Shown here in pieces: positions 1 to 64,000 of a DNA stretch of 64,000 bases. Position 1 is the first letter of the stretch, and every line of letters begins with the position of its first letter. The position numbers and the translations under genes are program-made. The notes beneath the pieces were generated by a model. That model made no database searches. It was not told the DNA's origin and worked only from the letters and a program-made list of their open reading frames with translations. The DNA comes from an uncultured archaeon (GTDB lineage Archaea; Asgardarchaeota; Thorarchaeia; Thorarchaeales; Thorarchaeaceae), in assembly GCA_964558645.1 (NCBI GenBank), contig CAZLEV010000007.1, positions 64,001-128,000 on the forward strand, in the 5' to 3' direction.

Positions 1-140
1 TCTTCGCCTGTCTGCTCTACCAGCAGACCAATAGCTGACAGGAACGCGCTAACGATTTCATCGAGTTTCTTTGTTCCATAGACGCTGTAGTGGAAAAGTG
101 GAATTCCCGAATCACGCAAAATCACGATCTCTTTGACCAC
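1..140 (-). CDS. Longin-like domain protein, N-terminal part only (runs off the window start); paralog of 219..1133
   Basis: Not in the ORF track. Manual translation from GTG at 140 gives MVKEIVILRDSGIPLFHYSVYGTKKLDEIVSAFLSAIGLLVEQTGE, which aligns with IQEFMVITAGGVPIFHYSPTSIRRLDELLSGFLSAISSFAAEFGE of the neighbouring gene. Confidence 0.8.
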   Translation of the reverse strand, partial: MVKEIVILRDSGIPLFHYSVYGTKKLDEIVSAFLSAIGLLVEQTGE

Positions 141-218
141 TTTGCCACGACCTTAAGCGCTATTGTGTCCCTTGAGCTTTGCCTGCATATAACTGCTATC
201 AGTGGATGAGAGCCGATT

Positions 219-1133
219 CTACTCGATTCCCCAATCATAATCAAGAGTGTTCTGGACTCCCATCAGTTTCCAGTCAACTTCGTCCCCCAGTTTTTCAAGC
301 ACTTCATGCATGCGTTCTGATGTTACTCCAAGTCTTTCCGATATTTCTTCGATTGTTCTCTGCCCATTGCAGAGAGGCTTAGCCCGTTTCAAGAGCTGGT
401 AGTCCTTTCTTGGTAGACCTACCAGGTCGAGATAAGCATCGAAGCGAGAATCATTCTCTTTGAGAAGCGGGCACAGTCTCATTACCTCCAAGACGCCCCA
501 AATCGCCAAGTACTCGATGATTTCCGTTACCTCTTCCTCTTCTATACCAATGCGCACACTGATGGCATTGATCGTTGAACGCCCGTCGATTGCATCAAGA
601 ACACTACTGCCTGTTCCAGCAAAATCCCTATGAAACTCGTCCAAGAGGCCTTCTGAATCGATTGCTGCTTGCAGCACATCTCTCCTGATAATAGGTACCA
701 CAAAAGAGGTAAGACTTGATGTTGTTTTTAGGACTCCTTGATAGAATGTCATGGCACGTCTGACTTCGTACTCAAAGTCTCCGAACTTCTGCGCTATGCA
801 GTTATCGCCATTGAGTTCTGCTCTGTATCTCGTTATGAACTTCCGGCTCAGGTCCTTGAGAACTGCTCTTAGCAGCCTCATCGGAGCTCCCGTGTCTACC
901 AGAAACAGGAATATTTCTTCCTGTTCAGGTTGTTCATAGAGAACTTCGGAACCTTGGAAAGAGAGACTCTGAACAGATTTTTCGCCAAACTCGGCGGCGA
1001 AGCTCGATATGGCGGACAGAAACCCAGACAGCAGTTCATCAAGGCGTCGGATACTCGTGGGGGAGTAGTGGAAGATTGGTACACCGCCTGCGGTAATGAC
1101 CATGAACTCTTGAATCTTCAGTCTGTTTGCCAA
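219..1133 (-). CDS. Longin domain + tandem winged-helix protein (NPRL2/GATOR1-like architecture)
   Basis: N-terminal longin pattern (G(I/V)P(I/L)FHY...L(L)SGFLSAI..F..E). Two C-terminal wHTH-like repeats (AIDGRSTINAISVRIGI..., LCNGQRTIEEISERLGV...). Confidence 0.75.
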   Translation of the reverse strand: MANRLKIQEFMVITAGGVPIFHYSPTSIRRLDELLSGFLSAISSFAAEFGEKSVQSLSFQGSEVLYEQPEQEEIFLFLVDTGAPMRLLRAVLKDLSRKFITRYRAELNGDNCIAQKFGDFEYEVRRAMTFYQGVLKTTSSLTSFVVPIIRRDVLQAAIDSEGLLDEFHRDFAGTGSSVLDAIDGRSTINAISVRIGIEEEEVTEIIEYLAIWGVLEVMRLCPLLKENDSRFDAYLDLVGLPRKDYQLLKRAKPLCNGQRTIEEISERLGVTSERMHEVLEKLGDEVDWKLMGVQNTLDYDWGIE

Positions 1134-1277
1134 TAGCAGGGCACCACTGAGAGGGTTCCAACATATGTGATTTTAAGCTATGGTATTCGTCCCTTCTTGG
1201 ATGTATTGCCGAGAATCGGTAGGAATCGGCTTATTAGACGGGACGCTTGCAAGATATCTCGTTGTTCGGTGAGGAAG

Positions 1278-2882
1278 ATGCTTGAATATCGCCGCTTTCC
1301 GTGGAGGACTACATTCTACTACTTGCTCTATGCACCGGTTCTGTCCTACTTCTTATCGGTCATTGGTCGTCTTATGGATGCAACTCTGTTTTATTTCGAT
1401 TCTGGCCAACACTTGTATCTTCTAGGAATATCTTCAGCATGTGGGGCTCTTGGACTGCTCGCCAGTGCAATGGTAGTTGACAGAACTCGAAAGACCGACT
1501 TACTCATGATAGTAGCATCCCTCTTTCCCTTGGGACTTGGAATGGCGATTTCGATTCTGGGTTCACCAAGTACTCACAGCCCTTCGATTGAATATGCTTT
1601 GGCCGGATCCGTCTTCTTCGGTCTGTGCCTGCTGCTTGTAAGCTGGACCAATCAGCTTAATGAGACCGTGGTTGTTCGATTCAGGGGGCGTATTGCTGCT
1701 TTTTTCCTGTTCCTCTCATTGCTGATTCTGTTTATTTACAATCTTCTCGGCCTAACGGAAGTCATAATCGAGGTCTTTGGAACTCCGTTGATAGAAACCG
1801 TGGCCACAGTATCTGTGTTTATTGCAGCAGCCTTCAGACCGTGGACGTGGGCGCATCATCCGCTCGCCGTGAGGGGTAAGACATCTGGGTACTTCTTCCC
1901 GATGGTTCTAATTCTAGGTGCACACATTCTATGGTACTTCTCGACGAAGAGTAACGTGGCAGCCCTGTTTGAATTCACAGGGGAATCCTGGTCGGGATCT
2001 ATTGCCATCGATTCAGACTGGAGTCTCTACCAACCACTGATGCTCGGTGTGGGTATCATTGTGGCAGGTTTACTTGCAGATACAAAGGGCCGCAAGTCCG
2101 CCTTCAGTTTCGCCGTTCTCTTGATGGGAATGCTTGCCATCTTCGGGTCTGCAACTTATGGCCTGGTTTCTGTTGGCGGGACCACAGAAGTGCTTCTGCG
2201 CTCAGGGACACTCCTCGTTGGAGAGCGATTCGTCGAAGGATATTTTCTGGGGCTTTGTTCTCTCTTGATCTGGGGCGAGATTGGTATGCCCAAGAATCGC
2301 GCTCTGAGACTTTCACTTGTTTGGCTCTTCTTCATTGGCTATATGGCTCTATTCTGGGCTGTTGACCTGCAGGCATTTGGATGGGGAATCCCTGCATGGG
2401 TTACGGAGCTGGGGCGTGAATTTGCAATAGTTCTATCGCTTCTTGGTCTGTACTGGACTGCGAATCTTCCTGAAATCTTGGGACGCGAAATCGAGATGGA
2501 GAAACTCGAACTGGACTTTGATGAAGATCTAGTTGAAGAAACAGTTGAGGCCTTTGTTGAAGCAGATGATTTCGAATCGATAAGAAGCCAACTGGAGATT
2601 ATCGACACTACACCGGACATCAGTGATACTGAGATGTCTGAGATTCTTGGTGAAGATTTCAACGACATTCTTCCCATGCGGAGAATTCCTGGAATCGGGC
2701 CTGCATTAGAAGAGAAGCTCCGAAAGGCAGGTTATGTCTCCGCAGCTCAAATCGCAGGAGAAATCCCATCACGTCTGGCGTCCAAAGTGCAAGGGATGAG
2801 TGAGAAGGGAGCCGACAAAATAATACGGGCTGCAAGAAGCCGTGTCAAGGAAACACTGGACTCTGAGAATCTTACCAAGTGA
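1278..2882 (+). CDS. MFS-like multi-pass membrane protein with acidic linker and C-terminal helix-hairpin-helix domain
   Basis: About 12 hydrophobic segments and MFS loop motifs (VDRTRK, GLLADTKGRK). C-terminal IPGIGPALEEKLRKAGY...VQGMSEKGADKII is HhH-like. ATG 1278 preferred over the track start at 1167. Confidence 0.7.
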   Translation: MLEYRRFPWRTTFYYLLYAPVLSYFLSVIGRLMDATLFYFDSGQHLYLLGISSACGALGLLASAMVVDRTRKTDLLMIVASLFPLGLGMAISILGSPSTHSPSIEYALAGSVFFGLCLLLVSWTNQLNETVVVRFRGRIAAFFLFLSLLILFIYNLLGLTEVIIEVFGTPLIETVATVSVFIAAAFRPWTWAHHPLAVRGKTSGYFFPMVLILGAHILWYFSTKSNVAALFEFTGESWSGSIAIDSDWSLYQPLMLGVGIIVAGLLADTKGRKSAFSFAVLLMGMLAIFGSATYGLVSVGGTTEVLLRSGTLLVGERFVEGYFLGLCSLLIWGEIGMPKNRALRLSLVWLFFIGYMALFWAVDLQAFGWGIPAWVTELGREFAIVLSLLGLYWTANLPEILGREIEMEKLELDFDEDLVEETVEAFVEADDFESIRSQLEIIDTTPDISDTEMSEILGEDFNDILPMRRIPGIGPALEEKLRKAGYVSAAQIAGEIPSRLASKVQGMSEKGADKIIRAARSRVKETLDSENLTK

Positions 2883-2897
2883 TAACACCAGGACAGT

Positions 2898-3752
2898 TCA
2901 TTCAGACTTCGCTAAGAGGTTCTTCTTTGTCCTGACTCCATTCTCCTTTCGATGCGGGGTTCTCAATACGCTGTCATTCCCCTTCTCGATCTCTCGAGCT
3001 TCGTCAATGAGATGCGAGGCTGCACGCACCATCTCATGGGCTGCTGCAACCATCATTAGGTACTTGTTGCGTTCTCTTTCCCGGAAACAGGCATAGGTTG
3101 TTATTGGTGCGACAGCTTCTAAGATGTGAAGGGCTGCGTGTGCTTTGGCTGCGGCGTACGGGTTAGCGAAGCTCGCATGCTCTACCGCATATCCTTTTTT
3201 GAGGATCATACGAGGAAGCTCTACTTCTCCCTTTCTTATTGATTCTAGTGCGCCATCAATCAAATGGTGTGTGGCTCTTATGACGCCTGCTGAGGCCAGC
3301 ACATTGACAATGTGTCCGTTGAAGATCACCATTTCGGTTGCATCGAGAAAGTCTCTGCGCGCACCAATCATCGGGTCCATCGGAATCATGATGAATCCTT
3401 CGTCATCAGGAAGGTCGGCTAGAATCTCTCCGTCTTTTCGGAGGAACGCTCTCTTGCCCGGGGCATCTGTAACCGTAATGCTCGGATAACCTGCCTCTGT
3501 CAGTATCGAGCGGACGGCAGCAGGGCCCGGCAGTGAGGCATTAGGAGTTGCGATCAAGAAGAGGTCTGCCTTTGTCTTCTTTGCCTGCTCTGCGGCATCC
3601 TGACATAGATTCGGTGTCAATTTGGAACCCGTTCCGAAGCTGACCACCTCAATGTCTTCTCTTTCAGCTCTCTCATCCAGAATCAAATCAATGAATGGTA
3701 GGCTCCCAATGCAGCCCAGTTTCACCACTGCTAGTTTCATCTTCTTCACCAT
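2898..3752 (-). CDS. mtd: F420-dependent methylene-H4MPT dehydrogenase
   Basis: KLGCIG...DLILDERAEREDI...GTGSKL, PNASLPGP, DPMIGARRDFLDATEM, NPYAAAKA and REIEKGNDSVLRTPH are Mtd motifs. ATG 3752 preferred (track start 3806). Confidence 0.92.
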   Translation of the reverse strand: MVKKMKLAVVKLGCIGSLPFIDLILDERAEREDIEVVSFGTGSKLTPNLCQDAAEQAKKTKADLFLIATPNASLPGPAAVRSILTEAGYPSITVTDAPGKRAFLRKDGEILADLPDDEGFIMIPMDPMIGARRDFLDATEMVIFNGHIVNVLASAGVIRATHHLIDGALESIRKGEVELPRMILKKGYAVEHASFANPYAAAKAHAALHILEAVAPITTYACFRERERNKYLMMVAAAHEMVRAASHLIDEAREIEKGNDSVLRTPHRKENGVRTKKNLLAKSE

Positions 3753-3802
3753 AAGCAATCCCGTCGTGCGAACACTGGAATAGCAAGCAAAAACGCTTTT
3801 GG

Positions 3803-4738
3803 TCATTCATCTTTGTTGAGTTGGACCTTCGGATAGTATGCTAGACCTGTCCCTCCAAGGATGTCTACCTTGTCCAGTCGTGCACCACACGCAGCACAAT
3901 CAAGTACAATTCTAGAGTCCGCCGAAGCCGTACTACAGCTGTTGCAGAGTAGTTCCACATCTAAGACATTCAAGTTGGCAACATCGATAGACTTCCTGCA
4001 GTGTTGGCATGCTACCTCAAGTAGATCGTCCACTATCACGGTTTGAGTCCTCTTGCCGCAGTGGGGACAGAAGATTTGGTAAACTTTGTAGAGGTCTACA
4101 CTTCCGCAACTGGGGCACGACAGAAGAACATGGATTTCACTCGAGCCGCATTTTCTACACTGAATCTTTCTGCCATACGTCTTGGCCACAATCACGCCAG
4201 CATTCTCAAGATCACTGAGGGTTCGTGACACTTCTTCATCAGAGCCAGAGAGGCGGTGAGAAGCCTCTGGATATACCTCAACTCCCTTCATGACGCTACG
4301 CGGACGCAAGACCTCAATGTGTCCTTCAATCATGTCCTGCAAGAGCGCCCTGACTTCCTTCTGTTGAAGCAAATCATCTCCAGTTGACCGCTCTAGTAGC
4401 TGGTTAAGTCTCGTGAATGCTCTACTTATCTCGGTGTCCCAATCGGTGCTGTTGAAGTCAATCTCTTCAGAGAGTCTCTGCAGGTTTCTCTCAACGAGCT
4501 GTGGTTTATCGTCCCTGTCTAACAGAACTGCTATGCAGTTGGGAGACTGTAACAAGGATATCACAAGTCCCCTATTCAAGTTGCAGTAGCCGATTCTGGC
4601 CTCTTGGTTGACTCCGTGTCCCATGAAGATCGCAACGGCATCCTCACTACTGAGTTCCTGTTCATCAGGGGGATATGCTCGGCCGACCATGGGTCCCAGA
4701 CGGTCGTCCCACCAGATAGAAAACATTGCCTTTGGCAT
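3803..4738 (-). CDS. uDENN/longin-like N-terminus fused to a wHTH + multi-CxxC zinc-binding (TackOD1-like) domain
   Basis: FSIWWDDRLGPMVGRAYP resembles the uDENN/NPRL2 start motif. The C-terminal half has six CxxC pairs after a helix-turn-helix segment (LSDLENAGVI). Confidence 0.6.
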   Translation of the reverse strand: MPKAMFSIWWDDRLGPMVGRAYPPDEQELSSEDAVAIFMGHGVNQEARIGYCNLNRGLVISLLQSPNCIAVLLDRDDKPQLVERNLQRLSEEIDFNSTDWDTEISRAFTRLNQLLERSTGDDLLQQKEVRALLQDMIEGHIEVLRPRSVMKGVEVYPEASHRLSGSDEEVSRTLSDLENAGVIVAKTYGRKIQCRKCGSSEIHVLLSCPSCGSVDLYKVYQIFCPHCGKRTQTVIVDDLLEVACQHCRKSIDVANLNVLDVELLCNSCSTASADSRIVLDCAACGARLDKVDILGGTGLAYYPKVQLNKDE

Positions 4739-4892
4739 GGTCTGCAGACGGTCTCCACATGTTTTGGTGTTTGTTCCCTTATCGGCTTAATAGCGTTGGG
4801 TGCATGAACTCGATGGACGGTAAAGTATAAAACCACGCCTCTGGGTTCGACCGTTACAGAACGAGACTTGGTTATACAAGGGTGTCAGATAG

Positions 4893-6632
4893 ATGTTCTC
4901 CAGACAGATAACGAAATCAATTGTACTAATGATGTGCATATGGTTGGCTCTGAGCCCGACGTTTTCCAGAGTACACAATATGAGCAACTCCTTCACTGAG
5001 GCAAACACTGTTCATGAGCTTGCAGAAATCTCGATCGAGGATGTAAAGGACATTGAAATGGAGAATGGTACTCGTGGTGAGAGAATAGTCTGGAATGCAA
5101 CTGCCGAAGAACCGAAGAATTTCACCATTACCAGAGATGGAGATGACTACGATTCGGGGGACTGGGACGGTGGGCTTCTCACGGTGGACTTGGACCATCT
5201 CTATGAACAGAATCTCACTTACTCGTTGAATGTGACATTTACCTTTGTCTGTACGGTATTCAATCAGGCGAATGAATCTGCATCCGATGCCGTTGATGTC
5301 ACTGTTTATCCTGATGAGAGACCACCAATCATAGAGGCGCCTGACGATTTCGAGTACGAAGAGGGGAGTTTTGGTCACGAGATTCGATGGAACATAACTG
5401 AATCAAACCCCGATTTCTACAACATCACGAGGCAATCAAATCAAGATACAGACAATTTCACAATAATCGAGAGTGGTGCCTGGGATGGAAGCAATATCAC
5501 TCTCAATGTTGATGGATTGAATGCATCTTATTGGTATGCCTTCACTCTGTTTGTGAATGATACTCTGGGATTCAACGCCACCAGTACAGTCAACGTCACT
5601 GTGTACCCTGACCTCAGCGATCCCGAGCTGTCCTCGGCTGAGGATGTTACATATGAGTTCGGTGCCAAGGGTAATAGCATATCTTGGTTCGCCTACGATA
5701 GCAACCCTAGCAATCTTTCGCTGACAGTGTATATCCACTACATCAATGAAACATATGGCAATACAACAAATCTGCATACCCCCCAGAACTTCACGGCTGA
5801 TTGGAGCTTCGATAAGCCCAAGGGGGATAACATCACATTCACACTTGACTATCTATACCTAGGCAACTATACATTTGAGTTGACGGTCTTTGACGCTTAT
5901 GGTCGCAACGCCTCTGATTCTGCGAATGTGACTGTCTTTAGGGACTTGCGTGCTCCTATTGTATCTACTAATGACAGCTTTTCCTATGAGGAAGGATTCA
6001 CTGGATATTCTATAGTCTGGTCCGCAGAGGAAAACAACCCAAGACTCTTCAACTTAACTCTAAACGGTTCGGTTCTTCAAGCTGGTGCCTGGGATGGGAA
6101 GAACATAACCACCAGCGCTGACGGATTGTCAGTAGGTTCTCATACATTCAATCTGACACTGGTAGACTATTTCAATCAGACTACGATATCACTTGTTGGT
6201 GTTACAGTCACCCCTGATTCCATTCTTCCTATGGTGAGTCAGCTACAGGTCCTGCAAGCATATGCCTCCCCCGGGATGACCAACATGTCAGTCCAAGCTT
6301 ATGTGTGGGACCTCAATGATGTCAGGAATGTGACTCTTGAATGGGGCACCGACCCCTCAAATCCTGCGAACAAGAGCATGGATCGAATGTCGAATGATTT
6401 CTACTATGCATCAGTGGGCGCTTATCCTGTTGGAACAAAGGTCTGGTATCGTGTGGTAGCCGTGGACAACTCCTCACAGAACAACGCATTCACTACAGAA
6501 TGGACAGTGATCGAGATTCGCGACATACAGAGTCCAAAGACACCTGCGATATTATGGGGAACCATTCTCGCCCTGGGTGTAGTATCAAGCCTGGTCCTGC
6601 TCTCCATCTACTTCAGAACCAAGACTAGATAG
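4893..6632 (+). CDS. Membrane-anchored surface glycoprotein with about 4 Ig-like repeats plus a second Ig-like domain type
   Basis: Signal peptide, repeats of YEEG..G..I.W...E.NP...G.WDG..IT...DGL, many N-x-S/T sequons, C-terminal TM with basic tail. Confidence 0.8.
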   Translation: MFSRQITKSIVLMMCIWLALSPTFSRVHNMSNSFTEANTVHELAEISIEDVKDIEMENGTRGERIVWNATAEEPKNFTITRDGDDYDSGDWDGGLLTVDLDHLYEQNLTYSLNVTFTFVCTVFNQANESASDAVDVTVYPDERPPIIEAPDDFEYEEGSFGHEIRWNITESNPDFYNITRQSNQDTDNFTIIESGAWDGSNITLNVDGLNASYWYAFTLFVNDTLGFNATSTVNVTVYPDLSDPELSSAEDVTYEFGAKGNSISWFAYDSNPSNLSLTVYIHYINETYGNTTNLHTPQNFTADWSFDKPKGDNITFTLDYLYLGNYTFELTVFDAYGRNASDSANVTVFRDLRAPIVSTNDSFSYEEGFTGYSIVWSAEENNPRLFNLTLNGSVLQAGAWDGKNITTSADGLSVGSHTFNLTLVDYFNQTTISLVGVTVTPDSILPMVSQLQVLQAYASPGMTNMSVQAYVWDLNDVRNVTLEWGTDPSNPANKSMDRMSNDFYYASVGAYPVGTKVWYRVVAVDNSSQNNAFTTEWTVIEIRDIQSPKTPAILWGTILALGVVSSLVLLSIYFRTKTR

Positions 6633-7140
6633 AGCCCTTGAGAAGTGATACAACGCGGTTGGGAATCTCGTCCCGGTCTTGATGTGTTATTTCCATTAAG
6701 GTGACATCATCCCTAGAACGAATCTCATCCAAGAACTCTGTGGACTTGTTCTGTATTGTACCTATCATCTTACCTGCATCCAGACAGTTCAGAACTTCAG
6801 TCTTGAACTGCGGGGAGAAGAGCTCCATTTTCGCTATCTCATCGACTATGACAATCTTCTCCTCATTTCGTGCCTGTCTCATTGCAGGTACAGCAATCTC
6901 ACGAACAGCAGTCACGTTAACGGTGTACTTGCTGACTCTTGGTCCGGCTGAGAGCTGGACATGGGCCAGAATGCCTTCGAGTCCATCTATTGTCCGAATC
7001 TTAAATCCGACTCTGTGTCTCCCCTCGCGTATCTCTTCAGACCAGAATCCTCCTGTCCTACTTGGCCCTATCTTGGAAACTATTCGTCGTATGGCAGTTG
7101 TCTTTCCAACCCCTGGTGTTCCTGTGATCAGAATATTCAA
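6625..7140 (-). CDS. Nucleoside triphosphatase (NTPase_1/THEP1 family)
   Basis: ILITGTPGVGKTT Walker A, GGFWSEEIRE...RVGF, IVDEIAKMEL Walker B. Confidence 0.9.
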   Translation of the reverse strand: MNILITGTPGVGKTTAIRRIVSKIGPSRTGGFWSEEIREGRHRVGFKIRTIDGLEGILAHVQLSAGPRVSKYTVNVTAVREIAVPAMRQARNEEKIVIVDEIAKMELFSPQFKTEVLNCLDAGKMIGTIQNKSTEFLDEIRSRDDVTLMEITHQDRDEIPNRVVSLLKGSI

Positions 7141-7184
7141 TCGTACGCCTCACTTTGGGTACTTGAAGCCCGTATCATTGTCTA

Positions 7185-8225
7185 CTAACGATTATAGCAA
7201 CGCATGGCCTTAAGCTTGGCTATTCTTTCGATAGTTAGGCGTTCTTTGTCACTCAGTGGTTCAGCTCGGATAACATTGCCTTGGACAGCTGCATCAAACA
7301 GGTTCTTGCCAGTAGGGGTTCGGACCAACACTGTCGTCAGCGAGTCGTCTGAGCCGATGTTGCCAAAGGAGATGTCGGCATTTACGCAAGTCAAGTCGCG
7401 GCAGAACTCGCAGGAACTCGCTGCTACGGAATCGAGTTTGCCAACAGGCCACTCCTTTTGTTCATCAGCAAGAAGAACTCTGAATTTGCCCTTAGATATC
7501 TCCATCTTCAGAACAGAGCTCATTTCGATCCCTTCGTTCTGTAGGAACCACTTCAAACCACTGTGACTGAATGATTCCATGCAGAAGAGCCCGAGTTTGA
7601 TGATATGAAACTCATCCTGCCTATCAAAGCCTGAAGATCCTCGCTCAAGGTTACATAGCGAATCGATGGCGCAAGAAGTGCCTGTAACCGCAATCTTTGA
7701 AACCCCACTTCGGAGCTCTCGAATCACGTGGCCGATAACAGGAGCATGTGAATACACTGTGCCTGTTGGTATATCTTTAGGATTGGCTATAGTAACTGCT
7801 TGCGGCTTCCAAGGAATATCGGTCATGGAAGACCCGCAGACCACTCTTTCAACCTCTCGTGTTGTAAGTGCATGTTCTAGGAGCGAACTCACAACCCCAC
7901 CGTTCTGACCCTCTTCATGAATGAGTGACTGCGCTTTCCAAGCTTCGATGTAGTTGCCCACCAATCTCTCAGGGAAGACGAAGGTTCGGGGACAGACGGC
8001 ATAGCACAGACCACAGGCGATGCATTTCCCTGTTAGCTTAGGAACGTATCTCTCATCGGTCCATGTTCCTGTGAGCGCATCAACTGGGCATATCGCCACA
8101 CATGCTCCACATTCGGTGCAAACCCCAGTAGATATGATCTCTCTCTCCAGTTTCTTGAAAGCATTCCTTCTATCTGTCGTCTCGAGCCAATTCTGAAGGT
8201 CGTTCCTTGCTTGTTCGAAAACCAC
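7185..8225 (-). CDS. Coenzyme F420 hydrogenase/dehydrogenase beta subunit family (FrhB/FdhB/FpoF-like) with N-terminal 2x[4Fe-4S] domain
   Basis: CTECGACVAICP and CIACGLCYAVCP ferredoxin motifs; GQNGGVVSSL, GLFCMESF, CEFCRD, ADISFGNIGS. GTG 8225 is preceded by GGAGG (track start 8249). Confidence 0.88.
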   Translation of the reverse strand: MVFEQARNDLQNWLETTDRRNAFKKLEREIISTGVCTECGACVAICPVDALTGTWTDERYVPKLTGKCIACGLCYAVCPRTFVFPERLVGNYIEAWKAQSLIHEEGQNGGVVSSLLEHALTTREVERVVCGSSMTDIPWKPQAVTIANPKDIPTGTVYSHAPVIGHVIRELRSGVSKIAVTGTSCAIDSLCNLERGSSGFDRQDEFHIIKLGLFCMESFSHSGLKWFLQNEGIEMSSVLKMEISKGKFRVLLADEQKEWPVGKLDSVAASSCEFCRDLTCVNADISFGNIGSDDSLTTVLVRTPTGKNLFDAAVQGNVIRAEPLSDKERLTIERIAKLKAMRCYNR

Positions 8226-8329
8226 TGGGTTGCCTCCTTGCCTGTCCATCAGTCTTATACTGTCATATATTGCTGCTGGAAGCCAAAGATTATATCACGA
8301 ATCAGATGCCAAAGCGTCAGTTGGTTCGT

Positions 8330-9034
8330 ATGAGAATCAGTGATGAGAAGATCAACGAGCTCATTCTTGCGAGCGAAACGCACAGATGTGAACCCTACGA
8401 GTGCTGTGTGAGATTGGTGGCTGTGGCTGATCTTCCAAGCAAGTTCGGGGAGTTCCAAATATGTGGTTTTGTGAGTCCCTGTGATGGTAAGGAGCATACT
8501 GCCATTGTCAAGGGCAATATAGTGGGAAAAGAGGGTGTTATGACTCGGGTTCATTCAGAGTGTCTGACAGGCGACGTCATGGGTAGCAAGCGCTGTGACT
8601 GTAGAGATCAGCTCCTTGAAAGCCTGAAGCGCATTGAAGAAGAGGGAGAGGGCATCCTGCTGTATCTTCGGCAGGAAGGACGTAACATTGGTCTCACAGA
8701 GAAGATAAAGGCCTATGCTCTTCAAGATCAGGGCATTGATACGATTGATGCAAACTTACTCCTAGGTCACCAACCTGACGAGCGCGACTACGGTGTTGCA
8801 GCTCATATCCTTCAGACCCTTGATGTGAGATCAATCAGGCTGTTGACAAACAACCCCGAGAAGATTGAGCAGCTGCAAAAGCACGATGTCGAGATCATCG
8901 AGAGACTTCCACTCATCATCGAACCTTCTGAGTTCAACAAGTTCTATCTCAAAACGAAGAAGGAGAAGGCAGGTCACCTTCTCGGTGAGCTGGCCGAAGT
9001 GCATGATATCGCGAAGATTGACCGGCTTGCTTAG
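8330..9034 (+). CDS. ribA: GTP cyclohydrolase II (bacterial type)
   Basis: RVHSECLTGDVMGSKRCDCRDQL, YLRQEGRNIGL, RDYGVAA, RLLTNNPEK. The start is uncertain (ATG 8306 or 8330). Confidence 0.93.
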   Translation: MRISDEKINELILASETHRCEPYECCVRLVAVADLPSKFGEFQICGFVSPCDGKEHTAIVKGNIVGKEGVMTRVHSECLTGDVMGSKRCDCRDQLLESLKRIEEEGEGILLYLRQEGRNIGLTEKIKAYALQDQGIDTIDANLLLGHQPDERDYGVAAHILQTLDVRSIRLLTNNPEKIEQLQKHDVEIIERLPLIIEPSEFNKFYLKTKKEKAGHLLGELAEVHDIAKIDRLA

Positions 9035-9140
9035 CGGGAAGATGCTCATTCGGCAACAGAAACCAGATGCTACCTTCATCAGGAGACTCATGTACTTCTG
9101 TACCTAGTTCCCGCCTGTATGATCTGTTAACGCAGACGAA

Positions 9141-10118
9141 TCAGTCCGCTTGCGGACTCTTGACGATCTCATTGAATCGAGTTTCAGAAATGTTTCCACC
9201 GCTAATGACAATAACACTCTTCTTCTCATGGAACAACTCGGGCTCTTCGAGCACGAGTCCTACGCCTGTGGCTCCAGCGCCTTCCACAACCTCCCCCTTT
9301 TCGGACCAGAGGAGTCTCATTGCCTCCTTCACTGAGTGCTCACTTACTACTAGTATGTCATCAACACATTCTAGTATCACATCTAGGGTCTTGGAGTCCT
9401 TTTCTACGCCACCTAGAAATGCTTCTGCCATAGTCTCGAACTCCTCAACCTCGACAACTTCTCTGGCTCTGAACGAATGATACATCGTCGAAGCTCCCGG
9501 CGTTACAACTCCAAGAATCTCTGCTGAGGGGTTCAGATCCTTGATGCCTCTCGATATCCCTGCAATCAGCCCGCCGCCTCCGACCGGCACAATAACTAGG
9601 TCGTATTCTCTTACCCCCTCATTGATTTCAAGAGCAATAGTGCCCTGTCCAGCCATCACTTCATAGTCGTTGTATGGACTTACGTATACTCTGTCTTGCT
9701 TCTTAGAAAACTCCTGTGCCGCTGATTCGACCTCGTCATATCCACCACTCTGTATTATATTGACATCATACTCTCTCAGTCGTTGAAGCTTAGTGGCGGT
9801 GACATTGTCTGGCAGGAAGATCGTTGCGGGAATCTCGAGGACTCGTGACGCAAATGCTACTCCCAGACCGTGATTGCCCGATGAGGCTGTCACAACCCCT
9901 CTCTGTTTCTCTTCTGGCGTGAGCTGTGCCATCTTATTCAGTGCCCCCCGCACTTTGAACGAATTTGTGAACTGCCGGTTCTCTAGCTTGAGAAAGACTT
10001 CGCTCTGAAAGGTCTCGCTGAGTCTCTCCGAGTACTCTAAGGGCGTCTTCTTGATGTATCGACCGACTCTATGATGTGCCTCACGGATGTCTTGGAGTCC
10101 AAACATGTCATTCATCAC
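9141..10118 (-). CDS. PLP-dependent threonine/serine ammonia-lyase (short form, no ACT domain)
   Basis: FLKLENRQFTNSFKVRGA (PLP lysine), TASSGNHG, VPVGGGGLIAG, ISGGN. Confidence 0.88.
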   Translation of the reverse strand: MMNDMFGLQDIREAHHRVGRYIKKTPLEYSERLSETFQSEVFLKLENRQFTNSFKVRGALNKMAQLTPEEKQRGVVTASSGNHGLGVAFASRVLEIPATIFLPDNVTATKLQRLREYDVNIIQSGGYDEVESAAQEFSKKQDRVYVSPYNDYEVMAGQGTIALEINEGVREYDLVIVPVGGGGLIAGISRGIKDLNPSAEILGVVTPGASTMYHSFRAREVVEVEEFETMAEAFLGGVEKDSKTLDVILECVDDILVVSEHSVKEAMRLLWSEKGEVVEGAGATGVGLVLEEPELFHEKKSVIVISGGNISETRFNEIVKSPQAD

Positions 10119-10157
10119 AAAGCCACCGACTCTCTTGGAGGATTAGATATTCTGCTG

Positions 10158-12023
10158 TCACAACGTTTCTAGGTGTTCCTTGATGCAGTCCTCGGAGTTG
10201 TCAGCCCTGACGAAGACCGGAACATTGTCAAGGCCTGTGGCTATATAGCTTGACAACAGCCACGAGCCGGGAGGAAACTCAAGGGTCTTGTCGAGAATGC
10301 TCAGATCGATTTGAAATGAACTGCTAACCACCGTTCTATCATATGGTCTCGGCAATGTTCCAACAAAGAAGGTGTGGAGTTGTTGCATGATGTTGGTGTT
10401 TAGGTAGGCTATCCGCTGTGTAGCAATAGCTCCCCCGAGACCGTATTTCCGTCCTTGTCGGAGTAATCTCTCGACGGATGATGAACATCGGTCGAGTAAC
10501 CCTGATGCCTTGGACGGGATGAACTCTTGGGCCTCGTCAAAGACAAAGAGAATTTGAGGTTTTATCTCAAAGCTCCGCTTGCGATATCTAAGGGCTGCTC
10601 CAGTGAGGTTGATGACGAGCTCTCGTAGGATGTCTGGGTCAGCAATCGAAATGCAGATGACGCGTTCTGGCCCACTGAACATGCGAAGTATGTCCTTTAC
10701 AGTTATTCCGGAGCTTGTGGCCTGCTCACCGCGTGCGATTGTTGCCTTCAGGCTATCTCTGGTCGTGGCCCAAGCATAGACTGTTGATCGGTCGCTGACT
10801 TTGAATCGCTCTACTGCGTTTTGTGCGCTTGCTGCAAAATCGTCGACAAACCCCTTATCAATAACCTCGTTCTGACTCTTGTCTGCCATTTCCATCCAGC
10901 CAACCACAAAATCTGTGACTTCGTCCAGTGCCTGGATATAGTTGGGGCGGCCGGTGCTGTCGGACCTTAGAGTCGAAATCTCGCCTAGTATCGATGAATA
11001 TGTTGGTATCTGGGTTTGAGGTCTGTTGAAAAACGTGACAATCCCTTTGTCATAGAGACCCTCCAAAGCCTTGTTCGCCCGTTTATCCTCCTCGAAGTCC
11101 CTCGGCTTGACAATCGCTCTTGAGAAGTGTTCTGCAGTCTTGGCTTCTTCTTCTAGGATGATCTTCGACTTGATAGAGTCGTCAGCGAATACATCTGCGA
11201 GAAGGAATGGGTATTCACAGCTGATGTCAAACAAGACAAGCTTGGTGTCGTCTGTGTGATAGAGTATACGCCTGAAGAGATTCGACAGAAGATTGCTCTT
11301 GCCCCCGCCGGTGAAGGAGAAGACACCGAAGTGGTAGCGGATGAGCTTGTAGAGGTCAACATAGACTGGCACTTCTGCATCTGACTCCATGAACATCCGC
11401 AAGATGCCAACTCGAGGATCCTTGGTAGGATCTGCAGTGGAGGTCTTTCTCTTAACGCCTAAAGCCTGCTTCACTTTCGAGTTGTATATCTCATCGACAG
11501 TCTCCATGTTGATGACATGAACTTTCGAACCAATCAGCGGATACGAGAATCCCTTTCTGAATTCAACTTCACCATCTTTATCGATAACCAGGTCGTAGTT
11601 GATAGGAATCGCGGTCATATGGACCATCATGGTTGATTGGTCGTCAGTGCTCCAGTCCGGAACAGCCTGTTCGATGATTTCCATCTGCAATGGAAAGTAA
11701 TGACTATCACTAACGCCACCAAGACCGTAGTGCAGCGGCCAGACCTTAGAGATGACCATGACTGTGTACCTGTCGATGTTCTCTCTCTCGGACTTCTTTG
11801 ACTGTCCCCTGAAGTTCTTCACTGCGAGCATCATTCCCTCTTCTAGCTGTGCCATCAGCTCCTTGTGATACCGTATCTTGATTCTGCAGTCGTACCTCGC
11901 AGCGGACCCCGCCCATTCTGAGGTGTAGTTTGCAGCCACAGGTATAACTCTGGCAAGAACGCCGTCGAATGTTCCATCAAAATCTGTGAATAGATGCTTA
12001 GGTATGTCTCCTTGTTTGCTCAA
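10158..12023 (-). CDS. herA: HerA/FtsK-family ATPase (DUF87), HerA-like DNA translocase
   Basis: Walker A FSFTGGGKS, Walker B FVFDEAQ, RQGRKYG arginine finger, ATQR, N-terminal HAS-barrel-like region. GGAGG precedes the TTG; overlaps the upstream nurA-like gene by 26 nt. Confidence 0.85.
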   Translation of the reverse strand: MSKQGDIPKHLFTDFDGTFDGVLARVIPVAANYTSEWAGSAARYDCRIKIRYHKELMAQLEEGMMLAVKNFRGQSKKSERENIDRYTVMVISKVWPLHYGLGGVSDSHYFPLQMEIIEQAVPDWSTDDQSTMMVHMTAIPINYDLVIDKDGEVEFRKGFSYPLIGSKVHVINMETVDEIYNSKVKQALGVKRKTSTADPTKDPRVGILRMFMESDAEVPVYVDLYKLIRYHFGVFSFTGGGKSNLLSNLFRRILYHTDDTKLVLFDISCEYPFLLADVFADDSIKSKIILEEEAKTAEHFSRAIVKPRDFEEDKRANKALEGLYDKGIVTFFNRPQTQIPTYSSILGEISTLRSDSTGRPNYIQALDEVTDFVVGWMEMADKSQNEVIDKGFVDDFAASAQNAVERFKVSDRSTVYAWATTRDSLKATIARGEQATSSGITVKDILRMFSGPERVICISIADPDILRELVINLTGAALRYRKRSFEIKPQILFVFDEAQEFIPSKASGLLDRCSSSVERLLRQGRKYGLGGAIATQRIAYLNTNIMQQLHTFFVGTLPRPYDRTVVSSSFQIDLSILDKTLEFPPGSWLLSSYIATGLDNVPVFVRADNSEDCIKEHLETL

Positions 12024-13917
12024 TATCTGACCTCCTCTCTCGAAATGTGCTTAAGTAGAATATGAATTCACGAAGCTCTGGTCGGTTGACAAGCCAGCTC
12101 CCTGCGCTTGTTACCATCGAGTTGAACTGATTGAAATAGAATTTGGCCACCTTGTCAGCAACGTATAATGGTCTAATATGGCCGAACAGCTCGGGGATGC
12201 TGGGGCTTGTCATCTTCGTGAACAACTGCATGATGAATCTCTGAATAGGGTTGTCTTTCCCGTTATAGAATATGGCGTCGACCAGCTCGGGTTCCTCTGG
12301 CCGCCCTCCGTAATCGTGCTTGAGGTTGACTATACACTCTTTTCGATCATCGAATCCTGGGTGTGCAAGACGGTCATAGAGTAGCACATTACTTCTCAGT
12401 TTTGGATCAGTCTTTGCTTCTGATAGTTGGAAATAGGATTTGAGAAACATCTTATTCAGGGATATCTGATTTCTCCTCGCTCCAGACACGAGCTTCTCGC
12501 GGCCCTCTAGGTGTGGAACTATGGTCTTGAACGCCGTATCGTATTCAGCAGTGGCCCATGGAACCTCTAGCCTATCTCGCTCCTTAAGCGAAACCCACTG
12601 CAGTATCATTCTGTCTGTATCTGGTACATCGACTCCGGTATCCTGGAAGCCTCCACTGAACTCCTTTGCATGATTCAGCACCGGAAGTAGCTGGCGTTTC
12701 AGGTCTCTGGCCGAGGTGTCCTTTGCCACTCCAATCAGTAGCTTGTGCTTCTGCCAGCACTTCATTGCCACCAAGTTCAAACATACAAGGCTTAGGAATG
12801 CCAGGTCGTTCGTCGTGAGCCAGCGAGAATCGATCTTGAACCTGTCTTCGAATGAAACATCAGGGTCCTCGGAGAAGATTCTCTCACAGATGTCAAAGAC
12901 AAGCCTTTCTAGTCTAGGTAGCAGGTCGTGCATCGAAGGGACCACCGTGAAGTGTTTCCCTTTTCGTCGTATGACAGCCTTCGCCTCGCGTTTCCCCTTC
13001 ATACCCGTTTCCAGTTCCTTGTCTAACCTCTCAAGCTGGTGATTGGTTGTGACTCCCAGTCTGGCTGCAATCTCTTCTCTGTCCAGACCTGTGGGGTACT
13101 CCTTGGTGAGCTCCACAACAATTCTTGGGAGAAGGTATTCTCCCCTTGCTGGGGGAATCTGCAGTTCTTGATTTCCAAAGAGCTTCCTGGCATAGACCCA
13201 ATCGGTCTTGGAGAATCTCTCTCCCTCTAGTTTGTATCCGATGAGACCACATTCTTTGTCGAGATTGACACGGAAGTCAGAGGTCTCAGCGTAGAAGGAG
13301 CTTAGCTCCGAAGAGAGCATACGGTCCATCAGCAGAATGTCAACATCACATGGCTCGCTGACAAGCTTGAGAGCAAGATAGAACTCCGCAAGCCCCATCA
13401 TATAGTCTGCAAAGGCTGAGTTGTCGATGATCCAGCTGTCCGTCTGACTGATCATCTCATCCACAGCGCCTTGCTCATCTCGTATGAGAACTGTCTGGTC
13501 GATGTATGGCACCTCGTTGATGTAGACCGGCAGAACGGAGGATATCCCGAGGCCACTGTCGGTGAACTTCTCCTCATAGACCAAATCAAACTCCCCGTTG
13601 TCTTGTATCACCATTTCGCCCCTGTGGGCATAGGCCCCTGCAAAGAATATCAGAAGATCGAAGACTGCGTGTTTGCAGACAGTTCCATCGATACCTGCAA
13701 ATGACGGCGTCCGTTTACCAAAAAAATCATCCACGAAAGACAGGTCCAACGTGTCCTCGTTGTATGAATGCATGAGTTGTGAGAGAAATGCATCGTAGCT
13801 TCCTTCCAGAGCCTCGAACCGAGTCTTGTATGATGACACCTGCTCTTTGGCTCCTCCGATGAGGAGATCTCCTGTCCTCTTCAGACGCCTACCGATTTTC
13901 GACCCATCTTCATTCAA
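11998..13917 (-). CDS. nurA: Enlarged NurA-family nuclease (RNase H-like fold) with an internal HTH-like insertion
   Basis: FAGIDGT, AEFYLA, LLMDR, IGVAKD and GHIRPLYVADKVAK correspond to NurA motifs. Coupled to the herA-like gene. Confidence 0.75.
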   Translation of the reverse strand: MNEDGSKIGRRLKRTGDLLIGGAKEQVSSYKTRFEALEGSYDAFLSQLMHSYNEDTLDLSFVDDFFGKRTPSFAGIDGTVCKHAVFDLLIFFAGAYAHRGEMVIQDNGEFDLVYEEKFTDSGLGISSVLPVYINEVPYIDQTVLIRDEQGAVDEMISQTDSWIIDNSAFADYMMGLAEFYLALKLVSEPCDVDILLMDRMLSSELSSFYAETSDFRVNLDKECGLIGYKLEGERFSKTDWVYARKLFGNQELQIPPARGEYLLPRIVVELTKEYPTGLDREEIAARLGVTTNHQLERLDKELETGMKGKREAKAVIRRKGKHFTVVPSMHDLLPRLERLVFDICERIFSEDPDVSFEDRFKIDSRWLTTNDLAFLSLVCLNLVAMKCWQKHKLLIGVAKDTSARDLKRQLLPVLNHAKEFSGGFQDTGVDVPDTDRMILQWVSLKERDRLEVPWATAEYDTAFKTIVPHLEGREKLVSGARRNQISLNKMFLKSYFQLSEAKTDPKLRSNVLLYDRLAHPGFDDRKECIVNLKHDYGGRPEEPELVDAIFYNGKDNPIQRFIMQLFTKMTSPSIPELFGHIRPLYVADKVAKFYFNQFNSMVTSAGSWLVNRPELREFIFYLSTFRERRSDIEQTRRHT

Positions 13918-13989
13918 CTATGCTTAGCCACGCCCCGTAATGTGTAAGCAACATGGCATAATAAGAAGATATCTCGGAAGTGCCGAGTG

Positions 13990-15246
13990 TCATCTGTCTT
14001 CTCGTCTAGACATTCTCATCGTCTTCAGAGCTACTGCGAGTGGAATCAACGCGATTATACCAAGGGATCCTGCTATCATGAAGAGCATTCTCAGACTGCC
14101 TGTGACGGTCCATATCCACGCCCCTACATTCGCGGCAAAAAGGCCAGTAGAAGACATTATGATCTGGTAGGTGCTGAGAGCTCTCCCTTGATGCTCCTCT
14201 CTTACACCTTGGACTACAAGCGTACGTTCAGCTCCAATCCACAACATCACTGGAAAGGCCCATGCAGCATTGATGGCTATGAGGAGAGGAACACCATTTC
14301 CCAGAGCCAGCAGCCACATGATAGTGGCGTTTCCTGCAAGCCCGATGACAAGCGCACCACGCTTCTTTCTGTCGGCCAGCCCTGATATGTTGTACATGAC
14401 CAGTAGTGAAGTCAGAGCGAAAGCACTGTGGGTGAAGGCATAGATAGATGGTTCTATTCCCCATTCCCCAACGCAGAGGTTTCCTAGGTAGTAGAATGCC
14501 ATGTTCCAGGTGAATGCAAATACCAACATTCCACCAATCAGCTTCCAGAAATCGCCACCAAGTTCTCTTATGGGGACTTTTACACCTTCTCGGGCTCTCT
14601 GCTGTATTTCATTTGGAAGACTCTCTCTTAGTCCCAGAGCTGTGGTGATCAGTGCAGTAGCCGACCCAATAGCACCTATCAGGAGTAGCGTTCTAGCTTC
14701 TATCTGAAAATTGAGGAGTATACCTGCTAGCACAGGTGTTATCCCATCAACCAACAGAGCTGGTAGGAGAACCATTGTGAACCGTCGGGCGGAGTTTGCA
14801 CCTCCGTCAGCTGCAATCTCGTCGGCTGGGATGGCACGAGATATGATCAGAACAAAGCTCCACCCGAACTGAACGATTCCGTACGAGAGAGGGATGAGAG
14901 GCCAAACCGGAAAAGAATAGAGCATGAAGAGCCCAAGGGTGATTGGCAAGAATGACATGAGCATGGTACGACGTCTACCTATCATGTCCGAAACCATGCC
15001 CGAAACTGGATAGCCTAGTATTGCAACAAAGAGGCCTATCGTGATGTTTAGGCCTATCTGCCATGGCTGGAGAATCTCTTCCAGAAAAATCGTGAACTGC
15101 CAAGCCCATACACTGATGGAGAACTGCGCAACACCAGTCACAATTGCCAGTCTCCAGAGATTGGGACTCAGTCCCAGAAACGACTGGGCAGGTGACAATC
15201 CATCGAGTCCAGTTATTCCCGGTCGATGCATGGTTCTTACGGCCAA
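13990..15246 (-). CDS. MFS transporter
   Basis: About 12 TM segments; GMVSDMIGRR motif A; EEHQGRALS. Confidence 0.9.
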   Translation of the reverse strand: MAVRTMHRPGITGLDGLSPAQSFLGLSPNLWRLAIVTGVAQFSISVWAWQFTIFLEEILQPWQIGLNITIGLFVAILGYPVSGMVSDMIGRRRTMLMSFLPITLGLFMLYSFPVWPLIPLSYGIVQFGWSFVLIISRAIPADEIAADGGANSARRFTMVLLPALLVDGITPVLAGILLNFQIEARTLLLIGAIGSATALITTALGLRESLPNEIQQRAREGVKVPIRELGGDFWKLIGGMLVFAFTWNMAFYYLGNLCVGEWGIEPSIYAFTHSAFALTSLLVMYNISGLADRKKRGALVIGLAGNATIMWLLALGNGVPLLIAINAAWAFPVMLWIGAERTLVVQGVREEHQGRALSTYQIIMSSTGLFAANVGAWIWTVTGSLRMLFMIAGSLGIIALIPLAVALKTMRMSRREDR

Positions 15247-15356
15247 TTCCCTGCTTCATGTAAACCTCTTAAATCGGTATCCGTATACGCGACTCTCTCT
15301 GAACGAGCTTTGGAGTACCTCGAACCCCTCTTTGGAGGGCATTCCTCGCAATCACA

Positions 15357-18300
15357 TCACGATTTCCTTTTGAAGCGGAAAACGTACAGGAGCAAGACAA
15401 CAACTGCAGCTCCTGCACCTGCTATGAGTAAAACCAGTGATAGCAGAGGATCCATGACCGGTTCTGTTGCTGTCGTAGTCGTGGTGGTGGTTGTGGTAGA
15501 AGATGTGGTTGTGCTAGTAGTTGTGGTTATGGTAGATGAGAGCACAGTCACGAAGACGGTGTCACTATTGCTATTTCCTGAGGTGTCGTAGACCACGAGG
15601 GTGTAGTTGTAAATGCCCAGAGTCAATCCATCGACGCTAACTAGTATTTCAGAACCATTCCACTCATCGGAATAGCTCAATGAGCCATTCACATACAACT
15701 CATACCTGTCAGGGTACAAATCGGACCCACTCCAAGTAATATTGTGGCCTGAGGTGCCTTCTTCATACTGAATATCCTCAGGGCTATCTACAGTTGGCGG
15801 AGTGGTGTCTACCACTGAAACGAACACAGTGTCGCTGCTCCAGTTCTCAGAAGTGTCGTACACCATAATCGTGTAGTTGTAAGCGCCCAGAGTCAATCCA
15901 TCGACACTGACCGCTATTGCAGTTCCAGTCCAATCATCAGAACAAATCAGCGAACCATTTCTGTACAACTCGTACCTATCAGGATACAGGTCGGAGGGGC
16001 TCCAGGTGATGGTGTGTCCGGTGGTGCCCTCCTCGTACCCGATGTCCTCGGGATAGTCTATCGTAGGAGAAGCAGTATCCACTACGGTCACGAAGACAGT
16101 GTCACTGTTGCCGTTATCAGAGGTGTCATACACCACAAGGGTGTAGCTGTAAGCACCTAGATCCAGACCGTCAACATCAGCGAGTATTGGAGAGCCATCC
16201 CAGTCACCTTCGTCTATCAAAGACCCATTCCTGTGCAACTCATACCTGTCAGGATACAGGTCGGACGGGCTCCAAGTGATGATGTGACCTGTCGTTCCAG
16301 CTTCATACTCCATATCCTCAGGGTTGTCAATCATCGGCTCAGTGGTATCCACCACTGTCACGAACACGCTGTCACTAACCCAGTTATCAGAGGTGTCGTA
16401 CACCACAATCGTGTAGTTGTAGGAGCCGACGGACAGGTTATCCACATCGACTAGTATCTCCGAGCCAGACCAATCGTCAGAATCGATGAGAATACCGTTC
16501 CTGTAGACCTCGTAGCGATCCGGGTTTGTGTCATATGGGCTCCATGCAATACTATGACCAGTGGCGCCAGCCTCATAGTCGATGTCCTCCGGGCTGTCCA
16601 TGATTGGCGGAGTTCCAGCACATTTGACTGGATAGCGGTCAATGCTCCCGGCTACTCCTTCTATGATGTAAGTCCCCGTACCGACATAGTCCCCCCAGCA
16701 GTTGCCCGTAGACTCACCATCATCCCAGTTGTTGTCACTCCCATCATCTCTGGCATTAATCACACCATTGCCCCAAATCCGATTGTAGTTGACTGTGTTC
16801 TGAGAGCTCCCAGGGTCTATATAGATGCCATATTGCCAGTTGTTCATGGCAGTATTGTTCGTTAGAACACTGTTGGAGAACGAAGACAGCCAGAAACCTA
16901 CGTTTGAGTTGTTGCTTGCTGTGTTGTTGGTGAGGGTGCATGACCAAGAAGAAGACAGATAGAATCCGTAAGAGTTGCTACTTGCGTTGTTGTTCGTGAG
17001 GGTGCATGATTCCGAAAACCATAGGTAGAACCCAAACAAGCTGTTGGTAGCAGTGTTGTTCGTCAGATTGCAGTGAGGGGAGTATGCCAGCTGAATCCCA
17101 ATGGGCACGTTGGTAAAGACCCCATTTCTGACTGTAACGCCTGAGCAGTTGACAAGGATAATCTGTGCATACTGAAACCCGTCAATGTTTCCACTCGTGA
17201 GGTTTGCAGAGTACCCCAGTGGTCTTCCATCAATCATGTTTCCGATGATATCGTGGAACCAATGAAACATTGTTGATCCGCGGATGAATACACCATTGCC
17301 AACAAGTGTGCTATTCCTCAAGACACACGAGCTCGAATAATACAGACAGAAGCCATAATCCAAGTTGCTTGTTGCTGTGTTGTTCATCAATGTGCAAGAA
17401 TCTGAATGGTGCAGATAGAAGCCATGACGCGAGTTGCTTGTCGCTGTGTTGTTCATCAGAGCACTGTTGGATGAAGAAGATAGTATGAACCCGTCACCTG
17501 AGTTATCACTGGCGTTGTTATGCTTCAGAGTGCATGAGTTCGACTTTAATAGGTAAAACCCATATCCTGAGTTACCGTGAGCCGTGTTGTTCGTCAGGGT
17601 GCTTAACTCCGAGAGATAGACATAGAGCCCAATCCCTGAGTTCCCGTAAGCTGTGTTGTTCGTCAGAATACTTGACCCCGAGGAATACACAAGGAGCCCA
17701 ATCCCTAGGTTACCGTAGGCTGTGTTGTTCGTCAGAATACTTGACGCCGAGGAATACACAAGGAGCCCAATCCCTAGGTTACCGTAGGCTGTGTTGTCTG
17801 TAAGAGTGCTGTTGGCTGAAGAATTCAAGCAGAATCCATGCTCTGAATTGGTGGAGGCGATGTTGCCTGTCAGGGCGCAGTTGGCTGAAGAATTCAAGTA
17901 AAACCCAGACCCTGAGTTGTCCATGGCTGTATTGTTCATGAGTGTGCTTCCACCAGAATCACGCAGCCAGAATCCAGAGTATGAGCTGCTGCTTGCGGTA
18001 TTGCCAATCAAGGTGCCATAAGCAGAGCTTTCCAGACGGAAACCGTAGTCCAAGTTGCTCCTGGCATAGTTGTCGGTCAACGTGCATGACTCTGAATCAA
18101 ACAAGTAGAAACCGTCTCTTGAGTTCTTGCTGGCATTGTTATTCGTCAGCGTGCATGATGCTGAATTACTCAGATAGAACCCAATTTCTGAGTTGCTTTC
18201 GGCACTGTTGTTTGCGAGCGTGCATGATCCTGAAGAAACGAGGTATAAACCACACTCTGAGTTCGTTTTAGCGGTGTTGTTTATCAGCATGCATGAACCT

Positions 18301-20087
18301 GAAGAAACCAGATAGAACCCATCTCTTGAGTTTTCGCTAGCACTGTTGTTCGTTGACGTGCTTGACCCAGAATTCTGTAGATAAAACCCATAGGAATTCT
18401 TGGAGGCTGTGTTGTTCGCAAGGATCACTGAGGTCGATTGCCGGAGATAGAATGCAGGCTCTGAGTTACTACCTGCGATGTTATCTTTCAGCGTGCACGA
18501 ACCAGAAGACCATATGTAGAACCCATGTGAATTGCTGGTGGCGGTATTATTCGTCAAGATGCTCAAATGTGACTGGTACAGATAGAACCCATCCCCTGAG
18601 TTATTGGTGGCGGTGTTGTTCGTTAGAGTACATGATTCCATTTCGGCCATTAAGTAGAACCCGTGCATTGAGTTATTGGTCGCAGTGTTGTTTGTCAGGA
18701 TGGCTGACCCAGAGGAATAGAATAAGAACCCGTCTCTTGAGTTATTGAAAGCTGTATTGCTCGTTAGGTTGCATGATGCCGAGCGGAGTATACGGAACGC
18801 CTGTTCCGTATTACTTGTGGCAGTGTTGTTCGTCAGGCTGCATGAGTCTGAAGCCTCGAGATAGAATCCATAGTAATTGCTAGTAGCGGTATTGTCAATC
18901 AGGGTGCAATGAGATGAATACCCTAATTGGATGCCCACGGATACCTTGTTGAAGACCCCGTTTCTGACAGTGACCTCTGAGCAGTTAACAAGAATGACCT
19001 GACCGTACTCTGACCCGTCAATGTCGCCGCTGGTTAGGTTCGCAAAGTATCCAAGTGGTTTGTCATTGACCGTGTTGTCTGACACATTGTGGAGCCATCC
19101 CGTGATATCACCATATCCTGTCAGGACCAAACCATTGCCAAGAAGCGTGTTGCCTCTCAGAATGCCTGTCGTTGAGTGTATAGAGATTCCATGATCTGAG
19201 TTATTGGCGACTGTATTATCAGCAAGGATGAAAGATGATGACGATTCGAGGAATACCCCATGCCCTGAGTTGCTGGAGGCCGTGTTATTCACCAGGGTGC
19301 ATGAGTCTGAATACTCCAGATGGAACCCATGACCCGAGTTGCTAACGGCCGTGTTATTTGCTAAACTGCATGATTGTAAAAAGAACAGGTAGAAACCACT
19401 TTCTGAGCTGCTGGAAGCAGTGTTGTCAGTCAGGGTGCAGCTGGATGAAGAATCCAGACGGAACCCATACCCTGGATTATTCGAGGCATTGTTGTTCGTA
19501 AGGATACAGGATCCAGACGAGAAAACACCAAACCCTAGGTAATTGCTGGTGGCTGTGTTATTTGTAAGTCTGCACAAGTCGGACGCCGCCACACGGAAAC
19601 CAGTACTTGAGTTGTTGATTACCGTGTTATTTGTCAGGATTGTACCTGGAGAATTCTCCACAGAGATGCCGTTACGGTGGTTCTCAACAATAGTTCCACT
19701 GATGGTACCGTAGGTTGCATTGTTGAGTAAGATTCCATCTTTCGAGGATTGCCCGTCAGAGGAGATGAAGCAGTCTGTGATCTCAAAGTATACTCTCGTG
19801 TTTGAGATATTGATACAGACCTCTGTAGAGGTGATGTTCAGGCCCTCAATCAAGTACGGGTCTGCCTTGGTCCCATTCCCGGCCCATTCCTGACTCGAAA
19901 AGTTAGCATCGGAGGTTATCACGATAGGGTCATGTTCCTCGTACGCGATCGCTTGTGTCTTGGACAGCTTGGGTGTCGCATCCAGGTCTACATCGTTCTC
20001 TAATCCTTCCGATGTATGCACAGGTGCAGAGGCAAAAACGAGCAGTAACGTCAGGAACCCCAATATCAGATATGAACTATTACTCAC
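15357..20087 (-). CDS. Large surface glycoprotein: right-handed beta-helix (NosD/CASH/PbH1 repeats) + 4 Ig-like repeats + Thr linker + TM
   Basis: Signal peptide; HDPIVITSDANF...GNGTKADPYLIEGLNI cap; dozens of 22-23 aa repeats (GFYL.SS.SC.LTNNTA..N); four YE.G.TGH.I.W repeats; poly-Thr; TM; RFKRKS tail. Confidence 0.9.
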   Translation of the reverse strand: MSNSSYLILGFLTLLLVFASAPVHTSEGLENDVDLDATPKLSKTQAIAYEEHDPIVITSDANFSSQEWAGNGTKADPYLIEGLNITSTEVCINISNTRVYFEITDCFISSDGQSSKDGILLNNATYGTISGTIVENHRNGISVENSPGTILTNNTVINNSSTGFRVAASDLCRLTNNTATSNYLGFGVFSSGSCILTNNNASNNPGYGFRLDSSSSCTLTDNTASSSSESGFYLFFLQSCSLANNTAVSNSGHGFHLEYSDSCTLVNNTASSNSGHGVFLESSSSFILADNTVANNSDHGISIHSTTGILRGNTLLGNGLVLTGYGDITGWLHNVSDNTVNDKPLGYFANLTSGDIDGSEYGQVILVNCSEVTVRNGVFNKVSVGIQLGYSSHCTLIDNTATSNYYGFYLEASDSCSLTNNTATSNTEQAFRILRSASCNLTSNTAFNNSRDGFLFYSSGSAILTNNTATNNSMHGFYLMAEMESCTLTNNTATNNSGDGFYLYQSHLSILTNNTATSNSHGFYIWSSGSCTLKDNIAGSNSEPAFYLRQSTSVILANNTASKNSYGFYLQNSGSSTSTNNSASENSRDGFYLVSSGSCMLINNTAKTNSECGLYLVSSGSCTLANNSAESNSEIGFYLSNSASCTLTNNNASKNSRDGFYLFDSESCTLTDNYARSNLDYGFRLESSAYGTLIGNTASSSSYSGFWLRDSGGSTLMNNTAMDNSGSGFYLNSSANCALTGNIASTNSEHGFCLNSSANSTLTDNTAYGNLGIGLLVYSSASSILTNNTAYGNLGIGLLVYSSGSSILTNNTAYGNSGIGLYVYLSELSTLTNNTAHGNSGYGFYLLKSNSCTLKHNNASDNSGDGFILSSSSNSALMNNTATSNSRHGFYLHHSDSCTLMNNTATSNLDYGFCLYYSSSCVLRNSTLVGNGVFIRGSTMFHWFHDIIGNMIDGRPLGYSANLTSGNIDGFQYAQIILVNCSGVTVRNGVFTNVPIGIQLAYSPHCNLTNNTATNSLFGFYLWFSESCTLTNNNASSNSYGFYLSSSWSCTLTNNTASNNSNVGFWLSSFSNSVLTNNTAMNNWQYGIYIDPGSSQNTVNYNRIWGNGVINARDDGSDNNWDDGESTGNCWGDYVGTGTYIIEGVAGSIDRYPVKCAGTPPIMDSPEDIDYEAGATGHSIAWSPYDTNPDRYEVYRNGILIDSDDWSGSEILVDVDNLSVGSYNYTIVVYDTSDNWVSDSVFVTVVDTTEPMIDNPEDMEYEAGTTGHIITWSPSDLYPDRYELHRNGSLIDEGDWDGSPILADVDGLDLGAYSYTLVVYDTSDNGNSDTVFVTVVDTASPTIDYPEDIGYEEGTTGHTITWSPSDLYPDRYELYRNGSLICSDDWTGTAIAVSVDGLTLGAYNYTIMVYDTSENWSSDTVFVSVVDTTPPTVDSPEDIQYEEGTSGHNITWSGSDLYPDRYELYVNGSLSYSDEWNGSEILVSVDGLTLGIYNYTLVVYDTSGNSNSDTVFVTVLSSTITTTTSTTTSSTTTTTTTTTATEPVMDPLLSLVLLIAGAGAAVVVLLLYVFRFKRKS
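17650..17787. repeat. Near-perfect 69-nt tandem duplication (one beta-helix turn) inside the surface-protein gene
   Basis: 17650-17718 and 17719-17787 differ at one base (GACCCC vs GACGCC). A more diverged copy lies at about 17581-17649. Confidence 0.9.
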
Positions 20088-20718
20088 GGCAAGAACTTCC
20101 CGAGCGCCTCAATCATCAGACTCGTAATAAGACTTGTCCGCCTCTGAGAACCCGGTGAGTGGAACAGATTGCTCTGATGCATGTCCAGTCCTGTGAAGGT
20201 CACCCCATGGATATGGCTCTTGCTTGGCTCAGGGTCGGCGTAGCAGTGCCTGCCTGTCGCCCGTGTCGTCGAAAGCCTATCAACCTCTGCCTTACTCCAT
20301 TTCAAAGAGTCTGCAGACACCATCACTATAAATCTTAGCACGGAATTCAGAATGCTCGAATGTGCGGCAACCAGTATTCATGACGAACAATTAGGCGGCC
20401 GAGACGAATTGCCCTCTCTCAAATGACGCAACAGTCATCAACGAACCACTTGAGTGAGATGGGATCAGAACATCGCAGAGGCCACTCTGATGAGCCGACG
20501 ATAGGTGGGTGATTGAAGATGGTAGTCTTCGAGTAGTTGCAGATTGCTTGAGGTAACTCAGCGGGACGCACGTTCGTGGGTCTTCACAGACTGGGCATTC
20601 TAGATTTCCTTGAATATGCGGATTGGTATTATTTGACAAGACGCCCGTGTATGCGAAACGGTTAAAGTTAGGCAGACTGTCGTCACACAACAGATACTTC
20701 CTGTTCGGAGAAAGAGGA

Positions 20719-22740
20719 ATGCCGATAATACTTGAGGACTCGGACCTTCGTCTCAATAGAGCCGTTACTTTCGAATGGTTATACACCAACGGCCTGGGAG
20801 GTTACGCGTCGTCAACCATTGTAGGTCTCAATACTAGAGGTTACCATGGCTTGCTGGTCTGTTCCTTGAATCCTCCGGTTGATAGATGGCTGACTCTATC
20901 ACGACTGGACGAAGTAGTGGTCACATCAGAAGGCGAATGCAATCTAAGCACTCAGCACACAGTTGATGGTGTGACACACAGGGGATACAGACAGCTGGCT
21001 GGATTCCAGCTCAATCCATTGCCCCAGATGAGCTACGCAACAGATTGTGTCAAGATGCAGAAGACTGTGTTCATGTCTTATCGCCGAAATGTCACCATCG
21101 TCAACTACGAGCTTGAAACAGGTGAGGAGACCGTCTTCACCGTCACCCCACTCCATACAGCACGCGATATCCACGCGAGGCCTCCTGTGATTGACTACTC
21201 ACCCGAGTATGAAGTGGTTGACAGGCATACCTACTACGCATTTGACGATAGATTCCATAGTCCCTGGGTGTTCGCATACTCTCCAGACGCCGAGTTCATG
21301 CCATCGACTCCTATCAGGATTACCGAGAACCAGGTATACAGGAAGGACAAGGCTCAGGGGATGCCGCATGAAGAACCCCTCTGGATTCCCGGTGTCTTCC
21401 ACAATGTCCTCGAACCCGGTTCGCATTTTCTGTCTTTCCTGTATGCTGCAGGCGGGTCGCGGGATGATTTGAACAGCCAGCTCGGGACACTCATGCAGGC
21501 GACAAGGAAGGACTTTGCGAAACTGAGGTTCGAAGAACTGAGACGTCGCAAGGTCTTGAATGATCGGGCATACTCGCTCTCCAAAAGGGAGAGAGATGAA
21601 GATGTGGAATGGCTTGTCTTCAATGCGGATTCATTCATTGTTGACCGTGTCACAACGAACTCGCGATCTGTTATTGCCGGCTACCACGAGTTGGCCGACA
21701 TCGGTCATGATGCGTTGCTCTCCTTGCCTGGACTGACCGTGGCTATTGGCAGGTTTCAGGATGCTCGAGAGATACTCCGAACCTACGCTCGGCATTCAAG
21801 ATATGGCCTAGTAGCCAATGACTTTCCAGACCATGGGATACAGCCCGAGTATGACAGTGTTGATGCGTCTCTGTGGTTCATCATGGCGGTCTGGCATTAT
21901 ATTCAGGCCACAAACGACCTTGAGTTCCTGCGCGGACTCATTTGGGACACAATGGAGAATATCATATCTTCTTTCAGAATAGGCACCAAGTACAATATTC
22001 ATGAAGACCATGACGGTCTGATCTGTTCAGGCATCGAGGGGGTTGAAGTCACTTGGATGAACGAGATGATAGAGGACTGGGTAGCAACTCCCAGGAACGG
22101 AAAGTGTGTCGAGGTGAACGCTCTCTGGTTCAATGCCCTCATGGCTCTGGGAGACATGGCTGAACTGAAAGGACGGGACCCCTATGAGTACCGTGCTGTT
22201 GCTTCATGGATAAAGGAGGCCTTCGTCCAGACCTTTTGGGATGAAGAACTCGGTTATCTGTATGATGTTGTGACTGATGAAGAGAAAGACGCATCGATAC
22301 GGCCCAATCAGATCTTTGCGTTGAGTCTGCCCTTTCCACTCCTAGAGGAAAAACAGGGTAAGGCGGTGTTCAGAACAGTCACCGAAGAGTTATTGACGCC
22401 TTATGGTCTCCGAACCCTATCTCCTAAGGACGCGAGGTTCGCTCGGGCTGTGACTGGTGGGCCTAGGAGCAGAGCAGGGGCAATCCATCAAGGAGCTGTA
22501 CATCCGTGGCTGATAGGTCCCTACATATCTGCATATCTTACACTCAACGGAAGAAGCGAGCTGAGCAGAAAGCACGCTGAAAGGAAGTTCTTCAGACCCG
22601 TTCTCAGCACCGTACGGAATGGCTGTCTGGGCACGATATCTGACGTCTATGATGGTTCGAAGCCACATAGAGACCGCGGTTGTGTATCCAGGGCTCGTAA
22701 TGTTGCAGAGCTGCTCCGTGTGTATTTTGAAGAGCTCTGA
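20719..22740 (+). CDS. Amylo-alpha-1,6-glucosidase / archaeal glycogen-debranching enzyme homolog with degenerate active site
   Basis: EWLYTNGLGGYASST...RGYHGLL (GDE_N); PRNGKCVEVNALWFNAL, RPNQ, TPYGLRTL (GDE_C). Catalytic motifs are altered (see findings). ATG 20719 follows GAGGA. Confidence 0.88.
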   Translation: MPIILEDSDLRLNRAVTFEWLYTNGLGGYASSTIVGLNTRGYHGLLVCSLNPPVDRWLTLSRLDEVVVTSEGECNLSTQHTVDGVTHRGYRQLAGFQLNPLPQMSYATDCVKMQKTVFMSYRRNVTIVNYELETGEETVFTVTPLHTARDIHARPPVIDYSPEYEVVDRHTYYAFDDRFHSPWVFAYSPDAEFMPSTPIRITENQVYRKDKAQGMPHEEPLWIPGVFHNVLEPGSHFLSFLYAAGGSRDDLNSQLGTLMQATRKDFAKLRFEELRRRKVLNDRAYSLSKRERDEDVEWLVFNADSFIVDRVTTNSRSVIAGYHELADIGHDALLSLPGLTVAIGRFQDAREILRTYARHSRYGLVANDFPDHGIQPEYDSVDASLWFIMAVWHYIQATNDLEFLRGLIWDTMENIISSFRIGTKYNIHEDHDGLICSGIEGVEVTWMNEMIEDWVATPRNGKCVEVNALWFNALMALGDMAELKGRDPYEYRAVASWIKEAFVQTFWDEELGYLYDVVTDEEKDASIRPNQIFALSLPFPLLEEKQGKAVFRTVTEELLTPYGLRTLSPKDARFARAVTGGPRSRAGAIHQGAVHPWLIGPYISAYLTLNGRSELSRKHAERKFFRPVLSTVRNGCLGTISDVYDGSKPHRDRGCVSRARNVAELLRVYFEEL

Positions 22741-22820
22741 TAACCGTCCGCCATAGCCACATCTCTATAAGACCGAGTTACGGGTCTGAAGACTCAGCCA
22801 GAGAGGAGCTGTATCGTGAG

Positions 22821-23813
22821 ATGGAAGTTATCGATGGAGTCTTCAGGATTGCGGTGCCTACTCCCTTTCCAGTGGGTCGCGTGAACGCATACCTCATCGC
22901 TGGCGATTCTGTGACGCTGATCGACTGTGGTCCGAATTCTGACAAGTCGCTGGTCGAACTCCTCCACGGGTTCGAGTTGGCGGGCATTGATGTGGCCTCT
23001 CTAGAACAGATTCTTCTTACCCATGGTCACATAGATCACACAGGTCTCGTGTCTGCAGTCTGCGATGAAGTGGAGAAACGCGGCGGCACACGGCCCAACG
23101 TCTGGCTTCACAAGAACGACCACCATAGAGTGATTGATCACGAGAAGTACATCCGCAGCCGGGTTCGTTCATATATTGAGATTGTTGAGAGAGGTGGAGC
23201 CCCGCAGGAGATTCTTGATCACATGCCTTACGATTCACTTGTCAGGCGGTTCATGGGGTTTGGCCGATCTATCCCTCATGCTTTTGCCCTGGGAGACGGA
23301 CAGGTCTTCGATTCAGCAGTGGGTCCGCTTACGTGCATGTGGGTCCCTGGCCATACACTTGGTTCAGTGTGCTTCATTGCTGAAGAACAGCAAGTCCTCT
23401 TCAGTGGAGACCATTTGCTCAGTGACATTAGTTCCAATCCGAGCCTGGACTTCGACAGGTCAAGCGACATCATGATGCTAAGATACTTGGATTCTCTGTC
23501 CGCCTTGGAGAGGTACGGGGATTACCTGGCTCTTCCGGGTCATAGGGCTGCCATCAGCAACACAAAATCCCGAATCAGTGAACTCCGCGCTGACATCTTT
23601 CACAAACTTGAGAGGATGGAGGAACTGCTCTCAGACAGTCGCCAGACAATCTACCAGCTGTCAAGAGGTATCTATGGGCAATACGGAATTGACCAGATTG
23701 TGCTGGCTCTTGCTGAGACGATGGACTTGGTGAGAGTGCTGGAGGCGAATCAGAAGACGATAATATCCGACATGGATGGAGTCATCACCGTCAGCAAGAG
23801 GTCAGCGTACTAG
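22821..23813 (+). CDS. Metallo-beta-lactamase-fold hydrolase
   Basis: LIDCG, LLTHGHIDH, PGHT, FSGDH, LPGH motifs. Confidence 0.9.
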   Translation: MEVIDGVFRIAVPTPFPVGRVNAYLIAGDSVTLIDCGPNSDKSLVELLHGFELAGIDVASLEQILLTHGHIDHTGLVSAVCDEVEKRGGTRPNVWLHKNDHHRVIDHEKYIRSRVRSYIEIVERGGAPQEILDHMPYDSLVRRFMGFGRSIPHAFALGDGQVFDSAVGPLTCMWVPGHTLGSVCFIAEEQQVLFSGDHLLSDISSNPSLDFDRSSDIMMLRYLDSLSALERYGDYLALPGHRAAISNTKSRISELRADIFHKLERMEELLSDSRQTIYQLSRGIYGQYGIDQIVLALAETMDLVRVLEANQKTIISDMDGVITVSKRSAY

Positions 23814-23912
23814 AAACACCATAGACTCTTAAGCAGTCATGTCTCTCTTTCAGGTGCAGTCACCCGTTTTCTTCCATCAGAGGGTACTAGGATGGTATCC
23901 ATGATGAATAAA

Positions 23913-24005
23913 CCAAGTAATACAACTCCCATTGGCTACAGCACGCCGGCAGACGCACCTCCAGTACCGACCGGCTATTCTTATGGAGTTGTCCTTGGCT
24001 GGAGG
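23913..24005 (+). promoter_or_regulatory. Putative structured 5' leader with anti-Shine-Dalgarno loop
   Basis: Nested complements CCAAG 23913-17/CTTGG 23994-98, ACAACTCC 23922-29/GGAGTTGT 23985-92 and GCCGG 23945-49/CCGGC 23971-75. Loop CCTCCAG 23958-64 is complementary to CTGGAGG 23999-24005 (SD). Confidence 0.5.
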
Positions 24006-24013
24006 AGCTAACA

Positions 24014-27000
24014 ATGAAACGAATGAATACAATTGCAATCATAACATTGCTCTTGTGCAGTATTGCCGCTTCTATGGCATTTGTTTCTGCACAAGATAGT
24101 GAAGCCCCTGAGCTGAATGTGTCATGGCAGGTCGTGAGTGAATCGTCCGATTTTGAACACACGTCGGAAAGGTCACAATGGATCTTTGGACCTCAACCAA
24201 CAGTTTGGCTCGGATACGCAGAAAACTTGACCAGCACAGAAGAGAATGCCTACAGGGTAGAAGTCGGGACACCTCTGCTCCTGAATATCACAATTCCGAA
24301 GACATTCTTGGGAGAAGGAGCTGAACTTGACGTAGTGCGGTTCTGGGGTGCGACTTACTTAGAAAGAAGCCCCGTCTTTGTTCTTGAGTACAACGCCACA
24401 GCTGATTCCTGGGCACTCCTCAGTCTGGACTATGAACCAGGTAGCGAAGAACCGTCTCATAGCGACTTCATCGCGCTTTATAGTGATGAGAGTGAATACT
24501 CAGAAACATCTGAGGACTATCAAGTAGTCTTCTCAATCGAGTTCTTGGAACTCGTTGTCGAAGCTATCTTCTGGACAGGCATGGAGACGTTAGATGACCA
24601 GGGCCGTGTTGTTTCGCCATCCTGGTTGGCACGACTCGAATCTGGCAGGTTTGAAACACCCCCTATCGGCTTGGGAGTTGAAGTCAATTTTGGTCGCTTT
24701 GCTCTACCCGAGTACTACTATGCCGACATCGTGGATGAAGCAGGTAATCTGCTCCATTATGTTGATTCACATGACAATTTCACTTTCCGTATGAGAGCCA
24801 ATGAGCCATTCGGCAGAATCGAGGTTCCATTTGCATTCTTGACTAACGACAGTGATTATGTGAGAAACTACACGTGGCGCATGCCTAAGGATATGTATGA
24901 CCGATTTGGTGGCTGGAGTGACTGGATCACCTACATGCCGCCTATGCTAGCTTATGTCTTCAATGGAACGCATGCTTATGGTGCTGTCTCGTATCTGGAT
25001 AACATCACTTGGACCTGGAGTTTCGCACTGAGCCAGTGGACAGTGGACTATGACTTGCTTATCAACGAGACCCTTGACCTCTCGGTCTTCTACTACCTGA
25101 AAAATACCAGCATAGAGCATGATGGCGCTTGGGTTTCATGGACAGGCTATTTCACTGAAGATGTAGACATGAATCCATGGGATCCAACCAAAAAGGGTGG
25201 TACTGTTACTCCTGACCCCTACTTCTGGACTGTCTTAGACACAGATGCCGAACCCATGCATGCCAGTGCAGAGATAGCTAACCACAACACGGTGCGTTTA
25301 GCTTACAAGGAGATGTTCATAGAGGCCTTCTTGCGGAAGGACGGCGAGATTGTTCGGAGGGCACAACAGGGTGAAACCCTGAATCTAACCATGCTGATTC
25401 ATTCCCCTGCGGCGTATATCAACGGCAGTTTCTATATCGAGGACAACAGTAATCCTGACATTGATGGATACCTTGTTCACATACATAGACACAATTTCTC
25501 AGTATGGATGACTGCCTCTGGGCGAGCTTCAAACTCAACACACTACTGGCGCCATCAGACAACGCATGCCCTGACCATGGACCTTGACCTCGATACCGCG
25601 TGGACTAATTCTACAACAACTAGATGGGTCTACACTAGTGACCACGTCTTCGTGGGTGAATTCTCAGATGAGAGCTCTACACTATTGACGGTCATAGACC
25701 ATCAGATCTCCATTGATGAAGGGCTTACTACGATCGAACTAGACTTCGTCTTCGAGGCAGAGGCACCATCGATGAAGATTGATGATGCAGGCATCGCCTC
25801 AGCCTACAGTTATGCGATTCAGGTCAACTATACAGACGACGGTGGTGCAACATGGAAGTTACATCCGCCCGAGGTAAACTGGACCCATCCGCATCTCTCT
25901 GGCGACACAATTCAGTTCCTGCACGATGAGATTCTATGGAGCCCAGCACATCTCCTACTCGGGGATGTCGAAGCGTGGGAACCCCAGAAGTGGACGATAA
26001 CAGAAGAAGGTGCCATAGACCTCGATGGGAACATCTTCACCACTGATGACCAGTATTTTGTCAAACGGACGGGGTACTGGCATGACCACGGAAATGTAAC
26101 CGTCGAAGGTATGCATGTCGGCATAAACCTGGACCCGTCTCCTGGCAACGATGGCGATGAGTTCATTTCCAATAGCTGGATGGGTGTGGCCTCAATGATT
26201 GTGGAGTTCGAGGCCAACGAAACGTTCTACTGGTATCGTGCATCGAACTTCACTTCAGTTGGGTCTGCCGAGATGCAGGACATCAAGGAGACCATGTATG
26301 CTGATATTGACCAAGAGATTGCTGTGCCAGGTTACGATTGGGTTGCGTGGCTCTCTAAGAATAGGACTGTCGATCTGACGGCAATCACGGGCTTAGATAG
26401 CAACTCATGGGAAACCACCTGGTTTGCTTGGGGCACTGAACAAGCATTCAGAGTAGCGACGAATGCAACCTCAACAACGTGGGCGGCTTTCAGAGCAGAA
26501 TACGCTGGACTGCTCGTATTCAATGATCTTGACCCCGACGGTGCAGGCCCTATGGAACCGAACGGTGCTCCTGATTTCTCGATTCAGGAAGGAAAAGTGG
26601 TCACGGATGAGGTGACCCATCTGGTCCTCATTGACAAGGTTGGCTCTGTAGAATTGCGTCGGCCCTTTGGAGCAACGAACGATACTGGAGATGTTAATGT
26701 TTCACCTGACGCCGAGGTCAACTTTGGAATCACAATAGCAGATGTTCAGGTCACACTCTATCCATTACAGGTGGAGAACTCGAATGGCCTGAGAGGACCT
26801 TGGGCCTTCCGAGAGTCCTTTGAGGGTGCAATGGGCCTAAACTCCACAGATTTCGACTACTGGATTACTCATGCTGACGTAGACGAAATGGCCTTCGATA
26901 TCACGTTCAGTGTAGAGATGGCCGAATACAATCCTGAGGATGAGAGCACCTGGAATCATGCCGCTGCATTCAAGGTTGACCAGAAGTTCGGGGACTGGGC

Positions 27001-27595
27001 TCTAGATGAATTCGGAAACGAAGTGCTAGAGGGCCGTTCTCTCGCAGTGAACTTCTTTGGTGTTCTTGCGACAGGTACACGCACCCGTTATCAAGCGGGC
27101 GGGAAGCCAGTGACTGACACCAACCAGGCTAGTGTAACCGCAGACTACTACCAGTACAACTCTGAGGACAGTCCCTTTGCTAATGTTTCGATGGGTGGCC
27201 TCCCCTATACTTGGGGTGGGGACAATCACGCCACAGTCTACACCTCCGGTTCATCGAGTGCTCCTATAGGTGCCTTCAGCTTGATGTACGAGTCAAGTTC
27301 TGGCACTAGTGTGACCAGGTGGCAGGTCGATGCCTCCATGCTGTTCATGACTGCAGGATACACCAATTGGGGTGGCCATGAGATCATATGCGATCCAGTG
27401 TTCGTTTCATACACGAGCGCTCATCAGACTCCTGCTGGCCCCACAACAACGCCCACTACGACAACCACCACCACAACCACTGCCACCACCACAACGACCG
27501 TCACTCCGACAGGAGTTCCGACGGACCTGTACATCATGATCGGTGGAATCGTCGTTGTGCTTGTCGTGATTGTGGTCTTGGTCAGGCGAAGATAG
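24014..27595 (+). CDS. Large acidic membrane-anchored cell-surface protein (S-layer/major envelope glycoprotein candidate)
   Basis: Signal peptide; 1193 aa rich in D/E/T/W with many sequons; Thr-rich linker, C-terminal TM and RRR tail; strong SD (GGAGGAG) and downstream hairpin. Confidence 0.75.
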   Translation: MKRMNTIAIITLLLCSIAASMAFVSAQDSEAPELNVSWQVVSESSDFEHTSERSQWIFGPQPTVWLGYAENLTSTEENAYRVEVGTPLLLNITIPKTFLGEGAELDVVRFWGATYLERSPVFVLEYNATADSWALLSLDYEPGSEEPSHSDFIALYSDESEYSETSEDYQVVFSIEFLELVVEAIFWTGMETLDDQGRVVSPSWLARLESGRFETPPIGLGVEVNFGRFALPEYYYADIVDEAGNLLHYVDSHDNFTFRMRANEPFGRIEVPFAFLTNDSDYVRNYTWRMPKDMYDRFGGWSDWITYMPPMLAYVFNGTHAYGAVSYLDNITWTWSFALSQWTVDYDLLINETLDLSVFYYLKNTSIEHDGAWVSWTGYFTEDVDMNPWDPTKKGGTVTPDPYFWTVLDTDAEPMHASAEIANHNTVRLAYKEMFIEAFLRKDGEIVRRAQQGETLNLTMLIHSPAAYINGSFYIEDNSNPDIDGYLVHIHRHNFSVWMTASGRASNSTHYWRHQTTHALTMDLDLDTAWTNSTTTRWVYTSDHVFVGEFSDESSTLLTVIDHQISIDEGLTTIELDFVFEAEAPSMKIDDAGIASAYSYAIQVNYTDDGGATWKLHPPEVNWTHPHLSGDTIQFLHDEILWSPAHLLLGDVEAWEPQKWTITEEGAIDLDGNIFTTDDQYFVKRTGYWHDHGNVTVEGMHVGINLDPSPGNDGDEFISNSWMGVASMIVEFEANETFYWYRASNFTSVGSAEMQDIKETMYADIDQEIAVPGYDWVAWLSKNRTVDLTAITGLDSNSWETTWFAWGTEQAFRVATNATSTTWAAFRAEYAGLLVFNDLDPDGAGPMEPNGAPDFSIQEGKVVTDEVTHLVLIDKVGSVELRRPFGATNDTGDVNVSPDAEVNFGITIADVQVTLYPLQVENSNGLRGPWAFRESFEGAMGLNSTDFDYWITHADVDEMAFDITFSVEMAEYNPEDESTWNHAAAFKVDQKFGDWALDEFGNEVLEGRSLAVNFFGVLATGTRTRYQAGGKPVTDTNQASVTADYYQYNSEDSPFANVSMGGLPYTWGGDNHATVYTSGSSSAPIGAFSLMYESSSGTSVTRWQVDASMLFMTAGYTNWGGHEIICDPVFVSYTSAHQTPAGPTTTPTTTTTTTTTATTTTTVTPTGVPTDLYIMIGGIVVVLVVIVVLVRRR

Positions 27596-27602
27596 TACAC
27601 AC

Positions 27603-27636
27603 GGGATGCTTCGGCGTCCCTTCTCCCTTTTTCTTG
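27603..27636 (+). terminator. Hairpin (cUUCGg tetraloop) followed by a pyrimidine/T tract
   Basis: GGGATGC-TTCG-GCGTCCC then TTCTCCCTTTTTCTT, between convergent genes. Confidence 0.7.
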
Positions 27637-27647
27637 ATTCCACTTGG

Positions 27648-28310
27648 CTATCCAAGGAGATCATCGATGAGCTCGTTGGAAAGATAGTCTCTTACACTGG
27701 ATGGTTCTCTCTGGAACGTATTGTCCGGGGGCATCACAAGTGACCAACCCTTCTTAGAAGAATACTCGTAGGTTCCGCAAGAGGCATAGCCTGAATCAAG
27801 CCAGTCCTCAATGAACTCCTCTCCTCCAACGACTAGCCAATAGAAGACTGCACTGACGATGCTATCTACAGCAAGTACAATACTGTCGTTTACATGACCT
27901 GATGCTATACCCTCTGCGCAAAGCGATATCCTATGCACCACGTCCTGCAAACTCTCTTCAAGCCCCTCGGTCTCTGTTTGGAGCCAGAAGGCTTTGAGCA
28001 CAGACTCGTAGTTTCTGAGTTTGCTTTCGGGTAGTTCTATAGATTTCAGGCAGTCCTTTACCTCCACTGCAACCTCGAAGTGCTTTCGCAGGAGCCCCGC
28101 GGTCTCTAGACTCGGTTCTTCAGGTCCGGAGTATATCCTACTTGTTGTGGAGATAATCCTTGAGTGTATCAGATCATCGACCTGCTCCCTCCCTGCTTCT
28201 GACAGAGATTGAGAGTCATCAGGTTCAGTCTCACCATGAACGACTACGTAGACAAGAGTCCTTGGTGCGAGAGAGGCCCCTGTTTCCTTTTCCTGAATCA
28301 AGTCGAACAT
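27648..28310 (-). CDS. Histidine-phosphatase (phosphoglycerate mutase) fold protein, degenerate
   Basis: YVVVHGET...LSEAGREQ, IYSGP, ETA, ESLQDVVHRI. RHG is replaced by VHG and the second His motif is missing. Confidence 0.7.
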   Translation of the reverse strand: MFDLIQEKETGASLAPRTLVYVVVHGETEPDDSQSLSEAGREQVDDLIHSRIISTTSRIYSGPEEPSLETAGLLRKHFEVAVEVKDCLKSIELPESKLRNYESVLKAFWLQTETEGLEESLQDVVHRISLCAEGIASGHVNDSIVLAVDSIVSAVFYWLVVGGEEFIEDWLDSGYASCGTYEYSSKKGWSLVMPPDNTFQREPSSVRDYLSNELIDDLLG

Positions 28311-28457
28311 CTAACCACCGTTGGACTGAAGGCGACAGGAGTTCAATATAATCTCTGCGTTTCCCTCCCTCCATGCACTGTAACGCCTTTCATATATAGA
28401 GAGAGTTTCTGCTGCTGATGGCTACAGCATTACCACCGATACGGTATAATTGCCGAG

Positions 28458-28814
28458 TCAATCTATTAACTCGTCGATCTTTGCTGCCATGATGAAATCA
28501 TTATCATGTAAGCCGTCAATGGCATGTGTATAGAGAGTCAGTGTGACTTCGTTCCAGTGAATTTCAATGTCTGGATGGTGCCCTTGGTCCTCGGCTATCT
28601 CTGCCACCCTGTTGACAAAATCCATTGCCCCATTGAAGTCTTTGAACTTGAACTCTCTTCTGATTCTCTTCGGCTCCTCTTCTATGAGTCCCCAACCAGG
28701 AACATCGGATAGGTATGCTTCTATCTTGCGATTCTTGAGCGGCGGTATGCCGCCCTCACAGGGAACACACTTGAGCGACGCCAGTTCTTTGTGTGATTCA
28801 TTCAAAAACATCAT
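28458..28814 (-). CDS. phhB: Pterin-4a-carbinolamine dehydratase
   Basis: CVPCEGG, FKFKDF, AEDQGHHPDI, LYTHAIDGLHDNDFIMAAKID. Confidence 0.93.
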   Translation of the reverse strand: MMFLNESHKELASLKCVPCEGGIPPLKNRKIEAYLSDVPGWGLIEEEPKRIRREFKFKDFNGAMDFVNRVAEIAEDQGHHPDIEIHWNEVTLTLYTHAIDGLHDNDFIMAAKIDELID

Positions 28815-28966
28815 CTGACGCTGTTATCGTGCTCAAGGCGCTTAAGTGCTGAGATACCGCACAAAAGATGAAAGGAGCCGCCTCGGTACACTACTCCTTG
28901 GCTCCAGCCTTGGATACGTGAAAAAGCATTTAGGCACAACTAATAGGATGATGTTGAGGATAGACA

Positions 28967-29662
28967 ATGAGAATCACCCCGGATAAGATGCATAAGCTGG
29001 ACGGGAAGATCTGCTTCATCTGCGGTCATTACCTTCTGAACAACACAAATGGAGACCTAGCATATGTTCCTGTTCATACAGGCGAATCAATCCGTGCCAA
29101 ACCTGACAGGTATTACATCTTCGAATGCCCGAATTGCGGGATGATGGGTCACAAAAGGTGTTGGCACGATGTTGGTGAGACGAGGGTGCGGGGAGGATTC
29201 CTCAATCTCTTCACGAGAGGGTGGAAGCTTTCGTGTCCAAATTGCGGATATGTTCTTGCTCCGCTTAGAGAGGATAGAGTCGATTGGGAGAAGGGCTATC
29301 AGATTCCCGGTCATCCTGATGAAGAGCTGTACGAGCTCCGAACTAAGGATGTCTTGGCCTACAAGGCAGGTTCTCTGTTTGGAAAGGTTGGAGCAGCCAT
29401 TGATGGTTTCTTCAAGGCTGTGGGACTCAGCAGCCTGACAAGCTCGGAAACTAATGCGGTTGTGAGAGCGGCCAATCGGATAGGCAAGACTATCAAGGAC
29501 GTCGCTGAGAGGGTCTTCAGGCTTGAGATACCTGCTGAGCAACGTTCAGAAATTCAGGATCTCACATGTCAGAACTGCGGTGCACCACTGCCGATGCCTG
29601 GACGGTTCGAAGAAGCAGTTGTCTGCGAACACTGCGGTACTGCACATCTGCTTCCCACGTGA
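28967..29662 (+). CDS. C4HC3 RING/PHD-like zinc finger protein with C-terminal zinc ribbon
   Basis: C-x2-C-x34-C-x2-C-x4-H-x2-C(W)-x23-C-x2-C, plus CQNCGAPL...CEHCG. Confidence 0.7.
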   Translation: MRITPDKMHKLDGKICFICGHYLLNNTNGDLAYVPVHTGESIRAKPDRYYIFECPNCGMMGHKRCWHDVGETRVRGGFLNLFTRGWKLSCPNCGYVLAPLREDRVDWEKGYQIPGHPDEELYELRTKDVLAYKAGSLFGKVGAAIDGFFKAVGLSSLTSSETNAVVRAANRIGKTIKDVAERVFRLEIPAEQRSEIQDLTCQNCGAPLPMPGRFEEAVVCEHCGTAHLLPT

Positions 29663-29735
29663 CCACCAAGACCACCCTAGAATCAATTATATACTAGCAG
29701 ACAAAGAACAAGCAGGAGCAGACTAACAGGAGGAT

Positions 29736-30047
29736 TTGTTTGCCTTGCCAGTATATCTTGAGTTCAACGAATCAGACTCCCAGTTCCACGAGAGTACCAG
29801 GGATGGAAGCCCTGACTCGATTGTTTTGGTGATTGATGATAGCCAGAAGAAACTGTTGATGACCGTGCCGTCGCGTGTGGGGATGATCACCCGACGTGCT
29901 GCTGAACGCCAGGCTAGAGGAATAACCAAGTCGGGATTCCTCTGTAATGATGGTGGTCGGTATGGAAGAAATCACGAGTTAGAAGTTCTTGGAGAGGGCG
30001 GAAGACTGCCTGAAAGGTTGCGTCAGAGTCCTCGAGAAGTCTACTGA
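29736..30047 (+). CDS. Small gelsolin-like domain protein (tentative)
   Basis: PDSIVLVIDDSQKKLLMTVPSRVGMITRRAAERQARGI follows the strand-strand-long helix pattern of single-domain Asgard gelsolins. GGAGG lies upstream; the start may be TTG 29736 or 29745. Confidence 0.5.
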   Translation: MFALPVYLEFNESDSQFHESTRDGSPDSIVLVIDDSQKKLLMTVPSRVGMITRRAAERQARGITKSGFLCNDGGRYGRNHELEVLGEGGRLPERLRQSPREVY

Positions 30048-30064
30048 GGCTAACAGACCATATG

Positions 30065-30093
30065 GAGCCCCTCGGGGCTCTCTTTACTCTCTT
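30065..30093 (+). terminator. GC hairpin followed by a pyrimidine tract
   Basis: GAGCCC-CTCG-GGGCTC followed by TCTTTACTCTCTT. Confidence 0.55.
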
Positions 30094-30256
30094 TGCTCCT
30101 GTAAATCTATACCGGGGCTGTTATTACGAAAGTATTTCTCAGTCCACAACCTTTTTGACTCAGTGAATAAATGGCATTATAGGGAATGCAGCCACACTAT
30201 TAACAATGGTTAATATTATAAGGCTTTGAGCCCCTGAAGGCCGAGGTGTTAAGGAT

Positions 30257-30937
30257 ATGTTTGAGTGTTGTGGGTTGAAGTTCAGCCAGATCAAAGGGAA
30301 AAGTGTGATAGACGCTGATGGAAAGAAGATTGGTCGCACCATTGATTTCATTGTGACCTTTACAGATGATAACTGGATTGACATGAAGTCGGTGATATTG
30401 GGTGGTAGTCGAGTTGAGGAGCTCCTCGAATCCTTGGGAGTTAAGCCAGACATCGACCCAGTGTTTCAACTCGACTGCATCAGCCAAATAGATGAGGATG
30501 CTGTTCGACTTGCGGTTCCTGGTGATTCCTTAGACGAGACTCTGGATGATGGCGTCATAGACGAGCGCGACATCAGGATGTCTGAGCTCTCCAAGATCAA
30601 GGTGACCGATGCCGACGGGTTCAAGATAGGTAATGTGATCGATATCTGGTTCGATGCTAGTGGTGAACTCTGGCTTTTGCTTGGTGGTGGATTCATAGAG
30701 GAGACCTTGGAGAAACTGAAAGTCCAACCTGACATTGACCTTCTTGTCCCAAGAGCTGCTGTCAAGAGTATATCGAGAGATGACATCTGCTTGAAATGGA
30801 CTCGATTCCAGCTCGAATCGAATGCCCAAGATGAGTATGAGAAATACAAGCGACAGATCGTTTCGCAGCACGAACCCGGAGATGCGAGATACACACAGCT
30901 GAGGCTGTTTCCCGGCCCATCTGGCGGCCCGATCTAA
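30257..30937 (+). CDS. Tandem PRC-barrel domain protein
   Basis: Two repeats, FSQIKGKSVIDADGKKIGRTIDF and MSELSKIKVTDADGFKIGNVIDI, each followed by LGG..EE.LE.L.V.PDID. TATA-like ATTATAA and GAGGTG upstream. Confidence 0.85.
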   Translation: MFECCGLKFSQIKGKSVIDADGKKIGRTIDFIVTFTDDNWIDMKSVILGGSRVEELLESLGVKPDIDPVFQLDCISQIDEDAVRLAVPGDSLDETLDDGVIDERDIRMSELSKIKVTDADGFKIGNVIDIWFDASGELWLLLGGGFIEETLEKLKVQPDIDLLVPRAAVKSISRDDICLKWTRFQLESNAQDEYEKYKRQIVSQHEPGDARYTQLRLFPGPSGGPI

Positions 30938-31100
30938 CTTCAGATTGTGACAACGGCCCCGTCTTGAAGCACCGCTCATTGCGTTATCGTGAGCGCAAGT
31001 ATATCTCAGGCTAGGAGAAGGTGCATCCAGAATATCCCTATATAGTATTGCCGTGATAATACATTGCCCCACCTTCGATGCTGCGAAGGAGCATGAGGAG

Positions 31101-31694
31101 ATGCATAGATCCGGCGGTAAGCAGTTCAAGATATCTCTCATAGGCGATCCTTATGTAGGAAAGACCAGCATTAGAAGGAGCTATCTCGATAAGGTCTTCA
31201 AGACATCGTATATCCCGACCATTGGTGTTGATTTTGCTCGGAAGTCGATTGTTGTTGATGGGACTCCCGTTCATCTTGTCATATGGGACATAGCAGGGCA
31301 GCCCCTATACGAGAGTCTCCGCAAGCGTTACTATGAAGGGTGCAGAGGTCTCATCATTGTGTACTCTGTGGTTAACCGAGAGTCTTTTGACCATGTAGAA
31401 GATTGGCTGGTTCAGGCACAAGGGTTCATGGGAAAGCTCCCACCCTTGCTTGTCATCGGCAACAAGACTGACCTGCGACTCGATCGCTCTCCCGGAGAGG
31501 TGGTTAGTACTGAAGAAGGGCGGGAATTCTCCAGGATTATCGGGCAACGACTGAGAAGCAAGGCTCTGTTCATCGAGACTTCTGCTCTCACAGGACATAA
31601 CATCGATGAGGCCTTCAACGCTCTCGTGAGAATGATGCTAGAGCAGGTCGGTCATGGGTCACAGGATGCCAAGAGGCCTAGCTTCGAGCTATAG
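31101..31694 (+). CDS. Rab-like small GTPase
   Basis: G1 GDPYVGKTS, G2 YIPTIGVDF, G3 WDIAGQ, G4 NKTD, G5 ETSAL. No C-terminal Cys prenylation motif. ATG 31101 follows GAGGAG (track start 31053). Confidence 0.92.
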   Translation: MHRSGGKQFKISLIGDPYVGKTSIRRSYLDKVFKTSYIPTIGVDFARKSIVVDGTPVHLVIWDIAGQPLYESLRKRYYEGCRGLIIVYSVVNRESFDHVEDWLVQAQGFMGKLPPLLVIGNKTDLRLDRSPGEVVSTEEGREFSRIIGQRLRSKALFIETSALTGHNIDEAFNALVRMMLEQVGHGSQDAKRPSFEL

Positions 31695-31752
31695 CGCATT
31701 ATCTCTGACTAGACGAAACACCAATAAGTCCGGCCTTGGTTTATCCATTCAC

Positions 31753-32403
31753 ATGACGCGCAAGGGAGTCCTCTTCGTGCTGTTTCTGTGTATCACGGCG
31801 AGTATTCCATTCCTGGCCCATCACCGCTCAAACGCCTTGGCGTATGTCCAAAGTCAGACATCAAATGGCCCAACGATCGAATGGTACGATGTTCCTGAGA
31901 ACGGTACGCTTGCATTCTCCTGGGATGGAGCCTACACTGGACAGACTGAAGAGGTCTGGACCCACAGACATTGGGTGAACGATTCGGATGGGGTCGATTG
32001 CGTTATTTTCAGGTACAGGTGGTCCTCGGAAGGTGAATGGACGAACAAGACGGCCACACGGATCCAAGGCAATGAAACGAGAGGTCTTTACGAGTCCAAT
32101 TTCACATATGCAGTCTGGTGGAACTATGAAACTGGCCGTCCAGAGACTGAGGGCTCAGGAGGCAATTTCTACTACAAGGTCTGGGCTAACGATACCATGG
32201 GTAATTGGAATGAAGTCCCGGAGGTGGGCTACATGGGCGGCTATATGTATGTTGAGCCTCCTCCAGTTGCGGGACTATGGTCCATCCTCGAGTTGGTTTT
32301 TCTCACTCTTGTCATTGTCGGGGGCATTGTGGCTCTTGCCGTCCTTGTGGTAGGACACGTAAAGGTGAGGCCTGGTCGAGAGAACCCTGAAATCGCACCT
32401 TGA
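31753..32403 (+). CDS. Membrane-anchored protein with one Ig-like extracellular domain
   Basis: Signal peptide from ATG 31753; WVNDSDGVDCVIFRY...YYKVWANDTMGNW; C-terminal TM. Confidence 0.7.
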   Translation: MTRKGVLFVLFLCITASIPFLAHHRSNALAYVQSQTSNGPTIEWYDVPENGTLAFSWDGAYTGQTEEVWTHRHWVNDSDGVDCVIFRYRWSSEGEWTNKTATRIQGNETRGLYESNFTYAVWWNYETGRPETEGSGGNFYYKVWANDTMGNWNEVPEVGYMGGYMYVEPPPVAGLWSILELVFLTLVIVGGIVALAVLVVGHVKVRPGRENPEIAP

Positions 32404-32492
32404 GACCCTGAGACCAAGAAATAGATGAGCGAGTTGCCGCATCCCATTCCGGAACCGAGGCAGCCCAAAAGGTTCAGTCACACAAGGGAACT

Positions 32493-34679
32493 CTATTTCC
32501 AAGCCTCATCGCTCTGCGGCAGAGTGCCTTTGGGCGGTGCGGAGTCTTCAAGTTTCTTGACAATCTCTACGACTTCAGGGATCCAGTCAAGACCCAATTT
32601 CCTTACGTGTTCAAGAGTAGGAACACCGTTTCGCGTCCAGCCACGACGCTTGTATACCGCATCAGTCAGGAGCTTGTACTGCTCTTCCCTGAACTCGCGC
32701 AGTTTGGCAACCTTGTCTGCAGTGCTCATCCCGGCGCAATCGATCTCACACTTTTTCTTCAGTTCATCGTCATATCGATCCTGCCGACTCTCGTACTCCC
32801 ACTCGGTAACCGGTCCAACGCTTCTATATGGTGGATTTGAGTCGTGGAGTCTAAGGCCCTTGCCCTGACGGATATTGAAGATTCGCTGGAAGTTGTAGAC
32901 TCTCTCAGACTGTGTGATCAGGTCAGCTGGATCCACTTCTTTGCCTGTCACAGACGTGAAGAAGTCCGCATAGAACTCAAGGTGTTCGGGGACTTTCGCT
33001 GGCTCATCTGTCTCCTTGTTGTCAGCTGGTACTACGTCGTTCCACGGTAACTTGCATAGTCCGTTCAATGCAAACCACGTTCGCCACATAGGGAACCAGT
33101 GCAACGCTTCAGCCTTGTCCTCAAAGGTGGGCATGTAGTTGTGGACCATATCGAGAAATATGAGCCACGCCTCGTCGTGTTGAGGTCCTTTCAACGTCAG
33201 TCCGTAGCCACCCTGCTGAGCAAGACTCTCCTTCGTCACATATTCGCTGTATTCGAGACCTTTGTGCTCCATGCCGATGTCCTGCATGACCTGTTCGTCC
33301 ACGCCGAAATTCTCAGCGAAGTAGCCCTTAAGATATCGAATACCCTTACCGAAGTGTTTGCCAAAGCCTTCTCCTATGGAAATCTCGTGCAGTATAGCCA
33401 TAGCCTCTTCAGTCGCTCCCCAGTTCAGAATGTGCCCCCCTGTGGCTTTCTCATCGATGTGTCCCTCCTCGAAGAGCTCCATAACAAATGCCATGGTGGT
33501 TCCGAAGCTGATGGTGTCAAGCCCATAGGTATCACAATAGAAATTGAACTCTGCGACCCAATGGGGGTCGAAGACTCCTATGTTCGAGCCGCAACCTGCG
33601 ATGGTTTCGTACTCTGGTCCGTCAACGACGACCTTCTTGCCCTTGTAGTCACCTGTCTTGGGGATGAATCCCTCGATGCAGTGGGAGCAGTTGATCGCAC
33701 ATGGTCGCCAGCATCCGTCCCAGCCTTTTCCAGCATTAGTAAAAATCTCATCCCAGATATCGCCAAAGAGTTTCTTTGCCTCAGGGTCGCTGCCTGTTCT
33801 GAAGTTCCGTGTTGGTAGGAGGTCGAATTCGTCCATTATTGAAGGCAGGTGCGCTGTGCCAATGTCTCGCATGCGATTCTGTTTCGGGTCGAGTTCCAGA
33901 ATCTCCTTGGAGTGGGCGCGACCAACATCTCGTAGCGCGTCGGGGTCTGCAGGAGCGTTCATGTCGAGCGTGATTTTGTTGAGCTTGGCCACAAGGGCCT
34001 TAATCCTCTTGTTTCGAAAAACTGTTCCACAGCCCCCCCTACCCGCCTGCTTGTATCGAGGGAGATCGCGTCGCATATCCCACCACGAGAAATTTAGACA
34101 ACCCATGTATGCATGCTCAGCACCAGAACCAGCAGCTACCACTGAGATGTCTTTGCCTTCCTTCTCGGTGTGCCTGTCGCTGAGAATCCGCGTGATCTCA
34201 TATGCATCTGACGGCAGGTCACTCGCATCGTGGATTTCGATGATGCCTTTGTCCCCATCTATGAAGACATAGATATCTTCTTCTGCCTTGCCCTGGATGG
34301 CCAAGGCATCAAATCCAGCAAACTTGAGATTGGGGCCAAAATACCCTCCGACGTTGCTGTCAATCGGTATGCCTGTTTCTGGGGAAATGGTGGTCACGAT
34401 AGACTTACCTGCACCCGGATAGAGCGAGACACCTCCGAGAGGGCCACAGGCGATACAGAGAACGTTCTCAGGGTCATCCCATTTCACCACGCGGTCCTTA
34501 GGCATGCTGTCCCACATGAGCCAGAGATCAAACCCCTTGCCACCCGTGAAGGTGTCTTTCACATTCTTTTCAACAGCTCTGATCTCAATGCTATTATCTC
34601 CCAAGTTGATGTAGAGTGTCTGATTGCAGTATCCTCTCTCCAACTTCGGAATATCGTACGTAAATTCCTTGAGCGCCAA
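32493..34679 (-). CDS. aor: Tungsten-containing aldehyde:ferredoxin oxidoreductase family protein
   Basis: SPETG..DSNVGG.FG..LKFAGFDAL, QAGRGGCG, CWRPCAINC, DGPEYET, CDTYGLDTIS, YKRRGW..NGVPT. Confidence 0.92.
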   Translation of the reverse strand: MALKEFTYDIPKLERGYCNQTLYINLGDNSIEIRAVEKNVKDTFTGGKGFDLWLMWDSMPKDRVVKWDDPENVLCIACGPLGGVSLYPGAGKSIVTTISPETGIPIDSNVGGYFGPNLKFAGFDALAIQGKAEEDIYVFIDGDKGIIEIHDASDLPSDAYEITRILSDRHTEKEGKDISVVAAGSGAEHAYMGCLNFSWWDMRRDLPRYKQAGRGGCGTVFRNKRIKALVAKLNKITLDMNAPADPDALRDVGRAHSKEILELDPKQNRMRDIGTAHLPSIMDEFDLLPTRNFRTGSDPEAKKLFGDIWDEIFTNAGKGWDGCWRPCAINCSHCIEGFIPKTGDYKGKKVVVDGPEYETIAGCGSNIGVFDPHWVAEFNFYCDTYGLDTISFGTTMAFVMELFEEGHIDEKATGGHILNWGATEEAMAILHEISIGEGFGKHFGKGIRYLKGYFAENFGVDEQVMQDIGMEHKGLEYSEYVTKESLAQQGGYGLTLKGPQHDEAWLIFLDMVHNYMPTFEDKAEALHWFPMWRTWFALNGLCKLPWNDVVPADNKETDEPAKVPEHLEFYADFFTSVTGKEVDPADLITQSERVYNFQRIFNIRQGKGLRLHDSNPPYRSVGPVTEWEYESRQDRYDDELKKKCEIDCAGMSTADKVAKLREFREEQYKLLTDAVYKRRGWTRNGVPTLEHVRKLGLDWIPEVVEIVKKLEDSAPPKGTLPQSDEAWK

Positions 34680-34800
34680 TTGATATCACCTAAAAGGATC
34701 CCACAGTGTAAGTGCTGTATCCCGTCGTGGGTGGTTTGTCCTGAACAGATATATCAGTCTTAAGTTAGTCGACATGTCTGTGTGTGCCGGTCGGAGCTAT

Positions 34801-36141
34801 TCAGAGTACCCAGAGCACCAGAAACTCGATGCCTATTGCAGCGAGGACATATGCCACGAACATCGCTACATCAATGCGGATGGCGCCGCCGAGTGCGGTC
34901 TCGTAGTAGTAGCCCCAATGGAAATCCGTCATGTGGTCTGACTCCTTCAGTAACTTTCGGAGGGCCTGCTGACTCTCGCGGTGGAGCACTATGTTGAGTC
35001 TGGTTGTGTAGCCAAGAACAATCCCTCCCAGTATGAGAAAGATGTGTACCAAGTGCTCTCCTAGAGTTGCGCCTATAACAGCGACAATCAAGATGTATCC
35101 CAAGAGGAAGATGAGGTTGAAAACTACCAGCAGTCTTCGTCTGAGACTTACCTGACTGAACATTGGAGTTGCAAGTCTTCGGAGCTTGGCCACCGTTAGA
35201 CGTTTCGCCTCTTCCGCACCCATGTCATGAATCTCGAATGTTAGTCTTGAGTCCTCTTCGTAGAAGGTGAACCATCTGCATTGTGGGAATCTACTCTCTC
35301 GAAATACAACCCTAAGATCATCAGCAGTGCATCCGGTGTCTTCTTCAAAGAGGTCATGGAGTTCAAGTGCTGCGATCTCCGCGGCAATCAAGGCCTTGAG
35401 TTTCTCGGCAGTCTCCTTCTCCTGTCTTGTCAATTCAAGCAGTTCCCCGTCGTCATTCCCGATTTCGTCCCAGCAAGGATTGTGGTCAAGAGCTTTGTAC
35501 TGAGCAATGAAGAAAGAAGGAATGGAAACAAGCAAAGCCAAGAAGAAGATGATGGGCGGGTATGAATTGAAGTCCAGCGTGAGAACAGCAGGCCTTAGAA
35601 TGAGCAGCATGAAAGCGACGAAAGCGAGGAAGGGCCAGGCAATCTGTGCTGGGCTCTTAGTCACTTCATATCGGTCGTCGTCGAATTCAGTCAGGCCGCC
35701 AAGCTTGCTTAGTTCTTCAACCAGCTCTCTTCGCCATCTTGGATGTCTGATGGCTAGGGCATAAGAGAATCCAACGAGAATGCCCCCGATGCCAACATCT
35801 GTTACTATGGAGAAAGCCAGTGAGTACTGAGGAAGAGCTCTACCTAGCAGCAGGTGAATAATGGAGATTGCTACGATGGCAACGAATCCTGTCAGAACCA
35901 CTAGATTGGGGCGGTCTGCAATGAACCATTTATAGGAGGGCCATTTCTTCCTCACAGCATACCTCCCCACTAGTTGTCGTACTTGAGATGCGTGTTCTAC
36001 CTCAACTGCTATCGTACCATCCGATACCTGGCGGAGCGAGGGGCTGTACGCATCTTGAAGGGCCCTTACAATCACTCTTTCGCCTAAACCGCTCTTTTCG
36101 GTGATATCATCGGCTATGTCCTGTGCTTCATTCGTCTCCAC
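34801..36141 (-). CDS. Hypothetical multi-pass membrane protein with apparent internal duplication
   Basis: 446-aa ORF with two similar soluble-domain + TM-hairpin + helix + TM units. Confidence 0.7.
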   Translation of the reverse strand: METNEAQDIADDITEKSGLGERVIVRALQDAYSPSLRQVSDGTIAVEVEHASQVRQLVGRYAVRKKWPSYKWFIADRPNLVVLTGFVAIVAISIIHLLLGRALPQYSLAFSIVTDVGIGGILVGFSYALAIRHPRWRRELVEELSKLGGLTEFDDDRYEVTKSPAQIAWPFLAFVAFMLLILRPAVLTLDFNSYPPIIFFLALLVSIPSFFIAQYKALDHNPCWDEIGNDDGELLELTRQEKETAEKLKALIAAEIAALELHDLFEEDTGCTADDLRVVFRESRFPQCRWFTFYEEDSRLTFEIHDMGAEEAKRLTVAKLRRLATPMFSQVSLRRRLLVVFNLIFLLGYILIVAVIGATLGEHLVHIFLILGGIVLGYTTRLNIVLHRESQQALRKLLKESDHMTDFHWGYYYETALGGAIRIDVAMFVAYVLAAIGIEFLVLWVL

Positions 36142-36440
36142 ATCTTGACCTCCTCGAAATCATCATGCCTCCTGGAAGAGATGAGATTCTTCTTGATTCT
36201 CCGTTCAAGAACATCTTAGTGTTTCTCTTGTCGTTCTTCGTCGAGATGTATTCACAGACCCCTAGTTCTCTAAGGATACTGCAACTGTAAGTAGACCCTG
36301 CATATTTCTACCTGTTCTGAGTGGCATTAGGTTCATTATACTTGAAGGCCTCCTTCTCACAACATTCCATTCTTCAAGGGGTAGGTGTAATGATATGCTA
36401 ATCATGGATGTAGAAAGGACGCCTTCGGGTTGAAGTGTTA

Positions 36441-36548
36441 ATGGGACTACCGGGTGGTGTAGACATCAAGCCAATCGGAGGATATGGCGCAATCAGCCGC
36501 GCACTTGCCCTCCTCCCAGCCATCCATAACGGTCAGTCAATCTGGTAG
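36441..36548 (+). pseudogene. 35-codon remnant or mini-paralog of the downstream ECF S-component gene
   Basis: MGLPGGVDIKPIGGYGAISRALALLPAIHNGQSIW* aligns to MGY-GGASVAFIAVYAAITGALSLVPIF of 36789..37583 and ends in IW* like that gene (RAIW*). Confidence 0.55.
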
Positions 36549-36788
36549 ATCCACAGATTGGCATTCGACAATTCCCGAGAACAACATCCAACCCCCAGAA
36601 GCTCATGCGCTCAGAACTTGGAGTTGAAACTCAGCAGAGGTGCACAGGCCATCTATTCTCATTTTTCTGGGTACAAATCAGAAGGTCGAAAGAAGGACCT
36701 CTGTCATCGTAACCTACACTTTCCGAAGGAATATAAGTAGGAAATGCTGTATTCTCTTTACTTCTCATCCATACGCGGAGGATAAGCT

Positions 36789-37583
36789 ATGAGCGAAGGA
36801 GAAATGCGTGAAGAAAGAGTTCGAGAAAGACAGCCAATGGGATATGGTGGCGCAAGTGTCGCCTTTATCGCCGTCTATGCTGCGATTACTGGTGCATTGT
36901 CACTAGTGCCCATTTTCCCGTATGTTGGCGGCGGTGGTTTTGTTCCACTGTCAGTGGTGTTCTCAGCCATTGGTCCGCTAGTTCTAGGACCTATAGGTGG
37001 AGTGATTGCAGCTGCTGTAGGTGGCTTCATCGGGATGTTCATTAGTCCTGCTACCTTCCCCCTGGGCCCAGTAGATGTTCTGCTTACTGGGATCTTTCCT
37101 GCATTCTATACGGCCTTGGCCATAAATGCAGATGAAGATCGATACTGGCTGCTGGCGATTATCTCATGGGTTGGCACCGGTATCTTCGCTTCAGTATACC
37201 CCTATATGTGGCCCGGAATTGAGGGTACATCTTGGGTACCACTTGTCGCAATCTTGGGTGCCTACTACTGGCTTCCATGGCTGATTATCTTGATTACACC
37301 ACTAAGGACTCGAATAGCTGAATGGGCTCGGTCGGAAGAGCCGAAGATGCGCTATATTGGCGTTTTCTTAGCTGCGCTGATCGGGTTGATGGCATGGTAT
37401 CTCCCGTGGTCCTTGCCATACTGGCAGATTCTTAGCTACACCGTTGAGTTCGGAATCACAGTACATATCGGCTATACTTGGTGGGTGCCTACTATGGCTA
37501 TTATCACTACCCTCATCTCAGTGCCGGTAGTAGAAGCCATGGCAAGAAGTGGGTTGCCACGAATCCCACGTGCGATCTGGTAA
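36789..37583 (+). CDS. ECF transporter substrate-binding S component
   Basis: 6-7 TM; AxxxA helix 1 (IAVYAAITGAL); GPLVLGPIGG..AAAVGGFIG; directly upstream of ecfA/ecfT. Confidence 0.8.
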   Translation: MSEGEMREERVRERQPMGYGGASVAFIAVYAAITGALSLVPIFPYVGGGGFVPLSVVFSAIGPLVLGPIGGVIAAAVGGFIGMFISPATFPLGPVDVLLTGIFPAFYTALAINADEDRYWLLAIISWVGTGIFASVYPYMWPGIEGTSWVPLVAILGAYYWLPWLIILITPLRTRIAEWARSEEPKMRYIGVFLAALIGLMAWYLPWSLPYWQILSYTVEFGITVHIGYTWWVPTMAIITTLISVPVVEAMARSGLPRIPRAIW

Positions 37584-37600
37584 TCAGATAGTTCAGTTTG

Positions 37601-37638
37601 ACACCAGCCAGGATTCTGGCTGGTGTTTAGTTACTTTT
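37601..37638 (+). terminator. Perfect 11-bp intra-operon hairpin
   Basis: ACACCAGCCAG-GATT-CTGGCTGGTGT followed by TTAGTTACTTTT, between the S-component and ATPase genes. Confidence 0.75.
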
Positions 37639-37687
37639 AAGAATAGGTTAGCTCCTCTAGGTAAATTGTCACAATGAGGAGAACCAG

Positions 37688-39439
37688 ATGAGTCAAACTT
37701 CCCTTGTAAAAATAGAGAATCTGTCGTTCACCTATGAACGTGGCCCCCAAGCCTTGTCGAATGTTTCCTTCGAGCTTTCAAAGGGAGATGTGCTTGCCGT
37801 CTTAGGGGCAAATGGTGCTGGAAAAACTACACTTTGTTTCCATATCAACGGGATCATTCCTGAAGTATATGGTGGAACGGAGAAGGGAGAGGTTTCGGTG
37901 GCCGGTTTAGATCCATGGGAACGTCCCATAGTGGAATTGGCTGAGAACGCAGGAATGGTGCTACAAGACCCTGAAAGTCAATTCGTAACCAATGATGTCA
38001 AATCAGAACTGTCTTTTGGTCCGGCCAATCTTGGTGTTCCAGCAGACGAGATATTGGAGCGGATGGACTACGCAACCGAAGTTTGTGGTCTGGACGGACT
38101 CTGGGACCGTGCGCCGACAGATCTGAGCGGAGGACAGAAACAGCGTGTCGCTCTTGGAGCTGGCCTGACCATGCTACCGAAAGTCTTGATCCTCGACGAA
38201 CCTACAAGCCAACTCGATCCTGTCGGTACCGATGAAGTCTTGGACGCCCTTCAGCGACTGACGCAAGAGAAGGAAATGACGATAATCATATCAACTCACA
38301 AGACCGAGAAAGTTGCCGACTTCGCGACACGGGTCTTGGTCTTGGAGGAGGGTAAGATTGTGGCTCAAGGAACTCCAAAGGATGTCTTTGCTCGGACTGA
38401 AATGCTAGAATCCGTGGGAGTCAATCCTCCCCAGGTGACCCTGCTCTGCGCCCAGCTAGCCGAGAAGATTCCCGGCTTCAAAGAAAAATACGAGGAGAAG
38501 GGAGGTATTCCTATCTCGCTTGAAGAGTGCAGGAGCCTGCTTACAGAACTGCTTGAGGACGGGTTCATCCGAATCGACGAAGAAAAGAAGCTTCCTGAAC
38601 CTGAAGTGCCGTCTGAGGAAGTTGTGCTCGAAGTCAAAGATCTTGTCTATGTCTATCCCGGGCGAAATCCTGTCACGGCACTCAAGGGTGTTAATCTGAC
38701 AGTGAACAAGGGAGAAGTTGTAGCCATAATTGGCCAGAATGGATCCGGCAAGACTACCCTCGTGAAGCACTTTGTGGGACTGCTCAAGGCCACAGAAGGA
38801 GAAGTCATTGCTTTGGGTAAAGACGTGGCTCAAATGACCACGGGAACACTGGCAAAGACGATTTCACTCATCCTGCAGAATCCAGACTATCAGCTATTCA
38901 GCATATCGGCTGAGAGAGAGATTGAATTCGGCCTGAAGAACTTGGGACTGCCTCAAGATGAGATAAAGAAGAGAGTGGAGTCTGCCCTTAAGGATGCTGA
39001 TCTACTGGAAGACCGCGATACATTTCCTTTCCGGTTGAGTTTTGGTGACCGAAGAAAACTGGCTGCCGCAGCAGGTATCGCTATGGATCCTGGGATTCTG
39101 ATTCTGGATGAGCCGACAACAGCACAAGATTACAGAGGCCGCCATCGACTCGCTCAGATTGCCAATAAAATGCAGAAGCAAGGTAAGACCTCTCTTATGA
39201 TATCGCACGATATGGAACTAATCGCCACATATTGTCCACGAACCGTAGTGCTTGCTGATGGGAAGAAGATTCTAGATGCCTCAACAAGAGAAGTATTCTC
39301 GAAGGTAGATGTGTTGAAGAAATCGAATATTCATCCCCCTCAGATAACTCAGTTGGCTGCGATGTTGAACGGACACGGACTCACCCAAGTTCCATTGACG
39401 GTAGATGAGATGGCTAGTCTGATTATAGGAGGTGAATAA
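37688..39439 (+). CDS. ecfA: ECF transporter ATPase, fused double ABC domain (EcfA-A')
   Basis: GANGAGKT/LSGGQKQR/ILDEPT and GQNGSGKT/LSFGDRRK/ILDEPT; QDPESQ and QNPDYQ Q-loops. Confidence 0.92.
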   Translation: MSQTSLVKIENLSFTYERGPQALSNVSFELSKGDVLAVLGANGAGKTTLCFHINGIIPEVYGGTEKGEVSVAGLDPWERPIVELAENAGMVLQDPESQFVTNDVKSELSFGPANLGVPADEILERMDYATEVCGLDGLWDRAPTDLSGGQKQRVALGAGLTMLPKVLILDEPTSQLDPVGTDEVLDALQRLTQEKEMTIIISTHKTEKVADFATRVLVLEEGKIVAQGTPKDVFARTEMLESVGVNPPQVTLLCAQLAEKIPGFKEKYEEKGGIPISLEECRSLLTELLEDGFIRIDEEKKLPEPEVPSEEVVLEVKDLVYVYPGRNPVTALKGVNLTVNKGEVVAIIGQNGSGKTTLVKHFVGLLKATEGEVIALGKDVAQMTTGTLAKTISLILQNPDYQLFSISAEREIEFGLKNLGLPQDEIKKRVESALKDADLLEDRDTFPFRLSFGDRRKLAAAAGIAMDPGILILDEPTTAQDYRGRHRLAQIANKMQKQGKTSLMISHDMELIATYCPRTVVLADGKKILDASTREVFSKVDVLKKSNIHPPQITQLAAMLNGHGLTQVPLTVDEMASLIIGGE

Positions 39440-40514
39440 CTTGGCTTTTCAGTATATCCAAAAGGATACTCCTCTTGACCGGATGAATCCTCTAGTCAAG
39501 TTCCTCTTCGTCGGCTGTGCTCTCGTATTTGGTTTGACAGTAGGTACGGGTGGACAGATACAAGACCTCAGCGTAATTGTGATCTGGATGTTGCTAGTCA
39601 CAAGTTGGTGGATTGCGGGCAAGATCGAGTTGAAGAGCTTGGGAATTCTCCTTTCACTCCTGAAATGGATGGTTCTATTCTTGATCATCGTTCAGGGGCT
39701 CACGTGGAAACTTGGGGATTCGACCACTGTCTTACAGCTCTTTGATTTTCCTTCAACTGGAACCGGTGGTCAGCCAGTCAATTTTGGTCATCTCACAGTG
39801 GGCGGAGTTCTCTTTGGACTACTGGTCAGCACTCGTATTATGGCAGTCGTTGCAGTGATTCCAATATTCACTATGACCACTTCGATGTCCCGACTGAATG
39901 CTGCGCTTACCAAGATTAAGGTACCTGAGAAGATCATCTTCATGATTGTTACTGCTATGCGATTTGTGCCGTTGGTTCAAGAGAGCTGGCAGGCAATTAT
40001 TGATGCGCAGAAAATCAGAGGCTTCGATATCGACAAGGCAAACTTCTTCCAGAAGATCAGACGGGCCTACATCCCGATCATCACTCCCCTCATTCTTTTG
40101 ATGTTCAGAAGAGCCATGGATCTAGAAGTGGCAATCAGCGCTCGCGCATTCGGATCAAAGAGAGAACGTACATATATAGAGGACATATCGTTCAAACGCG
40201 TAGACTATCTTGGCTTTGTAGCTGTCTTGGGAACATTCTTCCTTGTTATGTATCTCAGGTTCTTCCAGGCTGGAATGCTCTATCTTGTAATGACCGAGTA
40301 TCTTGGTGTTGCAGCAAGTCTATTCCTCACCGTCATGAGTAGTATAGGTGTCATCGATTTCGTGCAGGCTCTCAATGCCGTTCTCCTTCAGATTCCGTAC
40401 ATGAGTATCTACTTCGGCTACTTCAACAACTACATGTTCACAGGATATGGAGCGGTCTTCGGTCTTCTACTGATGGTGTTTGTTGTCTACAAGATAATTG
40501 GGCGATATCGATGA
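39432..40514 (+). CDS. ecfT: ECF transporter transmembrane T component
   Basis: LDRMNPLVKF, AMRFVP, AQKIRG, AISARAF coupling motifs. Confidence 0.92.
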   Translation: MNNLAFQYIQKDTPLDRMNPLVKFLFVGCALVFGLTVGTGGQIQDLSVIVIWMLLVTSWWIAGKIELKSLGILLSLLKWMVLFLIIVQGLTWKLGDSTTVLQLFDFPSTGTGGQPVNFGHLTVGGVLFGLLVSTRIMAVVAVIPIFTMTTSMSRLNAALTKIKVPEKIIFMIVTAMRFVPLVQESWQAIIDAQKIRGFDIDKANFFQKIRRAYIPIITPLILLMFRRAMDLEVAISARAFGSKRERTYIEDISFKRVDYLGFVAVLGTFFLVMYLRFFQAGMLYLVMTEYLGVAASLFLTVMSSIGVIDFVQALNAVLLQIPYMSIYFGYFNNYMFTGYGAVFGLLLMVFVVYKIIGRYR

Positions 40515-40520
40515 TCAGCT

Positions 40521-40562
40521 GATGATGGATTGAGAACCTTTCAGAGGTTCTCCTACATCATC
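40521..40562. terminator. Inverted repeat between convergent genes
   Basis: GATGATG...GAGAACCT-TTCAG-AGGTTCTC...CATCATC. Confidence 0.6.
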
Positions 40563-40584
40563 TCAGTCGGACTTGTTCGGGATA

Positions 40585-41487
40585 TCAATCTCGCCATTCT
40601 CTAATGCTATCTTGAATCTGCAGCGAACCGAGATTCTTGAACACTTCACCTTTCTCTAGGTTTCTGTAGACGGGGAATCTTCCCTTGATTGGTGAATCCC
40701 TCAGAGTCTTCCATACAGGGGTGTTACCTGACGTACCATGTTGTCGAAGCCACGAAACTCTCTCCAAATCTATTGCCTCAACCATGGTTTCTTCATGCTG
40801 TCCTGCCTGCCGAAGCACTCTGCCTTCAGGATCTGCTAGAATCGACTGTCCACCACCCTGCTGGCCTATTGTGTTGATGCCGAACATGTAGATTTGGTTG
40901 AAGATTGCATGGGCCCTTGTCATGATGAGTTCAGTGTCACGGTCCGGCAGGAAAACTGCAGTGGGCTGAAGAACAATCTCAGCTCCCATCCATGCGAGGG
41001 TTCTAATCATCTCTGGTATCCATATGTCGTAACAGATAGCCAGACCTATCTTCCCTAGATTCTCGAAGTCAAAGACCACAAACTCATTGCCTGAGTCATA
41101 GTCTTCCCGAGGCAACCAGGGGAAGATCTTGCGGTACTTGGTCACAATCTCTCCCTCTCTGTTGAAAACCAGCGCAGTATTATAGACTTCTTGCCCATCT
41201 CGTTCTAGCAGTGTCCCAGGTATGAGCCAAGTTTCGAGAGTCTTCGCGAACTCAGAGAGCTCGTCGGTTAGCTCGTTTGGAATCTCCTGTGCATTTGCTC
41301 CCCATTCCTCTTCTGGTGAATGTTCTGCCAAGTAGTACTCACCAGTGAAGATGATGTCAACCCAGGGAAAATCACGCTTCATTTCTCTGGAAACTGACAT
41401 AAACTTCTCCAGGTTTGCTCTTGCATCAACCGGATTTCTTGCGAGTTGTAGGCCAGCGACCCCTATATATCTAGACATTTGAATCAA
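40585..41487 (-). CDS. Carbon-nitrogen hydrolase (nitrilase/amidase superfamily)
   Basis: Glu-Lys-Cys triad: FTGEY, KYRKIFP, ICYD; YNTA. Confidence 0.9.
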   Translation of the reverse strand: MIQMSRYIGVAGLQLARNPVDARANLEKFMSVSREMKRDFPWVDIIFTGEYYLAEHSPEEEWGANAQEIPNELTDELSEFAKTLETWLIPGTLLERDGQEVYNTALVFNREGEIVTKYRKIFPWLPREDYDSGNEFVVFDFENLGKIGLAICYDIWIPEMIRTLAWMGAEIVLQPTAVFLPDRDTELIMTRAHAIFNQIYMFGINTIGQQGGGQSILADPEGRVLRQAGQHEETMVEAIDLERVSWLRQHGTSGNTPVWKTLRDSPIKGRFPVYRNLEKGEVFKNLGSLQIQDSIREWRD

Positions 41488-41641
41488 CCTTTAGAAACAT
41501 TGTACGTGCCTTGTTTGCCTAGTCTTATCGGGTGTCTTCACATAAACATGTGGCTATCTACAACCTTATCTGTGGCCACGAACTCAACCCCTGTGAAACT
41601 CGTGTGTAGAGCCTACACACATAATTACCACCTGAGGTATC

Positions 41642-43102
41642 ATGTTGGATCAAAGCGTTATCTCTCATTTGAAGCAACTAGTCGGAAGTGAAGACATCGT
41701 ATACGAACGAGTTGACCTGTTTGCATACGCCCGAGATTTGACTCCCTATTTGGCACTTCCAGATGTAGTAGTATTCCCCAGAACAAAACAATCTGTTTCT
41801 GCGATAGTCAGACTTGCTTCGGATAATCGCATTCCCCTCACTCCCCGGGGTGGGGGCGCATCTTTTCAAGGATCGTCGCTTCCGATCAAAGGCGGCATTC
41901 TACTCGATCTCAGCAGAATGAATGAGATTCTGGAGATCAGTGAAGAAGACATGGTTGCAGTAGTGCAACCAGGTGTCAGATACGAAACCTTCGACAAGGC
42001 ACTCTCTGAACGCGGGCTGTCATGGCCGCATGATGTGGGAAGTCATGATGCAGCAAGCATCGGCGGCATTCTTGCCTCAGATTCGAATGGACATCATGCC
42101 TACAAGCATGGTCGTGTCAGTTCTTGGATTCAAGCTATGGAGATTGTGCTTGCAGATGGCTCTGTTCTGAATCTTGGTACAAGGGCACCGCGTTATAATA
42201 TGGGGTATAACCTTGCTGCCCTCTTTTCCGGCTCACAGGGCACACTCGGTATCATCACTGAGGCAATCCTAAGGCTGGTACCTCGCCCGAAATATGACGC
42301 CACAATCGGAGCATTCTTCGATGACCTAGACGATCTTATGGCGGCGTCTCATGCTATCACATTGTCAGGTGTTGACGCAGGAACGCTTGAGGCAACAGAC
42401 GGGTATACAGTCAGAACCATCAGTGACGTGATGGACTTCGGCTTCCCTGAGTGTGAAGGTAACTTTGTTGGTGACATCCAGGCTTTCGACAAGGACGACC
42501 TCGAGAGACGACTGAACATCATGGCAGACATTTTGCGCGAACATGGTGGCAAAGAGGTCATCTTCGCGTACGATGATGCAACTATTCGGAAGCTTTGGGC
42601 CCCTCGGATGGAGATCGATGTAGCCATCATGAAGACCGACCCAGGGTACCGAGAGATCGGGTTCGCAGCAGCTGACCCTTGCGTGCCTCTATCTAAGCAA
42701 GCCGAAGCTATACGGGAGATCGGTAGGATAATCAGGTCACACGGACTTATCGCGGCTGTTTTCTGTCACACAGGAATTGGAATCATCCATCCTGCAGCCC
42801 TCATGGACCCCAAGAGTGAGGATCATTGGAAGGCTCTCAAACTGGCCGAGAAGGAAGTCATTGAGTATGTCTTCAGCATCGGAGGTGTCTTGAGTGCAGA
42901 GCATGGCCTTGGGTACGTCAAGAACCCCTATGTTAAGCGGGCTGTTGGTGAGAAAAAGCTCGAGATTGACCGGAAAATCAAGAAGTTACTCGACCCCGAT
43001 GGGGTCTTCAATCCGCGCAAGATGGCGCTTGACACGGAGGAACGAGACGTTGAGGCTAAGCCGATTCATTCGGCATATGTGACAGATAAGGAGGCTTGGT
43101 AG
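41642..43102 (+). CDS. glcD: FAD-linked oxidase, glycolate/D-lactate dehydrogenase subunit
   Basis: TPRGGG, DLSRMNEI, ASIGG, GSQGTLGIITE, SAEHGLG, DPDGVFNPRK. Confidence 0.88.
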   Translation: MLDQSVISHLKQLVGSEDIVYERVDLFAYARDLTPYLALPDVVVFPRTKQSVSAIVRLASDNRIPLTPRGGGASFQGSSLPIKGGILLDLSRMNEILEISEEDMVAVVQPGVRYETFDKALSERGLSWPHDVGSHDAASIGGILASDSNGHHAYKHGRVSSWIQAMEIVLADGSVLNLGTRAPRYNMGYNLAALFSGSQGTLGIITEAILRLVPRPKYDATIGAFFDDLDDLMAASHAITLSGVDAGTLEATDGYTVRTISDVMDFGFPECEGNFVGDIQAFDKDDLERRLNIMADILREHGGKEVIFAYDDATIRKLWAPRMEIDVAIMKTDPGYREIGFAAADPCVPLSKQAEAIREIGRIIRSHGLIAAVFCHTGIGIIHPAALMDPKSEDHWKALKLAEKEVIEYVFSIGGVLSAEHGLGYVKNPYVKRAVGEKKLEIDRKIKKLLDPDGVFNPRKMALDTEERDVEAKPIHSAYVTDKEAW

Positions 43103-43106
43103 TCAG

Positions 43107-43499
43107 ATGTCACTTGAAGACCATAGGCACATCATCATGGAATGCGTGAGTTGCGGTCTCTGTCAAAGCAATTGTCCCATCTACAAGCAGTCCTATCTCG
43201 AGTCCAACAGCGCGAAGGGGAAGATGTCCATTCTGTACGCGTTGCTTGAGGGGTGGCTGGATTGGGATGAGGTTGCAGAGAGGATGTACGAGTGTACCAC
43301 TTGCAAGAACTGTCAGGCAACGTGTCTCTCCGGATTGGATATCCCTGCAGTCGTCGAGGCCGCTAGAGCCGAGTTAGTGAAGCGGGGTTACGGAAACGAA
43401 ATCTCAGCAAAACTGGCAGAGAACCTGAAAGAGACCCACAATCCCTTCGGTGAGGATCCGAAAGTGCGAAACAAATTCAAAGAACTGGCGGAGGCGTAA
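43107..43499 (+). CDS. 2x[4Fe-4S] subunit (N-terminal half of a GlcF/HdrD-like protein)
   Basis: CVSCGLCQSNCP and CTTCKNCQATC; GGAGG upstream. Confidence 0.88.
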   Translation: MSLEDHRHIIMECVSCGLCQSNCPIYKQSYLESNSAKGKMSILYALLEGWLDWDEVAERMYECTTCKNCQATCLSGLDIPAVVEAARAELVKRGYGNEISAKLAENLKETHNPFGEDPKVRNKFKELAEA

Positions 43500-43502
43500 C
43501 AG

Positions 43503-44225
43503 TTGATAGTGTATTTTCTTGGTTGTATGGCAACGTACCGGCTACCATCTATAGCAGAGGCAACAATCAAGATTCTGAAACATGCAGGTGTTGACTTCAA
43601 GACGCTTGGTGAGGACGAGTGGTGTTGCGGCAGTGTCACTCTTCGCACCGGTTTCAATGAAGAGGCCGAGTATCTTGCTCGCCACAATGTTGAGGCTATC
43701 AAGGACGCAGGAGCCGATCGAGTTGTCACTGCCTGCGCCGGTTGCTTCCGAACCCTGTCTGTCGACTACCCGAAGATTCTCGGTGAGGAACTGCCTTTTG
43801 AGGTGGTCCACTTCCCGACGCTTCTCAAGGAGCTCATCGAAGAAGGGGAGATCCAATTCCCGGAGGACGAGCAGATTGCAGTTACCTATCACGATCCGTG
43901 TCACATCGGCCGCCACATGGGAATCTATGACGATCCACGTGAGGCTCTTGAGGCAATACCGAATGTAGAACTACGCGAGATGTTCAAGAATCACGAGAAC
44001 GCCTCGTGCTGCGGTGCTGGTGGGGGCGTTCGCTCGACAAATCGTGACCTAGCGCGAGGGGCAGCTGATACCCGTATCGAAGAGGCTGAGGAAACGGGCG
44101 CATCGGTGTTGACCACTGCTTGCCCGTTTTGTACATTCAATCTGAGAGAGTCGACTGAGCGCTCTGAGTCTGAGGTCGAGATGCTTGACTTCCCTGAGTT
44201 TGTCGCGAAGATACTGAAGCTTTGA
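43503..44225 (+). CDS. CCG-domain Fe-S protein (C-terminal half of a GlcF/HdrD-like protein)
   Basis: YFLGC, EWCCG, TACAGC, TYHDPCHIGR, SCCGAGGG, TACPFC. Confidence 0.9.
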   Translation: MIVYFLGCMATYRLPSIAEATIKILKHAGVDFKTLGEDEWCCGSVTLRTGFNEEAEYLARHNVEAIKDAGADRVVTACAGCFRTLSVDYPKILGEELPFEVVHFPTLLKELIEEGEIQFPEDEQIAVTYHDPCHIGRHMGIYDDPREALEAIPNVELREMFKNHENASCCGAGGGVRSTNRDLARGAADTRIEEAEETGASVLTTACPFCTFNLRESTERSESEVEMLDFPEFVAKILKL

Positions 44226-44434
44226 GCAGAATCATGTCCGTCTGCGCGCAACGGACCCATTCCCTTGCATGCAGTTCGGACTCTTCACAATCTTTCCATA
44301 ACGTAATCGACCTTAGTCCCCTTTTGCCAGTCCGAGTGTGGCTTATGTCGAGAAGGCTCTCCCGGGTCACATTCAAATGATTCTTATGGTTGACCTAACT
44401 CGACTATTCGTGTTTCTAGAGGCGAGATTCTGCG

Positions 44435-45061
44435 ATGGAGTTAATTGATGCGCCTATGCCAATTTCAAAGCGCGTGGCCGTACTAGCAGTCTTTTCAGCG
44501 ATAGCCATCGCCTTGGAAGTCTTTCCAATACCTGGCATCACTGATCTCAAGTTAGTTCCCGCTGTTCCTAGTTTCACAATTGATTGGACAGGGATACCGA
44601 TTACATTCATCTTTCTTGTTCTTGGATTCAACTACTCACTGGTGGCAGTGGCGACAATGGCTCTTGCAATCGGATACCGAAATCCGATTGGAGCTGTATT
44701 CAAGGCCATGTCAGAATTTCTAACGGTCTTGGGAATGCTTGCAGGACTACTCATGTATCGGTGCCTTGCTGAAAAACACACGAACAGAAGAAAGCGGGAG
44801 ATAAAAGCACTTCTCATGTTGCTTGGGGGTGTCTTCTTCAGAATGATGGGAATGTATGTTGCCAACATACTCCTGCTACCTCTGCTTCTGGGCTTGCCAG
44901 AAAGTGCAGCTATTTCAGCATCTGAAATACTAATTCCTTGGAACGGACTCCAAGCTGTCATTAACATACTGGGCGGTTTGATGCTTCTAAGGCTAGTTCC
45001 ACGAGAGGTTCTTCTAGAAGCAGGACTCGATACAGATTCAACAAACATACATCGGGAATAG
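44435..45061 (+). CDS. Stand-alone ECF S component (vitamin-type, substrate unknown)
   Basis: AVLAVFSAIAIALE helix 1, IDWTGIP, about 6 TM, IPWNGLQAVIN. Confidence 0.75.
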   Translation: MELIDAPMPISKRVAVLAVFSAIAIALEVFPIPGITDLKLVPAVPSFTIDWTGIPITFIFLVLGFNYSLVAVATMALAIGYRNPIGAVFKAMSEFLTVLGMLAGLLMYRCLAEKHTNRRKREIKALLMLLGGVFFRMMGMYVANILLLPLLLGLPESAAISASEILIPWNGLQAVINILGGLMLLRLVPREVLLEAGLDTDSTNIHRE

Positions 45062-45122
45062 AACGCTCTCTTGAAATGAAACCTTGGCTCTTCCCCCTGC
45101 ACACTATGCTCGCCTATGTGGC

Positions 45123-46292
45123 TCACATCTCTGTTTCGATGAAGCCTTCCACAAACCTAGAACTGGCCTTCGGCGCCTGTTTCATATCCTTGGCGTACAT
45201 AGCATGTCTCATCAGTCTGTCAAGAGCGACAGTATAGGCATCAAGCGCGCTCCATCCCTCAGATGAACTGTGATACTGACCGTTCACTGTTCTCAGGTTC
45301 ATCCGACATTGAACGAGCGTTCTTTTGCCAGCTACAGATCCTTGGGTCTTCATATACACGAAGAGGATGCCCTTTCCCAGAGTCGTATCGAATTTCTTTC
45401 TGAACGACGTGAAGTTCTGCATCATTATCTCTCTATCTCGGCCCGATATCTCAACCGAGGGCTTGATAGAGAACTGAATCGTGAGACGTCTCGATTCGAT
45501 TGCTTCTCGCGCTAGGGGTTCGAGGAAGTCTAGTTTTGTGACTATCCCGGTCATACGGTCTTCCTTTGTCACGACGAGGCACGATACTTGTTCCCTCTTC
45601 ATTTTGGATACGCAATCCTTCAGAGTGTTCCGTTCGGTCACTGTGACAACGGGCGAGCTCATGACTCCTCGGATCTCAATACCCATCACCCCGTATCTCT
45701 CTCCAATGCGTTCTCCTTTTGTTGTCCGACTTCTGATCTTGTAGACGAGGTCTATGATGTCCTGAATGCTTACCATGCCGATAGTCCTTCCGTCCTCGAC
45801 AACAGGTGCGTGAGATATGCCATGCTCTCTGAAAAGATTCAGTACAGACGCGGCTGTATCCTCGGGCTCCACGACTTCCGGCTTTCTTGACATAATCTCC
45901 TCAACCGGTAAATCCCCCAATGAACCTGATAAGACGCTCTCGAGTATCTGATCGCGCGTTACGATTCCTCTGAATCTCTGTCCCGCATATACTGGAAGCT
46001 GTGCTGCACCGCTCTCAATCATCAGTCTAGCTGCCTCACTGAGAGTATCGCGCATCTGAACCTGAGGAGGTTTCTGTATCAACTTCCTGATTGACACATT
46101 CGCAGGGTTCAGTCTTGATCTCCTCAGTCTTCTCAACGAGATCATACCAACGTATTCGCCTTTCCTGTCTCTGACAGAGAGGGCTTCAACTCCAAGTTCC
46201 TTGAGTCTTGCAAGACATGAGGTAAGACTATCAGTGTCAGTGACCGACTCGGTGATTTCGCTGTAAATATTCTGAACATGAAGGTCATCCAT
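45123..46292 (-). CDS. 4x CBS domain protein with C-terminal HPF/RaiA (S30AE)-like domain; ribosome hibernation factor candidate
   Basis: Four CBS repeats (e.g. VEEIMSRKP...GISHAPVVEDGRTIGMVS). The C-terminal beta-alpha-beta-beta-beta-alpha region ends YHSSSEGWSALDAYTVALDRLMRH, like the HPF dlyxAidxaxdkLxrq motif. Confidence 0.75.
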   Translation of the reverse strand: MDDLHVQNIYSEITESVTDTDSLTSCLARLKELGVEALSVRDRKGEYVGMISLRRLRRSRLNPANVSIRKLIQKPPQVQMRDTLSEAARLMIESGAAQLPVYAGQRFRGIVTRDQILESVLSGSLGDLPVEEIMSRKPEVVEPEDTAASVLNLFREHGISHAPVVEDGRTIGMVSIQDIIDLVYKIRSRTTKGERIGERYGVMGIEIRGVMSSPVVTVTERNTLKDCVSKMKREQVSCLVVTKEDRMTGIVTKLDFLEPLAREAIESRRLTIQFSIKPSVEISGRDREIMMQNFTSFRKKFDTTLGKGILFVYMKTQGSVAGKRTLVQCRMNLRTVNGQYHSSSEGWSALDAYTVALDRLMRHAMYAKDMKQAPKASSRFVEGFIETEM

Positions 46293-46436
46293 TTACTCTA
46301 CCCCGTATCTAAGTAAAATATTGTGACTATTGATATATCTGTTTGGAAGGGGCAGCGAAAAGAAGTGAGCCTACTCTCCGATACGGCTTCTTCTTGTCCT
46401 TGTCCCGAAGTCGTCTAGAACTGCAGGAGAAGATGC

Positions 46437-47282
46437 TCACTCAAGTTCTACGCGGGCCACAACGGGTAAATGGTCACTCGCCATAGCTGTGGACACAACC
46501 ACACATGTTAGCACGGTAATGTCAGGGCTTACCCAGATGTAGTCTATCCTTTCGAACGGACCTGTGCTGGGCCATGTATAACCTTCGGGAGAATCGAGTG
46601 GATTTCCTGCGGCGGTCCATGTATCATTGAGATGTTTCGAGATGTCTTGGTAGATTGTGTCGTCTGGGCTCTCAACTCCCGGTTCGGGCTGGCCTGTTGG
46701 GAGGGTATTGAAATCACCCATTAGGACCTTAGGGCCGGAGGTAGCATTCACTGCACTCATCACTTCTTGTGCTTGAGTTGTCCTATCATAGTAGGAGAGT
46801 CCAAGGTGCACTACGAACACATTTAGATCGAGCGAGCCAATCCTGACAACGGTTTCAAGCATGACACGCGGCAATTCCTCATGTGTCAGAAGATGGTACT
46901 TGGCACTGATGATGGGGTGTTTAGAGAGAAGCGCCACTCCAATTATCTGCTCGTTCGAAGGAGGACCGAAGTAGCTGTGCATTCCAAGTTGCGTCGAGAG
47001 CCAGAGCACTGAGTCTATGTTCATAGAGCTAACCCTTCCTGAATCAGACTCCTGTAGACCTACTATGTCTGCCTCAGAATTCAGAATTGTATCACGGACA
47101 TACTCAAGGTTCACTGAGCCATCCGGGGTGTAACCTTGGTAGATGTTGTAGGTCATGACAGTAATAGTCTCAGATGCTGGGGCTTCAGGAGTTGGAGCCA
47201 AAGAGAGAACAAGGCCTGAGGCTGTTCCTATCAAGAAGACAATTGCAAGGGTTGTTACTGTTTTGTGAATAGACGAATCCAC
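46437..47282 (-). CDS. Membrane-anchored EEP (endonuclease/exonuclease/phosphatase) protein, similar to the Cwh43 C-terminal domain
   Basis: MTYNI, GLQESD, GVALLSKHPI, VVHL, LMGDFN, RIDYIW, SDHLPV; N-terminal TM. Confidence 0.88.
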   Translation of the reverse strand: MDSSIHKTVTTLAIVFLIGTASGLVLSLAPTPEAPASETITVMTYNIYQGYTPDGSVNLEYVRDTILNSEADIVGLQESDSGRVSSMNIDSVLWLSTQLGMHSYFGPPSNEQIIGVALLSKHPIISAKYHLLTHEELPRVMLETVVRIGSLDLNVFVVHLGLSYYDRTTQAQEVMSAVNATSGPKVLMGDFNTLPTGQPEPGVESPDDTIYQDISKHLNDTWTAAGNPLDSPEGYTWPSTGPFERIDYIWVSPDITVLTCVVVSTAMASDHLPVVARVELE

Positions 47283-48487
47283 TAGTTAAGCACCTCCTTG
47301 TTGCCGAGTGCTAGAGCGAGGGGTACTGTTGCAGCGAGTGCAAACGATGAAATAATCAGATAAGGGGTAATGCCCTCAAGGGCTGGGAGTATCTGTCCTG
47401 CAACAAGGGCGAGAACATAGAGCAGTGTAAGGAGCAGGAGGATCAGCATTCCGGAGAAATGGAATAGTGCATGGTCTGTGAGAGTCGCGTTGCGAGAGCC
47501 AAGCAAGCCCCAGAGCAGTCGTAGATTGAGCATGAACACGAAGGTGGTTATGCCCGCCAAGACACCGGCTAAAGGCGAGTGCAGATATGCAAAGTCAAGG
47601 GCTGCTAGAAGGGCCAAGAGATTTAGTGCTGCAAGAGTGGGCTTGCGACTCAATTGCTGAACTAATCTTGTGTTGAGAACTGCCAGAGCGTAGGTGATGA
47701 GGCCGAGAATAACTGAGAGTCCAGCAATCTCATAGGAACTGGTGGTCCATCGAGCTATTACATTGGGATACGCTAAGAAGGTGAGAAATGCAAACATCAC
47801 TCCTCCAAACCCCAGACCAGCCGCGAACACTGCACCTCTTGATATTGAGGAAGGCTCGCTTACCTGTGAAGAAGCCACGGCTGACGGAAGCAGATGACTC
47901 AGATAGGCAAACGACCCAGCGAGAACACACAAGAGTGGGGCTATCACAATTCCGAGTGGACCAGTGGACAAGTCCCAGGTGATGCCAAGGGTTCTTAGCA
48001 TGAGATCACCTGCAATAGCCAGCGAGAAGGCTGCACTGAAGAGGTTGGGAACTGACAAAGCAGGACTCGGTTCGGCTTTGAACTGGGATTCCGTGGCAAC
48101 TGGAAGATACATGCCGTAGAACAAGACAGTCAGTCCCGCAGTAATCATGTAGAGCATAGCAGTTGTCTGAACAAAAGGCATGATGAATCGAAACAGGATG
48201 ACTCCTATCACACTAGACACTCTCAGAGACTCAGCTTGAGCATTCCGAAATGGTATAACCACGGCAGGTGATAGCAGTAAGAAAATAAGCGCAACAGAAG
48301 GTCCCAACGACATTGCACCAAGGTTCTGGAAGTATATCTGACCAATGAACTCTCTGACGCTCTGGAGAAAGAATAGAGTCATCATGAGGGGCAGTAGTAG
48401 ATGATTCATGAGTAAGCTCAACTCATCTCTTGAGAAGGCGTCTGTCACCCTCTTGGCTAGAGCTTGGGTAGATGTTCTTTCGGTCAT
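47282..48487 (-). CDS. Multi-pass membrane protein (Cwh43/PGAP2IP TM-region-like), coupled to the EEP gene
   Basis: About 12 TM. Its TAG stop shares the G with the GTG start of the EEP gene; AAGGAGGTG lies just upstream. LAYPNVIARWT recalls the Cwh43 'IxxW' TM motif. Confidence 0.7.
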   Translation of the reverse strand: MTERTSTQALAKRVTDAFSRDELSLLMNHLLLPLMMTLFFLQSVREFIGQIYFQNLGAMSLGPSVALIFLLLSPAVVIPFRNAQAESLRVSSVIGVILFRFIMPFVQTTAMLYMITAGLTVLFYGMYLPVATESQFKAEPSPALSVPNLFSAAFSLAIAGDLMLRTLGITWDLSTGPLGIVIAPLLCVLAGSFAYLSHLLPSAVASSQVSEPSSISRGAVFAAGLGFGGVMFAFLTFLAYPNVIARWTTSSYEIAGLSVILGLITYALAVLNTRLVQQLSRKPTLAALNLLALLAALDFAYLHSPLAGVLAGITTFVFMLNLRLLWGLLGSRNATLTDHALFHFSGMLILLLLTLLYVLALVAGQILPALEGITPYLIISSFALAATVPLALALGNKEVLN

Positions 48488-48914
48488 CGTTCATCACCTT
48501 GGCATACAGGCCATGAGTCTGGTGTTAAACCGGGACAAAAGCGTTTTCATGCTCATGGCCCTGTTTCTCTATTGAATGAAACGCCTTACATCAGCTTCTT
48601 TTGGTGTACTCCAAGATAAATGAATTCTGACTATTTTGACTCAGGTCTTTCTACCAATTCATAGATTAAGTTCACTATCGACTCGACCACCGAGTCGTCT
48701 TTGGTCACAATGCCGACTTCCCAAGTTGAGCCGCCTGCTGAACTGCTGTTGAGGTCCATCGAAGAGGTGCTGGCTTAGCCCTATGAAACGGATTTCCTAG
48801 TAGTGCGTTCTAGGAGCAGATCAGGACATAAAAGCGGGCAAATGAGATGTATTTCACGAGTAAGATGCAAAGCTGAGATTCTTCTTGCCTATTCTTCTGC
48901 TTTCATGAACTCGT

Positions 48915-49439
48915 TCACGCTGTAAGCCTCTTTCGCCTCAGAGCAATTATGACTATAACAGTAATACCTCCAAGGATACCTACCGCAAGCAGATAATCCA
49001 TGCTGGTCAGATTGAAAAAGGGTGCGGGTTCTGCGCTCGTAACTGTGACCCAGACAGTATCAAATGACATATTGCCAGCCATATCTCGAACGACTACTGT
49101 GATATTATGGATGCCAACTCCCAGACCATCCAATTCGAAGACAATCTCGATTGGACTTGTATCCCATGCACCATAATCGGAGATTGTTCCATTGTTGAAA
49201 ATCACATATCCATAGGGATTATCGTCAGAGCATACCCAGATGATGGTTCTACCAGTTGTTCCCTCTGTCATCGTCACATTCTCTGGAGATGAGATGGTAG
49301 GTGGTGTAATGTCACCATGTGCATTTCCGTATGCTGTAACTGGCTCTGCAGCAAAGCCAAGAAACAGCACGATGCCCATGAAAACAATCGATGCCACCTT
49401 TCGTTTTCTCAAGAAGAAAGAGTGTGAAATCAGCATCAT
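48915..49439 (-). CDS. Small membrane-anchored protein with a single Ig-like repeat
   Basis: Signal peptide; DITPPTISSPEN...EGTTGRTIIW...DGLGVGIHNITVVVRDMAGN...DTVWVTV; TM; RRKR. Confidence 0.8.
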   Translation of the reverse strand: MMLISHSFFLRKRKVASIVFMGIVLFLGFAAEPVTAYGNAHGDITPPTISSPENVTMTEGTTGRTIIWVCSDDNPYGYVIFNNGTISDYGAWDTSPIEIVFELDGLGVGIHNITVVVRDMAGNMSFDTVWVTVTSAEPAPFFNLTSMDYLLAVGILGGITVIVIIALRRKRLTA

Positions 49440-49709
49440 TTATCACCACGCTTTAATCAAAGAGTTGTCGAAAGTACATTCAAAACGGAGATAAGAATCT
49501 TTCCTAAGCTAGGACTCTGTGTGAAAAGTTGAAACGAGTAATTGCCCGTGCATGTCATGTGGTGCCATCCTCCAAGATTCTTCTTCAAGTATTTCCCTGA
49601 AATCACACTGCCGTTGGAGCAGGCCTTCAGTAGCTGTTGGGATGTCAAGACCATGCCGTCTTTGAAGAGATTCGCTTTGGAGTGATTGTCTTTAGTAATT
49701 CTTATGTAA

Positions 49710-52256
49710 TTGCTTGCCCTAGATACAGATACTGGGATTGCGACGATGACAAAGCTGACGAGTTCCTCGATATTCGTCCTACTGCTATTCATCGGCTTCG
49801 GTTTCTCCAGCATTGGTATTAGCATCTCTTTTACTGGGGCTATCCCTGTTGGTCAAAGGCAGTACGTGATTCCTGCCGGCGCCTACATCCCCCATTCACC
49901 TATCACCATCACCAACAACACCGACTTTTTCAGACAGGGCTGGCCCGGAAATGGTACTGAAGATGACCCGTATGTCATAGAGAGTTTCAACATCACAGCT
50001 AGTTCCACAGGCATTAAAGTAAGCAACACAGATGTCTATTTTGAGGTTCGAAACTGTCTGATTTCTGCTCCAAGTCAATCGAGCAGTGATGGAATTGTCC
50101 TTGAGAATGTGACCCATGGGACTGTAAAGGGGTGTGTTGTTGAATTATATAGTGCAGGAGTGCACCTTTGGTCATCTTTCTCATGCAGGCTGGCAAACAA
50201 CACGGTTTCGAATAATGAATTGGGGTTTAGTGTTTCTTCTTCTTCCAGCATCTCCCTCATGGATAATACAGCCACAAGTAATGGCATATATGGGGTCTAT
50301 ATCTATGGCTCCGATTCTTGTACCTTGGTCCACAACACAGCCCGAAAGAACAGATATGGTTTCTATCTCCTCAGGTGCAATTCCTCCACCCTGACGAACA
50401 ATACTGCAACTAGGAATGAATACGGGTTTTATATCCGCTCAGCGTCATGTACCATGATGGACAACACAGCCACTGACAACACCTATGGATTCTACCTCTC
50501 TGCCCATCATGAGTTTTTTGGTTCCATCGGTTCCTACACCTTGACTCACAACACAGCCACCGATAATGACTATGGATTTTCACTCTTCTCAATGTCCTCA
50601 AAGTCACCATGCATCCTGATTCACAACATAGCCACTAGAAATGCCTATGGCATCCACCTTGCATATTCTTCTGACTGTATCCTAACAAATAATACACTCA
50701 ATAACAATGGATTGGTATTTGATGGGTATCTTCTGGCTCACTGGTTACACAACATGTCAGATAACACAGTCAATGACAGACCCCTTGGTTACTTCAAGTC
50801 GGTCAACGACACGGTCATCGATGGTGACCAGTACGGGCAGGTGATCCTTGCTAACTGCTCCCGCATCGTGGTGAAAAATGGAACTTTCATTGCTGCCTCG
50901 ATTGGCATCCAGCTTGCGTTCAGCACAAACTGTACCTTGACTCACAACACAGCCATGAACAATGCCGTGAGCGGTATTCATCTCTCAGAATCGCTCAGTT
51001 GCATCATGAAGAATAATACACTCAATAACAATGGATTGGTATTTGATGGGTATCTTCTGGCTCACTGGTTACACAACATGTCAGATAACACAGTCAATGA
51101 CAGACCCCTTGGTTACTTCAAGTCGGTCAACGACACGGTCATCGATGGTGACCAGTACGGGCAGGTGATCCTTGCTAACTGCTCCCGCATCGTGGTGAAA
51201 AATGGAACTTTCATTGCTGCCTCGATTGGCATCCAGCTTGCGTTCAGCACAAACTGTACCTTGACTCACAACACAGCCACTGGGAATGGAGAATCGGGAT
51301 TCTTTCTTGCCAGCTCTGATTCTTGTATCCTGACTCACAACACGGCTATCGGTAATAGACACAGTGGATTCCGTTTCAGTGGGTCCGATTCTTGCATCCT
51401 GACTCACAACACAGCCACTGGGAATGGAGAATCGGGATTCTTTCTTGCCAGCTCTGATTCTTGTATCCTGACTCACAACACGGCTATCGGTAATAGACAC
51501 AGTGGATTCCGTTTCAGTGGGTCCGATTCTTGCATCCTGACTCACAACATGGCCACCGAAAATGATCATGGTTTCTATCTTAGCTCTAGTTTCTGCATCC
51601 TGACGAACAACACTGCTGCATTGAATGGATTTGGCATTTGTCTACCCCATCCCTCCTTTGGAAATCTCTTATTGTTCAACAGGCTCTTCTACAACAGCCA
51701 GAGCAATGGTCATGATGATGGCGGGCAGAACAGCTGGGACAATGGAATACATGGTAATTACTGGGGCGATTACGGTGGAGAGGGTACATACCTTGTACCT
51801 GGCTTTGCTGGAAGTGTCGATCATCATCCCTATGTCCTTGAAGCCTGTCCCCCCACCATCTTAATCTATGGGCCTGCAATCCTTCAGTATGAGGAGGGGG
51901 CTACCGGACATTTGATTACATGGGGACTGGAGCACCCTCATCCCGGTGACTATGTCATCTACCGGAATGGCTCAGTGGTGAGGGCGGGAGTCTGGAACTG
52001 CAGTTCGGAGAACATTACCATCTCCGTGGACGGGCTGACGGTGGGGCTCTACAACTACACGCTGGTGGTGAGGGACATTGTGGACAACCGTGCGGCAGCC
52101 GCAGTCTTTGTGCGAGTGGTGCAGAAAGGGTCGTCACCGGAGGAGCCCGAAGACAGGGGAGATGTATTCTCACTGCTCGTAATGGTGTCAGCTGCGGCCA
52201 TAATGGGAGAGGTTGCAATTGCCATCGTGATTGTCAGGGACAGAAGGGAGCACTGA
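49710..52256 (+). CDS. Beta-helix (NosD/CASH) surface glycoprotein + 1 Ig-like repeat + TM
   Basis: HSPITITNNTDF...GNGTEDDPYVIE cap, PbH1 repeats, NSWDNGIHGNYWGDY, YEEGATGHLITW, TM. True start may be ATG 49746. Confidence 0.88.
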   Translation: MLALDTDTGIATMTKLTSSSIFVLLLFIGFGFSSIGISISFTGAIPVGQRQYVIPAGAYIPHSPITITNNTDFFRQGWPGNGTEDDPYVIESFNITASSTGIKVSNTDVYFEVRNCLISAPSQSSSDGIVLENVTHGTVKGCVVELYSAGVHLWSSFSCRLANNTVSNNELGFSVSSSSSISLMDNTATSNGIYGVYIYGSDSCTLVHNTARKNRYGFYLLRCNSSTLTNNTATRNEYGFYIRSASCTMMDNTATDNTYGFYLSAHHEFFGSIGSYTLTHNTATDNDYGFSLFSMSSKSPCILIHNIATRNAYGIHLAYSSDCILTNNTLNNNGLVFDGYLLAHWLHNMSDNTVNDRPLGYFKSVNDTVIDGDQYGQVILANCSRIVVKNGTFIAASIGIQLAFSTNCTLTHNTAMNNAVSGIHLSESLSCIMKNNTLNNNGLVFDGYLLAHWLHNMSDNTVNDRPLGYFKSVNDTVIDGDQYGQVILANCSRIVVKNGTFIAASIGIQLAFSTNCTLTHNTATGNGESGFFLASSDSCILTHNTAIGNRHSGFRFSGSDSCILTHNTATGNGESGFFLASSDSCILTHNTAIGNRHSGFRFSGSDSCILTHNMATENDHGFYLSSSFCILTNNTAALNGFGICLPHPSFGNLLLFNRLFYNSQSNGHDDGGQNSWDNGIHGNYWGDYGGEGTYLVPGFAGSVDHHPYVLEACPPTILIYGPAILQYEEGATGHLITWGLEHPHPGDYVIYRNGSVVRAGVWNCSSENITISVDGLTVGLYNYTLVVRDIVDNRAAAAVFVRVVQKGSSPEEPEDRGDVFSLLVMVSAAAIMGEVAIAIVIVRDRREH
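50688..51279. repeat. Exact 268-nt direct repeat (period 324 nt) inside a CDS
   Basis: 50688-50955 matches 51012-51279 by eye; encodes NNTLNNNGLVFDGY...STNCTLTHNTA twice. Confidence 0.92.
51262..51549. repeat. Exact 138-nt tandem duplication (two beta-helix turns) inside a CDS
   Basis: 51262-51399 equals 51400-51537, plus 12 nt of a third copy. Confidence 0.92.
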
Positions 52257-53140
52257 GGACAAGGGCCATTTTTCTGAGGTATAGAAAGGCTGCGAGATGT
52301 AGTATGGTTCCCCCATTCCAAGCTCACCCGAGGAGCAAGGTGAGAGTAGGATTTAGAGGGCTTTCAGTGCCCGCAATGACATCCATTATAGTCTACTCTA
52401 GGAACAAAGCAAAATGTGTTTGGGCCATGCCAGCGTTCGATTCAATAGGAGGTGATACTACATCATCCTCCAATGATTTAGCCTGAGCTAGTCCGTTCCT
52501 ACAGGGTGTTTCAGGAACATAGACTGCAAAGAGGCTTATGTGGAGTTCGTTCGTGCCATCAATCTTCATCTTCTCCTTGTCTTAATTAGCAAGGCACTTG
52601 CTCTTACCCGACTTGCTCTTTTCCTAGTTTTCAGGTTTTCCAGAGTTCCAAAGGACTAATTTGGGAAACTACTTGGGAAGGAGAAGTAGTCGATGTGGGA
52701 CTGATACCCAAAGACCAGCTCATCGATTATTTCGGTTCTAATGAGAAAGCATCCTCTGAAATGGCAAAATATCCGCATTACGAAGAAACGCTTCTCCACC
52801 ATCTGGTTGAAAGCAGTCATCTTTCGCAACCACGAGCTATTTCTCCCAGCCTCAAAACGCAAGTTGATTATTCTCAGGGTCCTTCGCCTGTTTGGGACAT
52901 AGACAACTACTACAATCTTGGAGATTATGCTACGAAAATATCTGAAATTTGCTCTGCACCTAATCTCAAAGTAACTCTGCATCTGTCATTGTCTTCTGGA
53001 GTTACAACTGCCACTAGTGTCAATGGAGGTGCTTTGTCGTATGGAGAAGGAACAGCTTATTCCACTACAAGTACGAAGATATTCTCAGTCGAGAATGGTG
53101 CAGTTCTGATGTGCTGTCGTGTTGACATTGTACTGGCGCT

Positions 53141-56100
53141 CTAAGCAGACGTTCGTTGTTTCATCACGAAGAACACTGCGAGAACAGCGGCAAATCCGAT
53201 TGCGCCGATTACCGCAACCAGTATCAACGGGTCTAATTCGGATGGTTCTGTAGGAGTGGTAGTGGTTGTCGTAGTAGATGTTGTTTCTGTCGTGGTGGGC
53301 GTAGTGTCAGCAGGAGTCACTGTCACGAATACAGTATCGCTTGCGCTATTGCCGCTTGAGTCAACTACAACAACGGTATAATTGTAGACACCGGCCTCAA
53401 GACCGTCCACAAGTATTGATATGTTGTTCCCATACACTGAACTGGACAGAAGAAAGCTTCCATTTCGGTAGATAGAGTGATTGAGGGGACTTAGATCAAA
53501 TACATGCCAGACGATAGAATAGCCGGTGCTGCCATACTGATACTCGATATCATCCGGATGATCTACAGTGGGTGGTGTTGTGTCTACTACCGTGACAATT
53601 ACTGTACTACTGGTAGAGTTTCCTCTTATGTCGAACACAACGAGGGTATAGTTATGCACTCCGAGATGTAGCCCATCGATGCCTATGATGATGTCTGAAC
53701 CGTTCCAATTATCGCCAGTAAAGTACATATCGTTCCGATACAGCTCGTAAGATTGCGGGTAAGGATGTCTGGGGCTCCAAACGATCGAATGACCCGTCGT
53801 ACCTAGTTCGTATTCTATGTCTTCAGGATGGTTAATGGTTGGAGCGTATCCTGCAAAGAACATTGGGTGCCAGTCTCTGCTTCCGCTTGATCCTCCAATG
53901 AGATACTCCCCAACTCCCTCGTAATCGTCCCAGTAGTTGCCATGTGTGCCATTATCCCAGCTGTTGACTCCGCTGTCGTCCACAGCATTCGCTATGTTGT
54001 ATGCAAGAAAGTTAAGATACACCAGACCGCCATCGCAATAGGAGAGATGAATACCTCTTTCGTTGCCGGTGGCTGAGTTGCCAGTTAAGACGAAATCACT
54101 GGAAGATGTGATATAATACCCGCTTTCTGAGTCGGTTGCAGTATTGTTTGCAACCAAGCATTCGGTTGAGTGGGCCAGCATGTATCCGTTACCTGTAATC
54201 GCTTGAGCAGTATTCTTTGTCAGAGAACAATCGGCACACTCAGTCAAATAGAATCCTTGATCTGAGCCCATGACCACGTTATCGATGAGGTTACAGGTTT
54301 CACAGTGGTCGAGATACATTGCGACTCTCCCGCCACTGACCGTATTCCCGATCAGAGTGCAGTTGTAGCAGTATCCAAGTTGAATGCCATCTACATCGAC
54401 ATATGAGCCATCTGACACGATGACATTGGAACAATTCGCAAGTATGACCTGTGCGAACTCACTGCCATCTACTGCAAGGTTGGAACTGCTTCTGAAATAC
54501 CCCAACGGTTTCCCATTGACCATATTGTCAGTCAATTCATGCAACCAGTGAGATACATGCCATCCTCGAAGACGAAAACCAATGCCAACAACCTCATTCT
54601 GGATAAGCACACAATTAGCTGAGTTCTCGAGATAGACATCATGATCTGAGTTGTTGCTAGCGGTGTTGTTTGTCAGGGTGTTGTCATCCGCGTAGAGCAG
54701 GTAGAGCCCGTAGTCTGCGTTATTACTGGCCGAGTTTCTGTCGAATATGCAACTCTCAGACCTGTCTGCATGGAATCCACTTCCTGTGTTGAATTCGGCG
54801 GTATTGAAGACTAGACTGCAATTCGTAGATTCTCGCAAGTAGAATCCATGATTCATGTTGTTGCTGGCGGAGTTATAGCTCATGTCGCAATAATGAGAAT
54901 CGTTGGAGAAGTACCCACTACCTGTATTGAGATTGGCAGTATTGTAGTTGAGCGTGCAATTCAGGGATCCCTTCAGATGGTATCCATGTTCGACGTTGTT
55001 GTCCGCCACGTTGTGCGTTAGATTGCAGGCGGCTGTATTGAGGAGGTAGAATCCGTGTTCTCCGTTGTTGCCCGCGGAGTTATAGTTCAGGATACAATCA
55101 TCTGAACCATCAAGGTAGAATCCACTCCACATGTTGAGATTGGCGACGTTGTAGCTCAGTGTAAAGCCCTCGGAATTCCTCAGGTAGAATCCGCTTCTGT
55201 TGTTATTGTCAGCTACATTGTATGTCACGTTGCAGTCCCGCGAATCCCGCAGATAGAACCCATCCCCTGAGTCAGTGACTGTGTTGTTGTTCAAAGTGCA
55301 GTCGCTAGACGTGTACAAGTAGTATCCTGAGTAGCAGCCGATGGCTGTGTTGTTGGTCAGATTAGAGCTTCCAGACCTTCGCAGATAGAGACCCGTACCT
55401 GTGTTGATAAGGGTGTTGTTTTCCAGGACGCAGTGAGTAGAATCTTCTATGTAGAAACCCGCATACTCAACATCAGTGGCTGTGTTGTTGACGAGAATGG
55501 AATTGGGCGACTTGTATAGATAGTACGTTTGGCGTGAACCGGTCGCGGTGTTATTGATGATTGTACAGGTCGGGCTGAATCCCAGCTGGATACCCATCGC
55601 ACTCGTGAATACACCATTTGCCACTGTGATTTTGGAGCAGTTAGCTAGAATCACCTGGCCGAAATCACTAGCATCAACAACTTGGTCTGAAGCGTTGCGA
55701 ACGTACTTCAGAGGTCTTCCATTAACAGTGTTATCCGTGATGTTATGAGCCAGCCAGTGACTGAGTGAATCTCCCCTGATTCGAAGACCACCTCCCTCTA
55801 GAGTGTTGTTGGCCAGTGTGCAGTTGCTCGAATTCAGCAACTGAATTCCATCACCTACGGCATTCTCAGCTGTGTTGTTGCTCAACAGGCAATCTGTGAG
55901 GCTTTGGAGATAATAACCCGTGTACGAGCCATATGCAGTATTGTTTCTCACTGTGAGGTTTGATGACAGACTCATGACAAATCCATATGATGGATTGTCG
56001 ATTGCTATGTTGTGCTCCAAGGTGCAATCATTGGACCAGTGCAAACTGACTCCATGTTGAGAACTATTCCTAGCTGTGTTATAGTTCAGGACGGAGTCGG

Positions 56101-56749
56101 AGATTTGATGCATTTGGAAGCCATATCCACCATGGTCAGTGGCATTATTTCGGGTCAGAGTAGCATTTGGCGAATTATCCAAGTAGAATCCGGATTCGGA
56201 GTTTCCTACAGCTTCATTCTCAGCCAGAGTGCAGTGCTCAGACTGTGCAAGCGTGAAGCCGTAGCGCGTGTTAGAATGCGCTGTGTTGTTGAACAGAGTA
56301 CAGTTATTTGAACTATCAAGAACAATCCCATCTCGGTGCGAGCTGATGATGGTGTTCCGGATTGTGCCATTGCCTACGTTATAGAAGACAATCCCGTGGG
56401 TCTCTACGGGATCCGCAGCGGAGATCAGACAATCACTGATTTCGAAGTAGACATCCGTATTGCTGATGCTGATACATGTTGAGTTGTGGGTAATATTCAG
56501 TCCTGCAATGACATACGGGTTTCCCAGACTGCCATTTCCGGGCCACGACTGACTTTCGAAGTCAGCATTGCTGGTGATGACGATTGGGTCATGTTCAGTG
56601 TACGCTACATTGAAACTCTGGTTGGGCTCTAACGATGGCACTGGGGAAGTTTCAGATTCGTTGTATCCGATGGGAGCGGCGAGCAGTATTAGTCCCACGA
56701 CGAAAAGAACAAGTATTCTCATATCGGGTGGTTTCCTCCTGTCATGCAA
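53141..56749 (-). CDS. Beta-helix (NosD/CASH) surface glycoprotein + 2 Ig-like repeats + Thr linker + TM
   Basis: HDPIVITSNADF...GNGSLGNPYVI cap, many PbH1 repeats, NSWDNGTHGNYWDDY, YELGTTGHSIVW, poly-Thr, TM. Start may be the ATG at about 56722. Confidence 0.9.
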   Translation of the reverse strand: MHDRRKPPDMRILVLFVVGLILLAAPIGYNESETSPVPSLEPNQSFNVAYTEHDPIVITSNADFESQSWPGNGSLGNPYVIAGLNITHNSTCISISNTDVYFEISDCLISAADPVETHGIVFYNVGNGTIRNTIISSHRDGIVLDSSNNCTLFNNTAHSNTRYGFTLAQSEHCTLAENEAVGNSESGFYLDNSPNATLTRNNATDHGGYGFQMHQISDSVLNYNTARNSSQHGVSLHWSNDCTLEHNIAIDNPSYGFVMSLSSNLTVRNNTAYGSYTGYYLQSLTDCLLSNNTAENAVGDGIQLLNSSNCTLANNTLEGGGLRIRGDSLSHWLAHNITDNTVNGRPLKYVRNASDQVVDASDFGQVILANCSKITVANGVFTSAMGIQLGFSPTCTIINNTATGSRQTYYLYKSPNSILVNNTATDVEYAGFYIEDSTHCVLENNTLINTGTGLYLRRSGSSNLTNNTAIGCYSGYYLYTSSDCTLNNNTVTDSGDGFYLRDSRDCNVTYNVADNNNRSGFYLRNSEGFTLSYNVANLNMWSGFYLDGSDDCILNYNSAGNNGEHGFYLLNTAACNLTHNVADNNVEHGYHLKGSLNCTLNYNTANLNTGSGYFSNDSHYCDMSYNSASNNMNHGFYLRESTNCSLVFNTAEFNTGSGFHADRSESCIFDRNSASNNADYGLYLLYADDNTLTNNTASNNSDHDVYLENSANCVLIQNEVVGIGFRLRGWHVSHWLHELTDNMVNGKPLGYFRSSSNLAVDGSEFAQVILANCSNVIVSDGSYVDVDGIQLGYCYNCTLIGNTVSGGRVAMYLDHCETCNLIDNVVMGSDQGFYLTECADCSLTKNTAQAITGNGYMLAHSTECLVANNTATDSESGYYITSSSDFVLTGNSATGNERGIHLSYCDGGLVYLNFLAYNIANAVDDSGVNSWDNGTHGNYWDDYEGVGEYLIGGSSGSRDWHPMFFAGYAPTINHPEDIEYELGTTGHSIVWSPRHPYPQSYELYRNDMYFTGDNWNGSDIIIGIDGLHLGVHNYTLVVFDIRGNSTSSTVIVTVVDTTPPTVDHPDDIEYQYGSTGYSIVWHVFDLSPLNHSIYRNGSFLLSSSVYGNNISILVDGLEAGVYNYTVVVVDSSGNSASDTVFVTVTPADTTPTTTETTSTTTTTTTPTEPSELDPLILVAVIGAIGFAAVLAVFFVMKQRTSA

Positions 56750-57141
56750 GACGGCCGCAAATGATTAACAACATCTTGATATAAACGTTCACTAATCTTA
56801 TTTCTGCGAACTTGAAAACACAAAACCTTCAGAAACGCAGAAACGCCTTGTTTCAGACGTTTCCGCTCAGACCTTCATAGAGTATCACTAGCAGAATTGT
56901 AGATAACTTATTGACCGGGTCGCACACCTTAGTGCCGAAACCTCTGGCATCTGCTGAGGTGGTGTCTGTTGCCATGATTATCACAATGCCTTCAGTCCGG
57001 GCGAATGACTATCTGCTAATTCCATACCTCGTCACAAAGGGGCTCTCATCATCTACCTATTGGGCAGATTTATCAAGGTGAGAGACTAAACATCCTTCAG
57101 GGATGTGTCGAGTCTGAATCGTAAGCGACCCACTAGATTCT

Positions 57142-58392
57142 TTGACAGTGACACAGGTGAAACAGGGTTTGGAGGATTCCAGAATAGACGCTAATTCTCA
57201 GGAGAACGCTGACCGCGTGTCATACGAGGCAGTTTCCGTCCGCGAAGTCCTTGCCAAGATGAAGACTTACTCAGAGCTCATGCTGGATCTTGCCTATTCA
57301 TCCATCCTCTTCTCAAGTCCAGAATTGACCAAGTGGGTGATGGAGCTGGAGGAGGAAGTAGACTATCTGGGTTATCAACTTCTCATGTCCCTATCTCTCT
57401 CAATAAGAGACAAGGACGATGCTGAACTCGCCGTGGGTCTTTTTCGAGTGGCCGGTTCAACAAACAAGGTGTCTGACGCTGCCGCAGATATCGCGAAACT
57501 GGCCAGGAAGAAGGGCGAGGTTCACCCCCTTATCGAGGATATGTTCAAGTACGTGGAAGAGCGCCTCATGCAGGTCGAGGTCACTGAAGGGTCAACTCTG
57601 ATTGACTCCACTGTGGGTGATTTGTGGGACAAACATGACATCAATGTTGATACTATTGCAGTCCGCAGAAACAGGAATTGGACTGTGAATCCGGAGCGTG
57701 AATGGTCGTTCAATGAAGGTGATGTTGCATTTGTGAGAGGGTCACCAAGAGAGGTGGCCAAAGTACATAGTATCGCATCAGGTACAGAGCCTGAGGTACC
57801 TGAAGAAGATGCACTTGAGCCTGAAGACAATCTAGAACGCCTCCTTCTTGATATGAAAGAAACTTCAGAATTCATGGTTTCCCTTGCCTTCGCAGCTGTA
57901 AAGTATCAAGATTCTGAACTGGCAAAAGAGGTCGGCGAACTGGAGGAACGAGTAGATAGTCAATGCGATTCTGCTGTGAGGGAGATACTCTCGCTTAGTG
58001 ATGAGAGTGTCAATCGCCGCCTAGATCTGATACGTCTGGTCATAGCTGCTGAGCAGATAGCTGATGCTGCCTGGGAGATAGCAGCTGTTCAGCTTAGCGG
58101 CCTGAAGACCCATCCGGTCATAGCCTCCATTGCTGATGAGGCCGAGGAGATTGTGAGTAGGGTAATCATTCATCCTGACTCTCCCCTTGCCGGTCATACG
58201 CTCAGAGAGTTGGCGCTCGACGATAACTACGGCATCTATGTACTGACAGTTCGGCGTGAGGGTCATTGGTTCCATCGGCCGTCAGCTGACTTCACGCTTC
58301 GAGAGAATGATGTGCTTGTCTTCGATGGATACAGGGAAGGTCTTGATGATATGAGATCTCTGGCAGACCCTAGTTGTGAAACGCAGAGCTAA
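57142..58392 (+). CDS. PhoU + TrkA-C (RCK-C) duplicated-domain protein
   Basis: Twice MK..SE.M..LA..A/S...ELA..V.ELEE.VD with DAA.(D/E)IA, each followed by a TrkA-C domain (S.L.G.TL..L...I.V..VRR). Confidence 0.85.
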   Translation: MTVTQVKQGLEDSRIDANSQENADRVSYEAVSVREVLAKMKTYSELMLDLAYSSILFSSPELTKWVMELEEEVDYLGYQLLMSLSLSIRDKDDAELAVGLFRVAGSTNKVSDAAADIAKLARKKGEVHPLIEDMFKYVEERLMQVEVTEGSTLIDSTVGDLWDKHDINVDTIAVRRNRNWTVNPEREWSFNEGDVAFVRGSPREVAKVHSIASGTEPEVPEEDALEPEDNLERLLLDMKETSEFMVSLAFAAVKYQDSELAKEVGELEERVDSQCDSAVREILSLSDESVNRRLDLIRLVIAAEQIADAAWEIAAVQLSGLKTHPVIASIADEAEEIVSRVIIHPDSPLAGHTLRELALDDNYGIYVLTVRREGHWFHRPSADFTLRENDVLVFDGYREGLDDMRSLADPSCETQS

Positions 58393-58492
58393 GCATGCTC
58401 CGGGATCATCTTGACCGATGCTATATGCATCTTGCCTCTTACCAAATACAAACTAACTTGAGAAAAGGACGGAGGGTCCGGCAATCAGTGCT

Positions 58493-59704
58493 TCAGACGA
58501 TCAGCAGGATTGAGAGTAATAGGAATACAGAAGTGAGTCCGTCCGCTATCGCTGATCCTATAGGAATTACGAAGTTGTCGGGGTCTAGTCCTCTGTTGTA
58601 GGTTACCATCGTCAAGAAAATTGAGATGAAGACCATTGTTGCAACGGCCGGTATGTTGGTTAAGACCAAACGTCCAATGAAGATGATGAAAATGCCTTGA
58701 TCTAATACACCAAACAGAAGAGCAGCTGCAAGTCCGTAAGTGAGGAACATGGTGAGAGATGCAGCCCAAGCTGAGGCAATCTCCTCGAGCTGCTGTCTGA
58801 AGGATCGTAGATTGGCTTGAATCGTCCCGAGGCTGAGCTTCGTGGTTGACGTCGATCCGATTATGGATCCTACATCACCGACAGTGCATATGATTGCAGG
58901 ATAGACGGCATAGATGTGTGGAACGCTAGCCACAGCTTGGCTGATGCGGTCCAAGGCTGAGCCGGCAATGTTCACAAAGAAACCTATGACGAAAAGGACG
59001 CTCAGAAACTCTTTCATTGCTCTTCGGAGCACCTTCTCATTACGATTGGTCCAGGTCATCTTCAGGATTATGCTGCTGAATATGACAACGATAACTAACA
59101 GTACGGTCATCACTTCAGGTGCATTGGACAAAGCGACGATAATCAAGTAGATGATAGTGACAAGAACATCGGCAACTGTGGAGATTACAGGGTATGTGAC
59201 TATATCAGGATCAAGGCCTTTTCGCATCGCGACGAACGAAACAAGCACGGTAACCGGGGAGATGGCCGCAAATGCCAATGCCATCGTTGCTATCATGACA
59301 ATAAGCATCATCATGACGTCAGCAGCTGTCAGTCCAATAAACACAAGACCGAAGATGCATGCGTATGCCCACATCACGATGGATGCTATCAATGAGAGGG
59401 ATGCCATGGTACTTGTAAGGACATGGAAATGCTCTGTATTGTCTGTCAGAGTTGGCCTTATTGTTCCAATGTGCAAGGCAGTAGAAAGCCTACCACTGAA
59501 CATGCCACCGATAGCACCTTTGACACTCAGAACGGATGGGTACAGGAGCAATCCCCAGCTGACAGCACCGATGACCGACTCAGAGGTTGCAAGAAAGAAG
59601 CCAGCTGCTATTCCTCCGAGGTTGAAGGCAAGCGAAATAACAGACCGACCGTAAAGCTGCGCTGGTTTCTTCAGGTTGTGCAGATTCAGCTTCACCGTCA
59701 TCAC
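58493..59704 (-). CDS. mgtE: MgtE/SLC41-type divalent cation transporter (two MgtE membrane domains)
   Basis: GRLSTALHIG, GLDPDIVTYPVISTVAD, GLDPDNFVIPIGSAIAD. Confidence 0.88.
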   Translation of the reverse strand: MMTVKLNLHNLKKPAQLYGRSVISLAFNLGGIAAGFFLATSESVIGAVSWGLLLYPSVLSVKGAIGGMFSGRLSTALHIGTIRPTLTDNTEHFHVLTSTMASLSLIASIVMWAYACIFGLVFIGLTAADVMMMLIVMIATMALAFAAISPVTVLVSFVAMRKGLDPDIVTYPVISTVADVLVTIIYLIIVALSNAPEVMTVLLVIVVIFSSIILKMTWTNRNEKVLRRAMKEFLSVLFVIGFFVNIAGSALDRISQAVASVPHIYAVYPAIICTVGDVGSIIGSTSTTKLSLGTIQANLRSFRQQLEEIASAWAASLTMFLTYGLAAALLFGVLDQGIFIIFIGRLVLTNIPAVATMVFISIFLTMVTYNRGLDPDNFVIPIGSAIADGLTSVFLLLSILLIV

Positions 59705-60182
59705 CGTCCTCCATGGATATTCGCCTCTTGCCTTGTTCTACATGTTCAGCTCTTACTTTCACTCGAAGTGACATATTGTCAGCAGACCACATCACCATAT
59801 ACTACGTCAATGTGAAGTTACGTGGGCTTTCCATTCAAGATATTGAATAATACCCGAATATTGACACGCGACCTTTGTGGTCCGCTGCAGATGCTGATAA
59901 GAGATTTTTGATGTGTATGATAAGTCTTTTCTCTTCAGCTGGATAGCACAGAAATGATCTCCACCTATCTCCATACTTGGCAGCACTGGAGCCCTTTGTC
60001 TTCTAACTAGGATGACTCTGAGTTCGCCAAGTCATTGCCTAATCTGATACTCAATACAGTTCGATTGTTTCGCTCAGTCATTACGAACTCGTCTTGAGTT
60101 CAGTGGGGCTATCAGCATCGATAGACTATTAGGCCACTCTCAATTCCTGAAATGTGTGTAAATACAGGGCTTGTGTCATTCT

Positions 60183-60926
60183 ATGGCTAAGAAGAAGTTT
60201 GCAAGAGACCTTGATACCCTAATTGACAGAATAAGACCGAGCATCTCGGCAGACCATCTTGATAATCTGTACGAGGTTCGTGATCGTCTTGTCGAACTGA
60301 GTCGCAGGGGCTTGGCAAAGGTCAACCACAGTGTGATGCAGGTTCTATGTGCTAAGCATCTCATTGAGGAGGGCTACGAAGTTAGAGTGGAGTATTCTCT
60401 TAACGGTGGGAGCTTGACAGCTGACCTATTCGCTGTCAGAGAGAGGATGCTCGGCCTCGGCGAAGACCCAAGAGATGCTATCCTAAGCGAAATGCATGGC
60501 GTTTCGGAAAACGAGGAAACTCTTGTCCTGGAAGTGGAAACTGGATTCGTGCCGCCAAAAGCGGCTCTCAGTCCTGGGAGTTACCGCTCGACAAGAATTG
60601 CTGCCAAGATTGCACGCTATGCCGGGTTCAGTCATCGGTTTAGTCTGGCAACTCCTCACTATCACGTCTTACAGATACCTGATGTCATGTTGCAGCCTGT
60701 CGGTCACCGAGATGAATCTCAGCTTCTCAAGCTCAAGGATCTCTGTGATTCGCAGTACTTCTCCCCACCCGTGTTGTATGATGCGCTTGCGACGTCTGAG
60801 ATACATAGCGTCTTTGTTGTCAACGTTGACGAAACCAAGACACGGGAAGTTGACCCCCAGCAGTACAGATACACTGTCATGCAGGCTGAGGGCATCATCC
60901 AGATGGAAACCGCAACTGGTCTCTGA
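60183..60926 (+). CDS. Conserved archaeal hypothetical protein, probable PD-(D/E)xK nuclease fold
   Basis: GYEVRVEY, TADLFA, VLEVETGFVPP, KIARY. Confidence 0.6.
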   Translation: MAKKKFARDLDTLIDRIRPSISADHLDNLYEVRDRLVELSRRGLAKVNHSVMQVLCAKHLIEEGYEVRVEYSLNGGSLTADLFAVRERMLGLGEDPRDAILSEMHGVSENEETLVLEVETGFVPPKAALSPGSYRSTRIAAKIARYAGFSHRFSLATPHYHVLQIPDVMLQPVGHRDESQLLKLKDLCDSQYFSPPVLYDALATSEIHSVFVVNVDETKTREVDPQQYRYTVMQAEGIIQMETATGL

Positions 60927-60989
60927 CATGCAAATGGAATGATTCCTCTGGTATTGTATGAAATGGTGAGATGGAGTAGAGATATAGCT

Positions 60990-61280
60990 CTAGCCGCCGC
61001 CAGCAAAGATTGGAAGAAGGTCGATCTGGTCGCCATCGTTCAGAACCGTGTCCAGTCCTTGCATCCGGAGAATAGGGACATCGTTAATGTTCACCATAAC
61101 ATCCCCGCTTATCTTCTCTCCTTCGGGATCGTAAATGTACGTCTTGAAGACCTCGCTGTGCTTCTCAATGAGACGGTAGAAGAGGTCTCTCACTCTGGCT
61201 CCGTTGGCGAGTTCGACAGAATCACTAGTCGTTGCCATCTTTGATGCAAGCAATCCAAAATAGTTGATGACAATGCTCAT
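60990..61280 (-). CDS. MoaD/ThiS/SAMP-type beta-grasp sulfur carrier
   Basis: INYFGLL, VNIND, LDTVLNDGDQIDLLPIFAGGG C-terminus. Confidence 0.88.
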   Translation of the reverse strand: MSIVINYFGLLASKMATTSDSVELANGARVRDLFYRLIEKHSEVFKTYIYDPEGEKISGDVMVNINDVPILRMQGLDTVLNDGDQIDLLPIFAGGG

Positions 61281-61344
61281 CGAATCACCCAGGTACTAGG
61301 TGTGTTAATCCAAATTGTTTTTCAACATTTCGACTGTAGCATCA

Positions 61345-62439
61345 TCATCGGGGGGGTTCTATCTTATCTGTTCCTCTCATGACAAGGTCTGCAATCACGA
61401 CTGCAGCAAGACATTCGACAACTGGCACCGCTCTCGGAACTATGCAGGGATCATGCCGACCTTTTATACGAATCTCTGTGTTCTGTCCAGTTTCAAGATT
61501 CACTGTGCTTTGCGGCCCTGCGATGGAAGGTGTAGGCTTGAAAGCCAACCTGAATACAATTGGCTGACCATTTGAAATTCCACCGAGGATTCCACCAGCG
61601 TCGTTCTTGAGTAATATCACTTTCCCGTTCTGGATTGCAAGAGGATCGTTGTTTTGGGAACCTTGACTGGCTGCACTGGAGAAACCCGCCCCGAACTCGA
61701 TACCCTTTGCTCCGGGAATAGCAAACATCGCTTGGCTCACTACGCTCTCTATGGATCCGAAGAGAGGCTCACCCACGCCGACTGGAACACCCAGGATTCG
61801 GCATTCGATAATGCCGCCGATCGAATCTCCTTGACGCTTCACCCTCGCAATCTCCTTGGCCATTTCAAACGAGATTTTGTGGTCGGCACACCTGACCGCA
61901 TTAGCATATGTTTGGGATCTGATTTCTTGATTAGTAGCCGGTGTATGGATTTTCACGTTACCAACTTGGACGACATGTGCAATCACCTCGATTCCAGCCC
62001 CTGCAAGCAGCTGCTTCGCAACGCTTCCGGCAGCAACCAGTGCAGCCGTCATTCTTCCTGAGAATACGCCGCTACCACGGTAGTCATTCTTTCCGTTGTA
62101 TTTAATTCGGGCAGTATAATCGGCGGTACCTGGCCGAGGGGTGTCCTTAAGATTGTCATAATGTGACGAGTTCGCGTCTGTATTGGGAATCGTCATGACC
62201 AAGGGGGCCTCCGTCGTCATCCCGTCAAACAGGCCGCTCAATACTGATATGGAGTCCATTTCTCTTCTTGCAGAGGTCAGCTTTCCTTGGCCTGGCCTTC
62301 GATGGTCTAAATCACTTTGGATGGCTTCCAAGTCAATGCCAAATCCCGGTGGACACCCTTCTATGATGACACCAACGCAATTTCCATGCGACTCTCCGAA
62401 GACATGTATCTTGAACTTCTGGCCGAATGTGAATGTCAT
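61345..62439 (-). CDS. aroC: Chorismate synthase
   Basis: FGESHG, RRPGQ, PRPGTAD, SGRMTA, GGILGGISNG, FKPTPSI, GRHDPCIVPRA. Confidence 0.96.
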   Translation of the reverse strand: MTFTFGQKFKIHVFGESHGNCVGVIIEGCPPGFGIDLEAIQSDLDHRRPGQGKLTSARREMDSISVLSGLFDGMTTEAPLVMTIPNTDANSSHYDNLKDTPRPGTADYTARIKYNGKNDYRGSGVFSGRMTAALVAAGSVAKQLLAGAGIEVIAHVVQVGNVKIHTPATNQEIRSQTYANAVRCADHKISFEMAKEIARVKRQGDSIGGIIECRILGVPVGVGEPLFGSIESVVSQAMFAIPGAKGIEFGAGFSSAASQGSQNNDPLAIQNGKVILLKNDAGGILGGISNGQPIVFRLAFKPTPSIAGPQSTVNLETGQNTEIRIKGRHDPCIVPRAVPVVECLAAVVIADLVMRGTDKIEPPR

Positions 62440-63740
62440 ATCTTTCCTCCTGACAGTGTGTAGTTATTTGCGAGCTCAATTCTCCCTCCAAGAGTCTGAA
62501 TGTCTCGGATGAAGTTGGGATAGCTCTTGCTTATGCATTCTACACCTTCTACCACGGTGTTTCCGTCAGCAATCATACCTGCAAGAATGCAAGTCATCGC
62601 TATGCGATGATCGTTGTGGGAGTCAAGCGTGGCCCCCTTAAGCGTCGTGGGTCCTCTAATCTCAAGACCATCATCATTGATACTGATGTTAGCTCCCATT
62701 TTCCGGAGTTCAATGGAGATAGAAGCCAAGCGATTGCTTTCCTTGTAACGCAGCCTTGCCGCATTGTAGATTCGAGTTGTCCCATGCGCTTGAGTTGCAG
62801 CCAGGGTCAACACAGGGACAATATCTGGTGTTTGGCTCACGTCGATTGCGAGAGCCCGTAATTCTGAAAGACCAGTGGAGATGCTACGTCCTGTGTTTCT
62901 TACTGAAGCACCCATTTCATTGAGAATGTTGATGATATGGGCATCGCCCTGTTTCGAATCGCGTTTCAATCCAGTTACTCTGACATTCCCCCCTAGTGCT
63001 CCAGCGACCATCAAGAACGCTGCAGATGAATAATCACCTTCGACGTCAAACTCGTCTGAGTGGTACTCCTGGTTTCCAGGCATATGGATGTATTTCCAAT
63101 TATCTGCTGCTTCGGAATAGACTCCAAAATGTGCCATCGTTTCAAGTGTAAGTTCGACGTAGGGCTTGGACGCCAACTCTGTTGTGATTTCTAGTGTTGT
63201 GTCTCCGACAGCCTTAGAGCATGCAAAGAGGAGGCCTGAGATGTACTGAGACGAAACATCCCCACGAATCCTGACAGAGCCTCCTCTCAGAAGTCCTCCG
63301 TGGACTTCTACGGGGGGCCGCCCGTTCGAGTTGATTGACTTCGCGTTTACGCCCAGTTGACGCAGACCGGAAACGAGATGTTTGATGGGTCTTCTGGACA
63401 GAGTCTTATCTCCTGTCAACACACATCTTCCATCTGCTAAGGCAGAAAGTGCAGTGAAGATCCTAAGAGTGGTGCCGGATGCCCGGCAATGCATTTCCGA
63501 GGCAGGAGCACGTAGTCTATTCGGCCCAGTTATCTCCGTGGTGATGCCCCTGCGAATATCTGCGCCCATCATGCTCGCGTTCTGTAGTGTGACTTCGGTA
63601 TCGTCGCACAACAGAGGGTTGTTGATTCGTGTCGTTTCTGGAGAGAGAAGTCCGCATACAATAGCTCGATGTGTATGACTCTTTGACGGCGGAGTGCAGA
63701 CAGTTCCGTCAACTTCAGAATTCCAGACATTTGCCCTCAG
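62436..63740 (-). CDS. aroA: EPSP synthase (3-phosphoshikimate 1-carboxyvinyltransferase)
   Basis: The frame stays open upstream of the track start and encodes PPSKSHTHRA. Also ASGTTLR, SSQYISG, DYSSAAF, RYKESNR, DHRIAM, KSYPNF. Probable CTG start at 63740. Confidence 0.93.
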   Translation of the reverse strand: MRANVWNSEVDGTVCTPPSKSHTHRAIVCGLLSPETTRINNPLLCDDTEVTLQNASMMGADIRRGITTEITGPNRLRAPASEMHCRASGTTLRIFTALSALADGRCVLTGDKTLSRRPIKHLVSGLRQLGVNAKSINSNGRPPVEVHGGLLRGGSVRIRGDVSSQYISGLLFACSKAVGDTTLEITTELASKPYVELTLETMAHFGVYSEAADNWKYIHMPGNQEYHSDEFDVEGDYSSAAFLMVAGALGGNVRVTGLKRDSKQGDAHIINILNEMGASVRNTGRSISTGLSELRALAIDVSQTPDIVPVLTLAATQAHGTTRIYNAARLRYKESNRLASISIELRKMGANISINDDGLEIRGPTTLKGATLDSHNDHRIAMTCILAGMIADGNTVVEGVECISKSYPNFIRDIQTLGGRIELANNYTLSGGKI

Positions 63741-64000
63741 AGTCCAAGCCTCCTTCGAATATGATCTACAGTTTCACTCACACCCATTGTGTCCGTACAG
63801 ACTTCTATGTCCTTGATGGCATCGTACAACCTACTTCTCTTTGCGAGAAGCTGTTTCACCTGCTCTATGCGTTTAGTTTCGTCCTCAGGCAAGAGCGGGC
63901 GGAGCTCAGAGGACCTAGCCCTTGCAGCGATTGTGGCAACAGACGCCCTCAAAAGAACAACCTGTGTGCGCTTGCTTATGATTTCGGAACTAGAAGGATA
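63737..64000 (-). CDS. aroK: Shikimate kinase, C-terminal part (bacterial NMP-kinase type; runs off the window end)
   Basis: VVLLRASVATIAAR...RPLL...LLAKRSRLY..I.D..V.TD; directly upstream of aroA. Confidence 0.8.
   Translation of the reverse strand, partial: YPSSSEIISKRTQVVLLRASVATIAARARSSELRPLLPEDETKRIEQVKQLLAKRSRLYDAIKDIEVCTDTMGVSETVDHIRRRLGL

Follow-up and report, generated by a model that had tools for sequence, protein, structure and literature searches.

Tandem longin/winged-helix proteins with an NPRL2/NPRL3-like domain layout are encoded next to an Arg-variant ParA/MinD-type ATPase in Asgard archaea

Do two adjacent longin-type genes at the left end of an archaeal sequence specify a forerunner of GATOR1 acting on a small GTPase, or do they belong to a different system? 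The window, that is the whole stretch of 64,000 nucleotides analysed here (G000:C7:64001-128000), is part of a 3.6-Mb genome that is 93% complete. According to an earlier note on this DNA, the ORF at 219..1133 and an ORF cut by the window edge, with GTG at 140, share a longin-type N-terminus and form a proto-GATOR1-like heterodimer. Both ORFs were found at these places, the latter at 3-140(-), and the downstream gene could be read completely from the contig. The two genes, designated A and B, are arranged as follows:

219..1133, minus strand: gene A, 304 aa, TTG start; longin domain at residues 1-110, helical linker, winged helices at 163-224 and 225-292; NPRL2-like architecture
141..218, between two genes of the same strand: A/B spacer of 78 nt, B being located downstream of A
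1..140, minus strand: N-terminal 46 codons of gene B, GTG start at 140; the rest extends to the left of the window
C7:62854-64140, minus strand: complete gene B, 428 aa; longin domain at residues 1-128, roadblock domain at 137-256, two winged helices at 299-420

Comparison of A with B by BLASTP revealed two regions of similarity, one at the N-terminal ends with 27% identity over 128 residues (E 5e-18) and one at the C-terminal ends with 32% identity over 130 residues (E 5e-23). About 125 residues in the middle of B are absent from A. By these alignments A and B are confirmed as paralogues, well beyond chance. All named homologues were detected in Thorarchaeota-type Asgard MAGs, and a search of a language-model atlas returned only Asgard clusters annotated as 'hypothetical protein'.

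Modelling of A with AlphaFold2, based on an alignment of 41 sequences (pLDDT 82, pTM 0.80), predicted an N-terminal longin domain of the order beta-beta-alpha-beta-beta-beta-alpha at residues 7-108, a helical linker containing one strand, and two winged helices with a pLDDT of about 90. Helix 163-181 leads into the first winged helix, and helices 229-254 lead into the second. The AlphaFold model of B (pLDDT 79) exhibits the same elements plus an inserted roadblock domain. The common longin-type N-terminus of the two proteins is therefore borne out by BLASTP as well as by the models. A and B are longin plus tandem winged-helix proteins with the domain layout of NPRL2 and NPRL3, B having the roadblock domain in addition. 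As in A and B, the NPRL2/NPRL3 subunits of GATOR1/SEACIT (Npr2/Npr3 in yeast) start with a longin domain that is followed by winged helices, and in GATOR1 as well the two proteins are paralogues of unequal length, of which the longer one carries an extra domain in the middle.

Searches for structural relatives with Foldseek led in the same direction. The 12 best PDB matches of A were all GATOR1/SEACIT chains of NPRL2/NPRL3 size; the chains were assigned from entry title and length, and NPRL2 was confirmed by a PDB profile search in 6ces, 7t3a, 7t3b, 9v0j, 8fw5, 9o5a, and 9o5d. The full-length alignments of A with chains of this size were top-ranked at low TM-scores (0.22-0.29). Among the eukaryotic matches listed, one NPR2 cluster alone (TM 0.42, residues 1-275) reached far into the winged-helix region. 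For B, tri-longin RabGEFs headed the list, namely Fuzzy-Inturned, Mon1-Ccz1, and BLOC-3 (E 5e-9 to 1e-6), followed by GATOR1 chains of NPRL2/NPRL3 size, aligned over 470-510 columns with E-values from 1.5e-6. The roadblock domain of B matched the C-terminal domain of RagA and MglB. While the tri-longin RabGEFs (Mon1-Ccz1, Fuzzy-Inturned/CPLANE, and BLOC-3, which is HPS1/HPS4) contain three consecutive longin/roadblock domains, there are two in B and one in A, and in B two winged helices stand in for the third domain. The modelled C-terminal domains of A and B may resemble the C-terminal domain of NPRL2/3, as judged from full-length Foldseek alignments of low TM-score.

At the level of the sequence the picture was different. 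The NPRL2 stretch given in the earlier note proved to be accurate, and HMMER aligned the family profile to just this part of human NPRL2 (187-238, 6ces_N), the first winged helix being co-linear with it, but the match was not significant. In comparisons of the family profile with PDB sequences, NPRL2 was obtained at E 0.41 with the full-length profile and at E 0.079 with a C-terminal profile of A and B combined. A second co-linear piece at NPRL2 346-369 was likewise insignificant, and the NPRL2 match ranked no better than those to archaeal Lrp/MarR winged helices. When PDB sequences were searched, neither single sequences nor profiles produced a significant match for A or B. In Pfam, the longin matches of this A remained below threshold. 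Fuz_longin_1 was matched by 27 of the 41 family members at E <= 0.01, and HTH_NPRL3 reached 18.4 bits against a cut-off of 27.2, with three of 41 members matched. The Pfam families NPR2 (PF06218) and NPR3 (PF03666), proposed earlier as a check, matched none of the family members, neither A nor B even at E <= 1, nor any six-frame translation of the genome, prokaryotic controls being unable to score for these families. For IML1 (DEPDC5/Iml1), neither this genome, at 93% completeness, nor the control genomes contained a match. In lacking significant sequence similarity and NPR2/NPR3 matches, and probably also a DEPDC5/Iml1 partner, A and B differ from GATOR1, and the resemblance of A to NPRL2 is convincing at the level of predicted structure only.

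The core idea of this resemblance is not new, since Liu et al. (bioRxiv 10.1101/2020.10.19.343400; Nature 2021) have already described an 'NPRL2-like' family present in most Thorarchaeota. Its distribution, as described there, agrees with the one found here for A and B, and judging by this description A and B almost certainly belong to the family. In subsequent work, the asCOG label 'NPRL2-like longin domain' has been used. In the available text of Liu et al. there is no mention of A and B as a tandem pair, of the roadblock insertion in B, or of a ParA/MinD neighbour, 'MinD' occurring 0 times in it.

Eukaryotic signature proteins of Asgard archaea are usually interpreted after their eukaryotic namesakes, and an NPRL2-like protein is accordingly thought to point to a nutrient pathway of the proto-mTORC1/Rag type. 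Applied to this locus, A and B would be a proto-GATOR1 longin heterodimer with GAP or GEF activity towards a small GTPase encoded elsewhere, Rag-, Arf- or Rab-like, and a ParA/MinD-type ATPase gene next to B would be a separate matter. Longin/roadblock platforms are known regulators of small GTPases, and the structural matches of A to GATOR1/SEACIT, of B to RabGEFs, and of the roadblock domain to RagA and MglB all favour such a function. The longin domains also contain residues that might be relevant. The 'GP motif' of GAP longins is located at the beta1-beta2 turn (PMC12290439), and near this site G-x-P is present in both paralogues. At this turn of A, G17 and P19 are invariant and G16 is invariant or nearly so, and an invariant F21-H22 follows. 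The turn of B shows an invariant G12, a nearly invariant I13, and P14 in 29/42 sequences; R9, at the end of beta1, is present in 39/42.

An arginine finger in the longin domain, which the earlier note had suggested looking for, is less apparent. Arg78 of NPRL2 presumably lies in the beta4-beta5 loop. According to sequence and predicted secondary structure, this loop is free of Arg and Lys in A, and in B it reads [KR]63-K64-G65-D66, so that a conserved Arg is missing from the former and the latter has only the basic pair [KR]63-K64 to offer. Candidate counterparts of Arg78 are thus R9 and [KR]63-K64 in B, and R29 in A. Small GTPases are encoded in the genome, where the Gtr1_RagA model produced nine weak matches (34 bits at best); the ORFs concerned have a length of 175-233 aa or are much longer. 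None of them is located in the contig region of the module, and the ORFs of 175-233 aa are too short to include the C-terminal roadblock domain of a Rag-type GTPase.

The gene context points elsewhere. The following genes surround A and B:

C7:62092-62850, downstream of B: ParA/MinD-type ATPase, 252 aa; start 3 nt from the stop codon of B
1167..2882, plus strand: polytopic membrane protein, 571 aa as listed, start probably ATG 1278; divergent neighbour
3803..4738, minus strand: TackOD1 zinc-ribbon protein, 311 aa; Pfam TackOD1 1.8e-16

To determine how constant this arrangement is, 63 orthologous loci from species-representative genomes were scored by tblastn, and 55 of them had enough downstream sequence to be informative. 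In these 55 Thorarchaeota loci, the genes for A, B, and ParA were contiguous in 42 cases and interrupted by insertions in three. Nine loci had A and ParA without B, and for one no ParA gene was present within 4.6 kb. ParA consequently follows A/B in 54/55 informative loci, and the A/B pair is adjacent in 46/55. Next after the ATPase gene in Thorarchaeota comes a GNAT acetyltransferase gene. In 54/55 species of Thorarchaeota the module is located at one and the same chromosomal site, surrounded by a constant set of genes (TackOD1, MTD, HhH membrane protein, GNAT, AFOR). The membrane protein, which ends in a helix-hairpin-helix domain of a DNA-binding type (Pfam HHH_5, 6.4e-10, residues 505-557), is encoded divergently across an intergenic region of 144 nt (window 1134-1277) and was found divergent and adjacent in 48/51 Thorarchaeota loci. 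The TackOD1 gene was present upstream of the module in all 44 Thorarchaeota loci with enough sequence. The N-terminal 130 residues of its product showed no relation to the A family in hhalign (probability 0.2).

Searches beyond the family f1 of Thorarchaeota extended this picture. Among 301 genomes of the phylum, full-length B orthologues were detected in f1, in family f2 (1/1), and in family f12 (18/19), and elsewhere only weak single-domain matches to B were obtained. In the f12/f2 loci A is absent and B is followed by a ParA with the sequence HS[FY]RGGTGKSN in 18/18 cases; the HhH membrane protein gene is again divergent and adjacent in 15/18, and no TackOD1 gene lies beside the module in f12. 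On two contigs from outside the Thorarchaeota, the gene preceding ParA encodes a full-length B orthologue of 422 aa (hhalign probability 100, E 6e-63, 420 columns), and the HhH membrane protein gene lies upstream in divergent orientation here as well. Taken together, A and/or B are coupled to an Arg-variant ParA in 72/73 loci from three Asgard families. A/B are thus in operon linkage with an Arg-variant ParA, opposite a gene for an HhH membrane protein. No ParA gene was detected near the genes of more distant relatives in the Asgard MAGs P0264 and P0265, which are represented by short contigs.

These data bear directly on the proposed GTPase partner, of which there is no trace in any of the 73 neighbourhoods examined; the constant companion of A/B is the ParA/MinD-type ATPase. 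The pair is not general either, since nine Thorarchaeota species have A only and family f12 has B only. In three of the nine A-only genomes, one of them a complete chromosome, genome-wide searches detected no B. The existence of A-only and B-only lineages suggests that a heterodimer is not obligatory. In both respects, a conserved genomic partner that is an ATPase instead of a Rag GTPase and the occurrence of single-paralogue lineages, the system is unlike GATOR1. Considering also the missing IML1/DEPDC5, NPR2, and NPR3 matches, the beta4-beta5 loops poor in basic residues, and the short GTPase ORFs, we regard a function of A/B as GAP or GEF of a small GTPase as unlikely. From the designation as proto-GATOR1-like, the architecture can be retained as a predicted structure, but a GATOR1-like pathway finds no support in the gene context.

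The ATPase itself shows unusual features. Its Walker A motif, S-F-R-G-G-T-G-K-S, is invariant in 51 Thorarchaeota species and aligns to G-K-G-G-T-G-K-T of A. fulgidus MinD-1, with R14 replacing the signature Lys. The sequence D-T-H-P-G-L-D after the Walker B Asp is also invariant. Against the NCBIfam model for archaeal MinD the protein scored 94 bits, the cut-off being 202. It is the most conserved product of the cluster, with a mean identity of 81% compared to 58% for A, 50% for B, 60% for AFOR, and 48% for MTD, and within the Thorarchaeota it is 77-97% identical. Orthologues with 50-57% identity are present in MAGs labelled Hod-, Hel-, and Promethearchaeota. One of them, L077 from a MAG labelled Helarchaeota, lies among other genes, which encode a TPR protein as well as small unknown proteins, and Pfam detected no longin domain there; members of this ParA subfamily are therefore not in every case coupled to A/B.

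Longin and roadblock domains serve as dimerisation platforms that dock on nucleotide switch proteins, as in MglB-MglA, Ragulator-Rag, SRX-SRbeta, Mon1-Ccz1-Rab7, and GATOR1-RagA. The ParA-type ATPase is the only switch protein co-inherited with A/B and is therefore proposed as their partner. Because the genes lie side by side across Asgard archaea, it is a likelier partner than a Rag-type GTPase. On the evidence of this gene linkage, A/B may well constitute a dimeric regulator or adaptor of the ParA/MinD-type ATPase. The longin domains, together with the roadblock domain where present, would dimerise, A with B if both exist and as a homodimer if there is only one. The resulting platform would dock on the ATP-bound ParA/MinD dimer and would set its ATP hydrolysis or its recruitment, comparable to MinE and ParB acting on MinD and ParA or to MglB and GATOR1 acting on GTPases. 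The parallels are limited in that MglB acts on a Ras-like GTPase (MglA), and the folds of MinE and ParB are unrelated to A/B. We know of no experimentally established case of a longin or roadblock protein regulating a ParA/MinD ATPase.

The winged helices were also compared by charge. Protein A has a pI of 4.8, and its winged helices carry net charges of -4.9 and -3.2. Across the A family both winged helices are negative, and the putative recognition helix has a net charge of -3.4. The second winged helix of B is mildly basic (+1.0), its third helix having a pI of 9.1. With acidic winged helices in A and only a mildly basic second one in B, a role in protein binding is favoured, although B may also bind DNA. 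The mostly acidic winged helices would accordingly be protein-binding modules, as in NPRL2/3, and a candidate target is the HhH membrane protein, in whose cytoplasmic tail an acidic linker (pI 4.05) is combined with an HhH domain of pI 9.99. The module, at its fixed place in the chromosome, would then serve in positioning or signalling and not as a GAP for Rag GTPases. As a compact system of three or four proteins, it is expressible and assayable in vitro.

The features of the ATPase also connect the locus to a second group of systems, described in a recent preprint (bioRxiv 10.64898/2026.10.19.760177, October 2026). There, ParAs designated ConB2 are reported to carry an Arg where the Walker A motif normally has its Lys, and to have a PG motif downstream of sensor-1. 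The same preprint defines a mainly archaeal 'ParA-wHTH system', in which a ParA gene is accompanied by one or more genes for proteins with a long helix and a winged helix, the latter in some cases joined to another domain, either V4R or profilin/longin-like. The wHTH proteins are called 'rapidly evolving' and a role in immunity is predicted, no Asgard example being named in the main text. The locus analysed here conforms to this description in R14 of the ATPase, in a long helix preceding a winged helix, in the longin domain, and in the position of A and/or B upstream of ParA; D-T-H-P-G-L-D is a candidate counterpart of the ConB2 PG motif. What is added by our analysis is that NPRL2-like proteins of Asgard archaea and a ParA-wHTH module of the ConB2 kind are here one conserved module, joining the family of Liu et al. 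to the ParA-wHTH systems of 2026.

If the locus were such a system, the winged helices and ParA would recognise and coat invading DNA as an immune defence against mobile elements. Besides the Arg-for-Lys exchange, the invariant H-P-G after the Walker B Asp, and partners combining long-helix winged helices with a longin-type domain, a combination that the preprint reports from some systems of archaea, a weak PADLOC match of the ATPase to PDC-M28B (2.1e-8) could be cited. The behaviour of the locus is not that of a rapidly evolving or patchy system, however. Synteny is fixed in 54/55 Thorarchaeota species, at one position with the same neighbours, and in 18/18 f12/f2 genomes, the divergence of A and B is similar to that of AFOR and MTD next to them, the ATPase is highly conserved across the phylum, and a tree of the family, described below, fits mainly vertical descent. 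An effector gene is missing, PADLOC revealed no match for A, B, the membrane protein, or the TackOD1 protein, and the winged helices of A are acidic. An anti-mobile-element function therefore appears very improbable.

Winged helices with a longin domain could also indicate transcription factors, in which a longin sensor for a ligand or partner is connected to a DNA-binding wHTH output controlling the neighbouring genes. Pfam TrmB, HTH_47, IclR, and MarR gave sub- to near-threshold matches for A/B, HTH_47 reaching 34.4 bits in B against a cut-off of 27.1. NCBIfam contained no family for A and only TrmB at 15.6 bits for B, and one source labels a homologue 'Lrp family transcriptional regulator'. 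In spite of these matches and the mildly basic second winged helix of B, transcription factors are hardly to be expected here, since the winged helices and the putative recognition helix of the A family are negatively charged, winged helices of this kind make contacts with proteins in the top-ranking full-length structural relatives, and strict coupling to an ATPase through near-overlapping genes is untypical of a simple regulator.

A regulator or adaptor of the ParA/MinD-type ATPase remains the preferred reading, and it has implications for the origin of the eukaryotic proteins. Should the coupling prove to be physical, SIMIBI ATPases were under the control of longin/roadblock platforms earlier than Rag GTPases were, and the label 'NPRL2-like' would denote an architecture and not a pathway. 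That a longin(-roadblock) dimer regulates a SIMIBI-class ParA/MinD ATPase and that the Asgard module represents the prokaryotic state before NPRL2/NPRL3 were re-used for Rag GTPases is put forward tentatively, as a rather doubtful extension of this reading.

The history of the module within the Asgard archaea was addressed by a quick maximum-likelihood tree with midpoint rooting. The sequences were arranged as (A),(Thor B, f12 B), with an SH-aLRT value of 92 for the key branch. This tree is consistent with a module that was apparently inherited mainly vertically across the Thorarchaeota. The A-only genomes are nested within the A clade, which suggests, if only loosely, an old split between A and B and a secondary loss of B from a single sublineage of the Thorarchaeota.

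Listed here are the genes on either side of the module, which comprises the longin genes A and B and the gene for a ParA/MinD-type ATPase. L002 denotes a stretch of contig C7.

Features flanking the module
L002 1181-2011: further 276-aa gene, just downstream of the following range
L002 2004-5383, minus: glycyl-radical enzyme (799 aa) and its activase; whole range with AFOR, contig C7:56004-61561
L002 5729-7561, plus: tungsten-type aldehyde:ferredoxin oxidoreductase (AFOR), divergent from the glycyl-radical enzyme genes
L002 7570-8049 (contig C7:61570-62049, left of the window), minus: GNAT acetyltransferase, separated by 42 nt from the ParA-type ATPase gene upstream of it
Window 1167-2882, plus: polytopic membrane protein, acidic linker and C-terminal HhH domain
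Window 2898-3806, minus: methylene-tetrahydromethanopterin dehydrogenase (MTD), Pfam MTD 1.1e-91
Window 3803-4738, minus: TackOD1 protein, 311 aa, TackOD1 output domain 1.8e-16
Window 4893-6632, plus: predicted surface protein, 579 aa, signal-like N-terminus and C-terminal transmembrane anchor

The gene for the HhH membrane protein is kept opposite the longin genes both in the Thorarchaeota loci and in f12, another Asgard family, which has the B-ParA pair and lacks A. Its linker of about 60 aa is very acidic, and the C-terminal HhH domain is basic and resembles the N-terminal HhH of RadA (NCBIfam PRK04301, 4.6e-7). Translation probably starts at the ATG at 1278, in which case the divergent intergenic region would be 144 nt long.

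Upstream of the module, the TackOD1 gene was found in all 44 Thorarchaeota loci (44/44); in family f12, no TackOD1 gene lies beside the module. Several CxxC zinc ribbons are present in the protein. Its N-terminal 130 residues or so matched no Pfam family, and their comparison with the A family by hhalign was also negative. The last 4 nt of the TackOD1 gene, at its stop, also belong to the MTD gene. The latter looks like a variable passenger of the cluster, since it is located between the TackOD1 and HhH membrane protein genes in only about 36 related loci. The predicted surface protein, encoded beyond the TackOD1 gene, contains dozens of N-x-S/T sequons within repeated units of about 90 aa.

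On the other side, the GNAT gene is retained downstream of the ParA-type ATPase gene in 43 Thorarchaeota loci and is not conserved at this position in family f12; it may be a fourth operon gene particular to one lineage. In Thorarchaeota, the AFOR gene is conserved to the right of the module (38 loci).

Weak relatives of A are also encoded elsewhere in the genome (C12:52506-52865, C2:2088-2429, C8:25612-25926 and C8:109123-109257). They are a stand-alone longin of 204 aa (E 1.1e-8), a 319-aa ORF matching the winged-helix half only (5.7e-5), and longin-like stretches in one ORF of 1,879 aa and another of 1,596 aa, both very long.

Follow-up and report, generated by a model that had tools for sequence, protein, structure and literature searches.

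A translationally coupled, two-gene relative of the Cwh43/PGAP2IP core in a Thorarchaeia genome, and its bearing on the ancestry of GPI-anchor lipid remodelling

Two overlapping genes in a Thorarchaeia contig raise the question of whether the membrane and catalytic parts of Cwh43/PGAP2IP, which lie on one polypeptide in eukaryotes, exist as separate proteins in an archaeon and, if so, whether this pair stands at the origin of GPI-anchor lipid remodelling. The pair occupies a small part of the window, by which we mean the whole stretch of 64,000 nucleotides analyzed. Both open reading frames are on the minus strand, at the coordinates originally predicted, and the locus has the following features.

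47282 to 48487, minus strand: open reading frame of the 12-helix membrane subunit (401 aa, ATG start)
46437 to 47282, minus strand: open reading frame of the EEP phosphodiesterase subunit (281 aa, GTG start)
47280 to 47284, minus strand: TAG/GTG stop-start overlap of 1 base, read directly from the sequence
47291 to 47299, minus strand: Shine–Dalgarno-like AAGGAGGTG, within the 3' end of the membrane-subunit gene, 8 nt before the GTG of the EEP gene
48493 to 48499, minus strand: Shine–Dalgarno-like AGGTGAT, 5 nt before the membrane-subunit ATG at 48487

The TAG stop of the upstream gene (47284 to 47282) and the GTG start of the downstream one (47282 to 47280) have base 47282 in common. This one-base overlap indicates that the two genes are probably translationally coupled, and direct reading of the sequence bears out the coupled pair, the shared base, and the Shine–Dalgarno motif of the original prediction. 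Related loci have stop/start overlaps of 1 nt or 4 nt, and in two of them (L008 and L009), GGAGGTG-type motifs stand at the equivalent position before the EEP gene. The database copy of the membrane-subunit gene begins at Met27 (375 aa), but because the alignment of homologues begins at residue ∼10 and AGGTGAT lies 5 nt before the upstream ATG, the 401-aa form is more likely. A scan for bacterial-type promoters and terminators, which is ill-suited to archaea, gave sites no commoner than in shuffled sequence.

What kind of membrane protein is the first subunit? Hydropathy and the positive-inside rule give 12 transmembrane helices in an N-in/C-in arrangement, and the AlphaFold2 model, also of 12 helices, is confident (pLDDT 91.3, pTM 0.91), in agreement with the ∼12-helix protein expected. 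As modeled, the subunit has the 12-TM, 6+6 fold of the MFS. The best fold match in the Atlas is a Chloroflexota MFS+EEP cluster (TM 0.80), and MFS clusters there match at TM 0.65–0.71. The top matches in the PDB are all MFS carriers (probability 1.00, TM 0.5–0.63), and the solved structures matched include SLC37A2/4 (phosphate-sugar antiporters), FLVCR1/2 (choline/ethanolamine carriers), and the lipid carriers MFSD2A and Spns2. An Atlas search by language-model features likewise returned MFS transporters only, with no named relative. Pfam families of the MFS gave no match to the subunit at E ≤ 1, nor to 42 relatives at E ≤ 0.01. The membrane subunit thus has its 12-TM fold in common with MFSD2A and Spns2 but not MFS membership at the sequence level, and, unlike for those carriers, transport or flipping is established for no PGAP2IP-like protein. 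LtaA is a further example of an MFS lipid carrier, and in LplT–Aas, an MFS lipid carrier is coupled, and sometimes fused, to a lipid-remodeling enzyme.

The second subunit begins with a signal-anchor helix (residues ∼3–31), and topology prediction places its catalytic domain outside the cytoplasm. It matches Pfam PF03372 at 80.8 bits and the PGAP2IP-type EEP family PF23226 at 77.6 bits (residues 38–222, cut-off 27). In a six-frame search, PF23226 has a single match in the organism's own genome (77.7 bits); the family also matches Caulobacter among the control genomes, so that PF23226 alone is not specific. The AlphaFold2 model (pLDDT 91.2) has the EEP fold, with 4ruw, an uncharacterized actinobacterial EEP, as the best solved match in Foldseek (E 5e-20) and Tdp2, CNOT6L, and human nSMase among the further matches. 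A sequence search of PDB chains returned two uncharacterized EEPs only, and the PDB searches yielded no experimental structure of the PGAP2IP class. The full catalytic set (N46, E78, H159, D190, N192, D247, D270, and H271) is invariant in 33 prokaryotic relatives. NCBIfam gave only generic EEP/exonuclease III matches below threshold and a weak match to the VanJ C terminus (20.8 bits against a cut-off of 700); none of these matches supports membership in an NCBIfam family.

Several lines of comparison converge on the Cwh43/PGAP2IP core. In PGAP2IP (gene CWH43), as in the C-terminal two-thirds of the fungal protein Cwh43, the Pfam architecture is PF23022 + PF23021 + PF23226. Twelve membrane helices precede an EEP domain that lies on the non-cytoplasmic side, as in the archaeal pair. 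The EEP subunit aligns with a fungal Cwh43 fragment in BLASTP (32% identity over 167 aa, E 1e-17), a likeness that, by sequence, is far beyond chance. The stretch that follows the catalytic Glu, ESD..R....N.D...L...LGM...GP, is common to both; the peptide quoted in the original prediction is residues 75–124 of the EEP subunit, and the Cwh43 motif given there proved accurate against the consensus of 16 fungal sequences. For the membrane part, PF23021, the second 6-TM domain, matches residues 218–359 at 27.1 bits, right at the Pfam cut-off of 27. This match is also the only one in the organism's own genome (28.9 bits in the genome search), and 10 of 42 family members match PF23021 (best E 2e-9). 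Alignment by hhalign of the C-terminal half with the fungal second 6-TM domain gives 91.8% (E 7e-7), and a profile–profile comparison of 42 prokaryotic TM regions with 16 fungal Cwh43 sequences gives 89.7% (E 1.8e-6) over 307 colinear columns. Hence, the second 6-TM domain and the EEP domain are homologous by sequence, and the pair is, as judged from these comparisons, a split, distant relative of the Cwh43/PGAP2IP core, much as the original prediction had it.

The relationship has clear bounds. The first 6-TM domain here is without recognizable sequence similarity: PF23022 has no match at E ≤ 1 in the membrane subunit and none in 42 relatives, and hhalign of the N-terminal half with the fungal domain gives 0.5%, in a test of low sensitivity, as the fungal profile is shallow (sequences at least 66% identical). 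Only the colinearity of the full-length profiles and the complete MFS fold argue for equivalence of the first halves. EEP identity to PGAP2IP/Cwh43 is only ∼25–32%, and, in contrast to the archaeal enzyme, which keeps the whole canonical catalytic set, fungal Cwh43 departs from it at the GDFN, RIDY, and SDH positions (SYLV for GDFN and RTGY for RIDY). Because the fungal domain is without several canonical residues that the archaeal enzyme retains, the chemistry of the latter may differ from that of Cwh43. The N-terminal Frag1/PGAP2-like domain of yeast-type Cwh43 was absent from both proteins in Pfam searches. A DUF998 gene (Frag1 clan) is present on another contig of the genome.

Unlike PGAP2IP and Cwh43, however, the membrane region and EEP domain here are on two genes, and it must be asked whether this division is real. 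Most relatives are fused. Proteins of 640–740 aa (typically ∼660) in which an MFS part is joined to an EEP domain are abundant and common in Chloroflexota, Thermoplasmatota, Theionarchaea, and other Asgard archaea. Residues ∼20–391 of the membrane subunit are homologous to the N-terminal ∼365 aa of the ∼660-aa fused proteins, which are their TM1–TM12, and the signal anchor of the EEP subunit is equivalent to their TM13. Concatenated, the pair is colinear with the fused proteins, with the break between TM12 and TM13. The fused MFS+EEP proteins are also the uncharacterized "Asgardarchaeota/Chloroflexota group" of the GlcNAc-PDase cluster (PMC10704324), which was noted there only as divergent in size and domain organization, with neither the membrane domain nor the split form described. 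Our pair belongs to the same family: it is colinear with that group over the whole length (identity 30–44% in the EEP domain and 21–30% in the TM part) and has the same catalytic residues, differing in that a single polypeptide there is cut between TM12 and TM13 here.

This fused state of most relatives is what would favor an artifact, in which a frameshift, nonsense mutation, or assembly error had broken a fused gene that is perhaps decaying. We consider this explanation almost certainly wrong. The split is kept in seven Thor-type loci from independent assemblies (EEP identity 58–78%), each with its own start codon, Shine–Dalgarno motif, and overlap of 1 or 4 nt; L003, L004, L005, L008, and L009 are split pairs whose stop and start overlap. 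Both halves are full length, and the catalytic residues are all intact. In addition, separate splits at the same loop are found in one Heimdallarchaeota and one deltaproteobacterial genome, so that the split has arisen independently at least twice outside the Thor-type loci. The frameshift or pseudogene reading was therefore rejected on the recurrence of the split, the full-length halves, and the intact catalytic residues. The alignments instead show that, in the Thorarchaeota lineage, the gene was cut where a short loop on the cytoplasmic side joins TM12 to TM13, with halves that, to judge from their overlap, are still translationally coupled.

The related loci, which were collected in a search with the EEP alignment, also bear on distribution. 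In the Thor-type loci, the pair was syntenic in all those examined, and the flanking genes differ. The similarity to the Cwh43 membrane region, the PGAP2IP-type grouping of the EEP domain, and this synteny are the three points on which the original prediction had staked its case, and on all three it held. The split is conserved in Thor-type loci, but most members of the family are fused, and Chloroflexota, Thermoplasmatota, and Theionarchaea carry it no less commonly than Asgard archaea do. The family appears to move between phyla and is not Asgard-specific.

If the two proteins are halves of one enzyme, they should reassemble. A model of the complex scored an ipSAE of 0.91 (median of three runs) against 0.00 for the best control, with 185–188 contacts, run agreement of at least 92%, and partner pLDDT of at least 88. 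In a benchmark, 58 of 80 solved complexes attained this ipSAE mark, as did 2 of 110 mismatched pairs; the counts hold only roughly here because the complex was modeled from alignments made for this analysis. Moreover, a good score is to be expected of two proteins that derive from one gene by fission, so that the result tells us little that homology to fused forms had not. PDB searches found no similar solved complex. With these qualifications, the modeled complex and its controls support the two-subunit enzyme, with its catalytic domain outside the membrane, that had been proposed.

In the model, the anchor helix of the EEP subunit docks in a groove between TM5 and TM8 of the MFS subunit. The loops directly after N46 and E78, which include the "ESD..R....N.D" stretch shared with Cwh43, are predicted to rest on the outer loops of the MFS subunit, where the conserved residues Y52, D172, P241, R246, and W247 would be contacted. 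Because the active-site loops rest there, the face that bears the active site is turned toward the outer mouth of the membrane domain; from the contact lists, we infer that the active site lies above the MFS cavity. The two genes probably encode halves of a membrane phosphodiesterase in which the MFS subunit presents a lipid or lipid-linked substrate and the EEP subunit acts on it at the outer face. The MFS-like subunit would hold or present that part of a lipid, or of a lipid-linked glycoconjugate, which is buried in the membrane, and the EEP subunit, with a divalent metal, would cleave, or transfer across, the head-group phosphodiester on the outer face of the membrane. A function as an outer-face lipid or glycolipid phosphodiesterase is thus likely. 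Regarding the substrate, an inositol-phosphate lipid is possible by analogy to Cwh43, from which the whole of that suggestion comes, and a GPI-like lipid, inositol archaeol, or a glycoprotein would be conjecture. Among 84 loci, we found no conserved neighbor and no lipid-pathway or GPI gene beside the pair, so that nothing independent points to a lipid substrate; the most recurrent neighbor, in seven loci, is a response regulator with a GAF domain.

The same architecture could also serve scavenging, in which an outward-facing EEP domain would cleave phosphodiesters that are soluble or carried on glycans (such as phosphocholine or phosphoethanolamine on sugars, glycerophosphodiesters, or nucleic acid) and the MFS subunit, as a genuine transporter, would take up the released product. 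This is suggested by the complete 12-TM MFS fold, whose best solved matches are solute carriers, by the predicted position of the EEP domain on the outer mouth of the MFS subunit, and by the biochemistry of the EEP cluster, whose only characterized members strip phosphocholine or phosphoethanolamine from GlcNAc (PMC10704324). These clostridial GlcNAc-6-phosphocholine/phosphoethanolamine phosphodiesterases are in the same sequence cluster as the EEP subunit and are likewise metal-dependent (Mg/Mn) and extracellular (PMC10704324). But they are soluble, secreted, single-domain proteins of 219–357 aa without a membrane partner, whereas the EEP subunit is membrane-anchored and MFS-paired, and their sugar specificity cannot be transferred to it. 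Sphingomyelinases form a neighboring EEP cluster (PMC10704324). The neutral sphingomyelinases C (Bc-SMase and human nSMase) have the EEP fold, depend on Mg, and act at the membrane surface, where they cleave the phosphodiester of a lipid head group, although they are without an MFS partner and are neither the best sequence match nor the best fold match of the EEP subunit. On balance, import of a scavenged product seems unlikely in our system. The MFS part matches no MFS sequence family even at E ≤ 1, and most of its near-invariant residues belong to the outer loops that contact the EEP domain, not to the central helices. In the model, the lateral TM5/TM8 groove is occupied by the anchor helix, an arrangement that better fits a lipid-facing scaffold. 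Finally, the eukaryotic relatives act on lipids (PMC4962981), and no catabolic genes adjoin the pair.

It is a further step to regard the pair as the archaeal counterpart or ancestor of GPI-anchor lipid remodeling. On this proposal, it would swap or trim the lipid of glycolipids linked through inositol phosphate, or of surface proteins with lipid anchors, on the outer face, and an Asgard gene of this kind would be the ancestor of eukaryotic Cwh43/PGAP2IP. Several observations are compatible with it: the homology to the Cwh43/PGAP2IP core; the location of the EEP domain outside the cell, which is topologically equivalent to the ER lumen; a genome with two inositol-1-phosphate synthase genes and a PIG-L family gene; and the reported Asgard origin of GPI synthesis in general (PMC12872458), although Cwh43 and PGAP2 are not named in that paper's main text or in the supplements searched. 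The genomic context is less favorable. Inositol-1-phosphate synthase is present in 284 of 301 Asgard genomes, with or without an MFS+EEP gene, and the co-occurrence is therefore uninformative. The genome also has a weak PIG-U-like match, but none of the inositol-1-phosphate synthase, PIG-L family, and PIG-U-like genes is near the pair. Searches of the genome (92.8% complete) gave no match for PIG-M or GWT1, although neither family was detected in the control genomes either. The difference in catalytic residues from fungal Cwh43 also weighs against this reading.

Phylogeny is no kinder to it. The Asgard sequences fall in three or more separate clades of a family that is equally or more common in Chloroflexota and Thermoplasmatota. 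In the tree, sequences of Theionarchaea and Methanomassiliicoccales form the sister group of the Thor split clade. The latter represents a derived fission, whose affinities are with fused proteins of euryarchaeal origin and not with other Asgard sequences. An AU test with closely related fungal Cwh43 sequences as the sole eukaryotic representatives does not reject a grouping of fungal Cwh43 with the Heimdall/Hod clade (p 0.51), but it accepts a grouping with Thor equally well (p 0.51), and the data are thus without signal on the placement. The fungal branch is very long, and neither the tree nor the AU tests place it. The claim of an archaeal ancestor of GPI remodeling, with which the original prediction had opened, is therefore not supported, given the euryarchaeal grouping of the Thor clade, the unplaced fungal branch, and the lack of GPI-pathway context at the examined loci; on the sequences compared, the present locus is not supported as ancestor of the eukaryotic enzyme. 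We regard a role of the pair as the counterpart or source of GPI lipid remodeling as quite improbable, and consider it just as doubtful that MFS+EEP proteins in general are the prokaryotic forerunner of the remodelase, with a fused Asgard version, perhaps of the Heimdall/Hod type, inherited by eukaryotes.

These results limit an attractive story in which the eukaryotic enzyme has an Asgard ancestor, but they bear on the mechanism of Cwh43, which, including even the role of its EEP domain, is still called vague (PMC10704324). First, the membrane part is predicted to have an MFS fold. Second, the prokaryotic relatives retain a fully canonical phosphodiesterase site. Third, a natural split form is predicted to reassemble through a 13th helix and the loop that carries the Cwh43 signature. 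Were the forerunner reading true, the split Thor form would allow what the membrane and catalytic domains each contribute to be studied in a system that nature has already divided in two. Together, the modeled MFS fold, the canonical site, and the split form may provide a tractable, two-piece prokaryotic model for how a lipid-linked substrate is presented to an EEP domain.

The original prediction placed two coupled genes on the minus strand, and open reading frame analysis and reading of the sequence recover both, with the following features.

47282..48487, minus strand: gene for the 12-helix membrane subunit, an open reading frame of 401 aa
46437..47282, minus strand: gene for the EEP (phosphoesterase-domain) subunit, an open reading frame of 281 aa with a GTG start
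47284-47282 (TAG) and 47282-47280 (GTG), minus strand: stop/start overlap, base 47282 being common to both codons
47291-47299, minus strand: Shine-Dalgarno-like AAGGAGGTG, 8 nt upstream of the GTG of the EEP gene
Ahead of the ATG of the larger gene, minus strand: a second Shine-Dalgarno-like sequence, AGGTGAT

The public copy of the larger gene begins at Met27 (375 aa). Homologues of the membrane subunit align from residue ~10, and in its AlphaFold2 model residues 6–17 form an amphipathic helix at the N-terminus, both of which favor the ATG at 48487 as the true start.

The EEP subunit scores 80.8 bits with the general family PF03372 and 77.6 bits with PF23226, the EEP model of PGAP2IP type (cut-off 27), and is 32% identical to a fungal Cwh43 fragment over 167 residues (E 1e-17). 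The peptide first singled out as Cwh43-like corresponds to its residues 75–124, and the fungal motif to which it was likened is accurate, closely fitting a consensus built from 16 fungal Cwh43 sequences. The AlphaFold2 model (pLDDT 91.2) has the EEP fold after a long N-terminal helix; the nearest solved structures are uncharacterized bacterial EEPs, Tdp2, CNOT6L, and neutral sphingomyelinase. Across 33 prokaryotic relatives, the residues of the canonical catalytic set (N46, E78, H159, D190, N192, D247, D270, and H271) do not vary. Further, the subunit carries its own N-in signal anchor, which places the catalytic domain outside the cell. Judged from its sequence, then, the catalytic site is intact and the catalytic domain faces outward.

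The membrane subunit has 12 hydrophobic helices, with both ends cytoplasmic by the positive-inside rule, and its AlphaFold2 model is confident (pLDDT 91.3, pTM 0.91). The top Atlas cluster is a 648-aa Chloroflexota family that carries PF03372 and PF23226 (TM 0.80), followed by major-facilitator (MFS) transporters (TM 0.65–0.71), and all of the top solved-structure matches are MFS carriers. No MFS sequence family in Pfam matches it. Thus, the subunit adopts the MFS fold without sequence-level membership in the MFS families.

Its proposed resemblance to the Cwh43 transmembrane region holds at the sequence level for one half. PF23021, the second six-helix domain of PGAP2IP, is matched exactly at the cut-off (27.1 bits; 28.9 bits in the genome search), and 10 of 42 relatives match this domain. 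A profile of 42 prokaryotic transmembrane regions is colinear with residues 284–614 of the 950 in fungal Cwh43 (probability 89.7%, E 1.8e-6). When the profiles were halved, the C-terminal half matched the second Cwh43 domain (91.8%, E 7e-7), and the N-terminal half gave no match (0.5%), a weak negative because the fungal profile is shallow, all retrievable eukaryotic sequences being fungal and at least 66% identical. Sequence comparison therefore establishes that the EEP domain and the second of the two membrane domains are homologous to Cwh43; that the first is too, we infer from colinearity and fold only.

A survey of fused and split forms, which had been suggested as a check, found most relatives fused and the Thorarchaeal pair conserved. 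The EEP query retrieved 81 longer relatives (~500–740 aa) from Theionarchaea, Anaerolineae, and other sources, several of which also carry PF23021. An exhaustive search with the membrane subunit returned both unfused forms of ~400 aa and longer proteins of ~650 aa, in which the first ~365 residues match the subunit over its whole length. PF23226 is matched in 143 of 301 sampled genomes of the phylum, mostly in open frames of 640–740 aa and in a minority of 275–350 aa. A scan of one genome per species gave 328 relatives, and the best 80 of these are nearly all fused, with 11–14 hydrophobic segments. The concatenated pair is colinear with the fused proteins, the break falling in the short loop that separates TM12 from TM13. 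The split EEP gene occurs in seven Thor-type loci, including the window; an upstream membrane gene is confirmed in six (the window, L003, L004, L005, L008, and L009), each with a 1- or 4-nt overlap and with varying flanking genes, and in L010 the contig is too short upstream to show one. In a Heimdallarchaeota genome and a deltaproteobacterial genome, the gene is split at the same loop, with upstream genes homologous to the transmembrane region, and the tree requires three or more transitions between the fused and the split form. Three relatives, from Methanobacteriota, Thermoplasmatota, and Spirochaetia (L027, L038, and L081), are much longer (1036–1131 aa), with added N-terminal sequence ahead of the MFS and EEP core that may represent further domain fusions; in L027 and L081, the reading frame extends beyond the upstream end of the locus.

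That the two proteins form a complex with the catalytic domain outside the membrane, as originally proposed, is also what structure prediction returns. The pair gave an ipSAE of 0.91 (median of three runs), versus 0.00 for the best of three controls, with 185–188 contacts, at least 92% agreement between runs, and partner pLDDT values of 88 or higher. In calibration, the mark for a complex was reached by 58 of 80 complexes of known structure and by 2 of 110 mismatched pairs, counts that are approximate owing to custom alignments. Because PDB searches found no like complex, the result is not memory of a structure; it is, however, the expected outcome for the halves of a split gene. In the model, the EEP anchor helix (residues 2–28) packs against TM5 (149–165) and TM8 (252–271), and EEP loops 49–60, 81–98, 105–114, and 134–138, which follow the strands bearing N46 and E78, touch outer loops 45–57, 165–177, 240–248, and 354–374 of the membrane subunit. 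Most near-invariant residues of the transmembrane family (Y52, D172, P241, R246, and W247) lie in these outer loops, so the Cwh43-like stretch (ESD..R....N.D...) would be the interface with the membrane domain, a role that would explain why this EEP subgroup has it as its signature.

As regards mechanism, the partner's MFS fold and the conserved coupling of the pair are likewise established. The active-site face is predicted to rest on the membrane subunit at its outer mouth, and this subunit would hold or present the portion of a lipid or lipid-linked glycoconjugate that lies within the membrane. The EEP subunit would then cut a head-group phosphodiester or transfer across it. In GPI anchors, Cwh43 puts ceramide or ceramide phosphate in place of diacylglycerol or phosphatidic acid (PMC4962981), and the characterized soluble members of the same EEP cluster are Mg/Mn-dependent phosphodiesterases, with sphingomyelinases neighboring (PMC10704324). 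The prokaryotic relatives keep the canonical residues, whereas the fungal Cwh43 EEP has SYLV for GDFN, RTGY for RIDY, and EEH for SDH (fungal rows P0095, P0232, and P0275 of alignment A3, which represents eukaryotes by fungi and is uncertain near the C-terminus). This suggests that the catalytic site of the eukaryotic enzyme is modified or reduced, and the chemistry of the archaeal enzyme need not be identical to that of fungal Cwh43.

Our data neither refute nor support the proposal that the pair is ancestral to GPI-anchor remodeling. In a tree of 89 EEP domains, the split Thor sequences form one clade (support 99), whose sister group (support 93) comprises fused proteins from Theionarchaea, from Methanomassiliicoccales, and from related Methanobacteriota bins; the sequences of Heimdall/Hod, Hel, and Promethearchaeota lie elsewhere, among Chloroflexota. 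The fungal Cwh43 branch is long (~5 changes per column) and attaches at the poorly resolved base. AU tests accept fungal sequences with Heimdall/Hod and with Thor equally (p 0.51 for each), so the data hold no information on the attachment point of eukaryotes. Searches of the window's genome (92.8% complete) for PIG-M and GWT1 found neither, and the control genomes were silent for both families too. Away from the pair, this genome has two inositol-1-phosphate synthases, uninformative because nearly all genomes of the phylum have the enzyme, a PIG-L family gene, a weak PIG-U-like match, and, on a different contig, a DUF998 gene.

No neighbor gene is conserved across 84 loci. At L003:213-2230, genes for a DUF998 protein (Frag1/PGAP2 clan) and for a protein of the inositol monophosphatase family are located 2–3 kb upstream of the split pair (4001-6063) on the opposite strand; as yeast Cwh43 has a Frag1 domain, this proximity is suggestive, at a single locus. 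In the window, a gene for a 389-aa CBS protein (45123-46292, minus strand) follows the EEP gene by 144 nt on the same strand. Pfam finds CBS domains only, the last ~100 residues having no family match, and similar proteins adjoin the pair in just three loci. On the other side, a gene for a 174-aa protein (48915-49439, minus strand) with a signal peptide, a C-terminal membrane anchor, and an HYR-like match below cut-off (19.9 bits) is divergent from one for an 848-aa NosD/right-handed beta-helix surface protein (49710-52256, plus strand). By eye, the smaller protein resembles the C-terminal domain and anchor of the larger, and the two may share a surface-anchoring module. The larger gene holds two internal tandem duplications (50688-51279, 324-bp unit, 1.8 copies, 100% identical; 51262-51556, 138-bp unit, 2.1 copies, 98% identical), which are either an assembly artifact or the product of beta-helix repeats having expanded in frame very recently.

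An "Asgardarchaeota/Chloroflexota" group of differing size and domain organization has been grouped with Cwh43p and PGAP2IP in one EEP cluster, with no more said of it (PMC10704324, 2023). An Asgard origin of GPI synthesis in general has been reported, the accessible part of that paper naming neither Cwh43 nor PGAP2 (PMC12872458, 2026). The literature searched, whose coverage was incomplete, held no other mention of PGAP2IP and no description of the split form or of an MFS fold in the membrane domain. The kind of system is known in outline, and its split form appears to be new. The system is real, and its identity as a split and remote prokaryotic relative of the core of PGAP2IP/Cwh43 is well supported; it is probably an active phosphodiesterase on the outer face of the membrane.
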